Below are positions 1 to 64,000 of a stretch of 64,000 bases of DNA, in pieces. The stretch is from Methanomassiliicoccales archaeon (GTDB taxonomy: Archaea; Thermoplasmatota; Thermoplasmata; RBG-16-68-12; SOIM01): NCBI GenBank assembly GCA_030593885.1, contig JAUVGH010000004.1:13783-77782 (forward strand), read 5' to 3'. Made by a program: the position numbers and the translations under genes. The notes below the pieces were generated by a model. That model ran no database searches. It saw nothing but the letters and a program-made list of their open reading frames with translations, and was not told the origin of the DNA. Numbering within the stretch: position 1 is the stretch's first letter; the number at the start of each line of letters is the position of its first letter.

Positions 1-2
1 TC

Positions 3-3000
3 GCATCTGGAAGTACTGTGTACGGTTTCAGACACGTCGACATCCAGATACACGATAACGTGATAGAGAACCTCATCAGTCCGACCTACACCGGCTACGG
101 TGTCTGCTGGTACTACGAGGTCTATTACTCCACTCAGGACTACGACAGCTCCATCAACTTGGACTTCACCGGCAACAACTTCACCGACCTGGACAACGAC
201 GGCATCGCCTTCAGGAACTGGGCCGGCTGGGACTCCGGGTACTTCAGGAACGCCAGCGTCAACATACAGAACAACAACTTCAGGAACACCGTGAGCAGCT
301 ACATGGACTACGGCATATATCTCAGGACAATTTACTACGGCCGAACGGACGCTGACAACTCCATCGACATCACCATCACTGGCAACACCTTCGACAGCCT
401 GAACAACTACGGCATATACTTCTATTCTGGGACAGGCTGGGACTTCGAGGGATACAGGAACGCCAATGTTGTGATCATGAACAATGAGATGCACAATACC
501 ATGGGCAACTGGATGGATTACGGAATATACCTCCAAGGGTTCGAGTTCGGTGGCGACAGCTACGACAATTACTTCGATATGCTAGTGACCGGCAACAACA
601 TGAGCGATTTGACAGCCAACGGTATCTATATTGAAGGTCAGATCTACTTCTACCGCCATACGACCATCGACATCCTGGACAACGTCTTCAGCGATGTTTA
701 CAACAACTTCGACAGGGGCATCTACTTCTCCAGCACCATCTACCACACAACCGACTATGACACAGACATCGTAATAAACATCGAAAGGAACTGGTTCTTC
801 GATATGAACAGCTATGGCATTCACTTCTCTGGCGCGATATTCAACTTCAGGAACGCGACTGTGACGGTCCAAGACAATAACTTCCTCTGCCTGATCAGCA
901 ATTGGATGGACTATGGCGTGTACATGCAGAACGTCCAATATGGCGATGATAGTTACGACAACTACTTCGATCTGACACTGCTCAATAACAGGTTCGAGAA
1001 CTTGACCAACTACGGCTTCAGGATTAGCCAGATCTATGGCTACCGCCATGTGACGATTGATATTACCGGTAATTATGCGAGCGATGTCTACGCGAACTTC
1101 GATTATGCATTCATGTTCTCAAGCAGCATCTACTACAACAGCGCCTATGACTCTTCCTTCACATTGACGATATCAGGGAACACCTTCATGGACCTCATAA
1201 CACGATCTATCGACTTCAACGGAGATATCTGGGACTTCCGCAACGTGTTGATAACGGTCGACAACAACGACTTCATCAACTTGATCAGCAACTGGATGGA
1301 CGGCGGAGTTGAGTTGGGCCCCATGTACTACAGCGACTTCGACCAGGACAGTTCGATTCGTATCGATATCACCAACAATGTCTTTGAGAACCTGAGCTAC
1401 GCTGGCTTCAGAGTGACCAACCAGATATACGGCTACCGCCATGTCACGATAGACGTCCTGGACAACTTCTTCAGCGACGTGTACAACAGCTTCGATTACG
1501 GCGTCTACTTCAGCTCAATCTACTACACGACCGACTATGACGCGGACTTCACAATTTCAGTGCTAAGAAACACATTCCAGGACCTCAGCAATCGCGCGGT
1601 CTACTTCTCTGGCAGCATCTACAACTTCAGAACAACGGTGATCACGATCGAAGACAACTTCTTCGGGGGCGTGGTCAGCAACTGGATGGACTACGGCGTC
1701 GACTTCTCTGACATCTATTATGATGTCTATGATGTCGCGGCGTATCTGTTCTTCAACGTTACCAACAACAGATTCGAGAACATCTCCAACCGTGGATTGG
1801 ATGTCAACGAGATCTACAACATGAGATACACCTACATCAACATCATCAACAACTACTTCAGCGACATCTACAACAACTTCGACTACGGCGTCTACTTCAA
1901 CGATGGGTTCTACATTGATGGCCCCGAATACGACTCCGAGTTCATTCTTAACTACCTCAACAACGAGATCAGAAATCTCGATTACTGGGGATATGGAGCA
2001 TATTTTAGCCAAACGGGGAACTACAGGATAGTTACTGTTCTAGTGGACAACAACGATTTCATAAGCACGCTGAGCGGATCAACTGGATACGCAATCTACT
2101 TCGACGGATTCTATAATGATGATGAGATGTACGACAACTACTTCGACTTCGACTTCACCAACAACAACGTCGAGAACCTGACCTACATGGGGCTGTACCT
2201 CAGCTACGTGGAGAACTACCGCTTCACGTATATTGACGTTCTCAACAACTACCTCAGCGACATCTACCGGAACTTCGAATATGGCATCTACATCGATGGC
2301 TGCTATATCGACTCCACTGACTATTACAGCGAGGCCTTCTTGAACATCCTGAACAACGAGTTCAGGGACGGCGACTACTGGTCATATGGCGTCTACTTCT
2401 ACGAGTTCGGCAACTATCATCTGACCGTAGTGGAGATCCACACCAACGACTTCATATCCACGAGGAGCGACACTTTCGGCTACGGCGTCTACATCGAGTA
2501 CTTCTACTTCGATGACGACATGTACGACACCTACCTCTGGTTCAACGCCACCAACAACGTGATGGAGAGCCTCAACGGCGAAGGCTTCACAATTTACGAG
2601 ATCTACGGCTTCAGGCACGTGTACATCGACTTCCTGGACAACTCCTTCACCGGCCAGTTCAACAACTTCGACACTGGCATATACTTCGGGGAGGACACCA
2701 TCTACTACTCCACTAACTACGACTCCGACCTGACGATAAACATCCTGAGGAACACCTTCATGGACCTCAGCAGCAGGGGCGTATACTTCGATGGGGACAT
2801 CTACGACTTCCGAACGGTCACGATAACGATCGACAACAACGACTTCATCAACACCCTCGGCAACTGGATGGACTACGGAGTGTACATGAATTACATATAC
2901 TTCGACAACAGCAACTCTGATACCTACCTCTTCCTAGACATCACCAACAACGACTTCCAGAATCTGTCCCAATACGGCTTCAGGATGAGCCAGATCTACT

Positions 3001-5450
3001 ACTACCGACATGTGACGATAAACATACTCAACAACCAGTTCAGCGACATCTACAACAGTTTCAACTATGGAATCTACTTCTCCAATGACATATACCACAC
3101 CAGGTCTTTCCCGGGCACCTTCGATCTCGTGGTGACCAACAACTTCTTCAACGATCTGACGAGCTATGCGGTGCGCTTCAACCAGGTCAGGTACTTTGAG
3201 ATTACGGACATGCTCATCGTGGACAACGACTTCTCACGCTCGGACTACGGTTTCTACATCAATGGCGGTGTGGATTACGCAGGCATCTGGGACTTCGAGT
3301 TCGCCAGGAACAACGGGGACGACATGGACAGCTACATGCTGTACCTGGGAGGAACCTCGTACGGCAATGATGGTGACATGGCCACGATTTGGGTCCACGA
3401 CAATACCATGTCCGGCTCATGGGACGGAATCTACGTGGATGGTCTGTACTACTACGACCTGTCAGGAGGATTACTGATCGAGCTCAACACCTTCACGGAC
3501 ATGAGGAACGGATATGGTATCGAGCTCGGATGGTTCTATCAGGTCGACAATGCTTACTTCACCATCCGGGACAACACCATCACCGGGAACATGTGGGCCG
3601 CCATCTACTTCGACGGAGCAGAGGACATGGCCTATGTCCTTGACATCATCAACAACGACCTGACCGGCGTCCAGAACGCCATATACCTCAGTTATCCAGT
3701 CTACGGTGACGGCATGTTCACCGTGGGAGTCATCAACATCAACCAGAATGATGTAAGGGACCTTACTGGCTATGGAATCTCCATCGACAATGTCTACAAC
3801 GGCCTCATGGACCTGAACATTGACAACAACCTCTTCAGGGGCGATCCGCTCGCTTACTACGGCGTGACGTTCTTCTACTTCGACTACGCCGAATGGAACT
3901 CCATATCCAACATCGACATCACCAATAACATCTTCGAGGACGCGTTCTACGGCTTCTACTTCAGGTACCAGACCAGCGGCTCGATGATCTCCCTTAACAT
4001 GGACCACACATATGTCACCAACACCTTCTACGCCTTCTACTTCGACGATCCGGTCAGTTCCAGCTCGGATGTGATGAACGTGAAGATCAAGAAGAGCATC
4101 TTCACCAATTCACAGCTTTCGTTCTTCTACATGGACGATCCTGGATACGGTCTCTTCATCGTGGACATAACCGACTGTAAGGTGAACGACTACGGCTCAT
4201 TGGGCGGTTACGGCTTCTACTTGGCCGACAACGATGGAGCGTACATACAGATAGATGTCCATTCGACCGAGTTCGTGGGCAGCTCGTCTAGGCTTGGCGA
4301 TGCTTTCGCCGGTGATGGACAGATACTCATCAACTTCTGGTACATAGACGGAATCACATCCGGTGTCTCCAATGGCTGGAACCAGAGGATGCAGGTCCTC
4401 TGGGACGTGGACGTTCAGGTCTATGTGGGATACGACTTCAGCACTGCAGCAGGACCTGGAATCATCGTGTACGTCGATGACCAGTTCGGATACCAGAGCT
4501 TCTACACCACAACCAACGCGGCTGGAGCCGTGCCTGGCGAGACAGTTGCAGGAACTCTCATTACCTACAGTGGCACATCGTTCAGCGGTCAGGCCGTTCA
4601 CACATTCTGGGCGACGCAAGGACCGTTCTCGGGTAGCGCTGTGGGCTCGTTCAATGCGAATGGCTCGATTGCGATCCTCCTTCCAGGAGACAATGATGGC
4701 GATGGTCTCCACGACGGAATAGACATTGACGATGACAATGATGGCGTTCCAGACATCTACGACGACTTCCCATTCGATGCCACCGAGATCAGGGACACCG
4801 ACGGTGATGGCATTGGAAACACCAATGATACTGATGACGATGGCGACGGAGTGCCAGATATCGTGGACGCGTTCCCGGAGAACCCATCGGAATGGAGTGA
4901 TATCGACGGCGACGGCGTCGGGGACAACACCGACATAGACATTGACGGCGACGGGATACCCAACATCGTGGACACCTCACCATACAACAACACCGGATTC
5001 CAGGATATGGACGGCGATGGAGTCGCGGACAACATCGACGCCTTCCCGTACAGCCCCGCTGAGTGGGCTGACAACGATGCCGACGGCGTTGGCGACAACT
5101 TGGACGAGGATGACGATAACGACGGCGTGCCCGACACGGCCGACCTCTATCCATTCGATCCGACAAGAACGGATACAAGGGCCGACGAACAGATCAACAT
5201 CGACATCAACGAGGGAGCCGACCTGGGTACCGCACTCGCAATCCTGATAATCGGTATAGTCATACTCGCGCTCATATGGCTCCTCTTCGGTCGCAAGAAG
5301 AAGGACGAGGACGAGGGAGTTCCTCCTGGGCCTGAGGAAGAGATTGAACCTGAGGAAGATGAGATACCGGAAGAGCCGGAAGAAACGATGGAAGAAGAGC
5401 CCGAGGAAGAGGAGAAGTCCTCTGATCTGGAAGATGAGGACATCTTCTAG
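3..5450 (+). CDS. Giant membrane-anchored surface protein (5'-partial): parallel beta-helix repeats, thrombospondin type-3-like Ca-binding repeats, C-terminal TM helix and acidic tail
   Basis: Frame is open from the window edge. Recurrent ~65-aa units (Y/F)R(N/H)VxIxIxxNxF...NWMDYG or NNFDYG; DxDGDG repeats at ~4690-5170; TM LGTALAILIIGIVILALIWLLFG followed by RKKK and an E/P-rich tail. Confidence 0.85.
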   Translation, partial: ASGSTVYGFRHVDIQIHDNVIENLISPTYTGYGVCWYYEVYYSTQDYDSSINLDFTGNNFTDLDNDGIAFRNWAGWDSGYFRNASVNIQNNNFRNTVSSYMDYGIYLRTIYYGRTDADNSIDITITGNTFDSLNNYGIYFYSGTGWDFEGYRNANVVIMNNEMHNTMGNWMDYGIYLQGFEFGGDSYDNYFDMLVTGNNMSDLTANGIYIEGQIYFYRHTTIDILDNVFSDVYNNFDRGIYFSSTIYHTTDYDTDIVINIERNWFFDMNSYGIHFSGAIFNFRNATVTVQDNNFLCLISNWMDYGVYMQNVQYGDDSYDNYFDLTLLNNRFENLTNYGFRISQIYGYRHVTIDITGNYASDVYANFDYAFMFSSSIYYNSAYDSSFTLTISGNTFMDLITRSIDFNGDIWDFRNVLITVDNNDFINLISNWMDGGVELGPMYYSDFDQDSSIRIDITNNVFENLSYAGFRVTNQIYGYRHVTIDVLDNFFSDVYNSFDYGVYFSSIYYTTDYDADFTISVLRNTFQDLSNRAVYFSGSIYNFRTTVITIEDNFFGGVVSNWMDYGVDFSDIYYDVYDVAAYLFFNVTNNRFENISNRGLDVNEIYNMRYTYINIINNYFSDIYNNFDYGVYFNDGFYIDGPEYDSEFILNYLNNEIRNLDYWGYGAYFSQTGNYRIVTVLVDNNDFISTLSGSTGYAIYFDGFYNDDEMYDNYFDFDFTNNNVENLTYMGLYLSYVENYRFTYIDVLNNYLSDIYRNFEYGIYIDGCYIDSTDYYSEAFLNILNNEFRDGDYWSYGVYFYEFGNYHLTVVEIHTNDFISTRSDTFGYGVYIEYFYFDDDMYDTYLWFNATNNVMESLNGEGFTIYEIYGFRHVYIDFLDNSFTGQFNNFDTGIYFGEDTIYYSTNYDSDLTINILRNTFMDLSSRGVYFDGDIYDFRTVTITIDNNDFINTLGNWMDYGVYMNYIYFDNSNSDTYLFLDITNNDFQNLSQYGFRMSQIYYYRHVTINILNNQFSDIYNSFNYGIYFSNDIYHTRSFPGTFDLVVTNNFFNDLTSYAVRFNQVRYFEITDMLIVDNDFSRSDYGFYINGGVDYAGIWDFEFARNNGDDMDSYMLYLGGTSYGNDGDMATIWVHDNTMSGSWDGIYVDGLYYYDLSGGLLIELNTFTDMRNGYGIELGWFYQVDNAYFTIRDNTITGNMWAAIYFDGAEDMAYVLDIINNDLTGVQNAIYLSYPVYGDGMFTVGVININQNDVRDLTGYGISIDNVYNGLMDLNIDNNLFRGDPLAYYGVTFFYFDYAEWNSISNIDITNNIFEDAFYGFYFRYQTSGSMISLNMDHTYVTNTFYAFYFDDPVSSSSDVMNVKIKKSIFTNSQLSFFYMDDPGYGLFIVDITDCKVNDYGSLGGYGFYLADNDGAYIQIDVHSTEFVGSSSRLGDAFAGDGQILINFWYIDGITSGVSNGWNQRMQVLWDVDVQVYVGYDFSTAAGPGIIVYVDDQFGYQSFYTTTNAAGAVPGETVAGTLITYSGTSFSGQAVHTFWATQGPFSGSAVGSFNANGSIAILLPGDNDGDGLHDGIDIDDDNDGVPDIYDDFPFDATEIRDTDGDGIGNTNDTDDDGDGVPDIVDAFPENPSEWSDIDGDGVGDNTDIDIDGDGIPNIVDTSPYNNTGFQDMDGDGVADNIDAFPYSPAEWADNDADGVGDNLDEDDDNDGVPDTADLYPFDPTRTDTRADEQINIDINEGADLGTALAILIIGIVILALIWLLFGRKKKDEDEGVPPGPEEEIEPEEDEIPEEPEETMEEEPEEEEKSSDLEDEDIF
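3639..5215 (+). repeat. Segment colinear with 11411-12987 (offset 7772), containing near-identical blocks shared by the two giant genes
   Basis: 3639-3688 equals 11411-11460 exactly (50 nt); 4053-4136 vs 11825-11908 has 1 mismatch; 4491-4597 vs 12263-12369 has 2 mismatches. Confidence 0.9.
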
Positions 5451-5491
5451 ACAGGGGCGATTGAATTCATCTAGAGGAGAATAGTGATAAC

Positions 5492-8400
5492 ATGGAAGAA
5501 GAAGCCGAATCCATGAGTGAGATTGTGGTTGAACGATCCTTCAGGCGGGTCATTTTTGTCGCCGTGTTCGCCCTCTTTGCATTTGCTGCATTGATGGTCA
5601 TGAGCTCGGAACCTGCCGAGGCGTATACCGTGGTCGCTACTGAAACTTGGATAGCTCCCACGTCCCTCAACGAGGACCTCATAATCGCCCCGGGCGGCGT
5701 GCTGAACCTCCAGTCGGAGCTCTACATGCAGCTCGCGTTCACCGGACAGTATCAGGTGCGAGTTCAGGCCGGCGGGACCTTGAACATGGACGGAGGGACG
5801 ATTACTAGGGATCCTCTGTGGCCACCTGTCTACTACAGCTTCTATCTCGACGTGGGTAGCACTGGGTCGTTCGTGAATTCACAAGTGTCGTACGCTGGCG
5901 GAGGTAGCATGGGAATGTGGATTGAGACCTCTGCATTGACGTTCGACGGATTCACTGTGAGCGATGGAGAGTTCGCCGGAATAATGTACAGCAGTGACCT
6001 TGGCGGCTTCACGATGACCGGCAGTAACGTTGTAAACAACGCTGGTGTTGGGATCTACATCTCTGATTCTACTGCGCCCGATTACGTGTTCAACTTCCTG
6101 GGAAACACTCGCATTGTGAACAACATCCAAGTCGGCGTATACACGGAACCATTAACTGGCACCAATCTGGCAATGAACTTCCAGTCCTCTCAGGTCGCAG
6201 GCCATATGGCGGGCATCTACATTGAAAACGTTGCAAATGGAAACGTCGTTATGGACTTCCAGTCTTCCCTTATCGAGAACAACGATATGATGGCCAATCT
6301 CTGGATTGACCAGGTTGCCAACGGGGATGTGACAATCACCGCTTTCAACACTCATTTTGACTCCAGCGATCAAGGATATGGCATCGTGCTCGGAACTTTG
6401 GGCTCACCAATTGTGACGACGAACTTGTTGATATCCCTGGATCAGAGCTTTGTCAATGATAACGGCGACAGTGGCATCTATGTATCATCCGTCAACGACG
6501 GCTGGATGGATCTTGATTTCACAGATACACAAGTCAATGGAAATGGTTGGTTCTTTGGTTCCGATGGGATATATCTGCCAATGGTGGCCCCAGGCAATGA
6601 TCTATACTTCGGCGCTCTCCGGTCGAGCTTCTCCAACAATGCAGGGTCGGGGATATTCTTCGCTGGTGCAAATCCAGGAAGGATGTACATCGACATCGAC
6701 TTTTGTGACTTCTTCGTCAACGGGGCCGAAGGCCTTGATATCGGCTTCATAACCCAAGGAGGCCTCGATCTAGGCGTGAGGAACAGTTGGATCGAAGGGA
6801 ACGGAGGGGAAGCAATCTTCGTGAGGGGCCTCAACGGAGGCTCGGCAACGATTGTAGTGGACAACAACTCGTTCAACAACTCCTATTCCGCCATCTACTT
6901 CCTTGGCACCCTTGAGACAATCCCCGGAACCAGCGGGACGTTCACGTTCACCTTCACGAACAACTGGCTCAACGCTGATTGGAGTCAATACGGCGTCCAC
7001 TTCGCAAGCAACGTTCAGTTCTTCGACGAGATACTCATCACGGTCGACGACAACTACTTCTGGGGAATGGAATCCCGATCCTATGGCTTGTTCTTTGACG
7101 GTGTGGTCAGAGGCGATCTCAATTTCTGGCAGAATCTCACGATTAGCATCAGTGGCAACGAATTCGTCGGTCTGGATGAGTCCGCCGTGTTCTTCAATCA
7201 ACCGATCTTCGGATTCCGCAACATTGACATAACTATTAGCAACAACTTCCTCTGGGATACCGACTTCGACTACGACTTCGGCTTCGTGTTCTGGGCCATC
7301 ATGGGAGACACCGACCTTGACCTCAACCTTAACGTGATCTCGAACAACAACGTCTATGACACCCTGGGATCCTATCCGTTCTACATTCATGTGGAAAGCT
7401 TCAGACATGTATACATGGAGTTCTCCAACAACGACTTCTTTGGGAATGGGTTCACACAGTACGGGATAATCCTAGATGGGTTCGAATATGGTGCCACGGG
7501 AGAGCTGAGCGATACCGTCCTGATCTTCGACAATAACGAGTTGTATGATCTGACCACTTGGGGAATCTACGTGAGCACACTGGGAATGCCCGTCTCCAAA
7601 GACCTTAGTATGACATTCACCAACAACCATTTCAACGGAACCACTTACGGGACATTCTTCGTAGGAGTACACTTCGGGGGCCAGTTCTACTATACTAGCG
7701 CCGAAGACGGTTCCTACAGTTTGCTGATGGACAACAACGAGTTCTTAGGGCTGCAGGAGACTGGCGTCTACTTTGACTCATCCATTTCTGACTTCTCGGA
7801 CGTCAATATAGACTTCAGGAACAATCTCTTCGAGAACAGGATGAACAACATCTGGATGGACTACGGAATCAACTTCGCAAGTGGCATAGGGTTCTCTGAC
7901 GTCAACCGAGCCAGCGCCTTTACACTGACACTAGAATCCAACCAGTTCTACGATCTCAATAACGATGCATTCGTTGTCACGAGCACTATCGGCGGATTCA
8001 GGAACGTGACCTTCGTCGTGGAGAGGAACGTTTTCGAGAACAGGGTCAGCAACTACATGGAATTCGGCATCAACATTTGGGGCGGGTTCTACTACGATAC
8101 TAACGACTATGACAACTTCCTCTACTATTCTATCAGGGAGAACACCTTCCGCGACCTGAACCAGGACGGGATAAGGTTTGACTCTTGGAGCGCAACCTAC
8201 GGCTTCAGACATGTGGACATCCAGATCCACGACAATGTGTTCGAGAACCAGATGGACCCCAACAACCTGAACAACGGCATCTACTGGTATTACGAGGTAT
8301 TCTACTCCACGAGCATGTACGACAGCTCTTTGAACATCGACATTACTGGAAATATATTCAATGACATTAGCCAGGACGGTATCGCGTTCAGGAATAATTG

Positions 8401-11400
8401 GGGCTGGGAGTTCGGCCAATTTGCGAACGCAACCGTCAATATCCAGGACAATGTGTTCATCAACTCGGTCAGCGGGGGCATGGACAACGGCATCTATCTC
8501 AGACCAATATGGATTGATCGAATGGATCTGGACAACTCATTGAGCATAACGATCGTGAACAACACGTTTGACAGCCTGATGGTAGACGCGATTCACTTTG
8601 CCGACTTCAGTGGACGCGAGTTCGAAGGTTACAGGAACGTCAACGTTCTGATATCCCAGAACGTGTTCTACAACACTTACGGCAACTGGATGGACAACGG
8701 CGTCGTCCTCCAGGGATTCGAGTACTGGGATAGCAGCTATGCAAATACACTCTACATAGAGATCTCCAACAACGATGCCAGGGACCTGACTGCCCAGGGT
8801 ATCTCCATTGGAGGCCAGATCTACTACTACAGCACCGTCGAGATAATCACCCACGACAACTACTTCAGCGATGTCTACAACAACTTCGACAGAGGCATAT
8901 ACTTCACTGGGTCGATCTTCTACACGACCGATAACGACGGGTACTTCCACTTCACGTCCGTCCGGAACGAGTTCTTCGATCTGATGAGCATCGGAGTCCA
9001 TTTCGGAGGCAGCGTCTACGACTTCCGCAACGTCACCATTCAGATCCAGGACTCGATCTTTGTCAACTCGATCAGCAACTGGATGGATCACGGCGTCTAC
9101 TTCCAGGATGTGTACCATAACGATGATAGCTACGACAACTCCTTTGTGCTGATGATCACCAACAATAGGTACGAGAACCTGACGGCCTATGGTTTCAGAG
9201 TCAACCAGATTTACAACTTCCGCAATGTTGACATTGACATCCTGGACAATTACTACTCAGATGTCTACAACAACTTCGACTACGGCGTGTATTTCGACAG
9301 CGGCATCTATGGCAACACTCCCTACGACGGCTCATTCTTGCTCACAATCGCTGGGAACACATTCCTGGACCTGAGCACTCGAGGCGTGTACTTCTCTAAC
9401 GATATCGGGGATTTCAGGAATGTATTGATAGTCGTGGACAACAACATCTTCAGGAACACCCTCAGCAACTGGATGGATGACGGAATATACTTCAACTACA
9501 TTTACTACGACGACTTCGATTACGTGTCCTCCTTCCAACTGGACATGACCAACAACATCTTTGAGAACCTGAGCTACTCCGGCGTCAGGATCGCCGATGA
9601 ACTCTACTACTACCGAACCGTCCTCTTCAACATAATCAACAACCAGTTCAGCAGTACATACAGCAGCTTCGACTACGGCTTCTACCTCAACAGCGACATC
9701 TACTACACGACCATGTACGACTCGGATCTAACAATCAACGTGTTTGACAACACGATTCATGACATGAGCAACATGGGGATCAGATTCGGCTCGTTCTACG
9801 ACTACCGCAACGTCACAATTACCGTGAACAACAACGACTTCAGAAGCACCATCAGCAACTGGATGGACTACGGTATGTACATCTCTGAGGCGGAATACGG
9901 TGTTTACCTTGATTATACCAACTTCTATCTGACGGTCACCAACAACAACTTCGGGAATATGACCCAATATGGTTTCGTCATCTATGACATATACGAATAC
10001 CGCTTCGTAACGATAGACGTTCTCAACAACTACGTCAGCGACATGTACAACAACCTCGACATTGGCTTGTACATCGGCGATGACATCGGACTGAGCGATC
10101 CATCCTCTGATGGTGTCCTGCGGATAAACATCATCAACAACGAGGTCAGGAACCTCTACTGGTGGGGCACTGGCATATACTTCGAGGACATGTACAATTT
10201 CCGTCAGGTCTTTGTCACGGTTCAGGGCAACAACTTCTACAACGTTCAGCAGTACAGCCGGACTGGATACGGTATCTACCTCAACGATTTCTATTACGAT
10301 AGCGACGCCTACGACACATATCTGTGGGCGGACGTCTCCAACAACCACATGGAGAGCATGTATCAAGAGGGAATCACGATCTACGAGATCTACGGCTACA
10401 GAACCGTTTACTTGGACTTCCTGGACAACTCCTTCTCTGATATGTTCAATGATTTCAACTACGGGATATATCTCTACGAGATCTACTACAACACAGACTA
10501 CGACTCCACTCTTAGTCTGAACGTTCTCAGGAACACCTTCACGGACCTCAGCAGCTACGGGTTCTATAGCTACGAGATCTATGATTTCCGCAACGTGTGG
10601 ATCGCCATCGAGTACAATGACTTCACCAACACCATCAGCAACTGGATGGACTATGGTGTGTACATCTCCTACATCTACTACGACACACAGATCCACGACT
10701 CCTACCTGTACTTCGACATGAACTTCAACACCTTCCAGAACCTCAGCAACCGTGGCCTGTACATTAGCGAGATCTGGGACATAAGAAATGTGATCATGAA
10801 CTTCCACTGGAATCAGTTCAGCGACATCTACGACTCCTTCAATTACGGAGTCTACATAGGCAATACCTACTATACGGATGCCTTCCCTGGAACGTACTAT
10901 CTGGGCGTTAACAACAACAGCTTCAACGATCTGACGAGCCAAGCTTTCCGAATCAACAGCGTCGAGGAGTTCACGTACACTGACATGATCATTCGAGACA
11001 ACGATTTCTCCAGATCGGACAACGGCTTCTATATCAGTGACGGAGTGAGCTATTCTAACAACTGGTACATCTTCTTCACCAAGAACAACGGCGACGACAT
11101 GGACAGCTACATGCTGTATCTCGGCTCGAACTCATACGGAGACGACGGAGACGTTGCGAACATAATCGTCACCGAGAACACCATGAGCGGATCGTGGGAC
11201 GGATTCTACCTCGGGGAGATCTACTACTACGACCTCTCCAACATGGTCCTGATCGAGAACAACGTCATGCTCGATATGAGGAACGGCTATGGAATAGAGT
11301 TCGGATGGTATGCCGAGAACGACGCCTACATCCTCATCCAGGGCAACACCATCACAGGGAACATGTGGGCCGCCATGTACTTCTCAGGGTTCGAGGACCA

Positions 11401-13192
11401 GGCGTACGTGCTTGACATCATCAACAACGACCTGACCGGCGTCCAGAACGCCATATACCTGGAAGAACCGGTCTATGGGGACGACATGTTCACCGTGGGC
11501 GTGATCAACATCCAGCAGAACAACTTCCTCGACCTCACCGGCAACGGCGTATACATTGACTACGTGTATTGGGGCCTCATGGATCTGAACATCAACAACA
11601 ACGTCTTCAGGGGCGATCCGCTTGCCTACTACGGCGTCACCTTCTTCAACCTGAACTATGCGGATTGGAACTCCATAAGCGACATCGACATCACCAACAA
11701 CGTCTTCGAGGATGGATTCTACGGATTCTACTTCGACTACCAGGGTAGTGGGTCAATGATCACCCTGAACATGGACAACACCCGCGTCACGAACACATTA
11801 TACACCTTCTACTTCAACGATCCAGTCAGTTCCAGCTCGGATGTGATGAACGTGAAGATCAAGAAGAGCACCTTCACCAATTCACAGCTTTCGTTCTTCT
11901 ACATGGACAATCCGGGATACGGTCTCTTTGTTGTGACCATAACAGACTGTCATGTAGTGAACTACGGTTCGCTCGGAGGCTACGGATTCTACATGGCTTC
12001 TAATGATGGTGCGTTCATCCGAATGGATGTCTATTCGACCGAGTTCGTGGGCAGCTCGTCCAGGCTTGGCGATGCTTTCGCAGGAAGTGGTCAGCTCCTC
12101 CTGAACTTCTGGTACATCGACGGCATAACGTCAGGTGTATCCAACAGCTGGAACCAGAGGATACAGGTCCTCTGGGATGTGGACGTTCAGGTTTACGTTG
12201 GATACGACTTCAGCACGACCGCCGGACCCGGCATAGTCGTCTACGTGAACGACCAGTTCTGGTACCAGAGCTTCTACACCACAACCAACGCGGCTGGAGC
12301 CGTGCCAGGCGAGACAGTTGCAGGAACTCTCATAACCTACAGTGGCACATCGTTCAGCGGTCAGGCCGTACATACCTTCTGGGCCACACAGGGACCGTTC
12401 TCCGGTAGCGCAGTCGGTGCATTCAGTGCGAATGGGAGCATCGCGATCCTCCTTCCAGGAGACAACGACGGCGATGGTCTCCACGACGGAATAGACATTG
12501 ACGACGACAATGATGGCGTTCCAGACATCTACGACGACTTCCCATACGATGCCACCGAGATCAGGGACACCGACGGTGACGGAATCGGAAACACCAATGA
12601 TACTGATGACGATGGCGACGGAGTGCCAGATATCGTGGACGCATTCCCGGAGAACCCATCCGAATGGAGCGACATCGACGGTGACGGCGTCGGGGACAAC
12701 ACCGACATAGACATTGACGGCGACGGAATTCCCAACATCGTCGATTCAACCCCATACAACAATACAGGATTCCAGGACAGCGACGGTGATTCAGTGGAAG
12801 ATCCGATCGACGTCTTCCCGTACAACCCATTCGAATGGTACGACCATGACGGTGACGGAATCGGCGACAACGCGGACGATGATGATGACAATGACGGAGT
12901 GGTGGACGAGGTCGATCTCTATCCGTTCGATCCTACAAGAACGGATGCAAGGGCCGACGAGCAAGTCAACATCGACATCAACAAGGGCACTGACTATGTC
13001 ACAATACTGTCCATCATCTTCATCGGTGCGATCGTGATCTTCTTGTTGTTGTTCGTCTTTGGTCCCAAGAGGAAGGAGGAAGACGAGGGAACCGCTTCAA
13101 TGCCCGAGGAAGAAGAGGCTCCAGCAGATAGCGACGACCTGTCCACGGAACTGGACGATATTCTGGGAGAGGAACCTGAAGAAGAGCTCTGA
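5492..13192 (+). CDS. Giant (2566 aa) membrane-anchored beta-helix surface protein, paralog of the upstream gene
   Basis: Signal peptide (RRVIFVAVFALFAFAALMVMSSEPAEA), same repeat units, TSP3-like DxDGDG repeats, C-terminal TM plus KRK and acidic tail. GTGAT RBS-like motif before the ATG; an alternative start lies at 5513. Confidence 0.88.
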   Translation: MEEEAESMSEIVVERSFRRVIFVAVFALFAFAALMVMSSEPAEAYTVVATETWIAPTSLNEDLIIAPGGVLNLQSELYMQLAFTGQYQVRVQAGGTLNMDGGTITRDPLWPPVYYSFYLDVGSTGSFVNSQVSYAGGGSMGMWIETSALTFDGFTVSDGEFAGIMYSSDLGGFTMTGSNVVNNAGVGIYISDSTAPDYVFNFLGNTRIVNNIQVGVYTEPLTGTNLAMNFQSSQVAGHMAGIYIENVANGNVVMDFQSSLIENNDMMANLWIDQVANGDVTITAFNTHFDSSDQGYGIVLGTLGSPIVTTNLLISLDQSFVNDNGDSGIYVSSVNDGWMDLDFTDTQVNGNGWFFGSDGIYLPMVAPGNDLYFGALRSSFSNNAGSGIFFAGANPGRMYIDIDFCDFFVNGAEGLDIGFITQGGLDLGVRNSWIEGNGGEAIFVRGLNGGSATIVVDNNSFNNSYSAIYFLGTLETIPGTSGTFTFTFTNNWLNADWSQYGVHFASNVQFFDEILITVDDNYFWGMESRSYGLFFDGVVRGDLNFWQNLTISISGNEFVGLDESAVFFNQPIFGFRNIDITISNNFLWDTDFDYDFGFVFWAIMGDTDLDLNLNVISNNNVYDTLGSYPFYIHVESFRHVYMEFSNNDFFGNGFTQYGIILDGFEYGATGELSDTVLIFDNNELYDLTTWGIYVSTLGMPVSKDLSMTFTNNHFNGTTYGTFFVGVHFGGQFYYTSAEDGSYSLLMDNNEFLGLQETGVYFDSSISDFSDVNIDFRNNLFENRMNNIWMDYGINFASGIGFSDVNRASAFTLTLESNQFYDLNNDAFVVTSTIGGFRNVTFVVERNVFENRVSNYMEFGINIWGGFYYDTNDYDNFLYYSIRENTFRDLNQDGIRFDSWSATYGFRHVDIQIHDNVFENQMDPNNLNNGIYWYYEVFYSTSMYDSSLNIDITGNIFNDISQDGIAFRNNWGWEFGQFANATVNIQDNVFINSVSGGMDNGIYLRPIWIDRMDLDNSLSITIVNNTFDSLMVDAIHFADFSGREFEGYRNVNVLISQNVFYNTYGNWMDNGVVLQGFEYWDSSYANTLYIEISNNDARDLTAQGISIGGQIYYYSTVEIITHDNYFSDVYNNFDRGIYFTGSIFYTTDNDGYFHFTSVRNEFFDLMSIGVHFGGSVYDFRNVTIQIQDSIFVNSISNWMDHGVYFQDVYHNDDSYDNSFVLMITNNRYENLTAYGFRVNQIYNFRNVDIDILDNYYSDVYNNFDYGVYFDSGIYGNTPYDGSFLLTIAGNTFLDLSTRGVYFSNDIGDFRNVLIVVDNNIFRNTLSNWMDDGIYFNYIYYDDFDYVSSFQLDMTNNIFENLSYSGVRIADELYYYRTVLFNIINNQFSSTYSSFDYGFYLNSDIYYTTMYDSDLTINVFDNTIHDMSNMGIRFGSFYDYRNVTITVNNNDFRSTISNWMDYGMYISEAEYGVYLDYTNFYLTVTNNNFGNMTQYGFVIYDIYEYRFVTIDVLNNYVSDMYNNLDIGLYIGDDIGLSDPSSDGVLRINIINNEVRNLYWWGTGIYFEDMYNFRQVFVTVQGNNFYNVQQYSRTGYGIYLNDFYYDSDAYDTYLWADVSNNHMESMYQEGITIYEIYGYRTVYLDFLDNSFSDMFNDFNYGIYLYEIYYNTDYDSTLSLNVLRNTFTDLSSYGFYSYEIYDFRNVWIAIEYNDFTNTISNWMDYGVYISYIYYDTQIHDSYLYFDMNFNTFQNLSNRGLYISEIWDIRNVIMNFHWNQFSDIYDSFNYGVYIGNTYYTDAFPGTYYLGVNNNSFNDLTSQAFRINSVEEFTYTDMIIRDNDFSRSDNGFYISDGVSYSNNWYIFFTKNNGDDMDSYMLYLGSNSYGDDGDVANIIVTENTMSGSWDGFYLGEIYYYDLSNMVLIENNVMLDMRNGYGIEFGWYAENDAYILIQGNTITGNMWAAMYFSGFEDQAYVLDIINNDLTGVQNAIYLEEPVYGDDMFTVGVINIQQNNFLDLTGNGVYIDYVYWGLMDLNINNNVFRGDPLAYYGVTFFNLNYADWNSISDIDITNNVFEDGFYGFYFDYQGSGSMITLNMDNTRVTNTLYTFYFNDPVSSSSDVMNVKIKKSTFTNSQLSFFYMDNPGYGLFVVTITDCHVVNYGSLGGYGFYMASNDGAFIRMDVYSTEFVGSSSRLGDAFAGSGQLLLNFWYIDGITSGVSNSWNQRIQVLWDVDVQVYVGYDFSTTAGPGIVVYVNDQFWYQSFYTTTNAAGAVPGETVAGTLITYSGTSFSGQAVHTFWATQGPFSGSAVGAFSANGSIAILLPGDNDGDGLHDGIDIDDDNDGVPDIYDDFPYDATEIRDTDGDGIGNTNDTDDDGDGVPDIVDAFPENPSEWSDIDGDGVGDNTDIDIDGDGIPNIVDSTPYNNTGFQDSDGDSVEDPIDVFPYNPFEWYDHDGDGIGDNADDDDDNDGVVDEVDLYPFDPTRTDARADEQVNIDINKGTDYVTILSIIFIGAIVIFLLLFVFGPKRKEEDEGTASMPEEEEAPADSDDLSTELDDILGEEPEEEL

Positions 13193-13323
13193 GGAAAGAT
13201 CTCTCCCGAAGCACACTGGATAGCTGGGCTCAGCTTGCCCCTTCCAGAGACGCTCTCAGACTCGAATCCGTAGAATAGGATTAAATACAGAATCTGGTAT
13301 CTTAGCAAACCCAGGCGAAAGGC

Positions 13324-13842
13324 ATGGCTAACAAACCCGGCAGGATGTACCGACAGATGAAGGGTAAGGCGTATACCCGCAGGAAGTACATGGGAGGCGT
13401 TCCAGGGAACCGCATAGTCCAGTACGAGATGGGCAATAAGACGGGGGTGTTCCCTCTTGAGATCAACCTTATCGCCAAGGAGGCCTGCCAGGTCAGACAC
13501 ATGTCCTTGGAGGCCGCCCGTATCGCAGCCAACAGGTACATCCAGAAGATGGCTGGATTATCCAATTACTACCTCAAAATAGTCGTGTACCCGCATCACG
13601 TCCTCAGGGAGAACAAGGTGGCCGTGGGTGCAGGGGCCGACAGGATATCCGACGGCATGAGAGGCTCCTTCGGCAGCCTGGTGGGAACAGCTGCGAGGGT
13701 CCAGCGCGGCCAGACCATCATAACCATCAGGACGACCGACAGCAACATCAAGCACGCCAAATCGGCTCTCAGGAAGGCTGGGATCAAAGTTCCAACTCCC
13801 TGCAGGATAGAGGTCCTCAGGGACGGCAAACCGGCCGCATGA
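13324..13842 (+). CDS. rpl10e: 50S ribosomal protein uL16 (L10e)
   Basis: KPGRMYR...AYTRRKYMGGVP, LEAARIAANRY, YPHHVLRENK...GADRISDGMR. Confidence 0.97.
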   Translation: MANKPGRMYRQMKGKAYTRRKYMGGVPGNRIVQYEMGNKTGVFPLEINLIAKEACQVRHMSLEAARIAANRYIQKMAGLSNYYLKIVVYPHHVLRENKVAVGAGADRISDGMRGSFGSLVGTAARVQRGQTIITIRTTDSNIKHAKSALRKAGIKVPTPCRIEVLRDGKPAA

Positions 13843-13887
13843 TGAAACTGGGCAAGTTTATTATCGACCAACTCATTTTGGGCATTA

Positions 13888-14694
13888 ATGAAGGGCAGAG
13901 AGATTCTCAACCTGGTTGATCTGGATATCGAGGATTGGACCCTCTACGGATTATTGGGTCAGCGATTGTCCCTTGTCAGGAAGAAAGTGACCCTTCCCCC
14001 CATGTTCATCATCTCAAGTTCGGTCTTCAGGGATCTGGTCGAGGACGATGGCATGCCCGATGGAAAACACATTCCATGGGAGATCGAGATGGACATCGCC
14101 AAGAGGCTCGATGAGCTGGAGTCACCAGTTGCTAGGATCCTCTCGAGTGCCTCATACGAATATTCTCCGCCTCCTTTCTCCACGGCCGAATCCAAGTCCA
14201 GCGCCATTGTGGCTGTGGACTCGCTCATGAGATCGTTCTATGGAGATGAAGAGGTCAAGATCAGGGAGCGGATGGGGGTCCCTCAGTTCGACCTGTCCAT
14301 CATCATCCAGAAGCTCTTCGACCCGAAGTCCTCAGGGCGCCTCACCCAGTCAGAGAAGGACACCAGGATCATCGCTGTTCACGGCCTTCCATTGAATCTC
14401 GAGGACGCGGACAGCTTCATCGTCAATACGGAGGGAGAGCAGACCTATCACGCCAACGCAGAGCAGCAGAAGAAGTGGGTGCTGGGCGAGAATGAGGTTG
14501 AGCGCATTGATGTCGAGGAGGATTCGTGGGATGCCCACAAGCTGACCGAGACGCAGGTGTCCAGGTTGGCAACTCTTGGAAAGAAGATCCTGGAAGAGTG
14601 CGGGGAGGAGATGGTGGTGGAATGGTATCTTGTGAGGAACTCCTTCTACGTGGCATCTCTCTACCCCACCAAGATCGTGGTAACGGAGCGCTAG
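13888..14694 (+). CDS. Stand-alone, degenerate PEP-synthase/PPDK N-terminal (ATP-grasp-like) domain protein
   Basis: LPPMFIISS, ILSSA, SIIIQKLFDPKSSG, AVHGL, LT..QV..LA.LGKKI and VEW match the PpsA N-domain motif order; no phospho-His or PEP-utilising C-terminal domain. Confidence 0.6.
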   Translation: MKGREILNLVDLDIEDWTLYGLLGQRLSLVRKKVTLPPMFIISSSVFRDLVEDDGMPDGKHIPWEIEMDIAKRLDELESPVARILSSASYEYSPPPFSTAESKSSAIVAVDSLMRSFYGDEEVKIRERMGVPQFDLSIIIQKLFDPKSSGRLTQSEKDTRIIAVHGLPLNLEDADSFIVNTEGEQTYHANAEQQKKWVLGENEVERIDVEEDSWDAHKLTETQVSRLATLGKKILEECGEEMVVEWYLVRNSFYVASLYPTKIVVTER

Positions 14695-14697
14695 AAG

Positions 14698-15834
14698 ATG
14701 GAGGAGAAAGGAGCGAGCTTCGAGAAGGCAATGGAGGAGCTGGAGGAGGCGCACGGGAAGGACTTCTTGTTTGAGGGCGGTCGGGTGCTCGGGTCCATGT
14801 GCACCAAGCCCCTGAACGGCTCCGTTGACGTTCATTCCAGGTTCATAGAGTCCAATCTGGGGAATCCGGGACTGTATCCAGGCACCAAGAAACTCGAGGA
14901 GAAGATAGTCTCAATGGTCTCTGGGCTCCTGCACGGTGATGGCATTCACGGACAGGTGCAGGCCGGCGGAACCGAGAGCAACATCGTTGCAGCTTGGATA
15001 GCCAGGAATGTTTCGGGGAAGAACGAGGTCGTCTACTGCGAGAACGCTCATTTCTCGATGCTGAAGGCATGCGACGTTCTGCGGATGAAACCCGTGGAGG
15101 TCGGTCTTAACGAGAATTACGAGATGGACGTTGGAGAGGTCGAGGACAAGATCACGGATGACACGGCTATCGTTGTCGCATCTGCTGGTTCAACGGAACT
15201 CGGGGCGATCGATCCGATCGAGCAACTGTCGGATATATGTGGGGAGAAGACATTCCTTCATGTGGATGCTTCCTTTGGAGGGTTCGTCATACCATTCCTG
15301 GAAGAGCTTGGATATCCCACCAGGCCCTTCGATTTCCAGTTGGACGGAGTAAGTTCAGTTGTACTGGACGGTCACAAGATGGGCATGTCGACCATACCAT
15401 CCAGCGTCTTCCTGCTGAGGAAGGGAGAGGACCTTCGAAGCATTGCTGTGGAGTCCCCGTATCTCACCAGCCTTCATTCAACCTCATTACTGGGAACTCG
15501 AAGCAGTGCTGGAGTTGCTGCGTTGTACTTCGCAATGAGAACCCTGGGCAGAGAAGGCTACCGCAACATCGTCAAGACGTGCATGGATAACACATCGTAC
15601 CTGGCCAGTGAGGTGAAGAGGATTGGTCTTGGCGTCCCGATAGAGCCGGTCATGAACATATGCGGAATACTCGTTGATGAGCCTGCAAAGGTGCGTGAAG
15701 AACTAGATGGTAAGAACTGGAAAGTGTCGATGTCAAGGCATCCTGATTGTCTCAGGGTTGTTGTAATGCCACATGTCACAAGGCAGGTCATAGACCTATT
15801 CATTCACGATTTGGAGGATGTGATCGGGGGCTAG
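14698..15834 (+). CDS. mfnA: PLP-dependent L-tyrosine/L-aspartate decarboxylase (MfnA family)
   Basis: VLGSMCT, NLGNPGLYPGT, GGTESN, HVDASFGGF, DGHKMG (PLP lysine). Confidence 0.92.
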   Translation: MEEKGASFEKAMEELEEAHGKDFLFEGGRVLGSMCTKPLNGSVDVHSRFIESNLGNPGLYPGTKKLEEKIVSMVSGLLHGDGIHGQVQAGGTESNIVAAWIARNVSGKNEVVYCENAHFSMLKACDVLRMKPVEVGLNENYEMDVGEVEDKITDDTAIVVASAGSTELGAIDPIEQLSDICGEKTFLHVDASFGGFVIPFLEELGYPTRPFDFQLDGVSSVVLDGHKMGMSTIPSSVFLLRKGEDLRSIAVESPYLTSLHSTSLLGTRSSAGVAALYFAMRTLGREGYRNIVKTCMDNTSYLASEVKRIGLGVPIEPVMNICGILVDEPAKVREELDGKNWKVSMSRHPDCLRVVVMPHVTRQVIDLFIHDLEDVIGG

Positions 15835-15873
15835 TGTGATGTATGGCCGTATGGAAATGAAAGGAGGGTTGTC

Positions 15874-16707
15874 ATGACGGAGCTAGTTGGATACTTGGTG
15901 CAGGACCGCATTGACTACAATAGCCTATTCCAAGGACGGTATTGGGATGACTTCAGTCCATATGGGGCCTTTGCGACAATTGGTTGGTGGCCAGGAGAGG
16001 ATGACAGTCCCAGTCAGAAGAGCGAGTTCATTGAAGAGGCCATGTCAGTGTATGATCGACTCCGCAGGAAAGGGTGCCAAGACATCTTGATGGCCATGAC
16101 CCTCCTCAGCGATGCCTTTGACGGATATGAATTGAAGTACTTGGACAGAGAGACGTCTCCCACGTCACTCGAGGATTGGCTTGCTCTGGCTGAAGTGTAC
16201 GATGAAAACGAGATCAGAGACAGAGATTTCAGGGAGAGACACAAGCCTCAGGGAGGAGATCTTTCCCGAAAGGCAGCCATCCGCCAGGCGATGAAAGAGA
16301 TAAGACGTGTTGAGAAATCGAGGAAGCAGTTGGGTAACCTAGAGAAGATCAAAATCCGTGAGATAGCGAAGATTGACCCAGAAGGATGGTTCACTTCAGC
16401 TGCCGGAGTTCTGAGGAAACTGGAAAAAAAGGGAACACCACTCATCAAGCGCGATTTCAAGAGGCACAAGGCACAGTACAAGGCGATCATGTCGAATGGG
16501 ATGGACAAATTGCGGAAGCGGGTGGATGAGGAGAGAGAGATTGGAGACAGAGATTTTAGGGAGAGACACAAGTCTCAGGAAGGAAGGATTATGGGGTTCA
16601 TAAGAGGCAAGAATGACTCAACCGAGGTCGAAACTAAAGGCGTATTAGCAGTCGCTAGAATTCGAAGCGATTTGGAGAATGTCTCTGGGGGTAAGGTTCA
16701 GCCATGA
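15874..16707 (+). CDS. Hypothetical protein with an internal 16-aa repeat
   Basis: 277-aa ORF with GGAGG RBS; its stop overlaps the dph2 start (ATGA); no recognisable family. Confidence 0.55.
   Translation: MTELVGYLVQDRIDYNSLFQGRYWDDFSPYGAFATIGWWPGEDDSPSQKSEFIEEAMSVYDRLRRKGCQDILMAMTLLSDAFDGYELKYLDRETSPTSLEDWLALAEVYDENEIRDRDFRERHKPQGGDLSRKAAIRQAMKEIRRVEKSRKQLGNLEKIKIREIAKIDPEGWFTSAAGVLRKLEKKGTPLIKRDFKRHKAQYKAIMSNGMDKLRKRVDEEREIGDRDFRERHKSQEGRIMGFIRGKNDSTEVETKGVLAVARIRSDLENVSGGKVQP
16210..16584 (+). repeat. 48-bp direct repeat (16210-16257 and 16537-16584, 5 mismatches)
   Basis: GAGATCAGAGACAGAGATTTCAGGGAGAGACACAAGCCTCAGGGAGGA vs GAGATTGGAGACAGAGATTTTAGGGAGAGACACAAGTCTCAGGAAGGA. Confidence 0.9.
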
Positions 16708-17687
16708 TTTCAGACTGGGAGATCCAGAGGATTCTGGACGAGATCGAAAGGAGGGGATCCAGAATCGTCGTCCTCCAGTTACCTGAAGGTCTGAAGAAGG
16801 ATGCTGCCAGGGTGGCTGGAAAACTCGAAGAAAGAGGGAATGTCACGGTGGTCGTCTCTGCGGATCCGTGCTACGGGGCCTGCGACCTGACCGCCTTCCG
16901 CGGGGATTTACTGGTCCATTTTGGTCACGCACCTATTTCCACTCCAGATGAGGACGTGTTGTTCATCGAGCTCTCTTCCGACTTGGACCTTCTGCCCCTG
17001 CTTGAGGAGGCTCTGCCCAAACTGAAGAAGTCTGTCGCCATCACAGCCGCCATTCAGTACGTTCCTTCTTTGCCAACCGTCAAAGGATTCCTGGAACAGA
17101 ATGGTCTGGAAGTTCATGTCGGTGAAGGAGACTCCAGAGTTGCTTATCCCGGACAGATCTTAGGATGTAATTTCTCTGCTCCGAAAGCGGTCTCTGAGAA
17201 TGTAGAACAGTTCCTGTACGTTGGGGAGGGCAACTTCCATCCCCTTGGAATATCCCTGGCCACTGGAAAGGACGTCCTGGTCGTCGATCCGGAGATGAAC
17301 GAGATCAGGAACATGGCCGAGTTCCGGGACAGGATCCTCAGGCAACGGCATGCCATCATCACCGACCTGGACTCCGCCTCCTCGTTCGGAATCGTCGTCT
17401 CATCCAAGAGCGGTCAGAACCGGTTTGGTTTGGCTCGCAAGATAAAGGAGGACCTTGAGAAGAACGGGAAGAAGGCAGTCCTGTTCCTGCTGGACAATCT
17501 CAATCCAGACAATCTTCTCGGTCTTGATGTGGACGCTTTCGTCTCTGTGGCGTGTCCGCGTATCGCTATCGACGACTATGCTCAGTACAAGAAGCCGATC
17601 ATTACACCTCCGGAGGCCGAGATTGTCCTGGGTGAGAGGAAGTGGGAGGATTATGCGTTTGATGAGATTGTTGGTATTGACAAGTGA
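16704..17687 (+). CDS. dph2: Diphthamide biosynthesis enzyme Dph2
   Basis: LQLPEGLK, PCYGACD, HFGH, GQILGC, ACPRIAIDD (three Fe-S cysteines). Confidence 0.95.
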   Translation: MISDWEIQRILDEIERRGSRIVVLQLPEGLKKDAARVAGKLEERGNVTVVVSADPCYGACDLTAFRGDLLVHFGHAPISTPDEDVLFIELSSDLDLLPLLEEALPKLKKSVAITAAIQYVPSLPTVKGFLEQNGLEVHVGEGDSRVAYPGQILGCNFSAPKAVSENVEQFLYVGEGNFHPLGISLATGKDVLVVDPEMNEIRNMAEFRDRILRQRHAIITDLDSASSFGIVVSSKSGQNRFGLARKIKEDLEKNGKKAVLFLLDNLNPDNLLGLDVDAFVSVACPRIAIDDYAQYKKPIITPPEAEIVLGERKWEDYAFDEIVGIDK

Positions 17688-17728
17688 GAGAAACGTTGAT
17701 ATGATTCTGACTCGTTTGGAGGGGAAGA

Positions 17729-18469
17729 ATGCCTAGAGATGTGTCAGGCAAACAAACTGAAATAGCGCTGGCCGTCAAATCATCTTCATCAGTGCTTGGC
17801 TGGGGGCTTTTCATCACCATCACACTTTCCCCCGCGTTCATGATTCTTGGGCTGATTGTCGATTCTCTCCTCTGGTATGTACCGGTCTTCCTCACCTTTG
17901 GTCTGGTCGCTGTTTACCTCCTCATGCGACGTCGAGTATTCAAGTTGAAATATCAACTTTGGATTGATGCCGAGGTATACAATCCTGACTTGGACACCAT
18001 GTATCTGGTAGTGTCCGCCGGAATATTCGGATTCATTCTCCTATGGCTGAGTATCATTCTTATACTTGGGTCTGCTGCGGCGGAGTATTACTGGCCGAAT
18101 ACTGTCATTGGAACCACTGCTGTGCCCTGTGTCGTACTCATCGTCTATCACATTGCTGCAAAGCGTCGTAAAGAGAAACTGAAAGGTATGCGAATCAGAT
18201 ATGTTCGCGTCAATGAGAAGGATGCAGTCAACATCATTGAGAAGGCGCTCAACGACCTCGGATTAGATTATCAGAAGGCTACAGAAGGCTCCAAATCGAC
18301 AAAACTGATTCCTACTTTGAGAATCCAAGAGGCCAGATTGGATATTAGGATCGTTCAATCTGGAATCAACACTTCACTCATAGAATTGAAAGAAGAGGTT
18401 GGAGTTGAGGTGCCCAAAATGAGAAGTGTCGAGAAAAGCATAGACATATCGTTGGAGATGAAGGGATGA
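17729..18469 (+). CDS. Hypothetical membrane protein (about 4 TM plus soluble C-terminal domain)
   Basis: Four hydrophobic segments; visibly more AT-rich than neighbouring genes. Confidence 0.65.
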   Translation: MPRDVSGKQTEIALAVKSSSSVLGWGLFITITLSPAFMILGLIVDSLLWYVPVFLTFGLVAVYLLMRRRVFKLKYQLWIDAEVYNPDLDTMYLVVSAGIFGFILLWLSIILILGSAAAEYYWPNTVIGTTAVPCVVLIVYHIAAKRRKEKLKGMRIRYVRVNEKDAVNIIEKALNDLGLDYQKATEGSKSTKLIPTLRIQEARLDIRIVQSGINTSLIELKEEVGVEVPKMRSVEKSIDISLEMKG

Positions 18470-18510
18470 TCGGTTGCTGTCTTGAGATTTGACACTTTCT
18501 AAAATCAGAT

Positions 18511-18520
18511 ATATTTATAC
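18511..18520 (+). promoter_or_regulatory. Probable TATA box for the queDCE operon (leaderless-type spacing)
   Basis: ATATTTATAC ends about 24 nt before the queD ATG. Confidence 0.5.
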
Positions 18521-18543
18521 CATCTCGTCTTATCTACAACAAC

Positions 18544-19014
18544 ATGGAAATCCGCATCAATGGATGGGACGCTGGGATAAGGTTCTCGGCAGGTCATTTC
18601 GTGCCCCGTCACAAGAAATGTGAGCGAATGCACGGGCACGTCTACGGCATAAACGCGGTCATTGTGGGGGAGCAGGACGAGGACGGCATGATATTGGATT
18701 TCTTGGAGGTCAAGAAGACCCTCAGAAAGTTCGCGAACGAGCTGGACCACCGCGTGATACTGCCGGGTAAGAGCGACTTGGTCAAATTGGAGGTCGGTGA
18801 CGATGTTCAGGTCCGGGTGGGCGACAAGAGATACACCTTCCCAACCACCGATGTCGTGATACTGGACACCCCCAACACGAGTGCGGAGGAACTTTCCAAA
18901 TACCTACTCAAGAGATTCCTGGAAGAGGTCGAACTGAACGACCGGATCAAAGAGATAGCAATAGGGGTCGACGAAGGTCCTGGTCAGGGGGCCTTTGCGA
19001 GAAAACGCCTCTGA
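18544..19014 (+). CDS. queD: 6-carboxytetrahydropterin synthase (QueD/PTPS)
   Basis: FSAGHF, CERMHGHVY, LDH, TSAEEL; adjacent to queC and queE. Confidence 0.9.
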   Translation: MEIRINGWDAGIRFSAGHFVPRHKKCERMHGHVYGINAVIVGEQDEDGMILDFLEVKKTLRKFANELDHRVILPGKSDLVKLEVGDDVQVRVGDKRYTFPTTDVVILDTPNTSAEELSKYLLKRFLEEVELNDRIKEIAIGVDEGPGQGAFARKRL

Positions 19015-19036
19015 AACTGATATGTGAAGTGTTGGC

Positions 19037-19717
19037 ATGAGCAGTGCGGTTGTACTACTATCCGGAGGGCTTGATTCGTGCGTCACCTTGGCCATCGCGA
19101 AGCAGGAGAACGACGATGTCTATGCATTGACATTCGACTACGGCCAGAGGCATGAGAAGGAAGTGGAGAGCGCCAAGAGGCTCGCAGAGCATTTTGGTGT
19201 TAAGAAACACATGATCCTAAGGATTCCTTTGGAGGAGGTTGCCGAATCAGCGCTCACCAGGGAAGAAGAGCCCATACCCGAACACGGTGCCGTTGAGGAG
19301 ATGACCCTCACGATCCCGCCAACTTACGTTCCTGGAAGGAACATCGTTCTCTTGAGCTACGCTCTCTCATGGGCCGAAAGCGTTCATGCGGACTTCATCT
19401 ACATTGGTGCACATACTCAGGATTATTCGGGTTACCCAGACTGCAGACCGGAGTTCCTCAAGGCCTTCCAGAACATGGCCAACCTCGGTACTCGGAGGGG
19501 AGCGGAAGGGAGACAGATCGAGCTCAAGTACCCGATAATCAACATGGCCAAGTCGGAGATAATATCCAAGGGGAGAGAACTGGAGGTTCCTTTTGAGCTC
19601 ACATGGAGTTGCTACGAAGGGGGAGAGAAGGCCTGCGGCAAGTGCGATTCATGCGTGTTCAGGTTGAAAGGGTTCGAAGAGGTCGGACTGAAAGACCCGC
19701 TGGAGTATGAGACATGA
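19037..19717 (+). CDS. queC: 7-cyano-7-deazaguanine synthase
   Basis: LLSGGLDS, FDYGQRH, TYVPGRN, YPDCRPEF, TWSCY, CGKCDSC. Confidence 0.97.
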   Translation: MSSAVVLLSGGLDSCVTLAIAKQENDDVYALTFDYGQRHEKEVESAKRLAEHFGVKKHMILRIPLEEVAESALTREEEPIPEHGAVEEMTLTIPPTYVPGRNIVLLSYALSWAESVHADFIYIGAHTQDYSGYPDCRPEFLKAFQNMANLGTRRGAEGRQIELKYPIINMAKSEIISKGRELEVPFELTWSCYEGGEKACGKCDSCVFRLKGFEEVGLKDPLEYET

Positions 19718-20343
19718 AGATCTGTGAGATATTCCATTCCATTCAAGGCGAGGGTGTGGACATGGGCACACCGACAGTGTTCATCAGGACATCAGGATGC
19801 CCGTTGAGATGCAAGTGGTGCGACACTCTCTACGCGTTTTCCGAAGGAGAGGAGATGTCCATCGACGAGATAATAACGAAGGTCGAAGGTTACGGCGTAT
19901 CCCGCGTTTGCGTCACTGGTGGTGAACCCCTTCTGCAGAAGGACATCTTCGCTTTGCTGGAGAGACTGCTGGAAAAGGATCACTTCGTGTCCGTGGAGAC
20001 CGGCGGTGCATTGCCTGTGGAAGAGATGCCCTGCATTGACAACATGAGGATCGTCCTCGACATCAAGTGTCCGTCCTCGGAGATGCACGAGAAGATGGAG
20101 TTCTCCAACATAGAGCTCCTGGGGCCCACCGATGAACTGAAGTTCGTCATTTCCGACCGGAAGGACTACGATTACGCCAAGGAGATAATCTCCAAGTACA
20201 AGCCCGTGTGCACGATCATAATGCAGCCGGTCTGGGGGAGCGACCTTAAGCAGCTCGTTGACTGGGTGATCAAGGACAAGCTAAATGCCAGGGTGCTCCC
20301 GCAACTTCACAAGATAATCTGGGGCGAGAAAAGGGGAGTCTAG
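19714..20343 (+). CDS. queE: 7-carboxy-7-deazaguanine synthase (radical SAM)
   Basis: EIFHSIQGEG, GCPLRCKWCDT, TGGEPL, PQLHK. Confidence 0.95.
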   Translation: MKICEIFHSIQGEGVDMGTPTVFIRTSGCPLRCKWCDTLYAFSEGEEMSIDEIITKVEGYGVSRVCVTGGEPLLQKDIFALLERLLEKDHFVSVETGGALPVEEMPCIDNMRIVLDIKCPSSEMHEKMEFSNIELLGPTDELKFVISDRKDYDYAKEIISKYKPVCTIIMQPVWGSDLKQLVDWVIKDKLNARVLPQLHKIIWGEKRGV

Positions 20344-21146
20344 GCGCCGATCCACACGTGACCGACGATCTTCTTGACAGTTGCTATCGCAGACAGAGCG
20401 GCCAGTACGCTGGTTCTGGGGTTCTCCTCCGACGGAAAGTTCCTCGCGTTGCATTCGATCTCGCCGAACTCTCCCTTGACGATCAACCTGTGAATGTTCC
20501 TCCTGATATTTGGGTCGGCCACTATCCTCACTGTTGTCTTCTCAAAACCCACTCCCGCAAGGCTCACAGTAGCAGCCACGTTTATGTTCTTGGGGAAGAG
20601 TCTCACGGCGTCCTGGGCATGGCCGTTGAAGACGGTTGTCGCCCTCTCGATCGCATCCAGGTCGATCCCTTTCTTCTTGAGATACTCCACATCCTTCAGC
20701 GCCGATGGATGTTTGTACGATATCAGGATGACTTCGTCTATTCTTCCAACTGACGCGGATATCAATCCATCCGTACCGCAAACCGCACCCGACGGAGCAT
20801 AGAGCTTGCAGTCGTTCTCCTTTGCCAGTGATTTGCATCTTTCGAATAGTTCCAGATCAACGAACGCGCCCACACTGAGCACGACCATGTCGGTTCCAGA
20901 TCCCAACACCAACGGAGCGTACTCTCCCACCGCTTCCTGGGAGGCCGATTCCACCACGAGTTCAACTTTGTCGAGAATCGAATCCAGGTCCGGAGCGTAG
21001 CTCACTTTCCTGCAGCTCTTCGCCAGTTCCTCGACCCTCTCCCTGTATCTGTCCACGATCAGAATGGACTCGATCTCATCCATCTTCTCAAGCTCTCTGG
21101 CTATGGTCGAGCCGATGAATCCTCCCCCGATGATGCAGATGTTCAT
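20340..21146 (-). CDS. nadX: L-aspartate dehydrogenase (NAD biosynthesis)
   Basis: IIGGGFIG, VESASQ, SVGA, PSGA, FPKNINVAA, NPRTS.LA. Confidence 0.93.
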   Translation of the reverse strand: MNICIIGGGFIGSTIARELEKMDEIESILIVDRYRERVEELAKSCRKVSYAPDLDSILDKVELVVESASQEAVGEYAPLVLGSGTDMVVLSVGAFVDLELFERCKSLAKENDCKLYAPSGAVCGTDGLISASVGRIDEVILISYKHPSALKDVEYLKKKGIDLDAIERATTVFNGHAQDAVRLFPKNINVAATVSLAGVGFEKTTVRIVADPNIRRNIHRLIVKGEFGEIECNARNFPSEENPRTSVLAALSAIATVKKIVGHVWIGA

Positions 21147-21226
21147 ATTCCCGACCCAGGGAGAATGGAGATTCCATAAAAACCTAACGCAAAATTGAAT
21201 TAGTGTGAACCAAATGGCTGGGCATC

Positions 21227-21631
21227 ATGAAGTACGAGTACATCGAGCACACCGCGGACATAGGGATAAAGGCATACGGAGAGTCTGTGGCAGAGTCTTT
21301 CGCCAACGCTGCTCTGGGGATGTTCAACGTGATGACCGACGTTTCAAAAGTGGAACCGATCGGGGAGTTCGACGTAAAAGTGGAATCCGACAACCTGGAG
21401 AATCTGCTCGTGGACTGGCTGGGGGAACTGCTCTTCCTGCACGAGACCCAGGACGTCCTGCTCTCGGAGTTCGACGTGAAGATCGACGGCCTTTCTCTTG
21501 ACGCCAAGGTCAGGGGCGAGACGATCGACAGAGAGAAGCACGAGCTCAAGGACGATGTCAAGGCCATTACCTATCACATGCTTGAAGTCAACCAGGAAGA
21601 GGGCTATCTCAAGGTCCTCCTGGATATCTGA
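21227..21631 (+). CDS. Archease
   Basis: YEYIEHTADIG, DWLGELL, VKAITYH, LDI C-terminus. Confidence 0.95.
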   Translation: MKYEYIEHTADIGIKAYGESVAESFANAALGMFNVMTDVSKVEPIGEFDVKVESDNLENLLVDWLGELLFLHETQDVLLSEFDVKIDGLSLDAKVRGETIDREKHELKDDVKAITYHMLEVNQEEGYLKVLLDI

Positions 21632-21639
21632 GGCGATAC

Positions 21640-22377
21640 ATGATCAAAGCGGTTACGTTCGACCTCTGGCACACGCTGATATACGAGCCGGACGACAAGT
21701 TCACCAGACGCACCAGGATGATCAGGATCCGGGACACCTGGAAGGCCCTCAAAGAGAACGGTCACAAGATCTCGCTTGACGAGGTGAAGGTAGGGTACCA
21801 TTCCCACGACTTCATGTTGGAGGAGGTCTGGTCCAGATGGGAGGACGTGACCGAGAGGACCCAGATCAGGATGCTGCTCGACTGTCTCGGGATAAAGAAG
21901 GGCAGGAAGGAACTGTACGTTGCGTTGAAGACGCCTTATGGGGACGCGTTGCTGGACAACATGCCTTCGCTGTCCGACGGGATTGATGACACATTGAAAG
22001 AGCTCAAAGACAGAGGCTATTCCCTGGGTTTGATATCTAACACTGGTAGGACCGCAGGAAGGGGCATGAAAGAGGTCATGAAGAGGCTGGGCTTACTGCA
22101 TTACTTCGACGAACTTACATTCTCGAGCGACATGAAGATAAGGAAACCTCAAAGCAACATCTTCAACAGAACTCTAGGCAGCATGGGGGTGAAGACCAAG
22201 GATGCGGCTCATGTGGGAGACGACGTGATCACAGATGTACTGGCCTCAAGAAAGGCGGGGATGAAAGGGATCCTTTACGATATCGACGGTCGTGGCGACC
22301 TGGGCAGGGAGGTCGACGCCATAATCACCAGGTTCGATGAACTTCCTGACACACTCAAGAGAATGGGAGGAAAGTGA
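21640..22377 (+). CDS. HAD-superfamily hydrolase
   Basis: FDLWHTL, ISNTG, RKP, HVGDDVITD. Confidence 0.88.
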   Translation: MIKAVTFDLWHTLIYEPDDKFTRRTRMIRIRDTWKALKENGHKISLDEVKVGYHSHDFMLEEVWSRWEDVTERTQIRMLLDCLGIKKGRKELYVALKTPYGDALLDNMPSLSDGIDDTLKELKDRGYSLGLISNTGRTAGRGMKEVMKRLGLLHYFDELTFSSDMKIRKPQSNIFNRTLGSMGVKTKDAAHVGDDVITDVLASRKAGMKGILYDIDGRGDLGREVDAIITRFDELPDTLKRMGGK

Positions 22378-23336
22378 TGAAGTCATCTGCTGTGGCGCAT
22401 CCGATCCAAGGGCTGATCAAATACCACGGTCTGAGGGACCAGGCGCTCAGGTTGCCATTCCACGATTCCATTTCGGTTTGCACCTCACCGCTCCAGACCC
22501 ACACGACATTCGAGTTCGGGGACTTCCCGGAGAACGAGGTTGTCATAGATGGTGAGCCAGTTGCCGGCAGGGAACTGGAACGCGTCTGCACGGTCGTTGG
22601 AGCCGTCATGAGAAGGTCAGGGACAACACAGAACTTCAAGATGCATTCCAAGAACAACTTCCCTTCCAACGTCGGACTTGGCGCTTCGTCATCCGGTTTT
22701 GCGGCTCTTGCGGTCGCGGCGGCAGATGCGGCAGGCCTGGAACTGGACCTGCGTCAGATATCCACGATAGCCAGACTTGGTGCCGGGTCCGCTGCCCGTT
22801 CTGTCACGGGTGCGTTCTCCAGATGGAAGAAAGGCCTCAGTGACTCCGATTCGTATTCGGTCCAGATGGCCTCCGAGGAGCTGCAGATGGGGATACTGAT
22901 AGCACTGATACCCGCCTACAAGCTCACGGAGGACGCCCACAAGGAGGCTCTCTCCTCCCCGTACTTCCAGTCAAGGCTTGCGGAAATGCCGATGATGCTG
23001 GACAAGATGGAATTGGCGATCAGGAACGGCGACGTGGGGAAGATATGCCAGCTGGCCGAACGGGACACCCTGCTGCTTCACGGGATAACATCCACAGGCG
23101 CGGGGGAGCTTCTTCTTTGGAGACCTGAGACTCTTCGCGTGATAATGAAGGTCAGGGCACTCAGGGACGAAGGCGTTCCTGCGTTCTTCTCCATAGACAC
23201 CGGTGCGACCGTTTACGTCAACACCTTCTCCGACCGCGTGGCCGAGGTCAAGAGCAGCCTGGACGAGATGGGGATCGAGATCATCGAATGTACGGTCGGC
23301 GGTGAAGCCGAGGTCGTGGACGAGCATCTGTTCTAG
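22374..23336 (+). CDS. mvaD: Phosphomevalonate decarboxylase, haloarchaea-type (GHMP/MDD family)
   Basis: AHPIQGLIKYHG.RD..LPFHDSISVCT, NFPSNVGLGASSSGFAA, GSAARSVTG, FSIDTGATVY; closely resembles the Haloferax enzyme as I recall it. Confidence 0.85.
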   Translation: MMKSSAVAHPIQGLIKYHGLRDQALRLPFHDSISVCTSPLQTHTTFEFGDFPENEVVIDGEPVAGRELERVCTVVGAVMRRSGTTQNFKMHSKNNFPSNVGLGASSSGFAALAVAAADAAGLELDLRQISTIARLGAGSAARSVTGAFSRWKKGLSDSDSYSVQMASEELQMGILIALIPAYKLTEDAHKEALSSPYFQSRLAEMPMMLDKMELAIRNGDVGKICQLAERDTLLLHGITSTGAGELLLWRPETLRVIMKVRALRDEGVPAFFSIDTGATVYVNTFSDRVAEVKSSLDEMGIEIIECTVGGEAEVVDEHLF

Positions 23337-23342
23337 TCGCAC

Positions 23343-23356
23343 AAAACGATTTAAGC
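23343..23356 (+). promoter_or_regulatory. Probable BRE/TATA for adk
   Basis: AAAACGATTTAAGC ends about 22 nt before ATG 23378. Confidence 0.5.
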
Positions 23357-23377
23357 CATAGTCCTTTTTCTGTGTCG

Positions 23378-24019
23378 ATGAAGATCGCCCTTATCAGCCC
23401 TCCCGCTTCCGGAAAGGGTACACAGGCCAAATGGATTTCCAGGAAGTTCGGCATTCCGATAATCTCTACCGGGGGCATGCTCAGGAAGCACGTTGCGGAC
23501 CGAACCGAAGTTGGGATGCTGTCACAGGAGGATATGAATCAGGGGAAGCTGGTCTCGGACGACATCGTCATAAAGATGATGGAAGCCAGATTGAGGAAAG
23601 AGGACTGCAAGAACGGATTCCTTCTGGACGGCTACCCCCGAACCATGCGCCAGGCTAGGGCCCTGTCATCCGCAGAAGGATTGGATGTCGTTCTATACCT
23701 GGAAGTGGGGGATGAGGAGATCGTCAGGAGAATGTCAGGACGGAGGGTGTGCCCCAACTGCGAAGCGGTCTATCACATCATCAACGATCCACCCGAGTCC
23801 GAAGACGTCTGCGACAAATGCGGTTCGAAGCTGATCATCAGGGAGGACGACAAGGAGGAGACGGTCAGGAAAAGGCTGGAGGTATTCAAGGAGAAGACAT
23901 CACCACTGGTGTCATTCTACTCCGAAAAGGGGATTCTCAGAAGGGTGGAAGCCAGCGGGCCCATAGAAGATACCAAGAAGAACGCAGAGAGAGCGCTGGA
24001 GCATTTGGGCAACCTATAA
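23378..24019 (+). CDS. adk: Adenylate kinase (bacterial-type, zinc LID)
   Basis: PPASGKGTQA, ISTG, GFLLDGYPRT, GRRVCPNC...CDKCG...REDD. Confidence 0.95.
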   Translation: MKIALISPPASGKGTQAKWISRKFGIPIISTGGMLRKHVADRTEVGMLSQEDMNQGKLVSDDIVIKMMEARLRKEDCKNGFLLDGYPRTMRQARALSSAEGLDVVLYLEVGDEEIVRRMSGRRVCPNCEAVYHIINDPPESEDVCDKCGSKLIIREDDKEETVRKRLEVFKEKTSPLVSFYSEKGILRRVEASGPIEDTKKNAERALEHLGNL

Positions 24020-24057
24020 ATAGCGTGGTTTCAATTCAAATCACTGGTCGAGGGACA

Positions 24058-24348
24058 ATGGACGATTTCAGCTGGAAAGTTTTAAGCGTGGTAGCTAGGA
24101 GAGGCTATCTGGGTGCCACGCGCGAGGACTTCTTCAAGGAGATTCGTGGGGTCCAATACAAAGCATTGGAGGGGGAGCTGAGGGAGCTTGAGAAGGAGGG
24201 AAGCATCGAGGTCGAATGGACAGGTCCCAACAAGTTCATAATTACCATCACGACCCAGGGCAGCAAGATCGTCGCGGACGAGTACAAGAAACGGATAACG
24301 GACTACGAGCAGGCCACCAAGGAGCAGGCTAAACAGTACGAGGAGTAG
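24058..24348 (+). CDS. Small winged-helix-like hypothetical protein
   Basis: 96 aa; L.ELEKEG.IE...IT.QG pattern. The upstream part of the listed ORF overlaps adk and is discarded. Confidence 0.6.
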   Translation: MDDFSWKVLSVVARRGYLGATREDFFKEIRGVQYKALEGELRELEKEGSIEVEWTGPNKFIITITTQGSKIVADEYKKRITDYEQATKEQAKQYEE

Positions 24349-24404
24349 CCTCTCGAATACCTTTTTGGAAAAGTGAATTAAATCAGAATACGATTCCAGT
24401 ACGA

Positions 24405-24478
24405 GCCCGAGTGGGGTAGCTTGGATATCCTAGAGGCTTGCGGAGCCTCGGACCCGGATTCGAATTCCGGCTCGGGCA
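24405..24478 (+). tRNA. tRNA-Arg (anticodon GCG), no intron, CCA not encoded
   Basis: Acceptor GCCCGAG/CTCGGGC, anticodon arm GAGGC-TTGCGGA-GCCTC, T arm CCGGA-TTCGAAT-TCCGG, discriminator A. Confidence 0.93.
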
Positions 24479-24622
24479 TTCTCCAATGAGTCTGGGTGGA
24501 TTCGAGTGGGTTTGGGTTCGGAACCTTTGTATCCCAAAATCGTAGCAATGATGGAGGCCTGACTTGTACTTCTTGACTACAAATCATAGGTCATCTCCAA
24601 GACACAGGATTTCAGGACAAGG

Positions 24623-26395
24623 CTAAGAAGATTTCACAACCCATGTTGTCTCAGAATCCACCCAAATCCAGTATCCGTATCCTGCTTCAAAAGTCTCTAA
24701 ATCACCAAGCAAACGGAGATAATACGGGCTTGACAGTGAATCGAATCCCTCTATTCGTGAAGACCCAGTGCTCGATTTCAAATTTGTAGCGGTGAAAGAG
24801 GCATTGAAGGATGGAAAACCAACGAGGTTCCAACCTGTGTCAAGGTGGACACTCGTGCGGGAAGGTACCATTCCTGCTATGGTCAGATTTGAACTCCCAG
24901 TGACATTGATCCAGAAACCGATTGTTCGATTCACACTATTCAAATCTCCAAAATAGGGCTTTGATTTATCAAAAGATCTCCATTGCTGGTTGACAGAATC
25001 AAAAAACCATACTCTGTCAAACGACACTGTTTGAAGAACCGCTCCAATGCTTTCGTTTGATGGGGCAAGCGGAATTGATACGAGATTCTGTCCTGCCGAA
25101 AGAGAACGGGTGAATTTGGCCGCTTGGTCTTCGGCACATGTGCTCTTGTTCTTCACATCCAGAGCACAGACTCTGTAGAAGTAATTGTCTGGATTCCCCT
25201 CTCCTGCCAAAACGTCGACGAACTCTGAGGTTCCGTTGACAAGGAATGTGTGGAAGGTGTAGCCCAAACCCTCGATGTCATAACTCACATTCCTGTAGAT
25301 CTGGTAACCAACAACGGACTTATTTCCCGTCCCGTCGTCTCCAGAAGGAGACCAAGCGAGGGTGACATTCTGGAAGCCCGCTCCACCCAAGGTGGCAAGC
25401 AACATTGTAGGAGGCTTGGGAGCCCCCATCCCAAAGGGAAACATGTGCGGGTATCGGTCTTGACTATCTGAGTCGATAACAAAGGGCGTGTCCCCAATAA
25501 CATCACTTCCCGGCTGGTCCTGGTTGGGGCCAGAGAGTAGGTCGAGACCAGTGTAATTGTCCCAATAGTTGCCTCCTGACGGGTATCCGTTGTCCCAAAG
25601 GTTGGCTCCATCATCATACGCCTGTTGTGCGTTATTTACAAGGTTGTTATGATAAGCCAAATTGCCATTGGACCCAAACATCAGAATGCCAGTTCCGGTG
25701 TTCAAATGGACGTCGTTACCCACCATCGTATTGTCTCTTGCGAACCAGAGGTAGAAGCCAAAACCGTTGTCTGTGGAGGTGTTGTTGGAGATTGTGTTGT
25801 TCTCGGAGTCGTAAAGGAAGATCCCATCGGTATTACCGGGGTATAGCGTGTTTCCGAATATGCTATTGTCAGAGGACGAAAAAAGGGTGATACCCCCTCG
25901 ATTATAAGACGCCGAATTATCCAAGACCGTATTATTGGCAGAGGAATCGAGGAAAATTCCCCATGTGTCGGAGATGGCGGTGTTGTTGGAGATATGACAG
26001 TTCTGAACCTGATAGAGTTCTATTCCGGAGTCCCCGCCATCAGGCCCGCTGTTCTTGACAGTGAACCAACTGATGTTAACCCAGTTAGCAGTAACATTGA
26101 CCACATCCCCACTACCACTCCCGTCGATTATCGTTGTATCTCGGTCTTCACCTATTAAGGACATCGGTAGGTCGACGACAACATGCTCATTGTATGTTCC
26201 GTTGTAGACGTAAACGATATCCCCAGGTGCAGAATCATTTATGGCGTCTTGTATTGTAGTGTAGTTACCTGGATTGGACCCGCCTACATAGCGAATAGTT
26301 GCCCTCGAGCTTTCTGGTAGAATCGTCACTACCGAACCTAATACACTCATAAACACAAAGTAGGCGACAAGAAGGCTCATCCTCTTATTGACCAT
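24623..26395 (-). CDS. Secreted NosD/CASH beta-helix protein with FN3-like domain and duplicated C-terminal module
   Basis: Signal peptide, YTTIQDAI, GTYNEHV, GI.L..S.NN repeats, WDNGYPSGGNYW, GDTP..D.YP, two L..G.NLV...G(F/Y)WI.V units. Confidence 0.85.
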   Translation of the reverse strand: MVNKRMSLLVAYFVFMSVLGSVVTILPESSRATIRYVGGSNPGNYTTIQDAINDSAPGDIVYVYNGTYNEHVVVDLPMSLIGEDRDTTIIDGSGSGDVVNVTANWVNISWFTVKNSGPDGGDSGIELYQVQNCHISNNTAISDTWGIFLDSSANNTVLDNSASYNRGGITLFSSSDNSIFGNTLYPGNTDGIFLYDSENNTISNNTSTDNGFGFYLWFARDNTMVGNDVHLNTGTGILMFGSNGNLAYHNNLVNNAQQAYDDGANLWDNGYPSGGNYWDNYTGLDLLSGPNQDQPGSDVIGDTPFVIDSDSQDRYPHMFPFGMGAPKPPTMLLATLGGAGFQNVTLAWSPSGDDGTGNKSVVGYQIYRNVSYDIEGLGYTFHTFLVNGTSEFVDVLAGEGNPDNYFYRVCALDVKNKSTCAEDQAAKFTRSLSAGQNLVSIPLAPSNESIGAVLQTVSFDRVWFFDSVNQQWRSFDKSKPYFGDLNSVNRTIGFWINVTGSSNLTIAGMVPSRTSVHLDTGWNLVGFPSFNASFTATNLKSSTGSSRIEGFDSLSSPYYLRLLGDLETFEAGYGYWIWVDSETTWVVKSS

Positions 26396-26459
26396 GTTCT
26401 CGGCACCCTCACTACTGAATCTGCTTAATGGTTATAATGGTTCTGAACCCAAAGAGGTG

Positions 26460-26484
26460 TCGACCTGGGCGGACTCGAACCGCT
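26460..26484 (-). other. tRNA-like 3' fragment (T arm plus acceptor 3' strand); possible attachment-site remnant
   Basis: Minus strand reads AGCGG-TTCGAGT-CCGCC-CAGGTCG-A; no D or anticodon arm upstream. Confidence 0.5.
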
Positions 26485-26493
26485 TGCCATCTT

Positions 26494-26554
26494 TTCTGTT
26501 ACGCCGTGACAGAATCCACACAGAAATGTCCATTCTGTAATTGAATAACAGAAC
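26494..26554. repeat. Four-box site, left copy
   Basis: TTCTGTTA-5nt-TGACAGAA-18nt-TTCTGTAA-5nt-TAACAGAAC. Confidence 0.85.
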
Positions 26555-26560
26555 TTTGGT

Positions 26561-27211
26561 TTATGTCCAGACATCTCTCGATCTCAACACAGCTCCGTAT
26601 TCCTTGAGAACATCAACAACATCCTCCGCTCGGGCGGACTCCACTAGAACCAGACCGGGACCCAGCTTCTCCCCAATATCCTCGATCAAGCCTGACGACT
26701 CGTTGACATAGACCTTACCTTTGACGCTCTTCTCGACCCTGTATCCGTACAGGGCCCTGTGAACCGCCATCTTCTCCCTCGGGGTCAGTCCGCTCAGAGA
26801 ATAGCTGATTATGGTCCTCGGTTGGAGCGAGGAATGCGGTTCCGTTAGCGTTCCAACGTCCGTTCTGATCCAGATGCCGATACCTTCCTTCATTACCTTC
26901 TTCAGGAAATCCAGTTCGGTACGTCCCATTTCGTTGACATTGTACATGACGAAAGAGAACGAGTGTTCCAGACCGCGTCTCTTCGAGACCTCCGAGGCAA
27001 TCTCGTGGGCGATCCTTCCCTCTCTCCTGGTCTCGGGGTTCCCCTTCATCTCAAACAACAGGAGAATATCGATATCGCTCTTCTTGTGGACCTCTCCCAC
27101 TGCAACCGAGCCAAACAGCATGGCTGCCCTGAGATGCGGCACTCTTTCGAGCCGATTGATGAAGTCGATCAGCGGCAGGGCGAATTCCTCTGGGATCACT
27201 TTCGGCACCAA
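26561..27211 (-). CDS. Minimal nucleotidyltransferase (MNT) antitoxin-like protein with an extra ~90-aa C-terminal domain
   Basis: FGSVAVGEVHKKSDID fits GS-X10-DXD; start overlaps the HEPN stop. Confidence 0.85.
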   Translation of the reverse strand: MVPKVIPEEFALPLIDFINRLERVPHLRAAMLFGSVAVGEVHKKSDIDILLLFEMKGNPETRREGRIAHEIASEVSKRRGLEHSFSFVMYNVNEMGRTELDFLKKVMKEGIGIWIRTDVGTLTEPHSSLQPRTIISYSLSGLTPREKMAVHRALYGYRVEKSVKGKVYVNESSGLIEDIGEKLGPGLVLVESARAEDVVDVLKEYGAVLRSRDVWT

Positions 27212-27540
27212 CCTTCAATCTGTTCAATGATCTTCAATGTCTCTTCGACCACCTCTCCATCACCCTTTCCACCATACCACCTGCCGTGGCGCAGAGTGTC
27301 CAACCTCTCGAATAGCATGGCGATCGAGTCATCGTTCTTGGATCTCAGAAGAGCAGGTATTCCATAATGCACATCCTTGTGTTCGGCGTACTTGGTCTCC
27401 ATCCCATATGCGATCAAGTGGTGGATCATCCCGAAGGCGAGCTCCACTATCGATGAAACGTGTTCTTTCTCATCCTTCAGAAGATGCTCAATGCTTGCTT
27501 TGATTTCCTCCGCCTTCACTAGATGATCTGGGGCTTTCAC
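27196..27540 (-). CDS. HEPN-domain toxin-like protein (114 aa)
   Basis: GTG start preceded by GTGAT RBS; all-helical pattern with LRHGRWYG (R-X4-Y); paired with the MNT gene. Confidence 0.7.
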   Translation of the reverse strand: MKAPDHLVKAEEIKASIEHLLKDEKEHVSSIVELAFGMIHHLIAYGMETKYAEHKDVHYGIPALLRSKNDDSIAMLFERLDTLRHGRWYGGKGDGEVVEETLKIIEQIEGWCRK

Positions 27541-27548
27541 ATTATCAC

Positions 27549-27608
27549 TTCTATTATGCGTAACAGAATCAGGCCTACTTAAGACTTTCTGTAAGTATGT
27601 AACAGAAC
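27549..27608. promoter_or_regulatory. Four-box site, right copy, enclosing the likely HEPN-MNT promoter
   Basis: TTCTATTA-4nt-TAACAGAA-18nt-TTCTGTAA-5nt-TAACAGAAC; the minus strand across the spacer reads GAAAGTCTTAAGTA (BRE/TATA-like). Confidence 0.75.
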
Positions 27609-27699
27609 GGGAAGCGGAATATACCCTCAGAACCGACGCATGCACACACGTCACGAAAAAACAATAAACACCCCCCGTCATTGAGCTTTTGGAGGTCGA

Positions 27700-28329
27700 A
27701 TGAGGAAGGACATCGTTGTGGTCGGCGCTGTTTGCGGAATTCTTGCCCCAATCATCTGGTTCGTCTTCTACCTCATCGCATGGAGCCAGAGCCCCTGGTA
27801 TGAACTCGGCGGACATTACCTGAGCGACCTCGGCGTTGGTGAAGGTGCGTGGGCCTTCAACACCGGTGCTGTGATTGCTGGCTATTTGGCAATTCCATTC
27901 TCGATCGGTCTTTGGGTCACACTCAGGCCCGGATGGTTGCCCCTGATCGGAAGTGCTGTGGGCATCGTCACCGGCATTCTACTGATGTGCGTCGGTATCT
28001 TCACAGAGGATTACGGCAGTCTTCATTTCGTGGTCAGTGTTCTGTTCTTTGCTTTCGCTGCCTTCTTCCAGATAATCATGGCTTGTCCCCTGATCCAGAA
28101 CCCCAAGACGAAGACCGTTGGTTGGGTCGTGACGATCATTATGCTGATCACTGTTTTCACTGTTGGCCTCATTCCACCCGTTCCCGTTCCGCTCCTTGAG
28201 ACTATCGCGGTCTTTGAGATACTGATTTGGACACTGGTCGTGGCAGCGCTATTGTTGTTCATTAGCACGAGGGATATCAAGCGCCCCATTCCCGCCAGCG
28301 CACCCGAGAAAACAACTATATCGTCGTAA
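27700..28329 (+). CDS. DUF998-family membrane protein
   Basis: PW...HYLSDLG, FN.G, GIF.E...LH..VS..FF; about 6 TM; GGAGG RBS. Confidence 0.8.
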   Translation: MRKDIVVVGAVCGILAPIIWFVFYLIAWSQSPWYELGGHYLSDLGVGEGAWAFNTGAVIAGYLAIPFSIGLWVTLRPGWLPLIGSAVGIVTGILLMCVGIFTEDYGSLHFVVSVLFFAFAAFFQIIMACPLIQNPKTKTVGWVVTIIMLITVFTVGLIPPVPVPLLETIAVFEILIWTLVVAALLLFISTRDIKRPIPASAPEKTTISS

Positions 28330-28378
28330 CCCGATTACGGTCCCGACATCCAAAATGGATGGAGGCTAAATTCGAACG

Positions 28379-28558
28379 TGGGCAGAATAGTGAGATACAT
28401 CAAGTGGTCGACTTGAGGGATATTGACTAGGGTATCCCCTGCTTCGGTGAAAGTATCGGGGGCCTGGACCTTCTGCTTCGGCAGCGGGTGTGTGGGCACC
28501 GGTCCTCGTGCCACCAGGGAAGGACTAGCTTCTCATTATCGGCCCGGATAATCGCCCA
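28379..28558 (+). ncRNA. Candidate structured non-coding RNA of unknown family
   Basis: Nested long-range helices plus several hairpins, including CTGC-TTCG-GCAG; strand inferred from the UUCG loop. Confidence 0.35.
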
Positions 28559-28620
28559 ATAACGCTTTTCAACCAGCCAAGTGGCTTCTGTTCTGGATTC
28601 GACTCTGATTAGGTGACCTG

Positions 28621-29469
28621 ATGGAAAGTGGCGATGTATCTCTGGAAGAGTTCCTGCTGAAAGAGCACGAGCAGTCCTACGAGCAGTTGAGGAACATGGA
28701 CCGCATTCTCACCACCTTCTTCTGGCTGTTCATCACCCTTGTAGTTGCCGTGATCTTGGTCGTGGGGGTAATAATCGGCATCAGCGGCATCGATGCCAGC
28801 ATTCTGATATTCATCTCCCTGGCGTGCATCGTGCTTCTGGTGATAGGACTTGCCATGCTCCAGTTGTCCCTCCACTTGAAGGACAGGCAGAATCTGGTTG
28901 CCGCATATCTGCAGGAGATGGTGCTCTATTTCATGGGCAAAGGACTCAAACCGGTCGGAGGCGCTCCAAGGAACCAGGAAGCGGCCAGGATCCTCGATTT
29001 CAAATACGTATATGACGACAGCCACCGAAATGACTGGCACATGAGGAGAAGGGACCACATTCAGGGATATGGGTCGTACGATGAAGCGGGAGACGCCTGG
29101 ACATCCGGGCATCCTCTGGCGAACAAGATGATGTCCTTCAATATTCTGATGCTCAGCGGTCTTGTGGCCTTTTCTGTCGCAACACTTGCTGCAGGTTTGA
29201 TATGGGGAGGCTCAGGCTACAGCATCCAGACGACCGGAGAGTACCTCTATTTCGGCCTGGTGCTCGGGATGGAGTTCTTTGTCTCGTCATGGATATTCTT
29301 CAGGTTCATCCTCAAGTCGCGCATGAAGGCCAGGAGGGAGTTCGCGGACGAGGCGTTCAGGAGGAAGAGGGAGGAGTGGTTCGGCGGAACTCCCGGTCCG
29401 AAGAAGGTCGATGAGCTGATAAGGTCCAGCACATCATGGAAGAAAGAGATAAGCGTGAAAGAGGACTAG
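28621..29469 (+). CDS. Hypothetical membrane protein (2+2 TM)
   Basis: GGTGA RBS; two TM hairpins separated by a soluble loop. Confidence 0.75.
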   Translation: MESGDVSLEEFLLKEHEQSYEQLRNMDRILTTFFWLFITLVVAVILVVGVIIGISGIDASILIFISLACIVLLVIGLAMLQLSLHLKDRQNLVAAYLQEMVLYFMGKGLKPVGGAPRNQEAARILDFKYVYDDSHRNDWHMRRRDHIQGYGSYDEAGDAWTSGHPLANKMMSFNILMLSGLVAFSVATLAAGLIWGGSGYSIQTTGEYLYFGLVLGMEFFVSSWIFFRFILKSRMKARREFADEAFRRKREEWFGGTPGPKKVDELIRSSTSWKKEISVKED

Positions 29470-29470
29470 T

Positions 29471-30337
29471 CTATTCGAACAGCTTCGCCACGTTGATGTC
29501 CTGTTCCTCACCCATGCTGTCGGCCACTGGTCTGCATTTTGTTCTCAGCAGATACGCGATCGGCCGGTAGTCGTGTTCAGAGAAGGATTCCCAGTTCGCC
29601 ATTCCTTTGGCGACGAGCAGTGTCGCATTCTCCACTCTCTTCAGCAGTTCTGGATCGAGCTTTTCCATCGGCACCCCAACGGCGAATGCGTTCGTTGTGG
29701 ATACTTCATCCACCATCTTGTCTATTCCGAACTCCCGGACATCTTCTATTGTGGCATCCGTGAGAATCGGCTCCCCTCTGGCCACGTATGTCAAGTGGAT
29801 ATCGAACTCCTTCAGTTCCTTGATTAGAATCCTGTCGAATATGATTTCGCCGCAGTTGTCGCCGAAGAGGAACACATCGCCGCCCTTCTCCAGGATCCTC
29901 TTCATCTCTCCGGTATCGTCCCTGCCCAGTCCTTCCTCAAGGATCGAATTGAACCCCTGCAACAGCTCTTCTGGCGCCTCGATGGAGGAACCTATCCCGA
30001 AGTCCAGGACATTTCCAGCGATCGAGCATATGACCGCAGCCTTGAACCTGTCGTCAGAGCTCTCCACGAACTCTTCGGCTATTGGGAACAGCTCCAGTGC
30101 CACCTTGTTGCTCCGTTCCTTCATTCCCTTGTACGGGTCGTCGGTTCCCAAGATGTCATAGACCACTCTGTGAACGATCGTGGCCACTTCCGCAGACACC
30201 GCCGGGTCCTTGTACTCCTCGTTCAGAACTTCCATCGCCCTCGCCATCACTTCGGATCCCAGTTTCTCATCCACTAGGTTGGCCTCGTAAAGGCACCTCT
30301 TCAACAGGCACGGAATGCACTCTGGCTGTATCTGCAC
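29471..30337 (-). CDS. Damage-control phosphatase, ARMT1/DUF89 family
   Basis: ECIPCL, DPYK..K..SN, AGNVLDFG, DNCGEIIFD, KGMANWES, KC.PVA. Confidence 0.92.
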   Translation of the reverse strand: MQIQPECIPCLLKRCLYEANLVDEKLGSEVMARAMEVLNEEYKDPAVSAEVATIVHRVVYDILGTDDPYKGMKERSNKVALELFPIAEEFVESSDDRFKAAVICSIAGNVLDFGIGSSIEAPEELLQGFNSILEEGLGRDDTGEMKRILEKGGDVFLFGDNCGEIIFDRILIKELKEFDIHLTYVARGEPILTDATIEDVREFGIDKMVDEVSTTNAFAVGVPMEKLDPELLKRVENATLLVAKGMANWESFSEHDYRPIAYLLRTKCRPVADSMGEEQDINVAKLFE

Positions 30338-30376
30338 GTTCTAGACAGAAGGAGACATGGGTAAAAACATTGCGCG

Positions 30377-31498
30377 TCAGATCTTGATGCCGATCTCGCT
30401 GAGCTTCTCCGGAAGATATGTGTCGGTGACGTAGTCCAATCCGTACTTGGCCAGCGCCTGCTGTTCCGCCTTCTTCTTTATCTTCAACATGGTCTCTATC
30501 TCGTCCTTCCAGAACCTGTCCTTGAACCTCGGGTCGGTGAGTTCTGATTCAAGCGCTCTTATGTCAGAGCTGTTCAGCTTGTCCGTGGGAAGGTCGTAGT
30601 TCAGGATGTCCGATGACGTGATCCCGAGGTACTGCGCGGTGGGCGTTGCCAGATACTCAGAGATGTGCGCGGTCTTGATGGCCCCGTATGCTATGGAAGC
30701 GAATATCCTGAACGACCATGGGTCACCGTCCACGAAGACCACTATGGGCAGGTTCAGCTCCTTGTTCAACCTCTTCATGAACCTTCTCGTTGATCTCGCT
30801 GGCTGTCCCTTGAGATGGACCAGAACACAATTCGCATCCTCATCGAACCCGTTCTCCACCAACCGATCGAACATACCGCCTGTTTCTATGGCTATGACGA
30901 ACTTCGCATCCGTTTCCAGCAGCTCGATCTTGTCCTCCTCTACGTTGTATGGAATGCCATATCCCGAATCACCGACGTCATCCCTGCAGTTGATCGTCTT
31001 CTTCTGACCCTTCCTGTTCCTTTCCCTTAGTGTGACGTTCCCCATGACCCTGGCCCCGTCCTCCTCTGGTCTCAGCTTCAGGTCCTCCCTCATACACTCG
31101 GTGAGTATCTCCAGGTCCTCAGCAAGATTATTCGACTCGTCCTGTGAAGAGAACTTGGCCATGTCCCAGCCTTCAGAAATGTAATACATCTCTCTCAGCG
31201 TGGAGGACTTCTCGCTTTTTATCATCTCCCTGATGAAATCCAGCATGTACATCGTTCTCAAGAGCATGTACGCCCCCCGGAGCTTCTTGGCCGACCTGAT
31301 GCCCTTGGTCGCTCCGTACTTCCACACACCCTTGCTCGCAACGAACCTTATGTTGCTCTTGGCCCGGATGGGGATCTTCATGTTGGGTATCTGCCCCTTG
31401 TCCAGCTGGTCGTATATCTCTTCAGCCAGCTCGTGCAGCTTCTCAACCGGCCTCTGATGCCTCTCTTCCAGTTCCGTCAGCTTCATGACTTTCGTCAT
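30377..31498 (-). CDS. top6A: DNA topoisomerase VI subunit A
   Basis: [36 protein letters not shown]. Confidence 0.97.
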
Positions 31499-33470
31499 CC
31501 AATTCCTCCTCGACTTCGTCGTAATCGAGTTCCTCTTCGGGTTTTTCCTCTATGATCTCCTCAACAGTGGGAGGTTTCATCTTCAAGTCCCAGTCTCCTG
31601 GCAATGGCTCCGCGCCGACCACGCTGGTCGGGTTGATGCCGCTCACGTAAAGCTCGGTCTCGTCGTACTCGTCCTCGTCCATGCCGAACAGCTCGAAGGT
31701 CGCCGTCCCTATCTCGGTGGTCGGTATCCTCTTCAGCTCCCAGGTTATCTTGCCGTCCTCCTTGATCTCCTTCGGCTTGGGATCGCACGAATCCAGGTCC
31801 AGATTCTCGTACGGGACTATTCCGTGAAGGTTGAACTTCTGACCCTTGGGAGTGTAGTTGTAGACCTTGAGAGTGACCTTGTGCCTTCTCTTCTCGAACA
31901 CCACCTCCTCGTCTATCCAGACCACGTTCATGATCTTGGTGATGGTCTTCCTGAGATCGGGGACCTTCCTGTTCACTATCTTCGATGACTTCTGGGCGAT
32001 CTCCGGCAGTATCTTCTGGACGATGTCGAACTTCTCCCTGGTCTTGGCCTTCTTCACCTTCCTCTTCATGTGGCTCCCGAGCTTCCGACCGCACACCCTC
32101 AACGCCCTTTCGATCTCGGTCTCTATCTTGGGGATCTTGGCCACGGCCTCTTTCGATTCTGACGTGTACGGGACCTTGGAGGATGCGAAGTGTATCAGCA
32201 CTATCGCAGGACCGAACGGGATTCCATGTCCACCCCTCTGCTCCAGTCCATATCTTCTCCAGTCCACCTTCTCCACCGCGGTCGTCATCGCACACGCACC
32301 CTGCTGGTACAACAGCGGGATCCGGTTCGCATATCTCAGGATCTCGATGGGCTTGTCCTGCGGCAGTTGCCCTCCGTAGACAATTCCCACCTCCACCTGG
32401 AACGGACTACCGCTGTACACGCATGGATCTCTGGTGACCGGGGGACAATAGAACTCCGGCTTCAGCTCTCCCAGCACGTTCTTCAGCCCCTTCTTGATCA
32501 GCCTCTCGCCTATTGGCGACAAGCAGTCCGTGGGTGGGGCCATTATCTTGATCTTCTTGACGGCTTCCAGTATTCTCCTCGCCTCGTCCAATGTCAACCT
32601 CTTGGGGTGCCTTTCCAACGGTACATCAGCCTTCGTAAGTATCTCTATGGCAACCCTGGAGCTGATCCTGGAGAACTCCTTCTGCAGGAAAGCGGTCATC
32701 TTGTAGCTGCCGGTGGCCTTCGCCATCTTGAGGAGCGTTCCAAGTTCTATTCCCTGAGGATGCGGTTTTATCTCCTCCGTCTTTGGAGGGAGGATTTCGG
32801 ACGCCCTCTCGAACAGGTACTGGGTCCCGAACGGGTCCTTGTACACTATCCTGGCATGAGGGTTCACTATCGCGGTCCCCTTGAGGTATTCCAGCACTGA
32901 CTGCTTCCCCATCACGTACCGGCCCCTCAGCTGCATCTCTATCCTGGTCCCGCTCTCCTTCTCCCACACCACGAAGTCGTCCCGGACCACCTTGGGTCTG
33001 TTCCTCTTGGTGTCCAGCATCAGTTCGACCTGATACGCCACGTCCTTGTTCTTCACCTTCGATCGGATGATGGACGGTCTGCCTGTCGTGAGCTGAGCGT
33101 ACATGACCGCAGCCGATATCCCCAGCCCCTGCTGTCCCCTGGTCTGTCTCAGGCTGTGGAATCTCGAACCGTACAGAAGTCTACCGAAGATATGGGGGAC
33201 CTGTTTCTTCACTATCCCCGGGCCGTTGTCCTCGATTATCAGTCGGAACTCGTCATTATTGATCTTCTTTATCTGGACGAAGATCTCGGGCAGTATCTCC
33301 GCTTCCTCACACACATCCAGAGAGTTGTCCACCGCTTCCTTTACGGATGTGATCATCGCCCTGGTGAGGCTGTCAAAACCAAGTATGTGCTTGTTTCTCT
33401 CGAAGAACTCCGAGACAGATATCTCCTTCTGCTTCTTGGCCAGTTTTTGAGCGATTGATGTGGAAGCCAT
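31443..33470 (-). CDS. top6B: DNA topoisomerase VI subunit B, with C-terminal extension
   Basis: [45 protein letters not shown]. Confidence 0.97.
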
Positions 33471-33533
33471 CTCATCCCTTCTGTGGGGTGGTAATGATAT
33501 CGGGCGATATAAATCTAACTTGAGTTATGTAAG

Positions 33534-34637
33534 TCAAGTCGCCTCGGGCCCTTCCTCATCATCGTCAAAAGCCTCGCCGCAGCTGGGGCACTTGTCCGCG
33601 TCCGCAGGAACGTCCGCTCCGCACTTGTCGCACTCGAACTCGGAATCTTCCTCCTGTGCTTCTTCCTCTGTTCCTTCCTCCTCATCTTTATCAAAGGACG
33701 CACCGCAGCTGGGGCACTTGTCCGCATTCTCGGGAACATCGGCACCGCATCTGTCGCACTCGAACTCGGCCCATTCCTCCTCCTTCATGGCATCCATCCG
33801 TTCCTGCCATTGGGAGGACCTCTGCCTGGCCTTTCCAAGCCACCAGTACATGCCCACTCCCATGTAAAAGAGCGCGATCACGAAGAGCATGTTGTTGAAG
33901 GCCAGCACTGTGGAATGCCAATACTGGTCGAACAGATTAGCGTTCATGGGTCCGAAACCGTAGCTCGTGAAGTCTTCGTTCTCGAAACCGGTGTCCGCCG
34001 AAGTTCCGCCTGTGTCCTCCGTTTCAAAGAAGAAGAAGTGATTGGGCCACTCCGGATAACCGATGGGTTGAGATGCTGGGAGGGTGGTCCTTACCTGGAA
34101 CTCTGCACCGTTCGTGTAGTTGGTGTCAGATGTGTCGGTCGGGCTCATTGTGAATGTGTCGGTCTTGGATCCGTTCTCCACCGGTCTATCAACCACGATG
34201 ACCCTGACGAAGACTGGAGGCAGGTTATTCTCGTTCTCGTAGACGACAGTGAAGGTGAACTCGGTTCCCGCGTCCCCCGACTTGGGAGACACCACGCCCT
34301 GGGACAGGTTCCCCTCAGCGTACTGCGGCTCAACGTGTCTGGACATGCTCTCGAACGTTGCATAATAGTCGGAGTAATCGTACGCCCTCTGCGTGCTCAC
34401 GGCGGCGAAGGCGAAAGAGTTGACAACAAGAATGAATATGCCAAGGATGGCAAACCTCTTAGGCCCTTTGAATCCGAGGTAGTACGGGATGGCCAGCGCG
34501 CTCAGGGGCACAAGAAGGATGAAGAAGCAACCCGAGACCACGTAGAAGAAGGTGCTGATGAGCACTATCGGTATGAGGTAGAACAAGAAGCCCCACTTGG
34601 TCTCGTTTATCTTGGCCTGAAATCCCTTGAGGTCCAT
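33534..34637 (-). CDS. Membrane protein with an extracellular beta domain and C-terminal tandem zinc ribbons
   Basis: Start reassigned to MDLKGF; about 3 TM, beta-rich loop, TM, then EFECDxCGADVPxxADKCPSCG twice. Confidence 0.75.
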   Translation of the reverse strand: MDLKGFQAKINETKWGFLFYLIPIVLISTFFYVVSGCFFILLVPLSALAIPYYLGFKGPKRFAILGIFILVVNSFAFAAVSTQRAYDYSDYYATFESMSRHVEPQYAEGNLSQGVVSPKSGDAGTEFTFTVVYENENNLPPVFVRVIVVDRPVENGSKTDTFTMSPTDTSDTNYTNGAEFQVRTTLPASQPIGYPEWPNHFFFFETEDTGGTSADTGFENEDFTSYGFGPMNANLFDQYWHSTVLAFNNMLFVIALFYMGVGMYWWLGKARQRSSQWQERMDAMKEEEWAEFECDRCGADVPENADKCPSCGASFDKDEEEGTEEEAQEEDSEFECDKCGADVPADADKCPSCGEAFDDDEEGPEAT

Positions 34638-34727
34638 TGCCACGAGTATTCGAGGTTTGGTTATTAATATTGTGCGGTTCGGCCACAGCATAAGGTTTTT
34701 GAAGAGTATCGGGATTCTAAGGGTGCA

Positions 34728-35825
34728 ATGCCGGAGATCCAGGAGCAGATAGCCGAGATAGAGGACGAGATACAGCGGACGCCCTACAACAAGGCTACCC
34801 AGCACCATATAGGGAAGCTCAAGGCCAAGCTCGCCAGGCTCAAGGAGAAGGCTGAGAAGAAGACCGGCGGCGCCACAGGCACATCCTACGCGGTCTCCAA
34901 GGAGGGCAACGCGACCGTTGCGCTCGTGGGTTTTCCCAGCGCCGGAAAGAGCACATTGCTGAATCAACTGACAAATGCCGAGTCTGATGTGGGGGATTAC
35001 GACTTCACCACCCTCAAGATCGTTCCTGGAATGATGGAGTACAAGGGCGCAAACATCCAGTTGCTGGACATGCCTGGGATCGTAAGAGGAGCGTCAAGAG
35101 GGAGAGGCAGGGGAAGGGAGATCATCTCTGTCATCAGGGCCTCGGACCTCATCGTCATATTGCTGGACGTGTTCGAGACCAATCTCGGCCTCATGCTCGA
35201 AGAGCTCTACGACGCCGGCATAAGGTTCAACGACAGCCTTCCAGACATCGTTGCTACCCGGAAGGACAGGGGCGGGATAAGCGTCAACACGACCGTCAAG
35301 CTCACCAAGATTGACGAGGAGATGATCGAGGACATCTTCCGCGAATGGGGCTTCATCAATGCGGATGTTGTGGTGCGGGAGGACGTCACCGAGGACCGTG
35401 TCATCGACTGGCTGGCCGGGAACCGCGCCTACATATCATCCGTTCTGGTCCTGAACAAGGCGGACCTGGTCACAAAGGCCTACCTGAACCACCTGAAGAG
35501 GAAACTCAAAGGCTGGGAGTTCCTCCCCATATCCGCCAAGAACGGTACCGGGCTCCCCAAACTGAGGAAGAAGATCTACGATACACTGGAATTCATCCGG
35601 GTCTACATGAAACCTCAAGGCAAGGAAGCGGATTTCAAAGAACCTCTGGTGATCCAAAAAGGGTCCACGGTCTCAGCCGTGTGCGATTCAATCCACCGGG
35701 ACTTCAGGAGGAAGTTCAAGCACGCCAACGTGTGGGGCAAGAGCGCCAAGTTCTCGGGGCAGAGGGTCGGCCTGGGCCATGTGTTGAAGGATAAGGATGT
35801 TGTAACCGTAATCATTCAGAAGTGA
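34728..35825 (+). CDS. DRG/Rbg-family OBG GTPase with TGS domain
   Basis: NKATQHHIG.LKAKLA, GFPSAGKST, FTTL, DMPG, NKAD, VWGKSAK. Confidence 0.95.
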   Translation: MPEIQEQIAEIEDEIQRTPYNKATQHHIGKLKAKLARLKEKAEKKTGGATGTSYAVSKEGNATVALVGFPSAGKSTLLNQLTNAESDVGDYDFTTLKIVPGMMEYKGANIQLLDMPGIVRGASRGRGRGREIISVIRASDLIVILLDVFETNLGLMLEELYDAGIRFNDSLPDIVATRKDRGGISVNTTVKLTKIDEEMIEDIFREWGFINADVVVREDVTEDRVIDWLAGNRAYISSVLVLNKADLVTKAYLNHLKRKLKGWEFLPISAKNGTGLPKLRKKIYDTLEFIRVYMKPQGKEADFKEPLVIQKGSTVSAVCDSIHRDFRRKFKHANVWGKSAKFSGQRVGLGHVLKDKDVVTVIIQK

Positions 35826-35917
35826 CTGGTTGGCCAAGGTGGCTAACCTTTTTATTCGAACACGCATTTGGGAAAGTCCGCTTAGCAGGTTCAGATGGCC
35901 AGGAAAGAGGATTGAAC

Positions 35918-38230
35918 ATGGGAGAACCCAAGATCGCCGAGAAGAGATGGAAGCCGGAGCACGAGCTGGAGGCTTTGGATAGATGGGAGAAGACCAAGCC
36001 TTACGTGTTCGACAAGAACTCTGGCAAGCCTATCTATGTCATAGACACCCCTCCGCCTTATCCATCCGGTATCTGGCACATAGGTGCTGTTGCTGGCTAT
36101 TCCTTGATCGACATGTGCGCCCGGCTCAAGAGGATGCAGGGCTACGAGGTCCTGTTCCCGATGTGTCTGGACAAGAACGGCATTAACATTGAACTGACCG
36201 TTGAGAAGAAGTACAAGAAGGGGCTCCACGAGTTCGACAGGGAGGAGTTCATCAACATCTGCAGGGAGGAGATCGGCAAGATAAGCGAGGGGATACTCGA
36301 CCTATCCAGGAGGATAGGGCTGTCCGCGGACTTCGACGAGTACTTCTATGAGACCGACTCACCTGAATACAGAAAGAAGACCCAGGCAGTCTTCATAGAC
36401 CTGTGGAATAAAGGGCTCGTTTACACCGGCCTGAGGCCCAGCTTCTACTGCCCCGCCTGCAAGACGGCCATCGCCGAGGCCGAGATAGAGTACGAGGAGA
36501 GGCCCTCGACGCTTTCGTCATTGAGGTTCAAGGTCAAGGAGACCGGAGAGGACCTGATAATTGCGACCACGAGGCCAGAGCTCCTCTGCGCGTGCAAGTT
36601 GGTTCTCGTTCATCCGGACGATGAGAGGTGGACGCACCTGCACGGCAAGACGGCCATCGTTCCCCTCTACGGAATCGAGGTTCCCATTCAAGCCCATACT
36701 TACGTCAGTCCAGAGATCGGGAGCGGCATCGTTATGATGTGCTCATACGGAGACCTGGGAGACGTTCAGATATTCCGCGAACTTGCGTTGGAAGCGGTCA
36801 AGGCGATTGACGAGGACGGATTGATGACCGAGGCCGCAGGCGAATACCAAGGGATGAAGGTCGCAGACGCCAGGCAGAAGATACTGGAGGACCTGTTGGC
36901 TAACGATCTGGTCACCGACGAGGAATCGCTCATTCATCAGACACCGCTGTGCAGCAGGTCCCGGACCGAGATCGAGTTCATCCCCATGGAGGAGATGTAC
37001 CTCAAGCAGATCGAGTTCCTTGACGATCTAAGGGAAACCGCTAATCAAATGAAGTTCTATCCTGCGAAACATAAGAGGATCCTTGAGGACTGGATGGACG
37101 CTCTCACCATCGACTGGCCCATAAGCAGGAGGCGTTACTACCACACCGAGATCCCACTCTGGTACTGCAGGGGATGCGGCGAGGTCATCGTTCCGCCGCC
37201 GGGAGACTACTACCAGCCCTGGAAGGATCCACCACCCGTGAACACATGTCCAAAATGCGGCGGCGCGGAGTTCGAGGGCGAGGACCGGGTTTTCGATACC
37301 TGGATGGATTCCAGCAACAGCAACCTCGTCGCTTCGATGTTCATGATGGACGATCAGTTCTTCGAGAATAACTTCCCCACCTCACTTAGGCCTCAGGGCA
37401 GGGACATTGTCAGAACATGGCTCTATTACACGACCCTCAAGAGCTGGCTGGTCAAGAAGCAGAAGCCGTTCGAGCACGTCTTCATTCACGGTCTTGGGTT
37501 GGACGCAAACGGTAGGGCCATGCACAGGAGCCTCGGGAATCAGATACTGGCTGAGCCGGTGATCGATAGCCACGGTGCGGACTCGTTCCGGTTCTGGGCG
37601 GCGAGCGAGACCAATGTCGGGGACGATTTCAGGATATCAGAGGAGAGGATAGCGGGGTCCAAGAAGTTCTTGACAAAACTGTGGAACGTTGCACGCTTCG
37701 TTTCTTCATTCAGTTTCGCCGAGAAGGGCGATCTGAAGCCGACCGATGAGTGGATACTCTCCGAGCTGAACAACTTGGTCGAGGAGTGTGAGAAGGGCTA
37801 CGACCAGTACAACTTCTTCGTACCTTCCCACAAGGTTAGGAACTTCCTGTGGAACGCCTTCGCTTCCCACTATCTGGAGATGGCCAAATCCAGGGCGTAT
37901 CAGGAGGATACCGGAGCTCTTCATGCTCTTCACGAATGTCTCAGGACCGTGCTCAAACTGCTTGCGCCAATCACACCGTTCATAACCGAGAAGATATGGA
38001 TGGAGGTGTACGGAGGAGAGGTTCACAAGGAAGCGATGCCTCAACCCATTGGCGAGAGGAAGAGTGCTCTGTCAGAAGTTTCCGATGAGCTGATGGATTT
38101 CAACTCATCCATATGGAAGACGAAGAAGGACCAAGGGCTCAGTCTGCGGTCGGAGCTGGCGGGTGTGGAGATCCCGGAGAAGCTGGAACCGTTCAGGGAA
38201 GACCTTGTTGCCATGCACAATCTGGTCTGA
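35918..38230 (+). CDS. valS: Valine--tRNA ligase (archaeal type)
   Basis: IDTPPPY, HIGA, IATTRPEL, DWPISRRRYY, DTWMDSS, RPQGRDIVRTW, AMHRSLGN. Confidence 0.92.
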   Translation: MGEPKIAEKRWKPEHELEALDRWEKTKPYVFDKNSGKPIYVIDTPPPYPSGIWHIGAVAGYSLIDMCARLKRMQGYEVLFPMCLDKNGINIELTVEKKYKKGLHEFDREEFINICREEIGKISEGILDLSRRIGLSADFDEYFYETDSPEYRKKTQAVFIDLWNKGLVYTGLRPSFYCPACKTAIAEAEIEYEERPSTLSSLRFKVKETGEDLIIATTRPELLCACKLVLVHPDDERWTHLHGKTAIVPLYGIEVPIQAHTYVSPEIGSGIVMMCSYGDLGDVQIFRELALEAVKAIDEDGLMTEAAGEYQGMKVADARQKILEDLLANDLVTDEESLIHQTPLCSRSRTEIEFIPMEEMYLKQIEFLDDLRETANQMKFYPAKHKRILEDWMDALTIDWPISRRRYYHTEIPLWYCRGCGEVIVPPPGDYYQPWKDPPPVNTCPKCGGAEFEGEDRVFDTWMDSSNSNLVASMFMMDDQFFENNFPTSLRPQGRDIVRTWLYYTTLKSWLVKKQKPFEHVFIHGLGLDANGRAMHRSLGNQILAEPVIDSHGADSFRFWAASETNVGDDFRISEERIAGSKKFLTKLWNVARFVSSFSFAEKGDLKPTDEWILSELNNLVEECEKGYDQYNFFVPSHKVRNFLWNAFASHYLEMAKSRAYQEDTGALHALHECLRTVLKLLAPITPFITEKIWMEVYGGEVHKEAMPQPIGERKSALSEVSDELMDFNSSIWKTKKDQGLSLRSELAGVEIPEKLEPFREDLVAMHNLV

Positions 38231-38314
38231 CTGGTCGCAGACGGTTGACCTTTTGTTATGGATTATATTGCAGCACAGAAAAAGAGTTATAACACCCATC
38301 CAATTCTTCTGGCG

Positions 38315-39121
38315 ATGCCTTTGAGGCCCAAGTTCAGAGAGGAAATGGTCAGTGTTGTCGTCACATTCCTAAAGGACAGCGTGGAACAGAGCGGAATGGA
38401 TGGCGTGGTCATCGGAATGAGCGGAGGCTTGGATTCGAGCCTCGTGGCGAAGCTGGCTACCGACGCATTGGGCCCCGACAAGGTGCTGGGGATTTTCCTT
38501 CCAGAATCCAGTTCGCCCCAAGAAGACGCCGAACATGCAGAGTTCTACGCCAGGTCCTTGGAAATAGGGTTTGAGACCATTCAGATCGATGATATGGTGA
38601 AGGCTGCTCGAGAGGCCGCCGGGGGTTCGACCGACAAAGTCGTTCTCGCCAATATGAAGGCAAGGGCCAGGATGGTAATCCTGTACCAGAGGGCCAATTC
38701 TCAGAACCGGCTGGTTCTGGGCACGGGCAACAAGAGCGAGCTCATGGTGGGTTACTTCACCAAGTTCGGGGACGGTGGCTGCGATCTGCTCCCCATAGGC
38801 GACATCTACAAGACCCAGATCAAGGAGATGGCCGAGTTCCTCGGGCTGCCAAAAGAGATAATCATCAAACCGCCTTCGGCCGGACTGTGGGATGGCCAGA
38901 CCGACGAAGTGGAGCTTGGGATAAGCTACCAGGAACTGGATTCAATACTCCTCGGGGTAGAACTGAGCATGGACGATGATGAGATCTCGGAAAGGACCAG
39001 TCATCCGGTCTCTGAGGTTGCCAGGATAAGGTCCATGGTAAAACGCACCGCCCACAAGAGGAAGACACCGCTGATACCCAAGATAGGCATCAAGACCATT
39101 GGATTGGACTGGCGAGAATAG
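38315..39121 (+). CDS. nadE: NH3-dependent NAD+ synthetase
   Basis: GMSGGLDS, NMKARARM, GTGNKSE, GYFTKFGDG, PSAGLW.GQTDE. Confidence 0.96.
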   Translation: MPLRPKFREEMVSVVVTFLKDSVEQSGMDGVVIGMSGGLDSSLVAKLATDALGPDKVLGIFLPESSSPQEDAEHAEFYARSLEIGFETIQIDDMVKAAREAAGGSTDKVVLANMKARARMVILYQRANSQNRLVLGTGNKSELMVGYFTKFGDGGCDLLPIGDIYKTQIKEMAEFLGLPKEIIIKPPSAGLWDGQTDEVELGISYQELDSILLGVELSMDDDEISERTSHPVSEVARIRSMVKRTAHKRKTPLIPKIGIKTIGLDWRE

Positions 39122-39731
39122 GCGCGTCCCGCCGTTGGATGAAGCCGTTCAGGATTTCCACGAACCTCAAACGGTCCTCCACGTCTATTATCACCTCTTC
39201 GGCCCTCTTGCCCATAACCATCGGAAAGCGCGTCGGTTCCTTGAGCGTTATCTTGACGAGTCCGAACTTGGAGCTGGTGACGTACACCTTTCTGTGTGTA
39301 ATGGAGAACTTGACTCCCACCTTGCTCGGCTCATCCGTAGTCTCCACCGATTCGATGTCCTCCACTCGTATGGTCGTCTTGAAGTACCATCCCTGCCTGA
39401 GTACGAGTTTCTCCGACGTCAGTTTGTGTGAGGTCAAGAAGGGTGAGATCGAGGATATCACTATGTAGACACCGAGAAGACCAACGATGATCGCGGAGTA
39501 CAGCAACTTGATATCCAGGAAGAAAGAGGAGAGAACCACTACAACCAACATCACCATGATGGTCTGGAGCACCAATCTCTGAAGGTAGACGCCCTTTGCG
39601 TAGGAGAATTCAACCGATCTGGGAAGGTCTATCGGAGGACGGGGTTCTATCTCCAACCGCACTTCCGGGGGTTCCAGCTCTTCGGTCTGCCCAGCCGGCA
39701 TCTTCACCAAATGCGCCTTTCGTTTGACCAT
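39090..39731 (-). CDS. Hypothetical 2-TM protein with a bacterial PH-like domain
   Basis: Two TM followed by LVLRQGWYF...I..EDIESV. Confidence 0.6.
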   Translation of the reverse strand: MVKRKAHLVKMPAGQTEELEPPEVRLEIEPRPPIDLPRSVEFSYAKGVYLQRLVLQTIMVMLVVVVLSSFFLDIKLLYSAIIVGLLGVYIVISSISPFLTSHKLTSEKLVLRQGWYFKTTIRVEDIESVETTDEPSKVGVKFSITHRKVYVTSSKFGLVKITLKEPTRFPMVMGKRAEEVIIDVEDRLRFVEILNGFIQRRDAPILASPIQWS

Positions 39732-39868
39732 CTATTACCTTTTGAGACGCTATACTATATTTCCTTTTTCCGTTCCATGCGCAGAATGATAACGTCTGGC
39801 AGTTTCTTGCCAAACAATTGCGAAATATTAATAAGAGGCGTCACCAATATTTCCCCCAGAGAATTTCC

Positions 39869-40585
39869 ATGGCTACGATGAGAGAATGTCCTGTTTGCGG
39901 CATACGAGTCAAGTTGGAGAACCTCGAAGGTCATCTGAAGAAGGTCCATCCGAATGCAAAGGTGGACGCGGTTCTGTCCGAGGACGACAAGACCGACATC
40001 AGAATCGCTAAGAAGAAGGTGAAGAAGACCGGCCAGCCTTTCGAGGACCGTGAACGGAAGAGATGGATGGCGGCCGGCCTCGTCATAGTGGTCATCGTTG
40101 TTGCGATTATTTTCATCTTCTCAACCTTGCCCCAAGGCGGTCCTGGGTGCGATCTTGAAGGCGAAGATGCGATACTCTTCACGATAGGAGATGTGGATGG
40201 AATCGCGTATGATCTCAATGCACATATCGGGTCGAAGCCCATACTGATTGAGTTCTTCGCCACGGGATGCTCAGCCTGCGTTTCCATGGCACCTGTGATG
40301 CACGATTTGTATGAATACTATGGATGGGGTGAGGATGTCGAGTTCGTGGCCATCTCATCGAGCAGTGAAGACTCTATTGCGGCCGTCAGAGGCTTCAGGG
40401 ACATCCAATCTTCGAACTGGACTCATATATGGGATTCCAGCTTCGGTCTGGCTAGCGACTACTGCGTCCCTGGAACACCAACCTTTGTATTGATAGACAC
40501 TGACGGAACCATCGCAAAGTGGTGGTACAAGACTCGGGATTACAACACCATGATAGACATCATAGACCCTGTCGTGCAGGGTTGA
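39869..40585 (+). CDS. Membrane-anchored TlpA/thioredoxin-like protein with an N-terminal C2H2 zinc finger
   Basis: CPVC...HLKKVH, TM, EFFATGCSAC, GTPTFVLID..G.I. Confidence 0.8.
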   Translation: MATMRECPVCGIRVKLENLEGHLKKVHPNAKVDAVLSEDDKTDIRIAKKKVKKTGQPFEDRERKRWMAAGLVIVVIVVAIIFIFSTLPQGGPGCDLEGEDAILFTIGDVDGIAYDLNAHIGSKPILIEFFATGCSACVSMAPVMHDLYEYYGWGEDVEFVAISSSSEDSIAAVRGFRDIQSSNWTHIWDSSFGLASDYCVPGTPTFVLIDTDGTIAKWWYKTRDYNTMIDIIDPVVQG

Positions 40586-40596
40586 AGGGGTTCATC

Positions 40597-41064
40597 ATGT
40601 TCGAGTTCTTGACGAAGAGGAGAATCCACAATGAAGCGAACATTCTGCTTTTCACGGCAATCCTCTCCCTTCTCGGTGTTTTCATAGCAGGCTACCTTGT
40701 GTATGACCACTACAATCCTGGTGCACTTTTCTGCCCGGAAGAAGGGTGGATAGACTGCGGTGCGGTCACTCATGGTGAATACAACAACATCTTCGGGATA
40801 CCTCTTGCACATCTCGGCCTCGTCGGGATGGTGCTCACCTTCTTCTTCGCGGCTCTCAGGCTCAAGCATTGGAGCAGAGACTACACCGAGAACTTCTTCG
40901 TGATCGTCCTCGTTCTTTCCTTTTTGGGAGCCATCTTCTGCTGGTACCTCACCTATCTGGAGCTCTTTGTCATCAAGTCCATATGCATTTACTGTTTCAC
41001 CGAGTTCATCCTCATCACGATAATCTTCGGCGCTTGTCTCTACGGCTTTCTCAAAGGAGATTAG
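40597..41064 (+). CDS. Vitamin K epoxide reductase (VKOR) family protein
   Basis: Loop cysteine pair FC...DC, FGIPLA.LG, YLTYLELFVIKSICIYC. Confidence 0.9.
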   Translation: MFEFLTKRRIHNEANILLFTAILSLLGVFIAGYLVYDHYNPGALFCPEEGWIDCGAVTHGEYNNIFGIPLAHLGLVGMVLTFFFAALRLKHWSRDYTENFFVIVLVLSFLGAIFCWYLTYLELFVIKSICIYCFTEFILITIIFGACLYGFLKGD

Positions 41065-41189
41065 TGTCTCATTTCCATCTAAGAAAACCTTTAGTATTGA
41101 GGTCGCTATACCCCAACTCCACTCGGGACAATCAGAAATTATCCGAGAAGAAGGCATCAATTCCTCGACGTTTAGAAAGGGGGAGGGGA

Positions 41190-42431
41190 ATGGAGAACAG
41201 CGTATTCGAGCCCTATCTGGAAAGGGAATCCGTGTTCAAGAAGGACAGGGATATCCTTAGGCCCTCATATATCCCAGAGAACCTGCCGCACAGGGAGAAA
41301 CAGATAGACCAGATCGCATCCATTTTAGCAACCGCACTCCGCGGGGAGAGACCTTCCAACATCCTGATATTCGGAAAGACGGGGACCGGAAAGACGGCCG
41401 TCATCAAGTACATGGGGAACGAGATCTCCAAGGCGGACGAGAGGGAGAGGGTGAGCTTCCTTTACATGAACTGCGAGATAGTCGACACTCCTTACGCGAT
41501 CCTCCAGAACATCGGCAACAGGTTCGTGCAGGATTTCGACGACAGGATCCCGTTCACGGGTTGGTCGATAGAAAGGGTGTACAACATCCTCAGGGAGAAG
41601 ATAGACGAGGAGAAGAGGGTGGTCATCGTCGTCCTCGACGAGATCGACAAGCTGGTGACCAAGAGCGGTGACGATATCCTGTATCACCTGTCCAAGATAA
41701 ACGACGATTTGAAGAAGACCAAGATAAGTCTGATAGGCATCTCGAACGATCTGAAGTTCACGGAGTTCCTGGACCCGAGGGTCAAGAGCAGGCTCAGCGA
41801 CGAGAAGCTGGTCTTCCCGCCTTACAACGCCAACGAGCTGAGGGACATTCTGCAGCAGAGGTCCAATCTGGCCTTTGAGAACGGGGTCATCGATGACGGT
41901 GTCATTTCATTGTGCGCCGCATTGGCAGCTCAGGAGCACGGTGATGCAAGGAGGGCTCTCGACCTGCTGCGGGTGGCCGCGGAGCTGGTGGAAAGGTCCG
42001 GGAGCGACAAGATAACCGAGCATCATGTCAGAAAGGCAAAGAACAAGATAGAACTGGATTGTGTTCTGGAAGCAACGAGATCCCTGCCCACACAGTCCAA
42101 GCTGGTACTTCTCGGCATCATACTCAGCGAGGAAAGGAACGGCACCAGGCTCACGACAGGGGATGTCTTCTCCGCGTACAGGGAACTGGCAAGGAAGGCA
42201 GGTGTCTCCAACCTCACCCAGAGGAGGGTCACCGACCTCATCTCCGAACTTGATATGCTGGGCCTTGTGAATGCCAGGGTGAAGTCATTTGGCAGGGGCG
42301 GCAGGACCAAGGAGATCCAGTCGAGCGTCCCCATACTCGAGACAAAAAGGGTACTTGAGAAGGACGAGGTCCTGAAAGGGATGAAGAACTACCATCTAAA
42401 GAACCAAACGACGCTGCTAGGTCTCAAGTGA
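41190..42431 (+). CDS. cdc6: ORC1/Cdc6 replication initiator
   Basis: YIPENLPHRE, GKTGTGKT, VLDEID, DPRVKSRL, HGDARRALDLLR, C-terminal wHTH GRGGRT. Confidence 0.97.
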   Translation: MENSVFEPYLERESVFKKDRDILRPSYIPENLPHREKQIDQIASILATALRGERPSNILIFGKTGTGKTAVIKYMGNEISKADERERVSFLYMNCEIVDTPYAILQNIGNRFVQDFDDRIPFTGWSIERVYNILREKIDEEKRVVIVVLDEIDKLVTKSGDDILYHLSKINDDLKKTKISLIGISNDLKFTEFLDPRVKSRLSDEKLVFPPYNANELRDILQQRSNLAFENGVIDDGVISLCAALAAQEHGDARRALDLLRVAAELVERSGSDKITEHHVRKAKNKIELDCVLEATRSLPTQSKLVLLGIILSEERNGTRLTTGDVFSAYRELARKAGVSNLTQRRVTDLISELDMLGLVNARVKSFGRGGRTKEIQSSVPILETKRVLEKDEVLKGMKNYHLKNQTTLLGLK

Positions 42432-43562
42432 TTCCTCGGATTCTTCTTCCGATTCCTCTTCAATGATCTCTTCTTCAGAATCTTCAACTTCGCTCTCAAC
42501 TTCGTCTTCTTCGGATGGAGGTTCCTCTTTCTCCTTCGCTTCTTCCCTGAGCGCCTTGTTCTGCTTGTGCCTCTGATAGAACCCAAGACCAACGTCCAAA
42601 GCGATCGGCACTGCAATCAGAACCACCAGGGAGACGATCAGAGAGGTCCAGCTGATGTCCGCTGCGCATCCCCTCTCGCTGGCTACTGAGCACACCTTGC
42701 CCCACGGGATGTCGCCGCTAACTGAGAGCTTTATGAGACCGAACCAGGGCAGTTCCCCCCTTGCCTTCCCGATGATCCAGTCGTGCTTGATCAGGTTGTT
42801 GTCAGGATGATCGTTGTTATCCCCCATGGCAATGAATCCACCGTCGTTCCAGTCGTCGTCTTTCTTGATGTCGCCTAGTAGGTTTTGGAGATTCAATGTC
42901 ACGTTGAAGCTGCGATAGGCCGAATCTAATCTCAAGGTCAGTGTATAGTTCATGTTCCTCGGCTCGTAAACGGGGATTCTTGGTCGTCCGGACCCATTTC
43001 CGTTTTCTCCCTCCCAGTTGACCCCGTTCACCCAATAGTCGCACTCCAGGCTGGGCACGTCGAAGCTGTTGTTGGTCGTCGTGTTGAACTCCAGCCATAT
43101 CAGGGCTCTGTGGATGATTGGCTTGTCACCGCCGCCCATCTGATTGTAGATTATCACATCCCCCGAGTCGCCGTACGTTGAGTGACCTGAACACTTGCCT
43201 TGAACGTAGGCCTCAACCTCTTTGTAGGAATTGGTGGTCTGCACTATCACGAGGTCCCCGGTGTCTATGACGCCGACAGAGCTGGAAAAATCGTCATGCT
43301 GCATGCTACTGCTCTCAACGACAACTATGGGCGGCCAAACCCCGGAATAGGCCCAGAGGGCCACGAAGACCAGGAAGACGACAAGCAACGCGATCCCAAC
43401 GTCCCTGAGGACCAGCAGTGCCGATCTCACCCAGTTCTTACGTCTCTTGGGCTCATCCTCTCCTTCTTCCGATTCTTCGATCTCTTCCTCTTCCGGAGAG
43501 CTCACGTCGGTTGTTTCCATATCCTCGCTCTCGGCGAGTTCGTTATCCTCTTGTTCATCCAT
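42417..43562 (-). CDS. S26 (SEC11-type) signal peptidase with a large insert and acidic termini
   Basis: VVESSSMQH, DTGD, PIIHRA, GDNN, IGKARGELPW.G. Confidence 0.85.
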   Translation of the reverse strand: MDEQEDNELAESEDMETTDVSSPEEEEIEESEEGEDEPKRRKNWVRSALLVLRDVGIALLVVFLVFVALWAYSGVWPPIVVVESSSMQHDDFSSSVGVIDTGDLVIVQTTNSYKEVEAYVQGKCSGHSTYGDSGDVIIYNQMGGGDKPIIHRALIWLEFNTTTNNSFDVPSLECDYWVNGVNWEGENGNGSGRPRIPVYEPRNMNYTLTLRLDSAYRSFNVTLNLQNLLGDIKKDDDWNDGGFIAMGDNNDHPDNNLIKHDWIIGKARGELPWFGLIKLSVSGDIPWGKVCSVASERGCAADISWTSLIVSLVVLIAVPIALDVGLGFYQRHKQNKALREEAKEKEEPPSEEDEVESEVEDSEEEIIEEESEEESEESLET

Positions 43563-43639
43563 CTGGACCACTGGGAGTCATGGAATATTTTCCGTAGCGT
43601 ATAAATAACTTCGTAAACTGAATTGCCCAGAGCACCCAA

Positions 43640-45109
43640 CTAGAACTCCTTTATCCTGGCTCTTCCGGTCTGCAGGCTCACTATGGGCACCATTGCTGGT
43701 ATGGGGTCGATGTTCCTCATCTTCTGGTACGTGGTCTGCGTCTGCCATGTGGAAGCGTTGATGAGCCTGACTCCCTTGTACTCGTCCACCCCCACCCAGT
43801 GAACGTGCCCGGTGACGAAGATATCCGGTACCGAGTCGATGATCAGGTAGTCCTCCTTCTCGGGAGCTATGGCCGTCTTGCCCCCATAGGTCGGCGCGAC
43901 GTGTCTCTTGTTGAGCATCTCGATCATGGATGCCAACGGGTTCTCATAGGTTAGCGAGGGGACAGCGCTTATGAAGTCGTCTATCCCTTTCCCGTGATAT
44001 ATCAGGACCTCCACTCCGTGCAATAGTATGGTGCTGGGATTCCCCACGAAGGTGACCTCCGAAGGAAGCAGCTTCGTTATGTTGTTCGGGAGCGCCGGTT
44101 GAGGTTCCGCCGGCCTGACGGCGTCGTGGTTACCAGGTGATATGACGATCTTGATGTGGTCCGGCACCGCCTCCAACAGCCGAGCCAGTTCCTCGTACTG
44201 CTCATAGATATCGTGTATCAGAAGCTCCTCTTCCTGTCTTGGGTAGATACCTATTCCGTCCACCATGTCCCCAGGCATCACCATGTACTTGATGGAGGAT
44301 GAGATCTCATCGCCGTTGTTCAGCCACTTCATGAACTTGTCCCACTTGTCCTGCATGAAGGCGTTGCTGCCGACGTGAATGTCCCCGACGAAAGCGACCG
44401 ATATGGGGTCGTCGCATCCCGAGAACCTCTTCCTGCCTGGTATGTCAGGTCTCAGGATCCTCTCCGCTATTATCAGGTCGTTGTTCTTTCCCGGCTTCCC
44501 GATCACCCCTATCACCTCGTCCGGTACCAGGTTGGATCCGCCCGTTGCGGTGTTGGGCACGAGCACTGTAACGACATCACTACCGTCCTCCACCTCGATC
44601 ATCGTGTGTCCGCCCTTGGTGCTCCTGACTCTGTTGACGATGCATATGAACTTCATCTCGGACATCTTTCTCTTCGCCTTCGATATCTCGAGGCTGCCCC
44701 TCATCTCCCTCCGGTTCCGAACCATGTCGCCGAGCGTTTGGAACCTGTGTTTGAAGTATCTCTGAAAGTCCTTGATGGTCCCTTCGCATGTGGAGTTCCC
44801 GGTGATGTCCTTTTTTATTTCAATCTCTGAATCAAAATCTTTCGCCTTTACTGCGCTCGTCTTCTTCGGCTCGGGAGGCCTGATCTCTTCGACCTTCTTG
44901 GAGGCCCTGTATTTCTTTGCGACCTCCCTTACGATTGACTCGACCTTGAGCACATCTTCCATCGTCACCATGAATGTCCCGCCATCCAAGTTGGAGAAGA
45001 ACTGCTCCGCGAAGTCCATCGGATCCTCCCGAGAAAGCATGTGTTCTATGACCTCTGGCTCGACGAGGGTGCCCCTTTGGGTGAAGAGATTTAAAAGACG
45101 ATGCCTCAT
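43640..45109 (-). CDS. polB: DNA polymerase D small (proofreading) subunit DP1
   Basis: OB fold plus GDIHVGS, GDMVDGIGIYP, PGNHDAVR.AEPQP, YHG, RH.APTYG, GHVH. Confidence 0.96.
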   Translation of the reverse strand: MRHRLLNLFTQRGTLVEPEVIEHMLSREDPMDFAEQFFSNLDGGTFMVTMEDVLKVESIVREVAKKYRASKKVEEIRPPEPKKTSAVKAKDFDSEIEIKKDITGNSTCEGTIKDFQRYFKHRFQTLGDMVRNRREMRGSLEISKAKRKMSEMKFICIVNRVRSTKGGHTMIEVEDGSDVVTVLVPNTATGGSNLVPDEVIGVIGKPGKNNDLIIAERILRPDIPGRKRFSGCDDPISVAFVGDIHVGSNAFMQDKWDKFMKWLNNGDEISSSIKYMVMPGDMVDGIGIYPRQEEELLIHDIYEQYEELARLLEAVPDHIKIVISPGNHDAVRPAEPQPALPNNITKLLPSEVTFVGNPSTILLHGVEVLIYHGKGIDDFISAVPSLTYENPLASMIEMLNKRHVAPTYGGKTAIAPEKEDYLIIDSVPDIFVTGHVHWVGVDEYKGVRLINASTWQTQTTYQKMRNIDPIPAMVPIVSLQTGRARIKEF

Positions 45110-45186
45110 TCTAAACCATATTCTAAACCGGCTACTATAAACTTTGCTACCGCAAACTTTTGTATCGAGTCGCCTTTCCGAGATAC

Positions 45187-45558
45187 GTGTTCCGTGTTGT
45201 CGTCAGGACGATATGCAGGCCCACCGAGAACCTCGATATGGTGATGAGGAGCATGTTAAACATCTTTCCCGATCTTCAGATCGAAGTGGCCGATGAAGAG
45301 CTCGTAGGAACCTCCGGATCGGTCGATAATCTCGAGGAGCTATTGAGAAAACAGAAGATAAGGTCCGCAGCAAGGACCGTCTTTCGCAGGTCTGTCGAAG
45401 GCGACAAGCTCAGGTTCCGATTGAACAAGCAGGTCGCATGCGTCGGCAAGGTGAATTTCGCCGAGAGCTCCCCGTTGGGCGACATTGAGGTGACCATCGA
45501 GGACGACGATATCGAAGGGCTCATAGACAGGATCGCGCCCCGATTGCAGGAGGGCTAG
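45187..45558 (+). CDS. UPF0201/DUF54 putative RNA-binding protein
   Basis: PTE...V...NIFP, QKIR.AAR, LNKQVA..GKVNF, PLG.I.V. Confidence 0.85.
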   Translation: MFRVVVRTICRPTENLDMVMRSMLNIFPDLQIEVADEELVGTSGSVDNLEELLRKQKIRSAARTVFRRSVEGDKLRFRLNKQVACVGKVNFAESSPLGDIEVTIEDDDIEGLIDRIAPRLQEG

Positions 45559-45559
45559 A

Positions 45560-46321
45560 ATGATCTCGGTCTCTTCTTACGCTGCGCTCTCACCCTTGGC
45601 CCTCGAGGAAGCCTTCAAGCTTGTATCCAGGGACTTCGACGGGTGGGAGATCGTGGGGGAAGGCGTACACACCATTACGGACATCCTGCCGGAGCTTGAG
45701 AGGCTCATCCCGTCCTACGACCTGCAGCTGTCCCTCCACGCGCCATTCTCGGATGTGAACATCGGTTCGTTCAATTCGAGGATACGGGAGGAAGCCCTGA
45801 GGCAGGTGATCGAGGCCATCCAGGTCGCCGATGGCGTGGGAATGAAGACGGCCACCGTCCATCCGGGTTTCTTTTCTCCTCTCAGCTTCTCCAGTCCAAA
45901 GAAGGTCTTGGACATCACCCGAGAATCCATACGGCTGATCGATTCCAGCATTCAGGGACTGGGGATAAAGGTCGGAGTGGAGAATATGCCAAATATGGTC
46001 GTCACCACCTGCCATAGGGTCCAGGACCTGCTCTACGTGATCGATGGTACCGACATTGGAATATGCTTTGACGTTGGTCATGCGAACACCACCGGCGAAA
46101 CTGAGAACTTCCTTCAATACTCGGACAGGTTCCTCAACGTTCATCTCCACGACAACGACGGTGGGAGCGATCCCCACCTGCCCATGGGCGCCGGTACGGT
46201 CGATTTTGAATCCGTCATCGGAGAACTCTCGGATTACACAGGGACCTTCGTGCTTGAATCGAGGTCATACGACGATGCCCTGGCCGGAAAGGCTTTTCTG
46301 GAGAAGCTTCTCGCTAGGTGA
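45560..46321 (+). CDS. Sugar-phosphate isomerase/epimerase-like TIM barrel (AP endonuclease 2 family)
   Basis: HAPFSDVN, HPG, ENMP, DVGHA, HLHDNDG..D.H, LE. Confidence 0.85.
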   Translation: MISVSSYAALSPLALEEAFKLVSRDFDGWEIVGEGVHTITDILPELERLIPSYDLQLSLHAPFSDVNIGSFNSRIREEALRQVIEAIQVADGVGMKTATVHPGFFSPLSFSSPKKVLDITRESIRLIDSSIQGLGIKVGVENMPNMVVTTCHRVQDLLYVIDGTDIGICFDVGHANTTGETENFLQYSDRFLNVHLHDNDGGSDPHLPMGAGTVDFESVIGELSDYTGTFVLESRSYDDALAGKAFLEKLLAR

Positions 46322-47654
46322 TGTAGCCGCACCTGAGGCAATGGAAGTGTCCGTCCTTGTATGTAGCCGCTCTCCAGGCGCATCTCGGACAAGCGTATCC
46401 CGTCTGAGTTTGTTGCTGAGGCATCTGGGTCTGCGGTCCTGGTTGCGCCTGTCCTGCCTCCAGCGTCCTCGCGGTCGACTGGGCGGTCCGGAACATCCTC
46501 ATCACGAACGTCACCGTCAGCACCAATCCAACAAAAGCGACGAATAGGGTGAAGATCACCCCCAAGGTCAGAAGCGGCAAGTTCCCTGTGACCGATGCCA
46601 GGTAGTTCAGCGCAATGTTGTAGTTCCATATGAAGTGGAACATGATGGAGGCGATTATCCCCTTTTTCAGGAAGAGGTATCCGAGTATCAGACCCCCCAC
46701 GAACAAGGGAGGGAAGACCCACGGACCGCCGCTGAAGGTGTGAGCCGCGCCGAACATTATCGCAGAGAACAGGAGGAAGGTCAGTTCAAGTACTCCAAGT
46801 TTGAAACCTCCGCCGATGAAGTATCTCAACGGGCGGTCCACCATCTTGTTCCTTACCAGGGCTATCACGAAAAGGGGCACACCGATCAGAAGCGTCCTTG
46901 AGATCAGCTCCTCCCACACCGCAGCACTTGAGACCAGAGAAAGGAAGAACCAGGGCGGACTTATCTCGGTCTCTGTCGGCAAGACCCCTTCCCCGAACAG
47001 GATCAGGATGACCAAGTTGTATCCCACGTTGAAGAAGATCCCGAATGCGAAAAGCTGTCCGATCCTCAGCAAGGTGCTCTTGGACCTGACCGAGAACCAG
47101 CCTTTTTTGAGAGCCCTCTTGAAGTCGTCAATCACGACCGGCATGTCCTTGTAGAACAGCCAGAAGAAGCACGATGAGATGACCACCACCACGAACAGGT
47201 AGTAGACCAAGAACGCAAAGCCGCCGAACGGTTCCAGTATGGATATTGGTGCGGGCGTGATGATCAGGAGCGCCATCTTGCAGTCCGCACACGCATCTTC
47301 CAGTATTCCGGGAACTATCTCCGAGAGACCTCCCCACAGGAGCCCCATGAAGATCAGCACAGCGGCCAGGAAGATGCCGAAGTACAGGATCATGGAACCC
47401 GCGAATATCTTCCCGAAGTCGTCACCCGACCTGGTGGGCGCAGTATACTGGTAGATGACCGGACCTGTCGGTGTCTGCTGCAGTCCGCAGTGCGAGCAGA
47501 AAGAACCCCTCATGAGATGACCGCACCTCGGGCAACGCGTTTCAACACGGGGAGCCGGAGCCTTGGCGGGAGCGCCGCAATTGGTACAATAAGTTCCTTC
47601 AAACTCAACTCCACACCTGGTACAATACATCCGGTTTACGATAGTTGGTGGCAT
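46314..47654 (-). CDS. CPBP (Abi/CAAX) intramembrane metalloprotease with N- and C-terminal zinc ribbons
   Basis: WEELISR, FGAAH, HFIWN; CxxC pairs at both termini. Confidence 0.85.
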   Translation of the reverse strand: MPPTIVNRMYCTRCGVEFEGTYCTNCGAPAKAPAPRVETRCPRCGHLMRGSFCSHCGLQQTPTGPVIYQYTAPTRSGDDFGKIFAGSMILYFGIFLAAVLIFMGLLWGGLSEIVPGILEDACADCKMALLIITPAPISILEPFGGFAFLVYYLFVVVVISSCFFWLFYKDMPVVIDDFKRALKKGWFSVRSKSTLLRIGQLFAFGIFFNVGYNLVILILFGEGVLPTETEISPPWFFLSLVSSAAVWEELISRTLLIGVPLFVIALVRNKMVDRPLRYFIGGGFKLGVLELTFLLFSAIMFGAAHTFSGGPWVFPPLFVGGLILGYLFLKKGIIASIMFHFIWNYNIALNYLASVTGNLPLLTLGVIFTLFVAFVGLVLTVTFVMRMFRTAQSTARTLEAGQAQPGPQTQMPQQQTQTGYACPRCAWRAATYKDGHFHCLRCGYIT

Positions 47655-47834
47655 ATTTAATCTGTATGGTTTCAGTATCTGGAAGGTCTCTCAAAGCCGC
47701 GTTCTGGCTGTCCATAACTCCCAAATATTTATAAGCCCGAAAAATAGTCAAGGGTAGCTCATAAGTGCGACAACGGAAAACAATGCACGCAGCGGTCCTT
47801 GACAACCGTGTGCGTGACGGACGGAGGCACTAAA

Positions 47835-48083
47835 ATGGAACCAGAAAGAAGAGGAGACGTCAAATTCGAGACCGTGAGCGCTGACACAGTGGCTTTTGGA
47901 AAGAACAATTTCCTAGAGGTGGCCAGGAAGAAGGCCATAACAGAAGATGGCGAGAACGAGTTCATCTCCCTCTCGAGAGGTTATTATCTTTCCGACGGAA
48001 GCGCCCGGTTCAAGAGGTCTCTCACCATACCCGACGAAGAGGAAATAAAGGAATTCGTGGCAGAGAAGATCAGAACGCTCTAA
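47835..48083 (+). CDS. Small conserved-looking hypothetical protein (possible PC4-like fold)
   Basis: GGAGG RBS, upstream TTTATAA, host-like codon use; four predicted beta strands then a helix. Confidence 0.75.
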   Translation: MEPERRGDVKFETVSADTVAFGKNNFLEVARKKAITEDGENEFISLSRGYYLSDGSARFKRSLTIPDEEEIKEFVAEKIRTL

Positions 48084-48378
48084 GATAAGTGCAGACCTGT
48101 TCTATCATATGATTGTCGGAGGGTCGATAGATGAGCCCATGGTCTTTGGTATCTGGTATTCTCAATGATGATAACCACCCAGGGATTATATACTGCTGAG
48201 CCGATTGATGGACGAAATCTCAGAGGGGGCGAATCAAGGACTGGTCGGTTTCAACCTTAGGCTCATGGAGGAGGATTTTTTTGGCCAATATTAGTCCTAT
48301 GCCTTCCGCTACGCCCTCCTCCTATCTTTCTTCTCAAATGATCGATTTCTGATGTCCCCTCAACGGGATGAACTCCCC

Positions 48379-48537
48379 TCAGGCCTTCGCGACCGTCATC
48401 TGGCCCTTGATCGAAGTAGACATTTTCTTGACTTTCGAGAAGTACTCAGGTAGCCTGGATTCGTCAAGTTTCCCACGAAGACCTCTGCAACACTTTCCAC
48501 AGTCTGGGATGCATTCGAATGTTCTTCTCTCGCCCAT
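48379..48537 (-). pseudogene. Fragment resembling the N-terminus of a YkgJ-type cysteine-cluster protein
   Basis: FECIPDCGKCC then a stop after 52 aa; downstream cysteine motifs not found. Confidence 0.45.
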
Positions 48538-48561
48538 TGTTTTCTGGATGGATTTCTGAAT

Positions 48562-49164
48562 ATGAAATCGTTTCGGGGAAATGCTTATGGCTTGATGAAT
48601 CAATCAACCCCGGAGGGAATGACGAACGCTTCAGGGGAGAGGGAAAGCTCTGGATATGGAGCGGAGCAAGCTGGGATGGAACCAGAGAGCGCTGAGGAAA
48701 CATGGTTGAAAAACAACATATTCTACACTACGCGAAGAGCTGGGAGGATAATGTTCGCTGGCCTAATGATATTCTCAGTAGTATTGAGTTCCCTTGCATT
48801 TGTACAAACAGGCAAGCCAGAGGCTCTCCTTGTGCCTCTATTTATGTTTGCAGCATTTGGGCTGTCGTATTGGGGCGTTTTCATGGTTCCTCAGTATGTC
48901 CGAATACGTGAAGATGGTATCCAATTGCGGTACAACCGTTTACATTCGGACAAGATGTTCCAGTGGGAAGGAATCAAGGTCGTTAATGCTCAGAAGATGC
49001 CCCGTGACCTAGTAAGAAAGCCTGAGAGGTTCCTATTGACATTCCTTGACGGAAGGGACAAGAAATTGTCGATTCTTCCCATCCCACTCGCCCCTGACAT
49101 CTTTGAGAGAGTCTACTGGTTCTCAAAGAAAGAGAGACCGAGCATCAGTTGGCGGCTCACGTAG
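48562..49164 (+). CDS. Hypothetical 2-TM protein with a PH-like C-terminal domain (start uncertain)
   Basis: Two TM followed by IREDGI...FQWEGIK.V. Confidence 0.55.
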   Translation: MKSFRGNAYGLMNQSTPEGMTNASGERESSGYGAEQAGMEPESAEETWLKNNIFYTTRRAGRIMFAGLMIFSVVLSSLAFVQTGKPEALLVPLFMFAAFGLSYWGVFMVPQYVRIREDGIQLRYNRLHSDKMFQWEGIKVVNAQKMPRDLVRKPERFLLTFLDGRDKKLSILPIPLAPDIFERVYWFSKKERPSISWRLT

Positions 49165-49174
49165 CAGAACGTCT

Positions 49175-49510
49175 CTACAATCGTTTCTTCCCACCAATTG
49201 TCCCAATTTCGGAAAACTGACTGGTGGAGCGATTGGAAGAATCGGAAATGTCATCCACCGATTGCCCCACCAATAGATCATCATCGAGCCCTAACCTCTC
49301 CTTCTGTAGTTCCCAAGGTATCTCCCAGAATGGGAGTTCGGGAAGAACCTTCAACTTCATAACGCATTTCCTTCTTGGTCGCATGGAAAACAGGCAGAAC
49401 GATCCGAAGAGCCCCTTCTGATGGCACAAACGTGTGATCTGCTCATTAGTGGGAAGCTCACCAAATATCGCCACTTGTCGAATGCCCCTCTGTTTGTAGT
49501 GCATCAGCAC
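49175..49510 (-). CDS. Hypothetical ORF or gene remnant
   Basis: 111-aa ORF without a clear RBS, in an AT-richer patch. Confidence 0.25.
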   Translation of the reverse strand: MLMHYKQRGIRQVAIFGELPTNEQITRLCHQKGLFGSFCLFSMRPRRKCVMKLKVLPELPFWEIPWELQKERLGLDDDLLVGQSVDDISDSSNRSTSQFSEIGTIGGKKRL

Positions 49511-49610
49511 GTACTTCTGCTCCTCAGCTGATAAGTCTGGTGAATGTGGCGCTATGGGCCAGGAAGAAGTGTTTCCTCAACAGATCAGAGGTCGATATCT
49601 CCCGGACCGA

Positions 49611-49904
49611 CTAGCCAAAAAGTAGGCCCATTCCCCCTTCCGCCTCTGCTTCCTTATCCTTGATATTCTTGAAGATGGACTCCGCATCTTTACCTTCCAG
49701 CTTGTCCCCGACTTCCTTGAAGAGCTCGTCCGCCTTCTCCAGAGCTTCCTCGCTCCCCTCTATGAGAACATACGTCTCCTTGCCCTTCATCGAGAGCGCT
49801 GCAGCGTCTCGCATCGTGATGCTCTGTCGGCTTACCAGGTCGTCCTTCAGCAGTTGATCGATCTTCCCCTTGTTCTCGACCGGGACCTTGAAGATTGCGT
49901 GCAT
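49611..49904 (-). CDS. Conserved-looking archaeal hypothetical protein
   Basis: GAGGAG RBS; DDLVSRQSI, YVLIEGSEEAL, GMGLLFG C-terminus. Confidence 0.75.
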   Translation of the reverse strand: MHAIFKVPVENKGKIDQLLKDDLVSRQSITMRDAAALSMKGKETYVLIEGSEEALEKADELFKEVGDKLEGKDAESIFKNIKDKEAEAEGGMGLLFG

Positions 49905-49987
49905 TAGATCTCCTCTCCCGTTCAATGCCATATTCGGATATAAATATACCTTTCAACTTAAATACTGACTAAGATATCGGTTTCCAG

Positions 49988-50512
49988 ATGAAGGGTCAGG
50001 GGCTCATTCACGTTTACACTGGCGATGGGAAAGGAAAGACCACTGCCGCGCTTGGCTTGGCCCTGAGGGCTTCAGGTCACGGGCTGAAGGTCTACATCAT
50101 CCAATTCATGAAGGGCAGGATAGACTACGGTGAGCTCAAGGCCTGCAAGGACAATCCCAACATTACCATTGAGCAGTTCGGAAGACCCCAGTTCGTGGAC
50201 AGGGACAACCCCGAGCCAGAGGATTTGGATTTTGCGAAGCAGGGCATGGAGAGAGCGAAGGAGGTCCTTGCCAGCGGGGAGTATCACATCGTAGTACTGG
50301 ACGAGATCAATGTGGCCCTGGACTTCAATCTGATAGAGCTGGACGATGTACTGAACCTCATTGAGAAAAAGCCTGCCGAGGTGGAGCTCATCCTGACCGG
50401 ACGGAATGCCCACCCTGAGATTTCCAAGGTCGCCAACTATGTCACCGAAATGCTCCCCAAAAAGCACCCCTACGATCAGGGCCAGCCCGGCAGAAAGGGC
50501 ATCGAGTTCTAG
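49988..50512 (+). CDS. cobO: ATP:corrinoid adenosyltransferase (CobA/CobO/BtuR)
   Basis: YTGDGKGKTTAALG, QFMKG, VLDEINVA, LTGR, KHPY, GIEF. Confidence 0.95.
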   Translation: MKGQGLIHVYTGDGKGKTTAALGLALRASGHGLKVYIIQFMKGRIDYGELKACKDNPNITIEQFGRPQFVDRDNPEPEDLDFAKQGMERAKEVLASGEYHIVVLDEINVALDFNLIELDDVLNLIEKKPAEVELILTGRNAHPEISKVANYVTEMLPKKHPYDQGQPGRKGIEF

Positions 50513-50673
50513 TACCGCGGACGGGTCATGGGCATTATGAACAGAACTATCGCCATGACAATCATCCCTATCCCGATGAACCTGTTGAGAGTGAAGATGT
50601 AAAGACCGATGATACCTATGATGCTGGCGATGATGTAAAGGACCAACATCAACCTCGATATCTTCCCCGCCAT
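50509..50673 (-). CDS. 54-aa two-TM membrane protein (absent from the ORF track)
   Basis: MAGKISRLMLVLYIIASIIGIIGLYIFTLNRFIGIGMIVMAIVLFIMPMTRPRY; AGGAG RBS; stop shares CTAG with cobO. Confidence 0.65.
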   Translation of the reverse strand: MAGKISRLMLVLYIIASIIGIIGLYIFTLNRFIGIGMIVMAIVLFIMPMTRPRY

Positions 50674-50713
50674 TGCTCCTGAGAACAATATATCTCTATA
50701 AAGAAATGTCGAA

Positions 50714-51862
50714 CTACTTCGCCCTGACCCTGCTTGAGAAGATCAGCAGTTTTATCTCTGGATTAGTGAACCTGGACCTTCTTTTCAGCTCTTCTGAGTC
50801 CCCGTCCCTGATCAACTTCAGGTACAGGGGGCACCCCTTGGTCAACAGGTAGATCCTGTGGAAAGCTTCCTCGTCTATCAACTCGTTCTCCAGCAAGAGC
50901 TTGCTGGTCTTTTCATCCAGACCCTTCAGGTGCATCTCCCTCGCCAAGTCTTTCTCCAGGTCCGCCTTGGTGTGGAACCTGCAGTATGAAGGGGTGGCTT
51001 CCCTGGCCAGCACGAGTATCTTGGAGTCCTTCAGCGATTTGGCTTCTTTGGTGAGATGGGACAACAGGTCCACAATGTCCTCACCCACGTGGAAGTAATT
51101 GTCAAAAACGTAGACAGCTCTTATCGAGGCCATCTCCTCGGGCAGACAGGAGATGAGGCTGCCAATATCACCCTCCTCGAAGAGCTCCGAAGCCTTCTTT
51201 CGTCTCCTTCTTGCCAAGAACTCGGAAATGTCCTTGAATATCTCGAACGTGGAATCGTCATCTGACAGTTCCTTCCAGAACACGTCATACTTCCTCAGAC
51301 CCCTGGCGAATCTTTTTGCCAACTGGGTCTTGCCGAAACCCTCAGGGGAGTAGATGACCAGTATGTTGACGTCTCCGTTGAGCCAGTTCTTCATCTCAGA
51401 GAGCTCGGACTTCCTGTCCAGGAACTCCATCTCCTCGGCCTCTTCCTCTTCGGGGATCTCCAGCACGTTCTCCGGGGACAGGTTGCGGACGATCTCCAAT
51501 GTGGTCAAGTCGAAGGCCATTCTGGCTTCCTTGATGGTCATCTGGGTCTCTTCAACCCCTCTGATGATTATCGTATCCTTCCCCAGTTCGTCCGAGATCT
51601 CACGACCGATCCTCATCCCGGAATCGGTCAGCGCATAGGTCTTCACCTTTCTGGTCCTGCCCGGGAGCCGGGTGGAGGTTTCCTCCACATTCCCCTCATG
51701 GACCAGTCCCTTGACGGCCCTGGGTACGTGGCTTCTCCTCATGTCCACACCCTCCGCTATACCCTCTTGGGTCGAAGCCCTGCTGAGGTGTTCCCTGCTG
51801 CTCCTGGAATCCCTCAGATGGAGGAGGATCTTCTCCTTCACCGTCAGACCCTCTCCTATCAT
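50714..51862 (-). CDS. wHTH plus P-loop (STAND-like) ATPase regulator
   Basis: TQEGIA...RSHVPR...Y.LT..G wHTH; FLDRKSEL, SPEGFGKT, VFDNY, TKGCPLYL. Confidence 0.75.
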   Translation of the reverse strand: MIGEGLTVKEKILLHLRDSRSSREHLSRASTQEGIAEGVDMRRSHVPRAVKGLVHEGNVEETSTRLPGRTRKVKTYALTDSGMRIGREISDELGKDTIIIRGVEETQMTIKEARMAFDLTTLEIVRNLSPENVLEIPEEEEAEEMEFLDRKSELSEMKNWLNGDVNILVIYSPEGFGKTQLAKRFARGLRKYDVFWKELSDDDSTFEIFKDISEFLARRRRKKASELFEEGDIGSLISCLPEEMASIRAVYVFDNYFHVGEDIVDLLSHLTKEAKSLKDSKILVLAREATPSYCRFHTKADLEKDLAREMHLKGLDEKTSKLLLENELIDEEAFHRIYLLTKGCPLYLKLIRDGDSEELKRRSRFTNPEIKLLIFSSRVRAK

Positions 51863-52083
51863 ATGGCGCACAATCAGACGCTCGTTATATAACGATGACG
51901 GTTTTCTCACTTCGATTCGATCTCGCATTCGAACCACCTTACATGATAGTATAAGGGACCCCGGAAGGTGTTCCAGTTCTTGATAATCACGAGGCTAGTC
52001 TTGGTATGTTTCTGGTAAGTACCACGTAACCCTTATATACCGTCCATCTCACTTGACTGCCTAGAATTGTCGGAGAGATCGAA

Positions 52084-55000
52084 ATGAAGAGGCGTAGCAT
52101 TAAGAAGAAGGAATGTTGGGACGAGAAGGGTGTTTCTGAGGTCATAGGTACGATTCTGATACTGGCCATAACTGTCGTCCTGTTTTCGGTCATCATCGTA
52201 TGGGTGGGTAGCTTCCCTACTCCTGAGGCCTCAGTGAGGCTGACCATGCGTGGCGAACTGGAACCCATCGTTAACGCTGGGGTCTGGGGCGGCGCGAAGA
52301 TATACATCACGCATGAGAGAGGAGAAGAACTTCAGGGATTCATGACCAACGTCATTATCGCGGTCTCTCATCAAGGCGGAGGTTACGGGGAGGACCGTTT
52401 GGAACTTCAAGGCACCCAGGCTGGGATGCCGTACGGTCTCGCGAACGATGACACCTGGAACACCGGCGAGACCTGGTCGTACACCAACTACTCCATTGCG
52501 GCCAGCGACAACATCGAAGTTTACATAATCGACACGGAGGTGGGGCAGGTTCTGTGGAGCTCCAACCTTCTGGGAAGAGAAGCGGACCACTTTCCCATCT
52601 TCGTCGAAAAATGGACAGATGCATGGCCACAGACCATCTTCACTAGGGATATATTGCAGGACGATGATCTGACATTCGCCGTGTATGCGAGGATCGAGGA
52701 CAACGACGGTGACCTTGATCCGGCGAAGGTTCATCTATTGCTTACCTGGCTTGAGATAGAGACCCGGCTTTTTGACAACGGATTGCACGGGGATCGGGTC
52801 GCGAGCGATGGTATATTCTCCTACGATTTCGACAACTACTTCACGGACACTGGTTTCAAATTCCCTGGCGTCGACCTCAACTGGGACGGAGGGATATTGC
52901 TGTTCAATGCAACTGACGACCAGAATCTTACTACCCAGTCGAGGATGAACTTGATTGTGGTTCTTTCCGAACAGACCAAGCAGGACCTGAACATACAGCA
53001 GAACCTGACACTGCCCCCAGGCGGTCCGGGGAACCTGAGCTTCGGCAACAGGCTCCAGAGGTTCGACATCTTCAATTTCACCGACTGGCAGACACTGAGA
53101 TGGCAGTCCAACTCCACAAGGCAGTTCGTGAAGGGTGAGATCGCCGTGGTTCTCGTGGCTTCAAAGACGCTCGAGGCGAACGACGAGGAGAACTCATTCA
53201 TGGTCTACAACAGCGGGGGTGATCCAGAGGTGTTCTGCGGTGCTATTCCGGGTCCGGCTACCACACCGTCCTCCACTGACGCGTTCATATTCTTAGATGC
53301 CGTGGGTAAATGGACGGTGTTCATGTACATGTTCAATACGTCAAGTGAGGCCATTGGCTGCGGTGATGGCAAGTTAGACTACGGGAGGTACCCGATCGAG
53401 GTCACGATTAGGGACACCTATGGCAACAGGTTCCACACCGTTGACAGGATCAACATCACTGACGAGGACGGGAACATTCCCGATTATCCAGACATGCTGA
53501 TATACTGCGATTCCGGCCACTTGGTTCCATGCCAAGAGTTCAATTTCACCGACACGGTTTATGTGAAGATAATTGTGAATACAGCTCAAACGGACATGGG
53601 TGGTGTCGACATCGGTGACGTGATCATCGAAGATTATGTGGGCGGAAAGCAAGTGTGGGCTCCCCCTGGAGTCAGCCCGGTCAGCGACGCCGAGTACAAC
53701 AACACCGTGAGCTACAAGTTCACGATCGATCTGTCAAAACCAAATGTCGATCCATGGCTCCAGGGCGACAACTATTACGGCTTCTGGGTGCGTAGTTTGG
53801 TTGACGACGATGAAGAGTACATCTTAGCCTTATCCATGCAGATCAAGGTTAATGGTCCTCGGTGGAATCTGGACATTGTGACACCGGTGCAGGAGTTCGC
53901 TCATCCCACTCATGACATCCAGTACTACGCGTTCTTCTATGACAACGTCGCTCCAATGTTCCCAAGAGAGTCCATCGAAGAGTTCGAACCCTTCCCGAGC
54001 CAGCAGGATCCGCCTTGGGGCGAGGGCGCCTTCTTGTCGATTGCCATGATCGATATCGACCTGGATCAAGACCTCGATGTTGTTATCGGGATTGAGGCCG
54101 GTTATGTCTTCTGGTACAGGAACATTGGTGGTGACGGCGAGTTCTGGCTCAGATACGATATCGACTTCCTTGATTCGGAGGTCAATGCAGTCGGTGCCGC
54201 TGATCTGGATGACGATAGGGACGCTGACATAGTTGCAGGTGCCGAGAACGGGCAGATATGGTGGTACAAGAACGGAGCGGCCTGGTCTCCGACCTTGGTG
54301 GATAGTGTTGGAGCTGCAGTGAACTCAATCAAACTGGCGGACGTTGTTGGTGACGAGCTGCCTGATATCGTGGTCGCTTGTGATGACAACAAGGTAAGGG
54401 TCTACAAGAACGACAATGGAACCTTCGGATCGACCACTTCGAATCCCTACTACACACTCAGTGAGACGACAAATGTCGGGACCATTGTCTCCGGCGCTCA
54501 TGGCCAGACACACAGTTCAGATAACGTCTACGAACAACTCAGGGAAGGAACGGGTGATGCTTACACCACAACAATATACAATGCAACCGCCGATGACAAG
54601 CCATTCTACGGATCGGTTAGCGGGACATACCTGAACACTCACACAGACGACGGAACCTATGAGATTCTCACAGAGGGAACGGAACCACAAGGTGGTGACA
54701 AGTACATCTACAGGAACACCTCAGCAGGCGTGAACACGGGACACTTCTACATCATGGGCGACCTCAACGTGCAGGCAGGAGACTCGGTTGACCTGATCAT
54801 CTCCGGCTTCATAGTTCCTGACAGCGGTGCAAGTACCGAACCATGGGCGATCGGCTTCTATGACACGGCCTTCCATTGGCCAGCGGGTTGGACATTTGCT
54901 TCAACAATTGAAACAAAGGTGACCCTCGACCTAGCCGGCGCGGGATTCACTGGAGGACCGCTTGCCATAGTCATCAGGGACACGGACAACTCCAAGAATC

Positions 55001-55965
55001 CCTCAGCCGATGCGAACACTGACGGTACGATAACCTCCTTCAAGATCGATTTCCTTCGGGTCGAGGTCAGACATCAGGCCGGTCAGACGAGCGTCCTCGA
55101 CCATGTCTGGACATTTGATTCGCCCGCGGGTGGCGGAGATGCATACAAGTTCTTCGTGGAAGCGTATCGCCCCACAAACTCCGAAGGTGACAACTTCAAG
55201 TTCCAGTACTCTCTGAATGCTGCTGGTCCTTGGTCGGATCTGCTCACGGTGTCAAAGGCCGTCGACGATGATAAGACGCAGTCCGCCACGATGCCGACGA
55301 GCGTAGGAGGCAACACAATATACATCCGTGTCATTGACACAGACGGGACGATTAACAACCTTCAGAACGACTCGATCTACGTGGACTACATGAGGATAGA
55401 CAGGATAGTGGTCGTCTTCCAGGGTGACGATAGAACCGAGATAAATGTCGGAAGCGCTGTCAACGACGTTGCTGTTGGTGACATGGATGAGGACGATGTG
55501 AACGATATCGTGTGTTCATTCGCAGTCAGTCCGTACGTCAGGGTGTACTACGGAGGCGGTTGGACGGTCTCAGACAGTCTGACCGCAACCGCCAATACCC
55601 TCGCGGTCGACATCGGATACTTCGATGGTGACGACTACCTGGATGTGGTCGCCGGTACAACCGACAACAAGGTGTTCATCTGGATCAACGGACAGGCCAG
55701 GGATGCATGGACCCGATCAAATATCGCCAACACAGCAGGTGACATCTACTCAATTAGAGCCGGTGACATCGATGGCGACCGTTGGGATGACATCGTGTAT
55801 GGAACAGACCTACAGGAGCTCGTGTATCTCAGGCACGTCAAGGGCGCATACTGGGAGAGCAATGACGTTAACATCGACCCGGAGCTCGTCACAACATTCT
55901 TCGACATAGACATCGGTGACGCCAACAGGGGCATCATACTGGACCCGGTGAGGGCAGACAAATAA
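52084..55965 (+). CDS. Giant archaeal type IV pilin-like adhesin with FG-GAP repeats
   Basis: Class III signal KG|VSEVIGTILILAITVVLFS; FDNGLHGD..SDGIFS motif; six DxDxDxxxD FG-GAP-like repeats plus a partial seventh. Confidence 0.85.
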   Translation: MKRRSIKKKECWDEKGVSEVIGTILILAITVVLFSVIIVWVGSFPTPEASVRLTMRGELEPIVNAGVWGGAKIYITHERGEELQGFMTNVIIAVSHQGGGYGEDRLELQGTQAGMPYGLANDDTWNTGETWSYTNYSIAASDNIEVYIIDTEVGQVLWSSNLLGREADHFPIFVEKWTDAWPQTIFTRDILQDDDLTFAVYARIEDNDGDLDPAKVHLLLTWLEIETRLFDNGLHGDRVASDGIFSYDFDNYFTDTGFKFPGVDLNWDGGILLFNATDDQNLTTQSRMNLIVVLSEQTKQDLNIQQNLTLPPGGPGNLSFGNRLQRFDIFNFTDWQTLRWQSNSTRQFVKGEIAVVLVASKTLEANDEENSFMVYNSGGDPEVFCGAIPGPATTPSSTDAFIFLDAVGKWTVFMYMFNTSSEAIGCGDGKLDYGRYPIEVTIRDTYGNRFHTVDRINITDEDGNIPDYPDMLIYCDSGHLVPCQEFNFTDTVYVKIIVNTAQTDMGGVDIGDVIIEDYVGGKQVWAPPGVSPVSDAEYNNTVSYKFTIDLSKPNVDPWLQGDNYYGFWVRSLVDDDEEYILALSMQIKVNGPRWNLDIVTPVQEFAHPTHDIQYYAFFYDNVAPMFPRESIEEFEPFPSQQDPPWGEGAFLSIAMIDIDLDQDLDVVIGIEAGYVFWYRNIGGDGEFWLRYDIDFLDSEVNAVGAADLDDDRDADIVAGAENGQIWWYKNGAAWSPTLVDSVGAAVNSIKLADVVGDELPDIVVACDDNKVRVYKNDNGTFGSTTSNPYYTLSETTNVGTIVSGAHGQTHSSDNVYEQLREGTGDAYTTTIYNATADDKPFYGSVSGTYLNTHTDDGTYEILTEGTEPQGGDKYIYRNTSAGVNTGHFYIMGDLNVQAGDSVDLIISGFIVPDSGASTEPWAIGFYDTAFHWPAGWTFASTIETKVTLDLAGAGFTGGPLAIVIRDTDNSKNPSADANTDGTITSFKIDFLRVEVRHQAGQTSVLDHVWTFDSPAGGGDAYKFFVEAYRPTNSEGDNFKFQYSLNAAGPWSDLLTVSKAVDDDKTQSATMPTSVGGNTIYIRVIDTDGTINNLQNDSIYVDYMRIDRIVVVFQGDDRTEINVGSAVNDVAVGDMDEDDVNDIVCSFAVSPYVRVYYGGGWTVSDSLTATANTLAVDIGYFDGDDYLDVVAGTTDNKVFIWINGQARDAWTRSNIANTAGDIYSIRAGDIDGDRWDDIVYGTDLQELVYLRHVKGAYWESNDVNIDPELVTTFFDIDIGDANRGIILDPVRADK

Positions 55966-55974
55966 TCTGTCCTT

Positions 55975-56595
55975 CTACCCTCTTTTCTTTTTCAGTTCGG
56001 CCAGGACACCCTCCGACCTTTCCAGTTCAATAATGGCCAGGATCTTGTTCTTCTTCTTGGCCAGCATCCAGATCTTGTGGACCATGACCTTCTCCCTCTC
56101 CTTCTCGAGATCCCTGTGGCCTTGGGTCTTGTTAACAATCGAATCGAACTTCAGCACGAACTCCTCCGGAGTGGAAGCGTTCACCGCCTTGGTACGGAGC
56201 CTTTTCTTGGACCAAGAGTCGCGCATCATCTCCATGGTGGACACGAAATGGCAGTACGCGTCGGTGTACTCGTCTTCGGTCATGTCTGCCCCGACGCACT
56301 CCACACCGTTCTTCATGCAATGTTTGACGGCCACCACGAAGCATGGAGGTGGTTTCTTCACCTCCCCGAACTCGCTCAGGTTCCTCACGTAGAACTCCTC
56401 TTCGAAGGTCTCAAGGTCGGCCTCGTCCTTTGCCATCCTCTTCAGGGTCCGGACCTCCTCTTTGGATATGGACAGAGCAACGGAACTGGGCGTCCAATAG
56501 TCAATAGTCTCTCTGACCTTTCCTCCTTCAGAAACAAGCCCTCTAATCACTGGTAGAATAGCAATCTTAGAACCGCCAAGATCAACGACTTCCAT
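55975..56595 (-). CDS. Hypothetical protein (possibly TraB/GumN-like)
   Basis: Lies immediately downstream of the regulator gene; P..VAL, G.DM, ERE..M and LAIIE..R pattern. Confidence 0.65.
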   Translation of the reverse strand: MEVVDLGGSKIAILPVIRGLVSEGGKVRETIDYWTPSSVALSISKEEVRTLKRMAKDEADLETFEEEFYVRNLSEFGEVKKPPPCFVVAVKHCMKNGVECVGADMTEDEYTDAYCHFVSTMEMMRDSWSKKRLRTKAVNASTPEEFVLKFDSIVNKTQGHRDLEKEREKVMVHKIWMLAKKKNKILAIIELERSEGVLAELKKKRG

Positions 56596-56596
56596 G

Positions 56597-57538
56597 TCAT
56601 TTCTTCCTTTCCGCGATGAGCTCCAGTATCTTATCCCTGTCCTTCACCTTCTTCAGTTCCTTGCTGCCTATGATGGGTGTACCGGCGATATTGAGCTTCA
56701 CCCTTATCTCATCCACGAAGATCACAGAATCCTTCTCCACCACCTTGGATATGTTTGCGACTATGGCGGCCTTCCTCTTCAGGGGCTTCGCCACCTTTTC
56801 CAGTCCCGTGAGCAGAACCGTTCTCCTGTCCTTGGTAAAGACATCGAATGGGCATCTGGTGGCTGGTACCAGACTGTATCCCAGCATTCCCAGGTGGTCA
56901 AGCACGTCCTTCTTGAACCCGTCGTACGTTTCCAGCCCCGGAACCGGTCCTTCCGAGGGTTCAGTATAGCTGAAGGGATCGATCGTCATCACCAGCGGCT
57001 GCCCCAGGAACTCCTCTATGCGCATTGCGACATCAATGGTGGCGCCCATACCTTCTTCGTACATCTGGATGGTCCTTCTTGAGACCCCAGCGATCTCCGC
57101 CAGTCCACCGAGCGATATCCTCTTCTTGTCCCTGATCGCCCTAATGAGCTCTCCGTCCATTCGCACGTACAGACCGCCCGGAGCAGAGAAGACAAACGGT
57201 GGAACGCCCTCTAAGAAGAACTCGGTCAACGTCCCGGGGGTCAGTATGCCCACGCTGAACCTGGAGTACATGACGCCGTTCTCCAACTTCCCGGCACCTG
57301 TCCTGACTCCCACAAGCAGCGCCGAGGCCCCAAGCGTGTCGGCTATCATCCTCAGCTGGACAGCGTTTTTCTGGTTGAACGAATCAACGTTGGTAAGGAT
57401 CTTGACAATGAGGAGAACATCATCTCTTCTCGCGACTATGTCGAAGCAGATCAACCTCGTATCGTAGTTGTCCGAGAGGTAGAATCCCGACTTCCCAAGA
57501 ACCGTCCGAACCTCCTCTATCAACTGCTGGCGGTTCAT
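56597..57538 (-). CDS. Archaeal Cro/C1 HTH transcriptional regulator with an N-terminal nuclease-like fold
   Basis: CFDIVARR, KILTNVD, APGGLYV, SLGGLAEIAGVSRRTIQMYEEG, PFD. Confidence 0.88.
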   Translation of the reverse strand: MNRQQLIEEVRTVLGKSGFYLSDNYDTRLICFDIVARRDDVLLIVKILTNVDSFNQKNAVQLRMIADTLGASALLVGVRTGAGKLENGVMYSRFSVGILTPGTLTEFFLEGVPPFVFSAPGGLYVRMDGELIRAIRDKKRISLGGLAEIAGVSRRTIQMYEEGMGATIDVAMRIEEFLGQPLVMTIDPFSYTEPSEGPVPGLETYDGFKKDVLDHLGMLGYSLVPATRCPFDVFTKDRRTVLLTGLEKVAKPLKRKAAIVANISKVVEKDSVIFVDEIRVKLNIAGTPIIGSKELKKVKDRDKILELIAERKK

Positions 57539-57638
57539 ATCGTTTGATATGTTTGGGTTTCTATTTAAAACTGATGACATCGCAACCTGGCCTGGCGACC
57601 ACACTCTTAAAATATCCCCACCGGTTTGTTCGATGGAC

Positions 57639-58694
57639 ATGGCGGAAGCTGAACTTCGCGAAGAGAAGATGATCATCAAGGACGAGGCCGAGGCGAGCCA
57701 AATCCACAACAAGGGGTACTTCGGCACACCCCTCTCGGGTGGAGCGCTGGAGCTGGAGCTGATCGAAGGGATATTCCTTTCCGAATCTGGCAAGGTGGAC
57801 GTGAGGAGAAAGGGCAAGAAGATGGCATTCCCGGAACTGCTGAAGGCGGCGAACCGTATCTACCCCAATTTCGAGATCAAGTACCTGGTCTACCGCGACC
57901 TCAGGCTCAGAGGGTACGTTGTCAAGTCGTGCTTGGCCCCGCTGGATTTCAGGGTCTTTCCGCGTGGAGGCAGCCCCAATAAAACACCATCCAAGTACTG
58001 GGTATCCGCACTCTCGGAGAGGTCCGTGTTCGACCTGAAGGCTCTCAGAATGCACCTGGCCAAGGTGTTGGTCGTCAAGAAGAAACTGCTGATAGCCGTC
58101 GTGGACGAGGAGAGCGACCTCACATATTACGAAGCAAGAACGGTCAAGCCGAAGGGCCAGATCAAGAAGAAGGGGAAGAAGATGCTGGCACACGCGATGT
58201 TCCTGGAGGACAGGGTCATGGTGGCCGACAAGAGCGAGGCCCTCAAGCTGCACGAGTCTGGATTCTACGGTAAGATGATCGGCAGTCGGCTCCAGCTGTC
58301 CCTGATCGAGACCGCATATCTCATGGAAAAGGGGATCATAGAGGTGAAGAACGCCAACACTGGCAGGAAGATCGGCCTGGACTCGTTCACGAAGAAGGCC
58401 AGGAAGATTCAACCCGATTTCAGCTTGAGGCTCAAGGTGTTCAAGGACCTGGAGGAAAGGGGATTGATTGTCAAGACCGGGTTCAAGTACGGGTCGCATT
58501 TCAGGGCGTACACCAACGCACCCGACAAGACTCACGCCAAGTATCTGGTTCACTCGTTCTCATCCGATCACATGGGCATGTGGCCCGAGGTCAGCAGGGC
58601 GGTCAGGGTATCGCACGGCGTGAAAAAGGATATCCTGTTCGGTATGGCGGGGAATAAAATAGAATATGTCGCTCTCCGGAGAGTACGACCTTAG
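57639..58694 (+). CDS. endA: tRNA-splicing endonuclease, two-unit (homodimeric) type
   Basis: Duplicated unit; catalytic C-terminal unit [13 protein letters not shown]...HAKY...RVSHGVKK. Confidence 0.93.
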
Positions 58695-59632
58695 AGCTGG
58701 ATCTGGATGTTCAGCTTCTCAGTGAGCTCTTTGTATCTGTTCCTGATGGTGACCTCTGTCACGCCAGCTACATCGGCGACCTCTCTCTGGGTTCTGCGCT
58801 CGTTGCATGCGATCGACGCTATGTAGATGGCCGCTGCGGCCACACCAGTCGGTCCGCGACCGCTCGTGAGCTCCTTGTCAGTGGCTTCCTTCAGGATCTC
58901 TATCGCCCTTGTCTGCACATCTCCCCCAAGCTTCAGCTCGGAGCAGAATCTGGAAACGTAGTCTTGCGGTTTGGTGGGCATCAGCTTGAGCTTCAGCTCC
59001 CTGGTCATGAACCTGTACGTTCTCCCGATCTCCTTCCTTCCGACCCTGCTGGAATTCGCTATCTCGTCCAATGTCCTGGGTACGTTGCACTGCCTGCAAG
59101 CGGCGTAAAGGGATGCAGCCACGACTCCTTCGATGCTCCTTCCCCTGATGAGGTTCTTGTTGACCGCTTTCCTGTATATCATCGCCGCCGTCTCTCTGAC
59201 ATTTCTGGGCAGGCCCATGCCGCTGGCCATTCTATCCAGTTCGCTCAAGGCAAAAGCCAGATTCCTCTCGGTCGCGTTGGATACTCTGATCCTTCTCTGC
59301 CACTTCCTAAGTCTGTACAGTTGGGCCCTGTTCCTTGTCGGGATGCTCTTCCCGTACGAATCCTTGTTCTTCCACCCAATGGTGGTGGAAAGGCCCTTGT
59401 CGTGGATGGTGTAAGTCATTGGAGCGCCGGTCCTGGCGCGCTTCTCCCCCTGCTCAACGTCAAATGCTCTCCATTCGGGTCCCTGGTCTATCATCTGATC
59501 GTCCAGAACCAGTCCGCACTCCTCGCAGACAAGCTCTCCCCTGTCGTAGTCCTTGGTCAGATGTCCGCTATCGCACTCAGGGCACCTCTCGACGTACTCG
59601 TCCTGTTCGACATTCTTCTTTTTCTTAGGCAT
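58691..59632 (-). CDS. tfb: Transcription initiation factor IIB
   Basis: CPEC...C..CG, GPEWRAF, HDKGLST, cyclin repeats, [12 protein letters not shown]. Confidence 0.98.
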
Positions 59633-59651
59633 TCTCCGTTCCTCCCACTGG

Positions 59652-59876
59652 TCATCCGAGAAACAACTCACTTCCGATCAGGTCCAGAGTTGTTTTCTTC
59701 TCGGACGGCCTTATTGTGACAAAAGGTGCTTTCGTAGGTCCGAAGACTCTGGCGACGGCTCCAACCCTTCTCTTCCTTGGGTCGAGAACGACTTCCCCCC
59801 TCTTCGGGGCGAACTCGGCTCGAACGAGAAGGAGCCCGCTATAGGTAATGTCTGTGATAACACCAAGCCTTCTCAA
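59652..59876 (-). CDS. gar1: H/ACA RNP component Gar1/Naf1
   Basis: RLG, VG.V..VFGP...PFV; canonical position upstream of tfb. Confidence 0.85.
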
Positions 59877-60030
59877 TACACACCCTTGCCGTTCTGCTCT
59901 ACGAACATAGAACGTTATAGTATTTAAATAAATCGGAAAAGTATATGAGTATGATATGATTTGAGACCGAAAAACCTAAAGTCTTTTGTCCTCCCTCAAC
60001 ATTTAATAACTAGGGAAAGATGGGATTTCA

Positions 60031-60225
60031 ATGCCAGAAAGGTTGCCGCAGCACAAACACTGCATCGCATGCGGGAGGGCGGTCTCGCCCAAAGATGACT
60101 ACTGTTCAGAGTCCTGCGAGCAGGAGCGAACGGACATGCTGGCGAAGAAGAAGAAGCAGCTTCTCATGCTCTACGCCATCAGTGTTGGTGTTGTGGTTGT
60201 GGCGTTCATCTTGGCTATGGTGTGA
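60031..60225 (+). CDS. DUF2116 zinc-ribbon membrane protein
   Basis: QHKHCIACG...YCSESC followed by a TM helix. Confidence 0.85.
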   Translation: MPERLPQHKHCIACGRAVSPKDDYCSESCEQERTDMLAKKKKQLLMLYAISVGVVVVAFILAMV

Positions 60226-60227
60226 AC

Positions 60228-61220
60228 ATGAAGGTGGCCTTCGCCGGAACGTTTGACAGGATCCACAAGGGTCACAGGACGATTTTTGAACAGGCGTTCG
60301 CTTTGGGTGACGAGATACTCATCGGGGTAACATCGGACGACATGGCCAGCAATGCTCGGGGACATTCGGTGAAGCCCATTCAAAAGAGAATGGAGAAGCT
60401 CGAGGCATTCCTTAAGGAGGCTGGATACGAGGGATTCGAGATCGTCGAGATCAGCGACATGTTCGGGCCAGCGATCCACATGCCCACTCTAGATATTCTC
60501 ATCGCATCGGAAGAGACGAGGGAGACGGCCAAGGAGATCAACCGAATGAGGGAACAGAGCGGACTGACACCGCTTGAGATTCATCTCGTCCCACTGGTCT
60601 TGGCCGAGGACAGCTGTCCTGTCAGTTCTACCCGGATAAGGAACGGAGAGATAGACGCGGATGGTAAGCTCCAGAGACCTCTGGTGGTGAACGTCGGCTC
60701 AAAGAACAAGGCAAAGATATGGGCCACCAGGGATGTCTTTCTCAAGGTGTTCAAGAAGGTGGAGATCCACGGTATCGAGGTGGAGGACAAGGGTCCCGAG
60801 AACCCGATGGACGACCAGGTGAAGGAAGGTGCCATAAGCCGCGCGAAGGAGGCCATCGGAAACGCTGATTTCGGTATCGGTATCGAAGGCGGGATGGTGG
60901 AGCTCGACGAGCTCGGTGCGAAGTGCATGGTCCATTACTGCGCCATCGTGGACAAGAGGGGTAATGTCACCCTTGGTCACGGTCCCGGTTTCCATCTCCC
61001 CAAGTCGGTCTCTGACATGGCGATCGAAGGCGTTCCTCTCAGCGAGGTCATGAGGAGATTCCTCAACCTGGACCAGATCGATGAGGAGAAGGGAACGGTC
61101 GGGCATCTCTCCGACGGAAAGACCACTAGAAAGATCCTCGCCGAGCAGGCCGTTCTCATGGCGCTTCTTCCAAGGCTCAGGTCCGACCTGTACCCCGAGC
61201 TGTGGAAACAAAATCCTTAA
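60228..61220 (+). CDS. coaD: Bifunctional phosphopantetheine adenylyltransferase / YjjX-type inosine-xanthosine triphosphatase
   Basis: GTFDRIHKGH, SEET, SSTRIRNGEID; then VGSKN..K, GA..RA, GIEGG, G.LS.G...R. Confidence 0.9.
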   Translation: MKVAFAGTFDRIHKGHRTIFEQAFALGDEILIGVTSDDMASNARGHSVKPIQKRMEKLEAFLKEAGYEGFEIVEISDMFGPAIHMPTLDILIASEETRETAKEINRMREQSGLTPLEIHLVPLVLAEDSCPVSSTRIRNGEIDADGKLQRPLVVNVGSKNKAKIWATRDVFLKVFKKVEIHGIEVEDKGPENPMDDQVKEGAISRAKEAIGNADFGIGIEGGMVELDELGAKCMVHYCAIVDKRGNVTLGHGPGFHLPKSVSDMAIEGVPLSEVMRRFLNLDQIDEEKGTVGHLSDGKTTRKILAEQAVLMALLPRLRSDLYPELWKQNP

Positions 61221-61253
61221 GGTTTGGTTTTCTTCTACCCCTCGGGGATAGGA

Positions 61254-62261
61254 GTGAAGGCAAAGATAGCGGTAAACGGTTACGGAACTATCGGCAAGAG
61301 GGTGACTGACGCCATTAATTCGCAGCCGGACATGGAGGTAGTCGGTGCGACCAAGACCCGACCGACCTTCGAGGCCAAACTGGCGAACCTGAGAGGGGTC
61401 CCACTGTATGCGGCCGCCAAGGAGTTCGTTTCTAGGTTCGAGGACGCTGGACTGGAGATCCAAGGGACGCTGGACGACCTGCTGCCTCAGGCCGACCTGA
61501 TCATCGACTGTACTCCCAAGACAGCAGGTTATAAGGAGACCTATCAGAAAGCAGGAGTGAAGGCGATCTGGCAGGGTGGGGAGAAGCACGATCTCACCGG
61601 CGTTTCCTTCAACTCGATGGCCAACTATAACGACTGTTACGGGGCGCAGTTCGTGAGGGTGGTCTCGTGCAACACCACAGGTCTTCTGAGAACGCTGTAC
61701 CCGCTGTACACCGAATACGGAATAGACAATGTCCTTGCGGTCATGATCAGGAGAAGTGCGGACCCTTGGGATACCCAGAGGGGTCCGATAAACGCCATCG
61801 AACCCGTGCTGAAGGTGCCGTCGCATCACGGTCCGGACGTTCAGAGCGTTGTTCCAGACATCAATATTCAGACGACTGCGGTCAAGGTCCCCACCACCAT
61901 AATGCACATGCACTCGGTCGTCGCCGAACTGAACAAGAAGGTCTCCAGCGATGACGTGATCGACCTTTGGAAGGCGACACCCAGGATCATCTTCGTGTGG
62001 GGCTCCGACGGGATCAGGTCCACCGCCCAGATAATGGAATACGCCAAGGACCTGTGCAGGGAGAGGGGAGACCTGTTCGAGATCGCGGTGTGGGAGGATG
62101 GCGTTCACGTCGTCGGGAAGAAGCTGTACTATTACCAGGCGATTCACCAGGAGTCCGATGTGATCCCGGAGAACGTGGATTGCATAAGAGCGATGCTGGA
62201 ACTGGAAGAGGACAAGTTGAAAAGCATGGAGATGACCGATAAGTACATGGGCGTCTGCTAG
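61254..62261 (+). CDS. gap: Glyceraldehyde-3-phosphate dehydrogenase (archaeal type II)
   Basis: NGYGTIGKRV, QGGEK, RVVSCNTTGL, PSHHGPDV, HQESDVIPENVD. Confidence 0.97.
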   Translation: MKAKIAVNGYGTIGKRVTDAINSQPDMEVVGATKTRPTFEAKLANLRGVPLYAAAKEFVSRFEDAGLEIQGTLDDLLPQADLIIDCTPKTAGYKETYQKAGVKAIWQGGEKHDLTGVSFNSMANYNDCYGAQFVRVVSCNTTGLLRTLYPLYTEYGIDNVLAVMIRRSADPWDTQRGPINAIEPVLKVPSHHGPDVQSVVPDINIQTTAVKVPTTIMHMHSVVAELNKKVSSDDVIDLWKATPRIIFVWGSDGIRSTAQIMEYAKDLCRERGDLFEIAVWEDGVHVVGKKLYYYQAIHQESDVIPENVDCIRAMLELEEDKLKSMEMTDKYMGVC

Positions 62262-62962
62262 TCCTTCCTTTCGATCCTCTCCGCGGCGTCGCTTATCACA
62301 CCCATGAGAGCGTGGAACTCCCATTTTGAAGGCGTAGCCCTTCCCATCAACCTTCGGAACATCATCTTGGTCCTTTCCATCTTGTGCTCGGGATAATTGA
62401 TCGCATCCAGTAGTTTCACGAAGTGTTCCTGCAGTAGCTCCTTCTCATGTCCTGACGCCTCTCTTCTCTCCTTCTTCTCTGCTGTGGGTTTGAACAGCTC
62501 ATAGAGAACGACGCTGACCGCGTGTGACAGGTTGAGGATTGGATAGTCTTCGCTCGAGGGGATTCTGATGAGCATGTCGCACTTCATGAGCTCTGGGTTC
62601 AGCAGCCCGAAATCCTCCCTTCCGAACAACAGTCCGACCTTCCCGTCCATTTCGCCCAGTTTTGCAAACGCCTCATCTGGACCCAGTGCTATCCGTATGA
62701 ACCTCCTGTCCCTTGCCGTGTCCACGCCCGATGTGCCCACCACAAAATCCACTTCCTTCAGAGCCTCCTCCAGCGTATCGACCGTCTTCGCGTTCTTCAG
62801 AATGGAGATCGCCCTCATCGTCCTCTTCTCAGCAACGACGCCGACCTCGCACGGGTTGACCAGGATCAGATCTTCGACCCCGAAGTTCATCATCGCCCTT
62901 GCCACAGCACCAACGTTTCCTTCGTTCTTCGGTTCCGCCAGCACTACCACATATTGAGGCAT
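62258..62962 (-). CDS. trmJ: TrmJ/LasT-family SPOUT tRNA methyltransferase
   Basis: EP..EGNVGAVARAM.NFG, FGREDFGL, YPILNLSHAV. Confidence 0.9.
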   Translation of the reverse strand: MPQYVVVLAEPKNEGNVGAVARAMMNFGVEDLILVNPCEVGVVAEKRTMRAISILKNAKTVDTLEEALKEVDFVVGTSGVDTARDRRFIRIALGPDEAFAKLGEMDGKVGLLFGREDFGLLNPELMKCDMLIRIPSSEDYPILNLSHAVSVVLYELFKPTAEKKERREASGHEKELLQEHFVKLLDAINYPEHKMERTKMMFRRLMGRATPSKWEFHALMGVISDAAERIERKD

Positions 62963-63002
62963 CCAAGTCACCTTATATAGACAGACCATAATCAGGTTTC
63001 CT

Positions 63003-63782
63003 ATGAGGGTCGCCCTCAAGTTCGGCTATGATGGCTCTAGGTTTTGGGGATATCAGAGGCAGCCTGATGTGAGGACGGTGGAGGGGGACATAATCAGGGC
63101 CATGAAGAAGACCCGGATGATCCCTGACGTAGAAGAGAGCAACTTCCAGGGTTCCAGCAGGACGGACAGGGGTGCAAGCGCCGTCGGGAACGTGGTGGCC
63201 ATTGATACGGACTTCAAGAAAATGGAGATTCTGAAAGCACTGAATTCCAATATTGAGGACACATACTTCTGGGGCATTGCGGAAGTTGAAGATACGTTCA
63301 ATCCACGCCACGCCAAACAGAGGTGGTACCGGTATCACTTGGATAGGGACTTGGACCTGGACATGCTGAAGAAGGCTTCGGACCTGTTCTTGGGGGAACA
63401 TGATTTCGGGAGCTTCTGCAAGAAGGACGACAAACCCACTGGTAGGATTGTGGACTCCATCGCCCTTACCAAGAATGAAGAGTTCATCCAGTTCGACATC
63501 AGGGCCCAGAGCTTCCTGTGGCACATGGTCAGGAGGATCGTTTCAACCGTGGTCAAACATGCAGTGGGAGAGATCTCTGGAGAAGATATCGAGAATGCTC
63601 TTGGAGGGGAACAAAGGGACTTCGGTCTCATGCCAGCACATCCCCTGTTCCTGATGGACGTGTCGTACGGTTTCGAGTTCGATGTTGAACTACCAATCGT
63701 TCATCCTGCCTTCTTGGAGGACCACGAAAGGGCACTGTTGAGGACCGAACTTTACAGCATGCTCAAGAAGCGGGCCGAATGA
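63003..63782 (+). CDS. truA: tRNA pseudouridine(38-40) synthase
   Basis: YDGS.F.G.QRQP, SRTDRG, GEHDF, SFLWHMVRRI. Confidence 0.93.
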   Translation: MRVALKFGYDGSRFWGYQRQPDVRTVEGDIIRAMKKTRMIPDVEESNFQGSSRTDRGASAVGNVVAIDTDFKKMEILKALNSNIEDTYFWGIAEVEDTFNPRHAKQRWYRYHLDRDLDLDMLKKASDLFLGEHDFGSFCKKDDKPTGRIVDSIALTKNEEFIQFDIRAQSFLWHMVRRIVSTVVKHAVGEISGEDIENALGGEQRDFGLMPAHPLFLMDVSYGFEFDVELPIVHPAFLEDHERALLRTELYSMLKKRAE

Positions 63783-63846
63783 GCGCCCAGACACTTCTGT
63801 CATTCTCGTCGCAAACCATATATCAAGGTAATCAATGCAATTTTGA

Positions 63847-64000
63847 ATGTTCGTGGCCATATCGGGGACTCCAGGCACAGGCAAGACGGCTGTATGCGAG
63901 AGGTTGAGGGGCGATGGATATCATGTGGTGGACCTCAACAAGCTGGCTTTCGAGACCGATTCGGTTGTGGGCGTCGATTCGGAGAGGGGTGTGGACATTG
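63847..64000 (+). CDS. AK6/Fap7-type adenylate kinase (3'-partial)
   Basis: MFVAISGTPGTGKTAVC...VVDLN; runs off the window end. Confidence 0.8.
   Translation, partial: MFVAISGTPGTGKTAVCERLRGDGYHVVDLNKLAFETDSVVGVDSERGVDI

Follow-up and report, generated by a model that had tools for sequence, protein, structure and literature searches.

The closest described counterparts of the locus analyzed here are the HepT/MntA (type VII) modules, for example Shewanella SO_3166/SO_3165, with which it shares an overlapping two-gene operon, a minimal Pol-beta nucleotidyltransferase (MNT) and a small four-helix protein, here with a predicted HEPN-like fold. The likeness extends to the invariant GS...DxD residues of the MNT and to its structural matches with MNT antitoxins. 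In Shewanella, the promoter DNA of the MNT antitoxin SO_3165 contains two palindromes and is shifted by the antitoxin itself, although no DNA-binding domain is predicted in this protein (PMC4621449). The module described here differs from HepT/MntA in that its MNT has an additional ferredoxin-like domain (approximately 90 aa) and stays below the NCBIfam MntA_antitoxin cut-off (35.6 bits vs 60, with residues 22-76 matched), and in that its partner protein has neither a Pfam HEPN match nor a conserved Rx4-6H motif. Moreover, the partner gene comes first in the operon, and a second, putative operator set follows the last stop codon. Full-text literature searches returned no paper describing a second operator set past the last stop codon of a HepT/MntA-type operon. 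Classical multi-operator looping systems are lac O1/O2/O3, gal OE/OI and deo. As in these, identical palindromic operators would be found at the promoter and again far from it, so that a multivalent repressor could bridge them. The module differs in that approximately 1 kb separates the promoter from the second set, which is at the 3' border of the operon, and in the fixed pairing of palindromes within each set; looping is putative. More than one dimeric DNA-binding unit, engaging more than one promoter site, has also been described for the Pseudomonas putida Xre-RES toxin-antitoxin complex; there, however, the two sites are both promoter sites recognized by an Xre HTH domain, and the protein families are unrelated to those discussed here (PMC12204516). 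Altogether, the locus looks like a two-gene toxin-antitoxin-like module that is self-regulated from both ends, and not like a recombination cassette.

The window, meaning the whole 64-kb stretch of DNA that was analyzed, contains the module and its surroundings as follows.

26561..27211, minus strand: gene for an MNT-type nucleotidyltransferase of 216 aa (PF18765, E 5.9e-10; PF01909, E 5.9e-07).
27196..27540, minus strand: partner gene of 114 aa, with a GTG start at 27540 and its stop codon at 27196-27198.
27549..27608, minus strand: upstream (U) four-box site, with palindromes at 27587-27607 and 27549-27568 around an 18-nt spacer that holds the predicted BRE/TATA of the module.
26494..26554, minus strand: downstream (D) four-box site, with palindromes at 26533-26553 and 26494-26514, 39 nt apart.
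26464..26481, minus strand: fragment resembling the 3' end of tRNA-Val(TAC), GGTTCGAGTCCGCCCAGG, 12 nt beyond the D site.

The two genes, partner first, are both on the minus strand and overlap by 16 nt. Both Pfam matches of the MNT are above cut-off. Its residues from about 5 to 117 form the Pol-beta/MNT fold, with active-site residues G34, S35, D46 and D48 (GS-x(n)-DxD) that are invariant in 26 sequences, and residues from about 127 to 216 form the ferredoxin-like C-terminal domain. Foldseek aligned the protein to the MNT antitoxins 8xeo and 7bxo (E about 3e-5), and structural comparison (VIA) gave Z 11.9 to 8xeh_E. The C-terminal domain matched generic ferredoxin-like folds only (best Z 8.5), and an ESM Atlas look-up of it gave best scores of 0.79-0.81, under the level worth following. 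Prediction of a homodimer from two copies of this domain (residues 122-216) scored 0.23 vs a mark of 0.42. No recognizable DNA-binding domain was found in the MNT or in the partner, and a tblastn search with the MNT found nothing in plasmid and phage collections.

For the partner protein, which had been called HEPN in an earlier reading of the sequence only, the name agrees with the predicted fold, which is HEPN-like, but not with the sequence family. In its AlphaFold2 model (pLDDT 91), HEPN-domain proteins are among the best Foldseek rows (2hsb, 4nqf, 7bxo_D, 3o10, 8xeh_D, 1wol and 1o3u), with TM 0.53-0.71 and E from 0.035, the strongest value, to 0.7. The protein itself matched no Pfam family, and Pfam HEPN families were matched by 0/22 of its homologs. 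Alignment of the partner family revealed no conserved R-x4-6-H pairing of the RNase motif, with H85 variable, while H6, H54, H58, R66, R84, G86, R87, Y89 and G90 are invariant. A PDB profile search with this alignment returned weak rubrerythrin rows only (E 0.018). The label "HEPN" is thus used here for a modeled fold only. In one relative (G002), the partner gene has been cleanly lost while the MNT gene and both sites are retained, an indirect hint regarding toxicity of the partner and its neutralization by AMPylation.

The sequence-only reading had pointed to two spaced four-box palindromic copies bracketing the module, and the DNA is exactly as it described. The left copy (D, 26494-26554) reads TTCTGTTA-5-TGACAGAA-18-TTCTGTAA-5-TAACAGAAC and the right copy (U, 27549-27608) reads TTCTATTA-4-TAACAGAA-18-TTCTGTAA-5-TAACAGAAC. 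Palindromes of the type TTCTRTWA-N4/5-TRACAGAA occupy 26494-26514, 26533-26553, 27549-27568 and 27587-27607. The gaps of 6 and 8 nt given for the gene ends also hold, the D site lying 6 nt past the MNT stop codon, which ends at 26561, and the U site 8 nt from the partner gene with its GTG start at 27540. The sites exceed chance expectation. The box TTCTGTWA occurs seven times in the window vs 2.5 +/- 1.6 expected, and 6/7 of these boxes fall within the U and D sites. When the scan was extended to the whole 2,141,596-bp assembly, as that reading had proposed, the strict palindrome TTCTRTWA-N4-6-TRACAGAA was found four times, each time at the module; a reversed-pattern control gave one match in 61 genomes. 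The four-box pattern is present in 12 of 401 genomes of the class, compared with 0 in 401 for reversed-pattern controls, and the matches that were checked are at MNT-family modules except in G004, G100 and G170, the last being inside a gene and probably due to chance. The boxes had also been said to be conserved between largely unrelated spacers, and in a comparison of this genome (G000) with the congener G003, 0/64 arm positions differ vs 10/55 loop and spacer positions. Such conservation of the arms suggests selection on the boxes.

The spacer of the right copy had been noted for a BRE/TATA-like motif. It is present on the minus strand as AAAGT-CTTAAGTA (about 27576-27588, with the TATA at about 27576-27583), and is conserved in the other archaeal loci compared, in which the U spacer consensus AAAAGCTTATwTAG is kept in the same register. 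The start codon lies approximately 25-35 nt downstream of this motif. The second U palindrome is placed between TATA and start codon, so that the pair flanks the BRE/TATA of a promoter assigned by its sequence. The right copy is accordingly designated the putative module promoter. No TATA was found in the D-site spacer. A lost tandem module that left its promoter behind as the D site was also considered, but this idea was discarded because D spacers are devoid of TATA; they are also of a conserved type of their own, TGGNCA..., which argues against it as well.

Conservation of the arrangement was surveyed in 42 full-length MNT-family loci from archaea and bacteria, using the strict core TGTNA-N3-9-TNACA and a window of 135 nt at the MNT stop codon. 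The core was detected at the MNT stop in 14/42 loci (at least two copies in 10/42) and upstream of the partner gene in 17/42, compared with 10 matches in 224,440 nt elsewhere in these loci, and 18/42 had no site of this pattern. Some archaeal loci having the U set are devoid of the D set (e.g. L035 and L047). In the relatives, four-box pairs have a spacing of 38-41 nt between palindromes, and the first downstream palindrome starts from -12 to +13 nt relative to the MNT stop codon; unpaired or otherwise spaced palindromes are also found in L030, L035, L050, L059, L060 and L062. Spaced pairs of palindromes with similar arms were also sought de novo, but this search was too strict (13/42 loci, 3 background pairs in 264,877 nt) and was excluded from these counts, and a generic palindrome count was too noisy. 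Loci with the hairpin-less C-terminal MNT subtype have TGTCA half-sites in 12/12 cases, and in hairpin-type loci whose sites were detectable the half-sites are TGT(T/A)A, again in 12/12. Residue 148 of the MNT is Met in TGT(T/A)A loci and Arg in TGTCA loci. Half-site type tracks the MNT C-terminal subtype, but because this co-variation involves essentially two clades, it may reflect one or a few evolutionary events. In the bacterial loci L040, L043 and L051, the D set is just ahead of the ribosome-binding site of the next gene, and may therefore be an operator of that gene there. The genomic context of the module differs between families f1 and f2.

On this sequence evidence, U and D are probably twin operators of a self-regulated module, bound by a protein that the module itself encodes. 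This protein would recognize TTYTGTYA(C) half-sites in dimeric form, and the likeliest binder would be the MNT via its C-terminal domain, either by itself or as a complex with the partner. Two dimers would sit approximately four helical turns apart on each site. At the U site, the palindromes lie on either side of the BRE/TATA and extend over the predicted transcription start, so that a bound protein would exclude TBP, TFB and RNA polymerase, leading to repression of the operon. The D set, a few bases from the MNT stop codon, would be bound by the same protein as U, and two roles can be proposed for it: formation of a loop of the approximately 1-kb locus for cooperative repression, or a roadblock that ends the module transcript and insulates the module from its neighbors. 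Twin operators had been one of two options in the sequence-only reading, and this part of it fits the promoter placement, the recurrence of the sites and the tracking of subtype. Control of a downstream gene, which was attached to the same option, is not supported because the downstream neighbor varies among relatives. Against the operator reading, both proteins are devoid of a recognizable DNA-binding domain, 18/42 loci have no site of the strict core, and two near-perfect palindromes persist in G004, where neither MNT nor partner was found (93%-complete assembly); such retention is unexpected if only module proteins bind the sites, unless the loss is recent. The subfamily offers a sharply defined, conserved putative operator together with a candidate domain for its recognition, and natural variants are on hand (full module, partner-less form and solo site). 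The unusual second set of putative operators at the 3' border recurs in archaea and bacteria. Should D act by looping or as a roadblock, it would illustrate how a mobile module shields itself from its genomic surroundings, wherever it is inserted.

Other explanations for the palindromes were considered. They could be hairpins of the 5' and 3' UTRs, acting as stabilizers, terminators or targets of the HEPN-fold RNase/MNT, and each could indeed form an 8-bp stem; the D set is located directly after the stop codon, the usual place of 3' stem-loops, and in bacterial locus L051 both U palindromes may be downstream of a -35/-10 pair. In archaeal loci, however, the first U palindrome is upstream of the TATA and should thus not be transcribed. 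The arms are conserved and do not co-vary: position 7 is a standard pair in 20/42 palindromes (from 14 genomes) and an A.A or T.T mismatch in 15 of the 42, and such uncompensated mismatches fit DNA sites better than RNA stems. The 126-nt region downstream has an unremarkable fold (z = -1.84; 10/200 shuffles fold as well), and an Rfam search of 26300-27750 with E up to 10 found no family, the lone snoRNA row being a chance match inside the MNT gene. RNA hairpins are therefore an unlikely explanation. It is even harder to credit, and indeed highly improbable, that the sites serve a host transcription factor or host regulon having nothing to do with the module between them. Such a host factor would agree with the perfect site that G004 keeps without the module, and with the lack of a known DNA-binding domain in both module proteins. 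However, the motif is confined to this locus within the genome. In archaeal and bacterial phyla alike, it accompanies the gene pair and keeps a fixed place relative to both genes, and its half-site type follows the MNT subtype.

The other option of the sequence-only reading was an excisable cassette, with the four-box copies as recombination sites at which a recombinase excises or inserts the approximately 1.05-kb module, by analogy with integron attC or Xer/dif. The core of attC is GTTRRRY, and dif has an 11-6-11 organization. As in these systems, four boxes form two inverted pairs, and the direct copies are at the ends of a short cassette, just past the stop codon. The likeness to attC is limited by a center that is fixed at 18 nt and not variable and by local palindromes that are each near-perfect; moreover, the core has no relation to either GTTRRRY or the 11-6-11 dif site, no integrase or attI is nearby, and there is no alternative cargo. 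The two directly oriented copies are at the exact borders of the module, and the differing contexts of f1 and f2 would also suit mobility of this kind. In G004, a single D-type four-box is located at the place equivalent to the U copy of this genome, next to the same DUF998 gene and then the same tRNA-Val fragment, with neither gene in the assembly, an arrangement expected as the product of recombination between copies. However, the final codons of MNT are still present at the solo site of G100, so ordinary deletion can produce such sites. A scan for other cargo had been proposed, but the only cargo between copies is the gene pair, or MNT alone in G002, throughout the 42 loci and the checked matches. 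Tyrosine recombinases (PF00589) of this genome are on contigs C39 and C18, with none on the module contig, and the local integrase family has attachment sites (C63, C33 and C17 of G004) with no four-box. The fixed spacing of 38-41 nt, a U spacer that would serve as promoter and a core that is neither GTTRRRY nor dif-like also argue against recombination. As for empty-site or junction alleles, G004 provides a solo site without the genes, but contigs from four public DNA runs, which hide rare variants, have no joint across the module; over 24300-28400, their joints are only at 24525-24607 and 25204-25507. With no alternative cargo, no nearby recombinase and no junction contigs, an excisable cassette is very unlikely. 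A role of the boxes as integrase arm sites was rejected, the attachment sites beside local integrase-like genes being devoid of them.

The twin-operator reading can be extended to one in which regulation and occasional loss of the module are joined, and which is speculative and rather doubtful. The ferredoxin-like C-terminal domain of the MNT would be an unrecognized sequence-specific DNA-binding domain, whose first helix (K147, H151 and R152) reads TTYTGTYA(C). Both ends of the locus would be clamped together by a multimeric complex of MNT and partner, the resulting 1-kb loop making the module a self-insulated portable unit, and the paired sites might occasionally recombine, dropping the module and leaving a solo site such as that of G004.

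The tRNA-Val fragment beyond the D site is the old core of an attachment site, a recombination scar and not part of the putative operator. ARAGORN found no complete tRNA there, only the 3' fragment being present, and the 64-kb window has no integrase. In this genome, the same fragment with its flank is also found ahead of an integrase-like gene on C63. G031 has an intact tRNA-Val(TAC) upstream of the module, with its 3' end directly repeated after the D site, and behind the tRNA-Val repeat of G017 there is a Phage_integrase fragment (E 2.1e-23). Features of a tRNA-targeting integrative element are thus found as a direct repeat of the tRNA 3' end (G031) and as an integrase beside it (G017 and C63). 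Contigs of other runs diverge at 26435-26465.

A minus-strand gene pair, encoding a 114-aa HEPN-fold partner and a 216-aa MNT nucleotidyltransferase, lies between two four-box sets, each made of two palindromes TTCTRTWA-N4/5-TRACAGAA. This module is probably self-regulated, with operator sets at both of its borders. The features read from the sequence are the following.

26494-26514 and 26533-26553: palindromes of the downstream set (26494-26554)
26561-27211, minus strand: MNT gene, 216 aa, overlapping the partner gene
27196-27540, minus strand: partner gene, 114 aa, GTG start, overlapping the MNT gene
27549-27568 and 27587-27607: palindromes of the upstream set (27549-27608)

The four palindromes and the gaps of 6 and 8 nt between sets and gene ends are as the sequence-only reading had described, and they stand above chance. 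Of 7 TTCTGTWA boxes in the window (2.5 +/- 1.6 expected), 6 fall within the two four-box sites. Frequent occurrence genome-wide, which would have spoken against both explanations put forward at the time (operators or recombination sites), was not observed: the strict palindrome is found 4 times in the 2,141,596-bp assembly, every time at the module locus. With a looser pattern, one further site appears on contig C66, and a reversed-pattern control gave 1 match in 61 genomes and 0 in 401 genomes. Conserved boxes with drifting spacers were also borne out, since 0 of 64 arm positions but 10 of 55 loop and spacer positions differ between this genome (G000) and its congener G003.

The window stems from an archaeon that is uncultured. 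The closest public records of the MNT gene are titled as Methanomassiliicoccales or Thermoplasmata MAGs, and a database search returned 28 relatives of its protein. The N-terminal half is a Pol-beta/MNT nucleotidyltransferase (PF18765, E 5.9e-10; PF01909, E 5.9e-07), with G34, S35, D46 and D48 invariant in a 26-sequence alignment. In the AF2 model (pLDDT 88) this domain resembles MNT antitoxins (Foldseek E about 3e-5 to 8xeo and 7bxo; VIA Z 11.9 to 8xeh_E), while the NCBIfam model MntA_antitoxin gives 35.6 bits, below its cut-off of 60. Residues 127-216 are modelled as a ferredoxin-like domain with generic matches only (best Z 8.5 to TM1266; NikR C-domain, Z 7.2). The 114-aa partner matched no Pfam family, and a PDB profile search with it returned nothing relevant. 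Its model (pLDDT 91) has mostly HEPN-domain proteins as top Foldseek rows (TM 0.53-0.71, E 0.035 or weaker). Partners were taken from 27 loci, and the 22 aligned share H54, H58, R66, R84, G86, R87, Y89 and G90 as invariant residues, which do not make up a conserved Rx4-6H motif; Pfam HEPN families match none of these 22 sequences. Given these missing matches and weak E values, the pair is HEPN/MNT-like by modelled fold and gene layout rather than an established HepT/MntA family member. The earlier name "HEPN-MNT module" therefore holds for MNT by Pfam and fold, but for HEPN by modelled fold and not by sequence family or motif. Toxicity of the partner is something we infer.

Both sets are also present in congeners G003 and G002, in genomes G031 and G017 of family f2 and at other Thermoplasmata loci (L030, L031, L066), with a pair spacing of 38-41 nt and the downstream set beginning 1-7 nt past the MNT stop. 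The downstream set belongs to the module, not to the neighbourhood. A wider survey covered 42 full-length MNT-family loci, including Methanobacterium, Altiarchaeales, an Asgard MAG, Anaerolineae, Cloacimonadota and WOR-3, with TGTNA-N3-9-TNACA as the strict core. In the 135 nt at the MNT stop, at least one core occurs in 14 of 42 loci and at least two in 10; upstream of the partner gene the counts are 17 and 5 of 42 (at three loci the upstream DNA was too short for scoring). Seven loci carry the core in both regions, 18 of 42 have no strict site, and the remainder of the loci yields 10 matches in 224,440 nt. L035 and L047 have an upstream set but no downstream set. At the Cloacimonadota loci L040 and L043 no upstream set was found, and the first downstream palindrome, TGTCACCGTAGTGACA, overlaps the MNT stop codon; their second contains TATAAT, directly before the ribosome-binding site of the next gene. 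Variant half-sites occur at L063 (TTTGTGCA) and at L041 and L032 (TTTTGCAT). At the bacterial locus L042, the module and its downstream palindrome pair are flanked by GC-rich hairpin copies (near 3537-3555 and near 4718-4740; GGCAGGGCTCTGCCCTGAC / GTCAGGGCTCTGCCCTGAG), which may be a REP-like repeat.

The 18-nt spacer of the upstream set reads AGTCTTAAGTAGGCCTGA on the minus strand, after the AGAA of the first palindrome, and its place is taken by AAAACCTTATGTAGG, AAAAGCTTATTATAGG, AAAAACTTATTTAGTAG, AAAAGCTTATTTTCC, AAACATTATAAAGTAG and AAAAGCCTATATGATCC in other archaeal members. The BRE/TATA-like motif noticed earlier in this spacer thus recurs in the same register, and the spacer is a predicted BRE/TATA element fixed between the palindromes, with the start codon about 25-35 nt further on. 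This places the first palindrome upstream of the TATA box and the second over the expected transcription start. For this sequence-assigned promoter, such a geometry would be the usual one for an archaeal repressor site. Pooled palindromes (42 from 14 genomes, excluding G001 and G002 as near-identical to G000 and G003) depart from consensus on one side only; at position 7 a standard pair is found in 20 of 42, G.U in 5 and A.A or T.T in 15. Because of these one-sided departures, the palindrome upstream of the TATA box, an unremarkable fold energy (z = -1.84) and the lack of an Rfam match, a double-stranded protein-binding site is a better reading than an RNA stem.

The motif accompanies this gene pair across domains, and no proteins besides these two are encoded in the module, so a module-encoded binder would be the economical answer. 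The C-terminal domain of MNT exists in two forms: loci with the hairpin-less form (helix K-R-x-x-F/L/I-R) have TGTCA half-sites in 12 of 12 cases, and those with a beta-hairpin (helix K-M-x-x-H/K-R) have TGT(T/A)A in 12 of 12 loci with detectable sites. This match may serve as a lead, not a statistical result, because the two forms are essentially two clades. An MNT antitoxin of Shewanella binds its own two-palindrome promoter without a predicted DNA-binding domain (PMC4621449), a single precedent for MNT as the candidate binder.

Twin operators, one of the two explanations first offered, are thus the most likely reading, with one set on a predicted promoter and the other part of the module in relatives. 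Protein bound at the upstream set would repress by occluding the promoter. Occupied by the same protein, the downstream set would serve either to loop the locus or to stop transcription where the module ends; a boundary role, of the transcript or the module, is slightly favoured because this set is tightly coupled to the stop codon in both domains. Full-text literature searches, judged from their listings, turned up no account of such a downstream set, either for HEPN/MNT modules or for other toxin-antitoxin modules.

The other explanation, recombination sites defining an excisable cassette of ~1.05 kb, is improbable. The search for empty sites gave a mixed answer: G004, of another genus, has a lone downstream-type four-box, followed by a tRNA-Val fragment and about 75 nt from a DUF998 gene, and neither MNT nor partner was found in its assembly (93% complete). 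This is the product expected from recombination between two copies. However, the solo downstream-type site of G100 is preceded by the last MNT codons and so is a deletion relic, and no joint across the module was seen in contigs of four public runs, which cannot show rare forms. At the loci examined, the copies never enclose other cargo; the PF00589 genes of G000 are solely on contigs C39 and C18, and attachment sites of the local integrase-like family lack the four-box, whose centre is fixed in length and, upstream, is the predicted promoter. A pattern match in G170 lies inside a gene and is probably due to chance. In G002 the partner gene is lost cleanly: on two overlapping contigs the upstream set sits right against the MNT start codon, both sets are intact, and the partner was not found elsewhere in the assembly (87% complete). 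These contigs (L023, G002:C1:1-945; L024, G002:C16:1-300) differ slightly at this locus, which suggests that strain heterogeneity broke the assembly.

Beyond the downstream set, traces of integration are found.

26464-26481, minus strand: tRNA-Val(TAC) 3'-end-like fragment GGTTCGAGTCCGCCCAGG, 12 nt beyond the downstream set
26436-26458: leader CCTCTyTGGGTTCAGAACCATTA, also at G000:C63:1-290, G000:C33:17404-17739 and L111:1376-1510, after a tRNA 3' end (Pro) or tRNA-Val fragment
24623-26395: NosD/beta-helix surface-protein gene, between the fragment and a degenerate copy
24491-24506: degenerate tRNA-Val 3'-end-like copy, adjoining tRNA-Arg

G031 and G017 both have an intact tRNA-Val about 300 nt upstream of the module, with a repeat of its 3' end beyond the downstream set; in G017 a Phage_integrase fragment (E 2.1e-23) comes next. 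In the window, the tRNA-Val fragment is followed by CCTCTTTGGGTTCAGAACCATTA, which on C63, C33 and G004:C17 stands after a tRNA end or fragment and before an integrase-like gene (in G004, 429 aa; PF00589 25.1 bits, slightly below cut-off). The NosD-like gene is missing in the congeners G001 and G002, G003 has a different gene there (>996 aa), and contigs from other metagenome runs break at 24525 and 26435-26465. Altogether, this region appears to be a variable cassette within an old integration hot spot, and the module sits at its edge, so changing neighbours are explained without the four-box.

In the window, the gene that now comes after this leader is the NosD-like one, and its first codons (MVNKR) are similar to the start of the integrase (MVKRG). 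After the tRNA-Val repeat, locus L021 (G017:C43, 4078-6453) has the C-terminal fragment of a tyrosine recombinase, then a glyoxalase-like ORF and another nucleotidyltransferase and DUF86-like pair that looks unrelated (5810-6112, 6109-6453), the last ORFs being labelled from their translations; this layout suggests tandem integrated elements. The tRNA-Val(TAC) of G000 (C37:100812-100900), missed by a default ARAGORN run and found by BLAST with the G031 tRNA, is interrupted after the anticodon region by an intron of about 16 nt.
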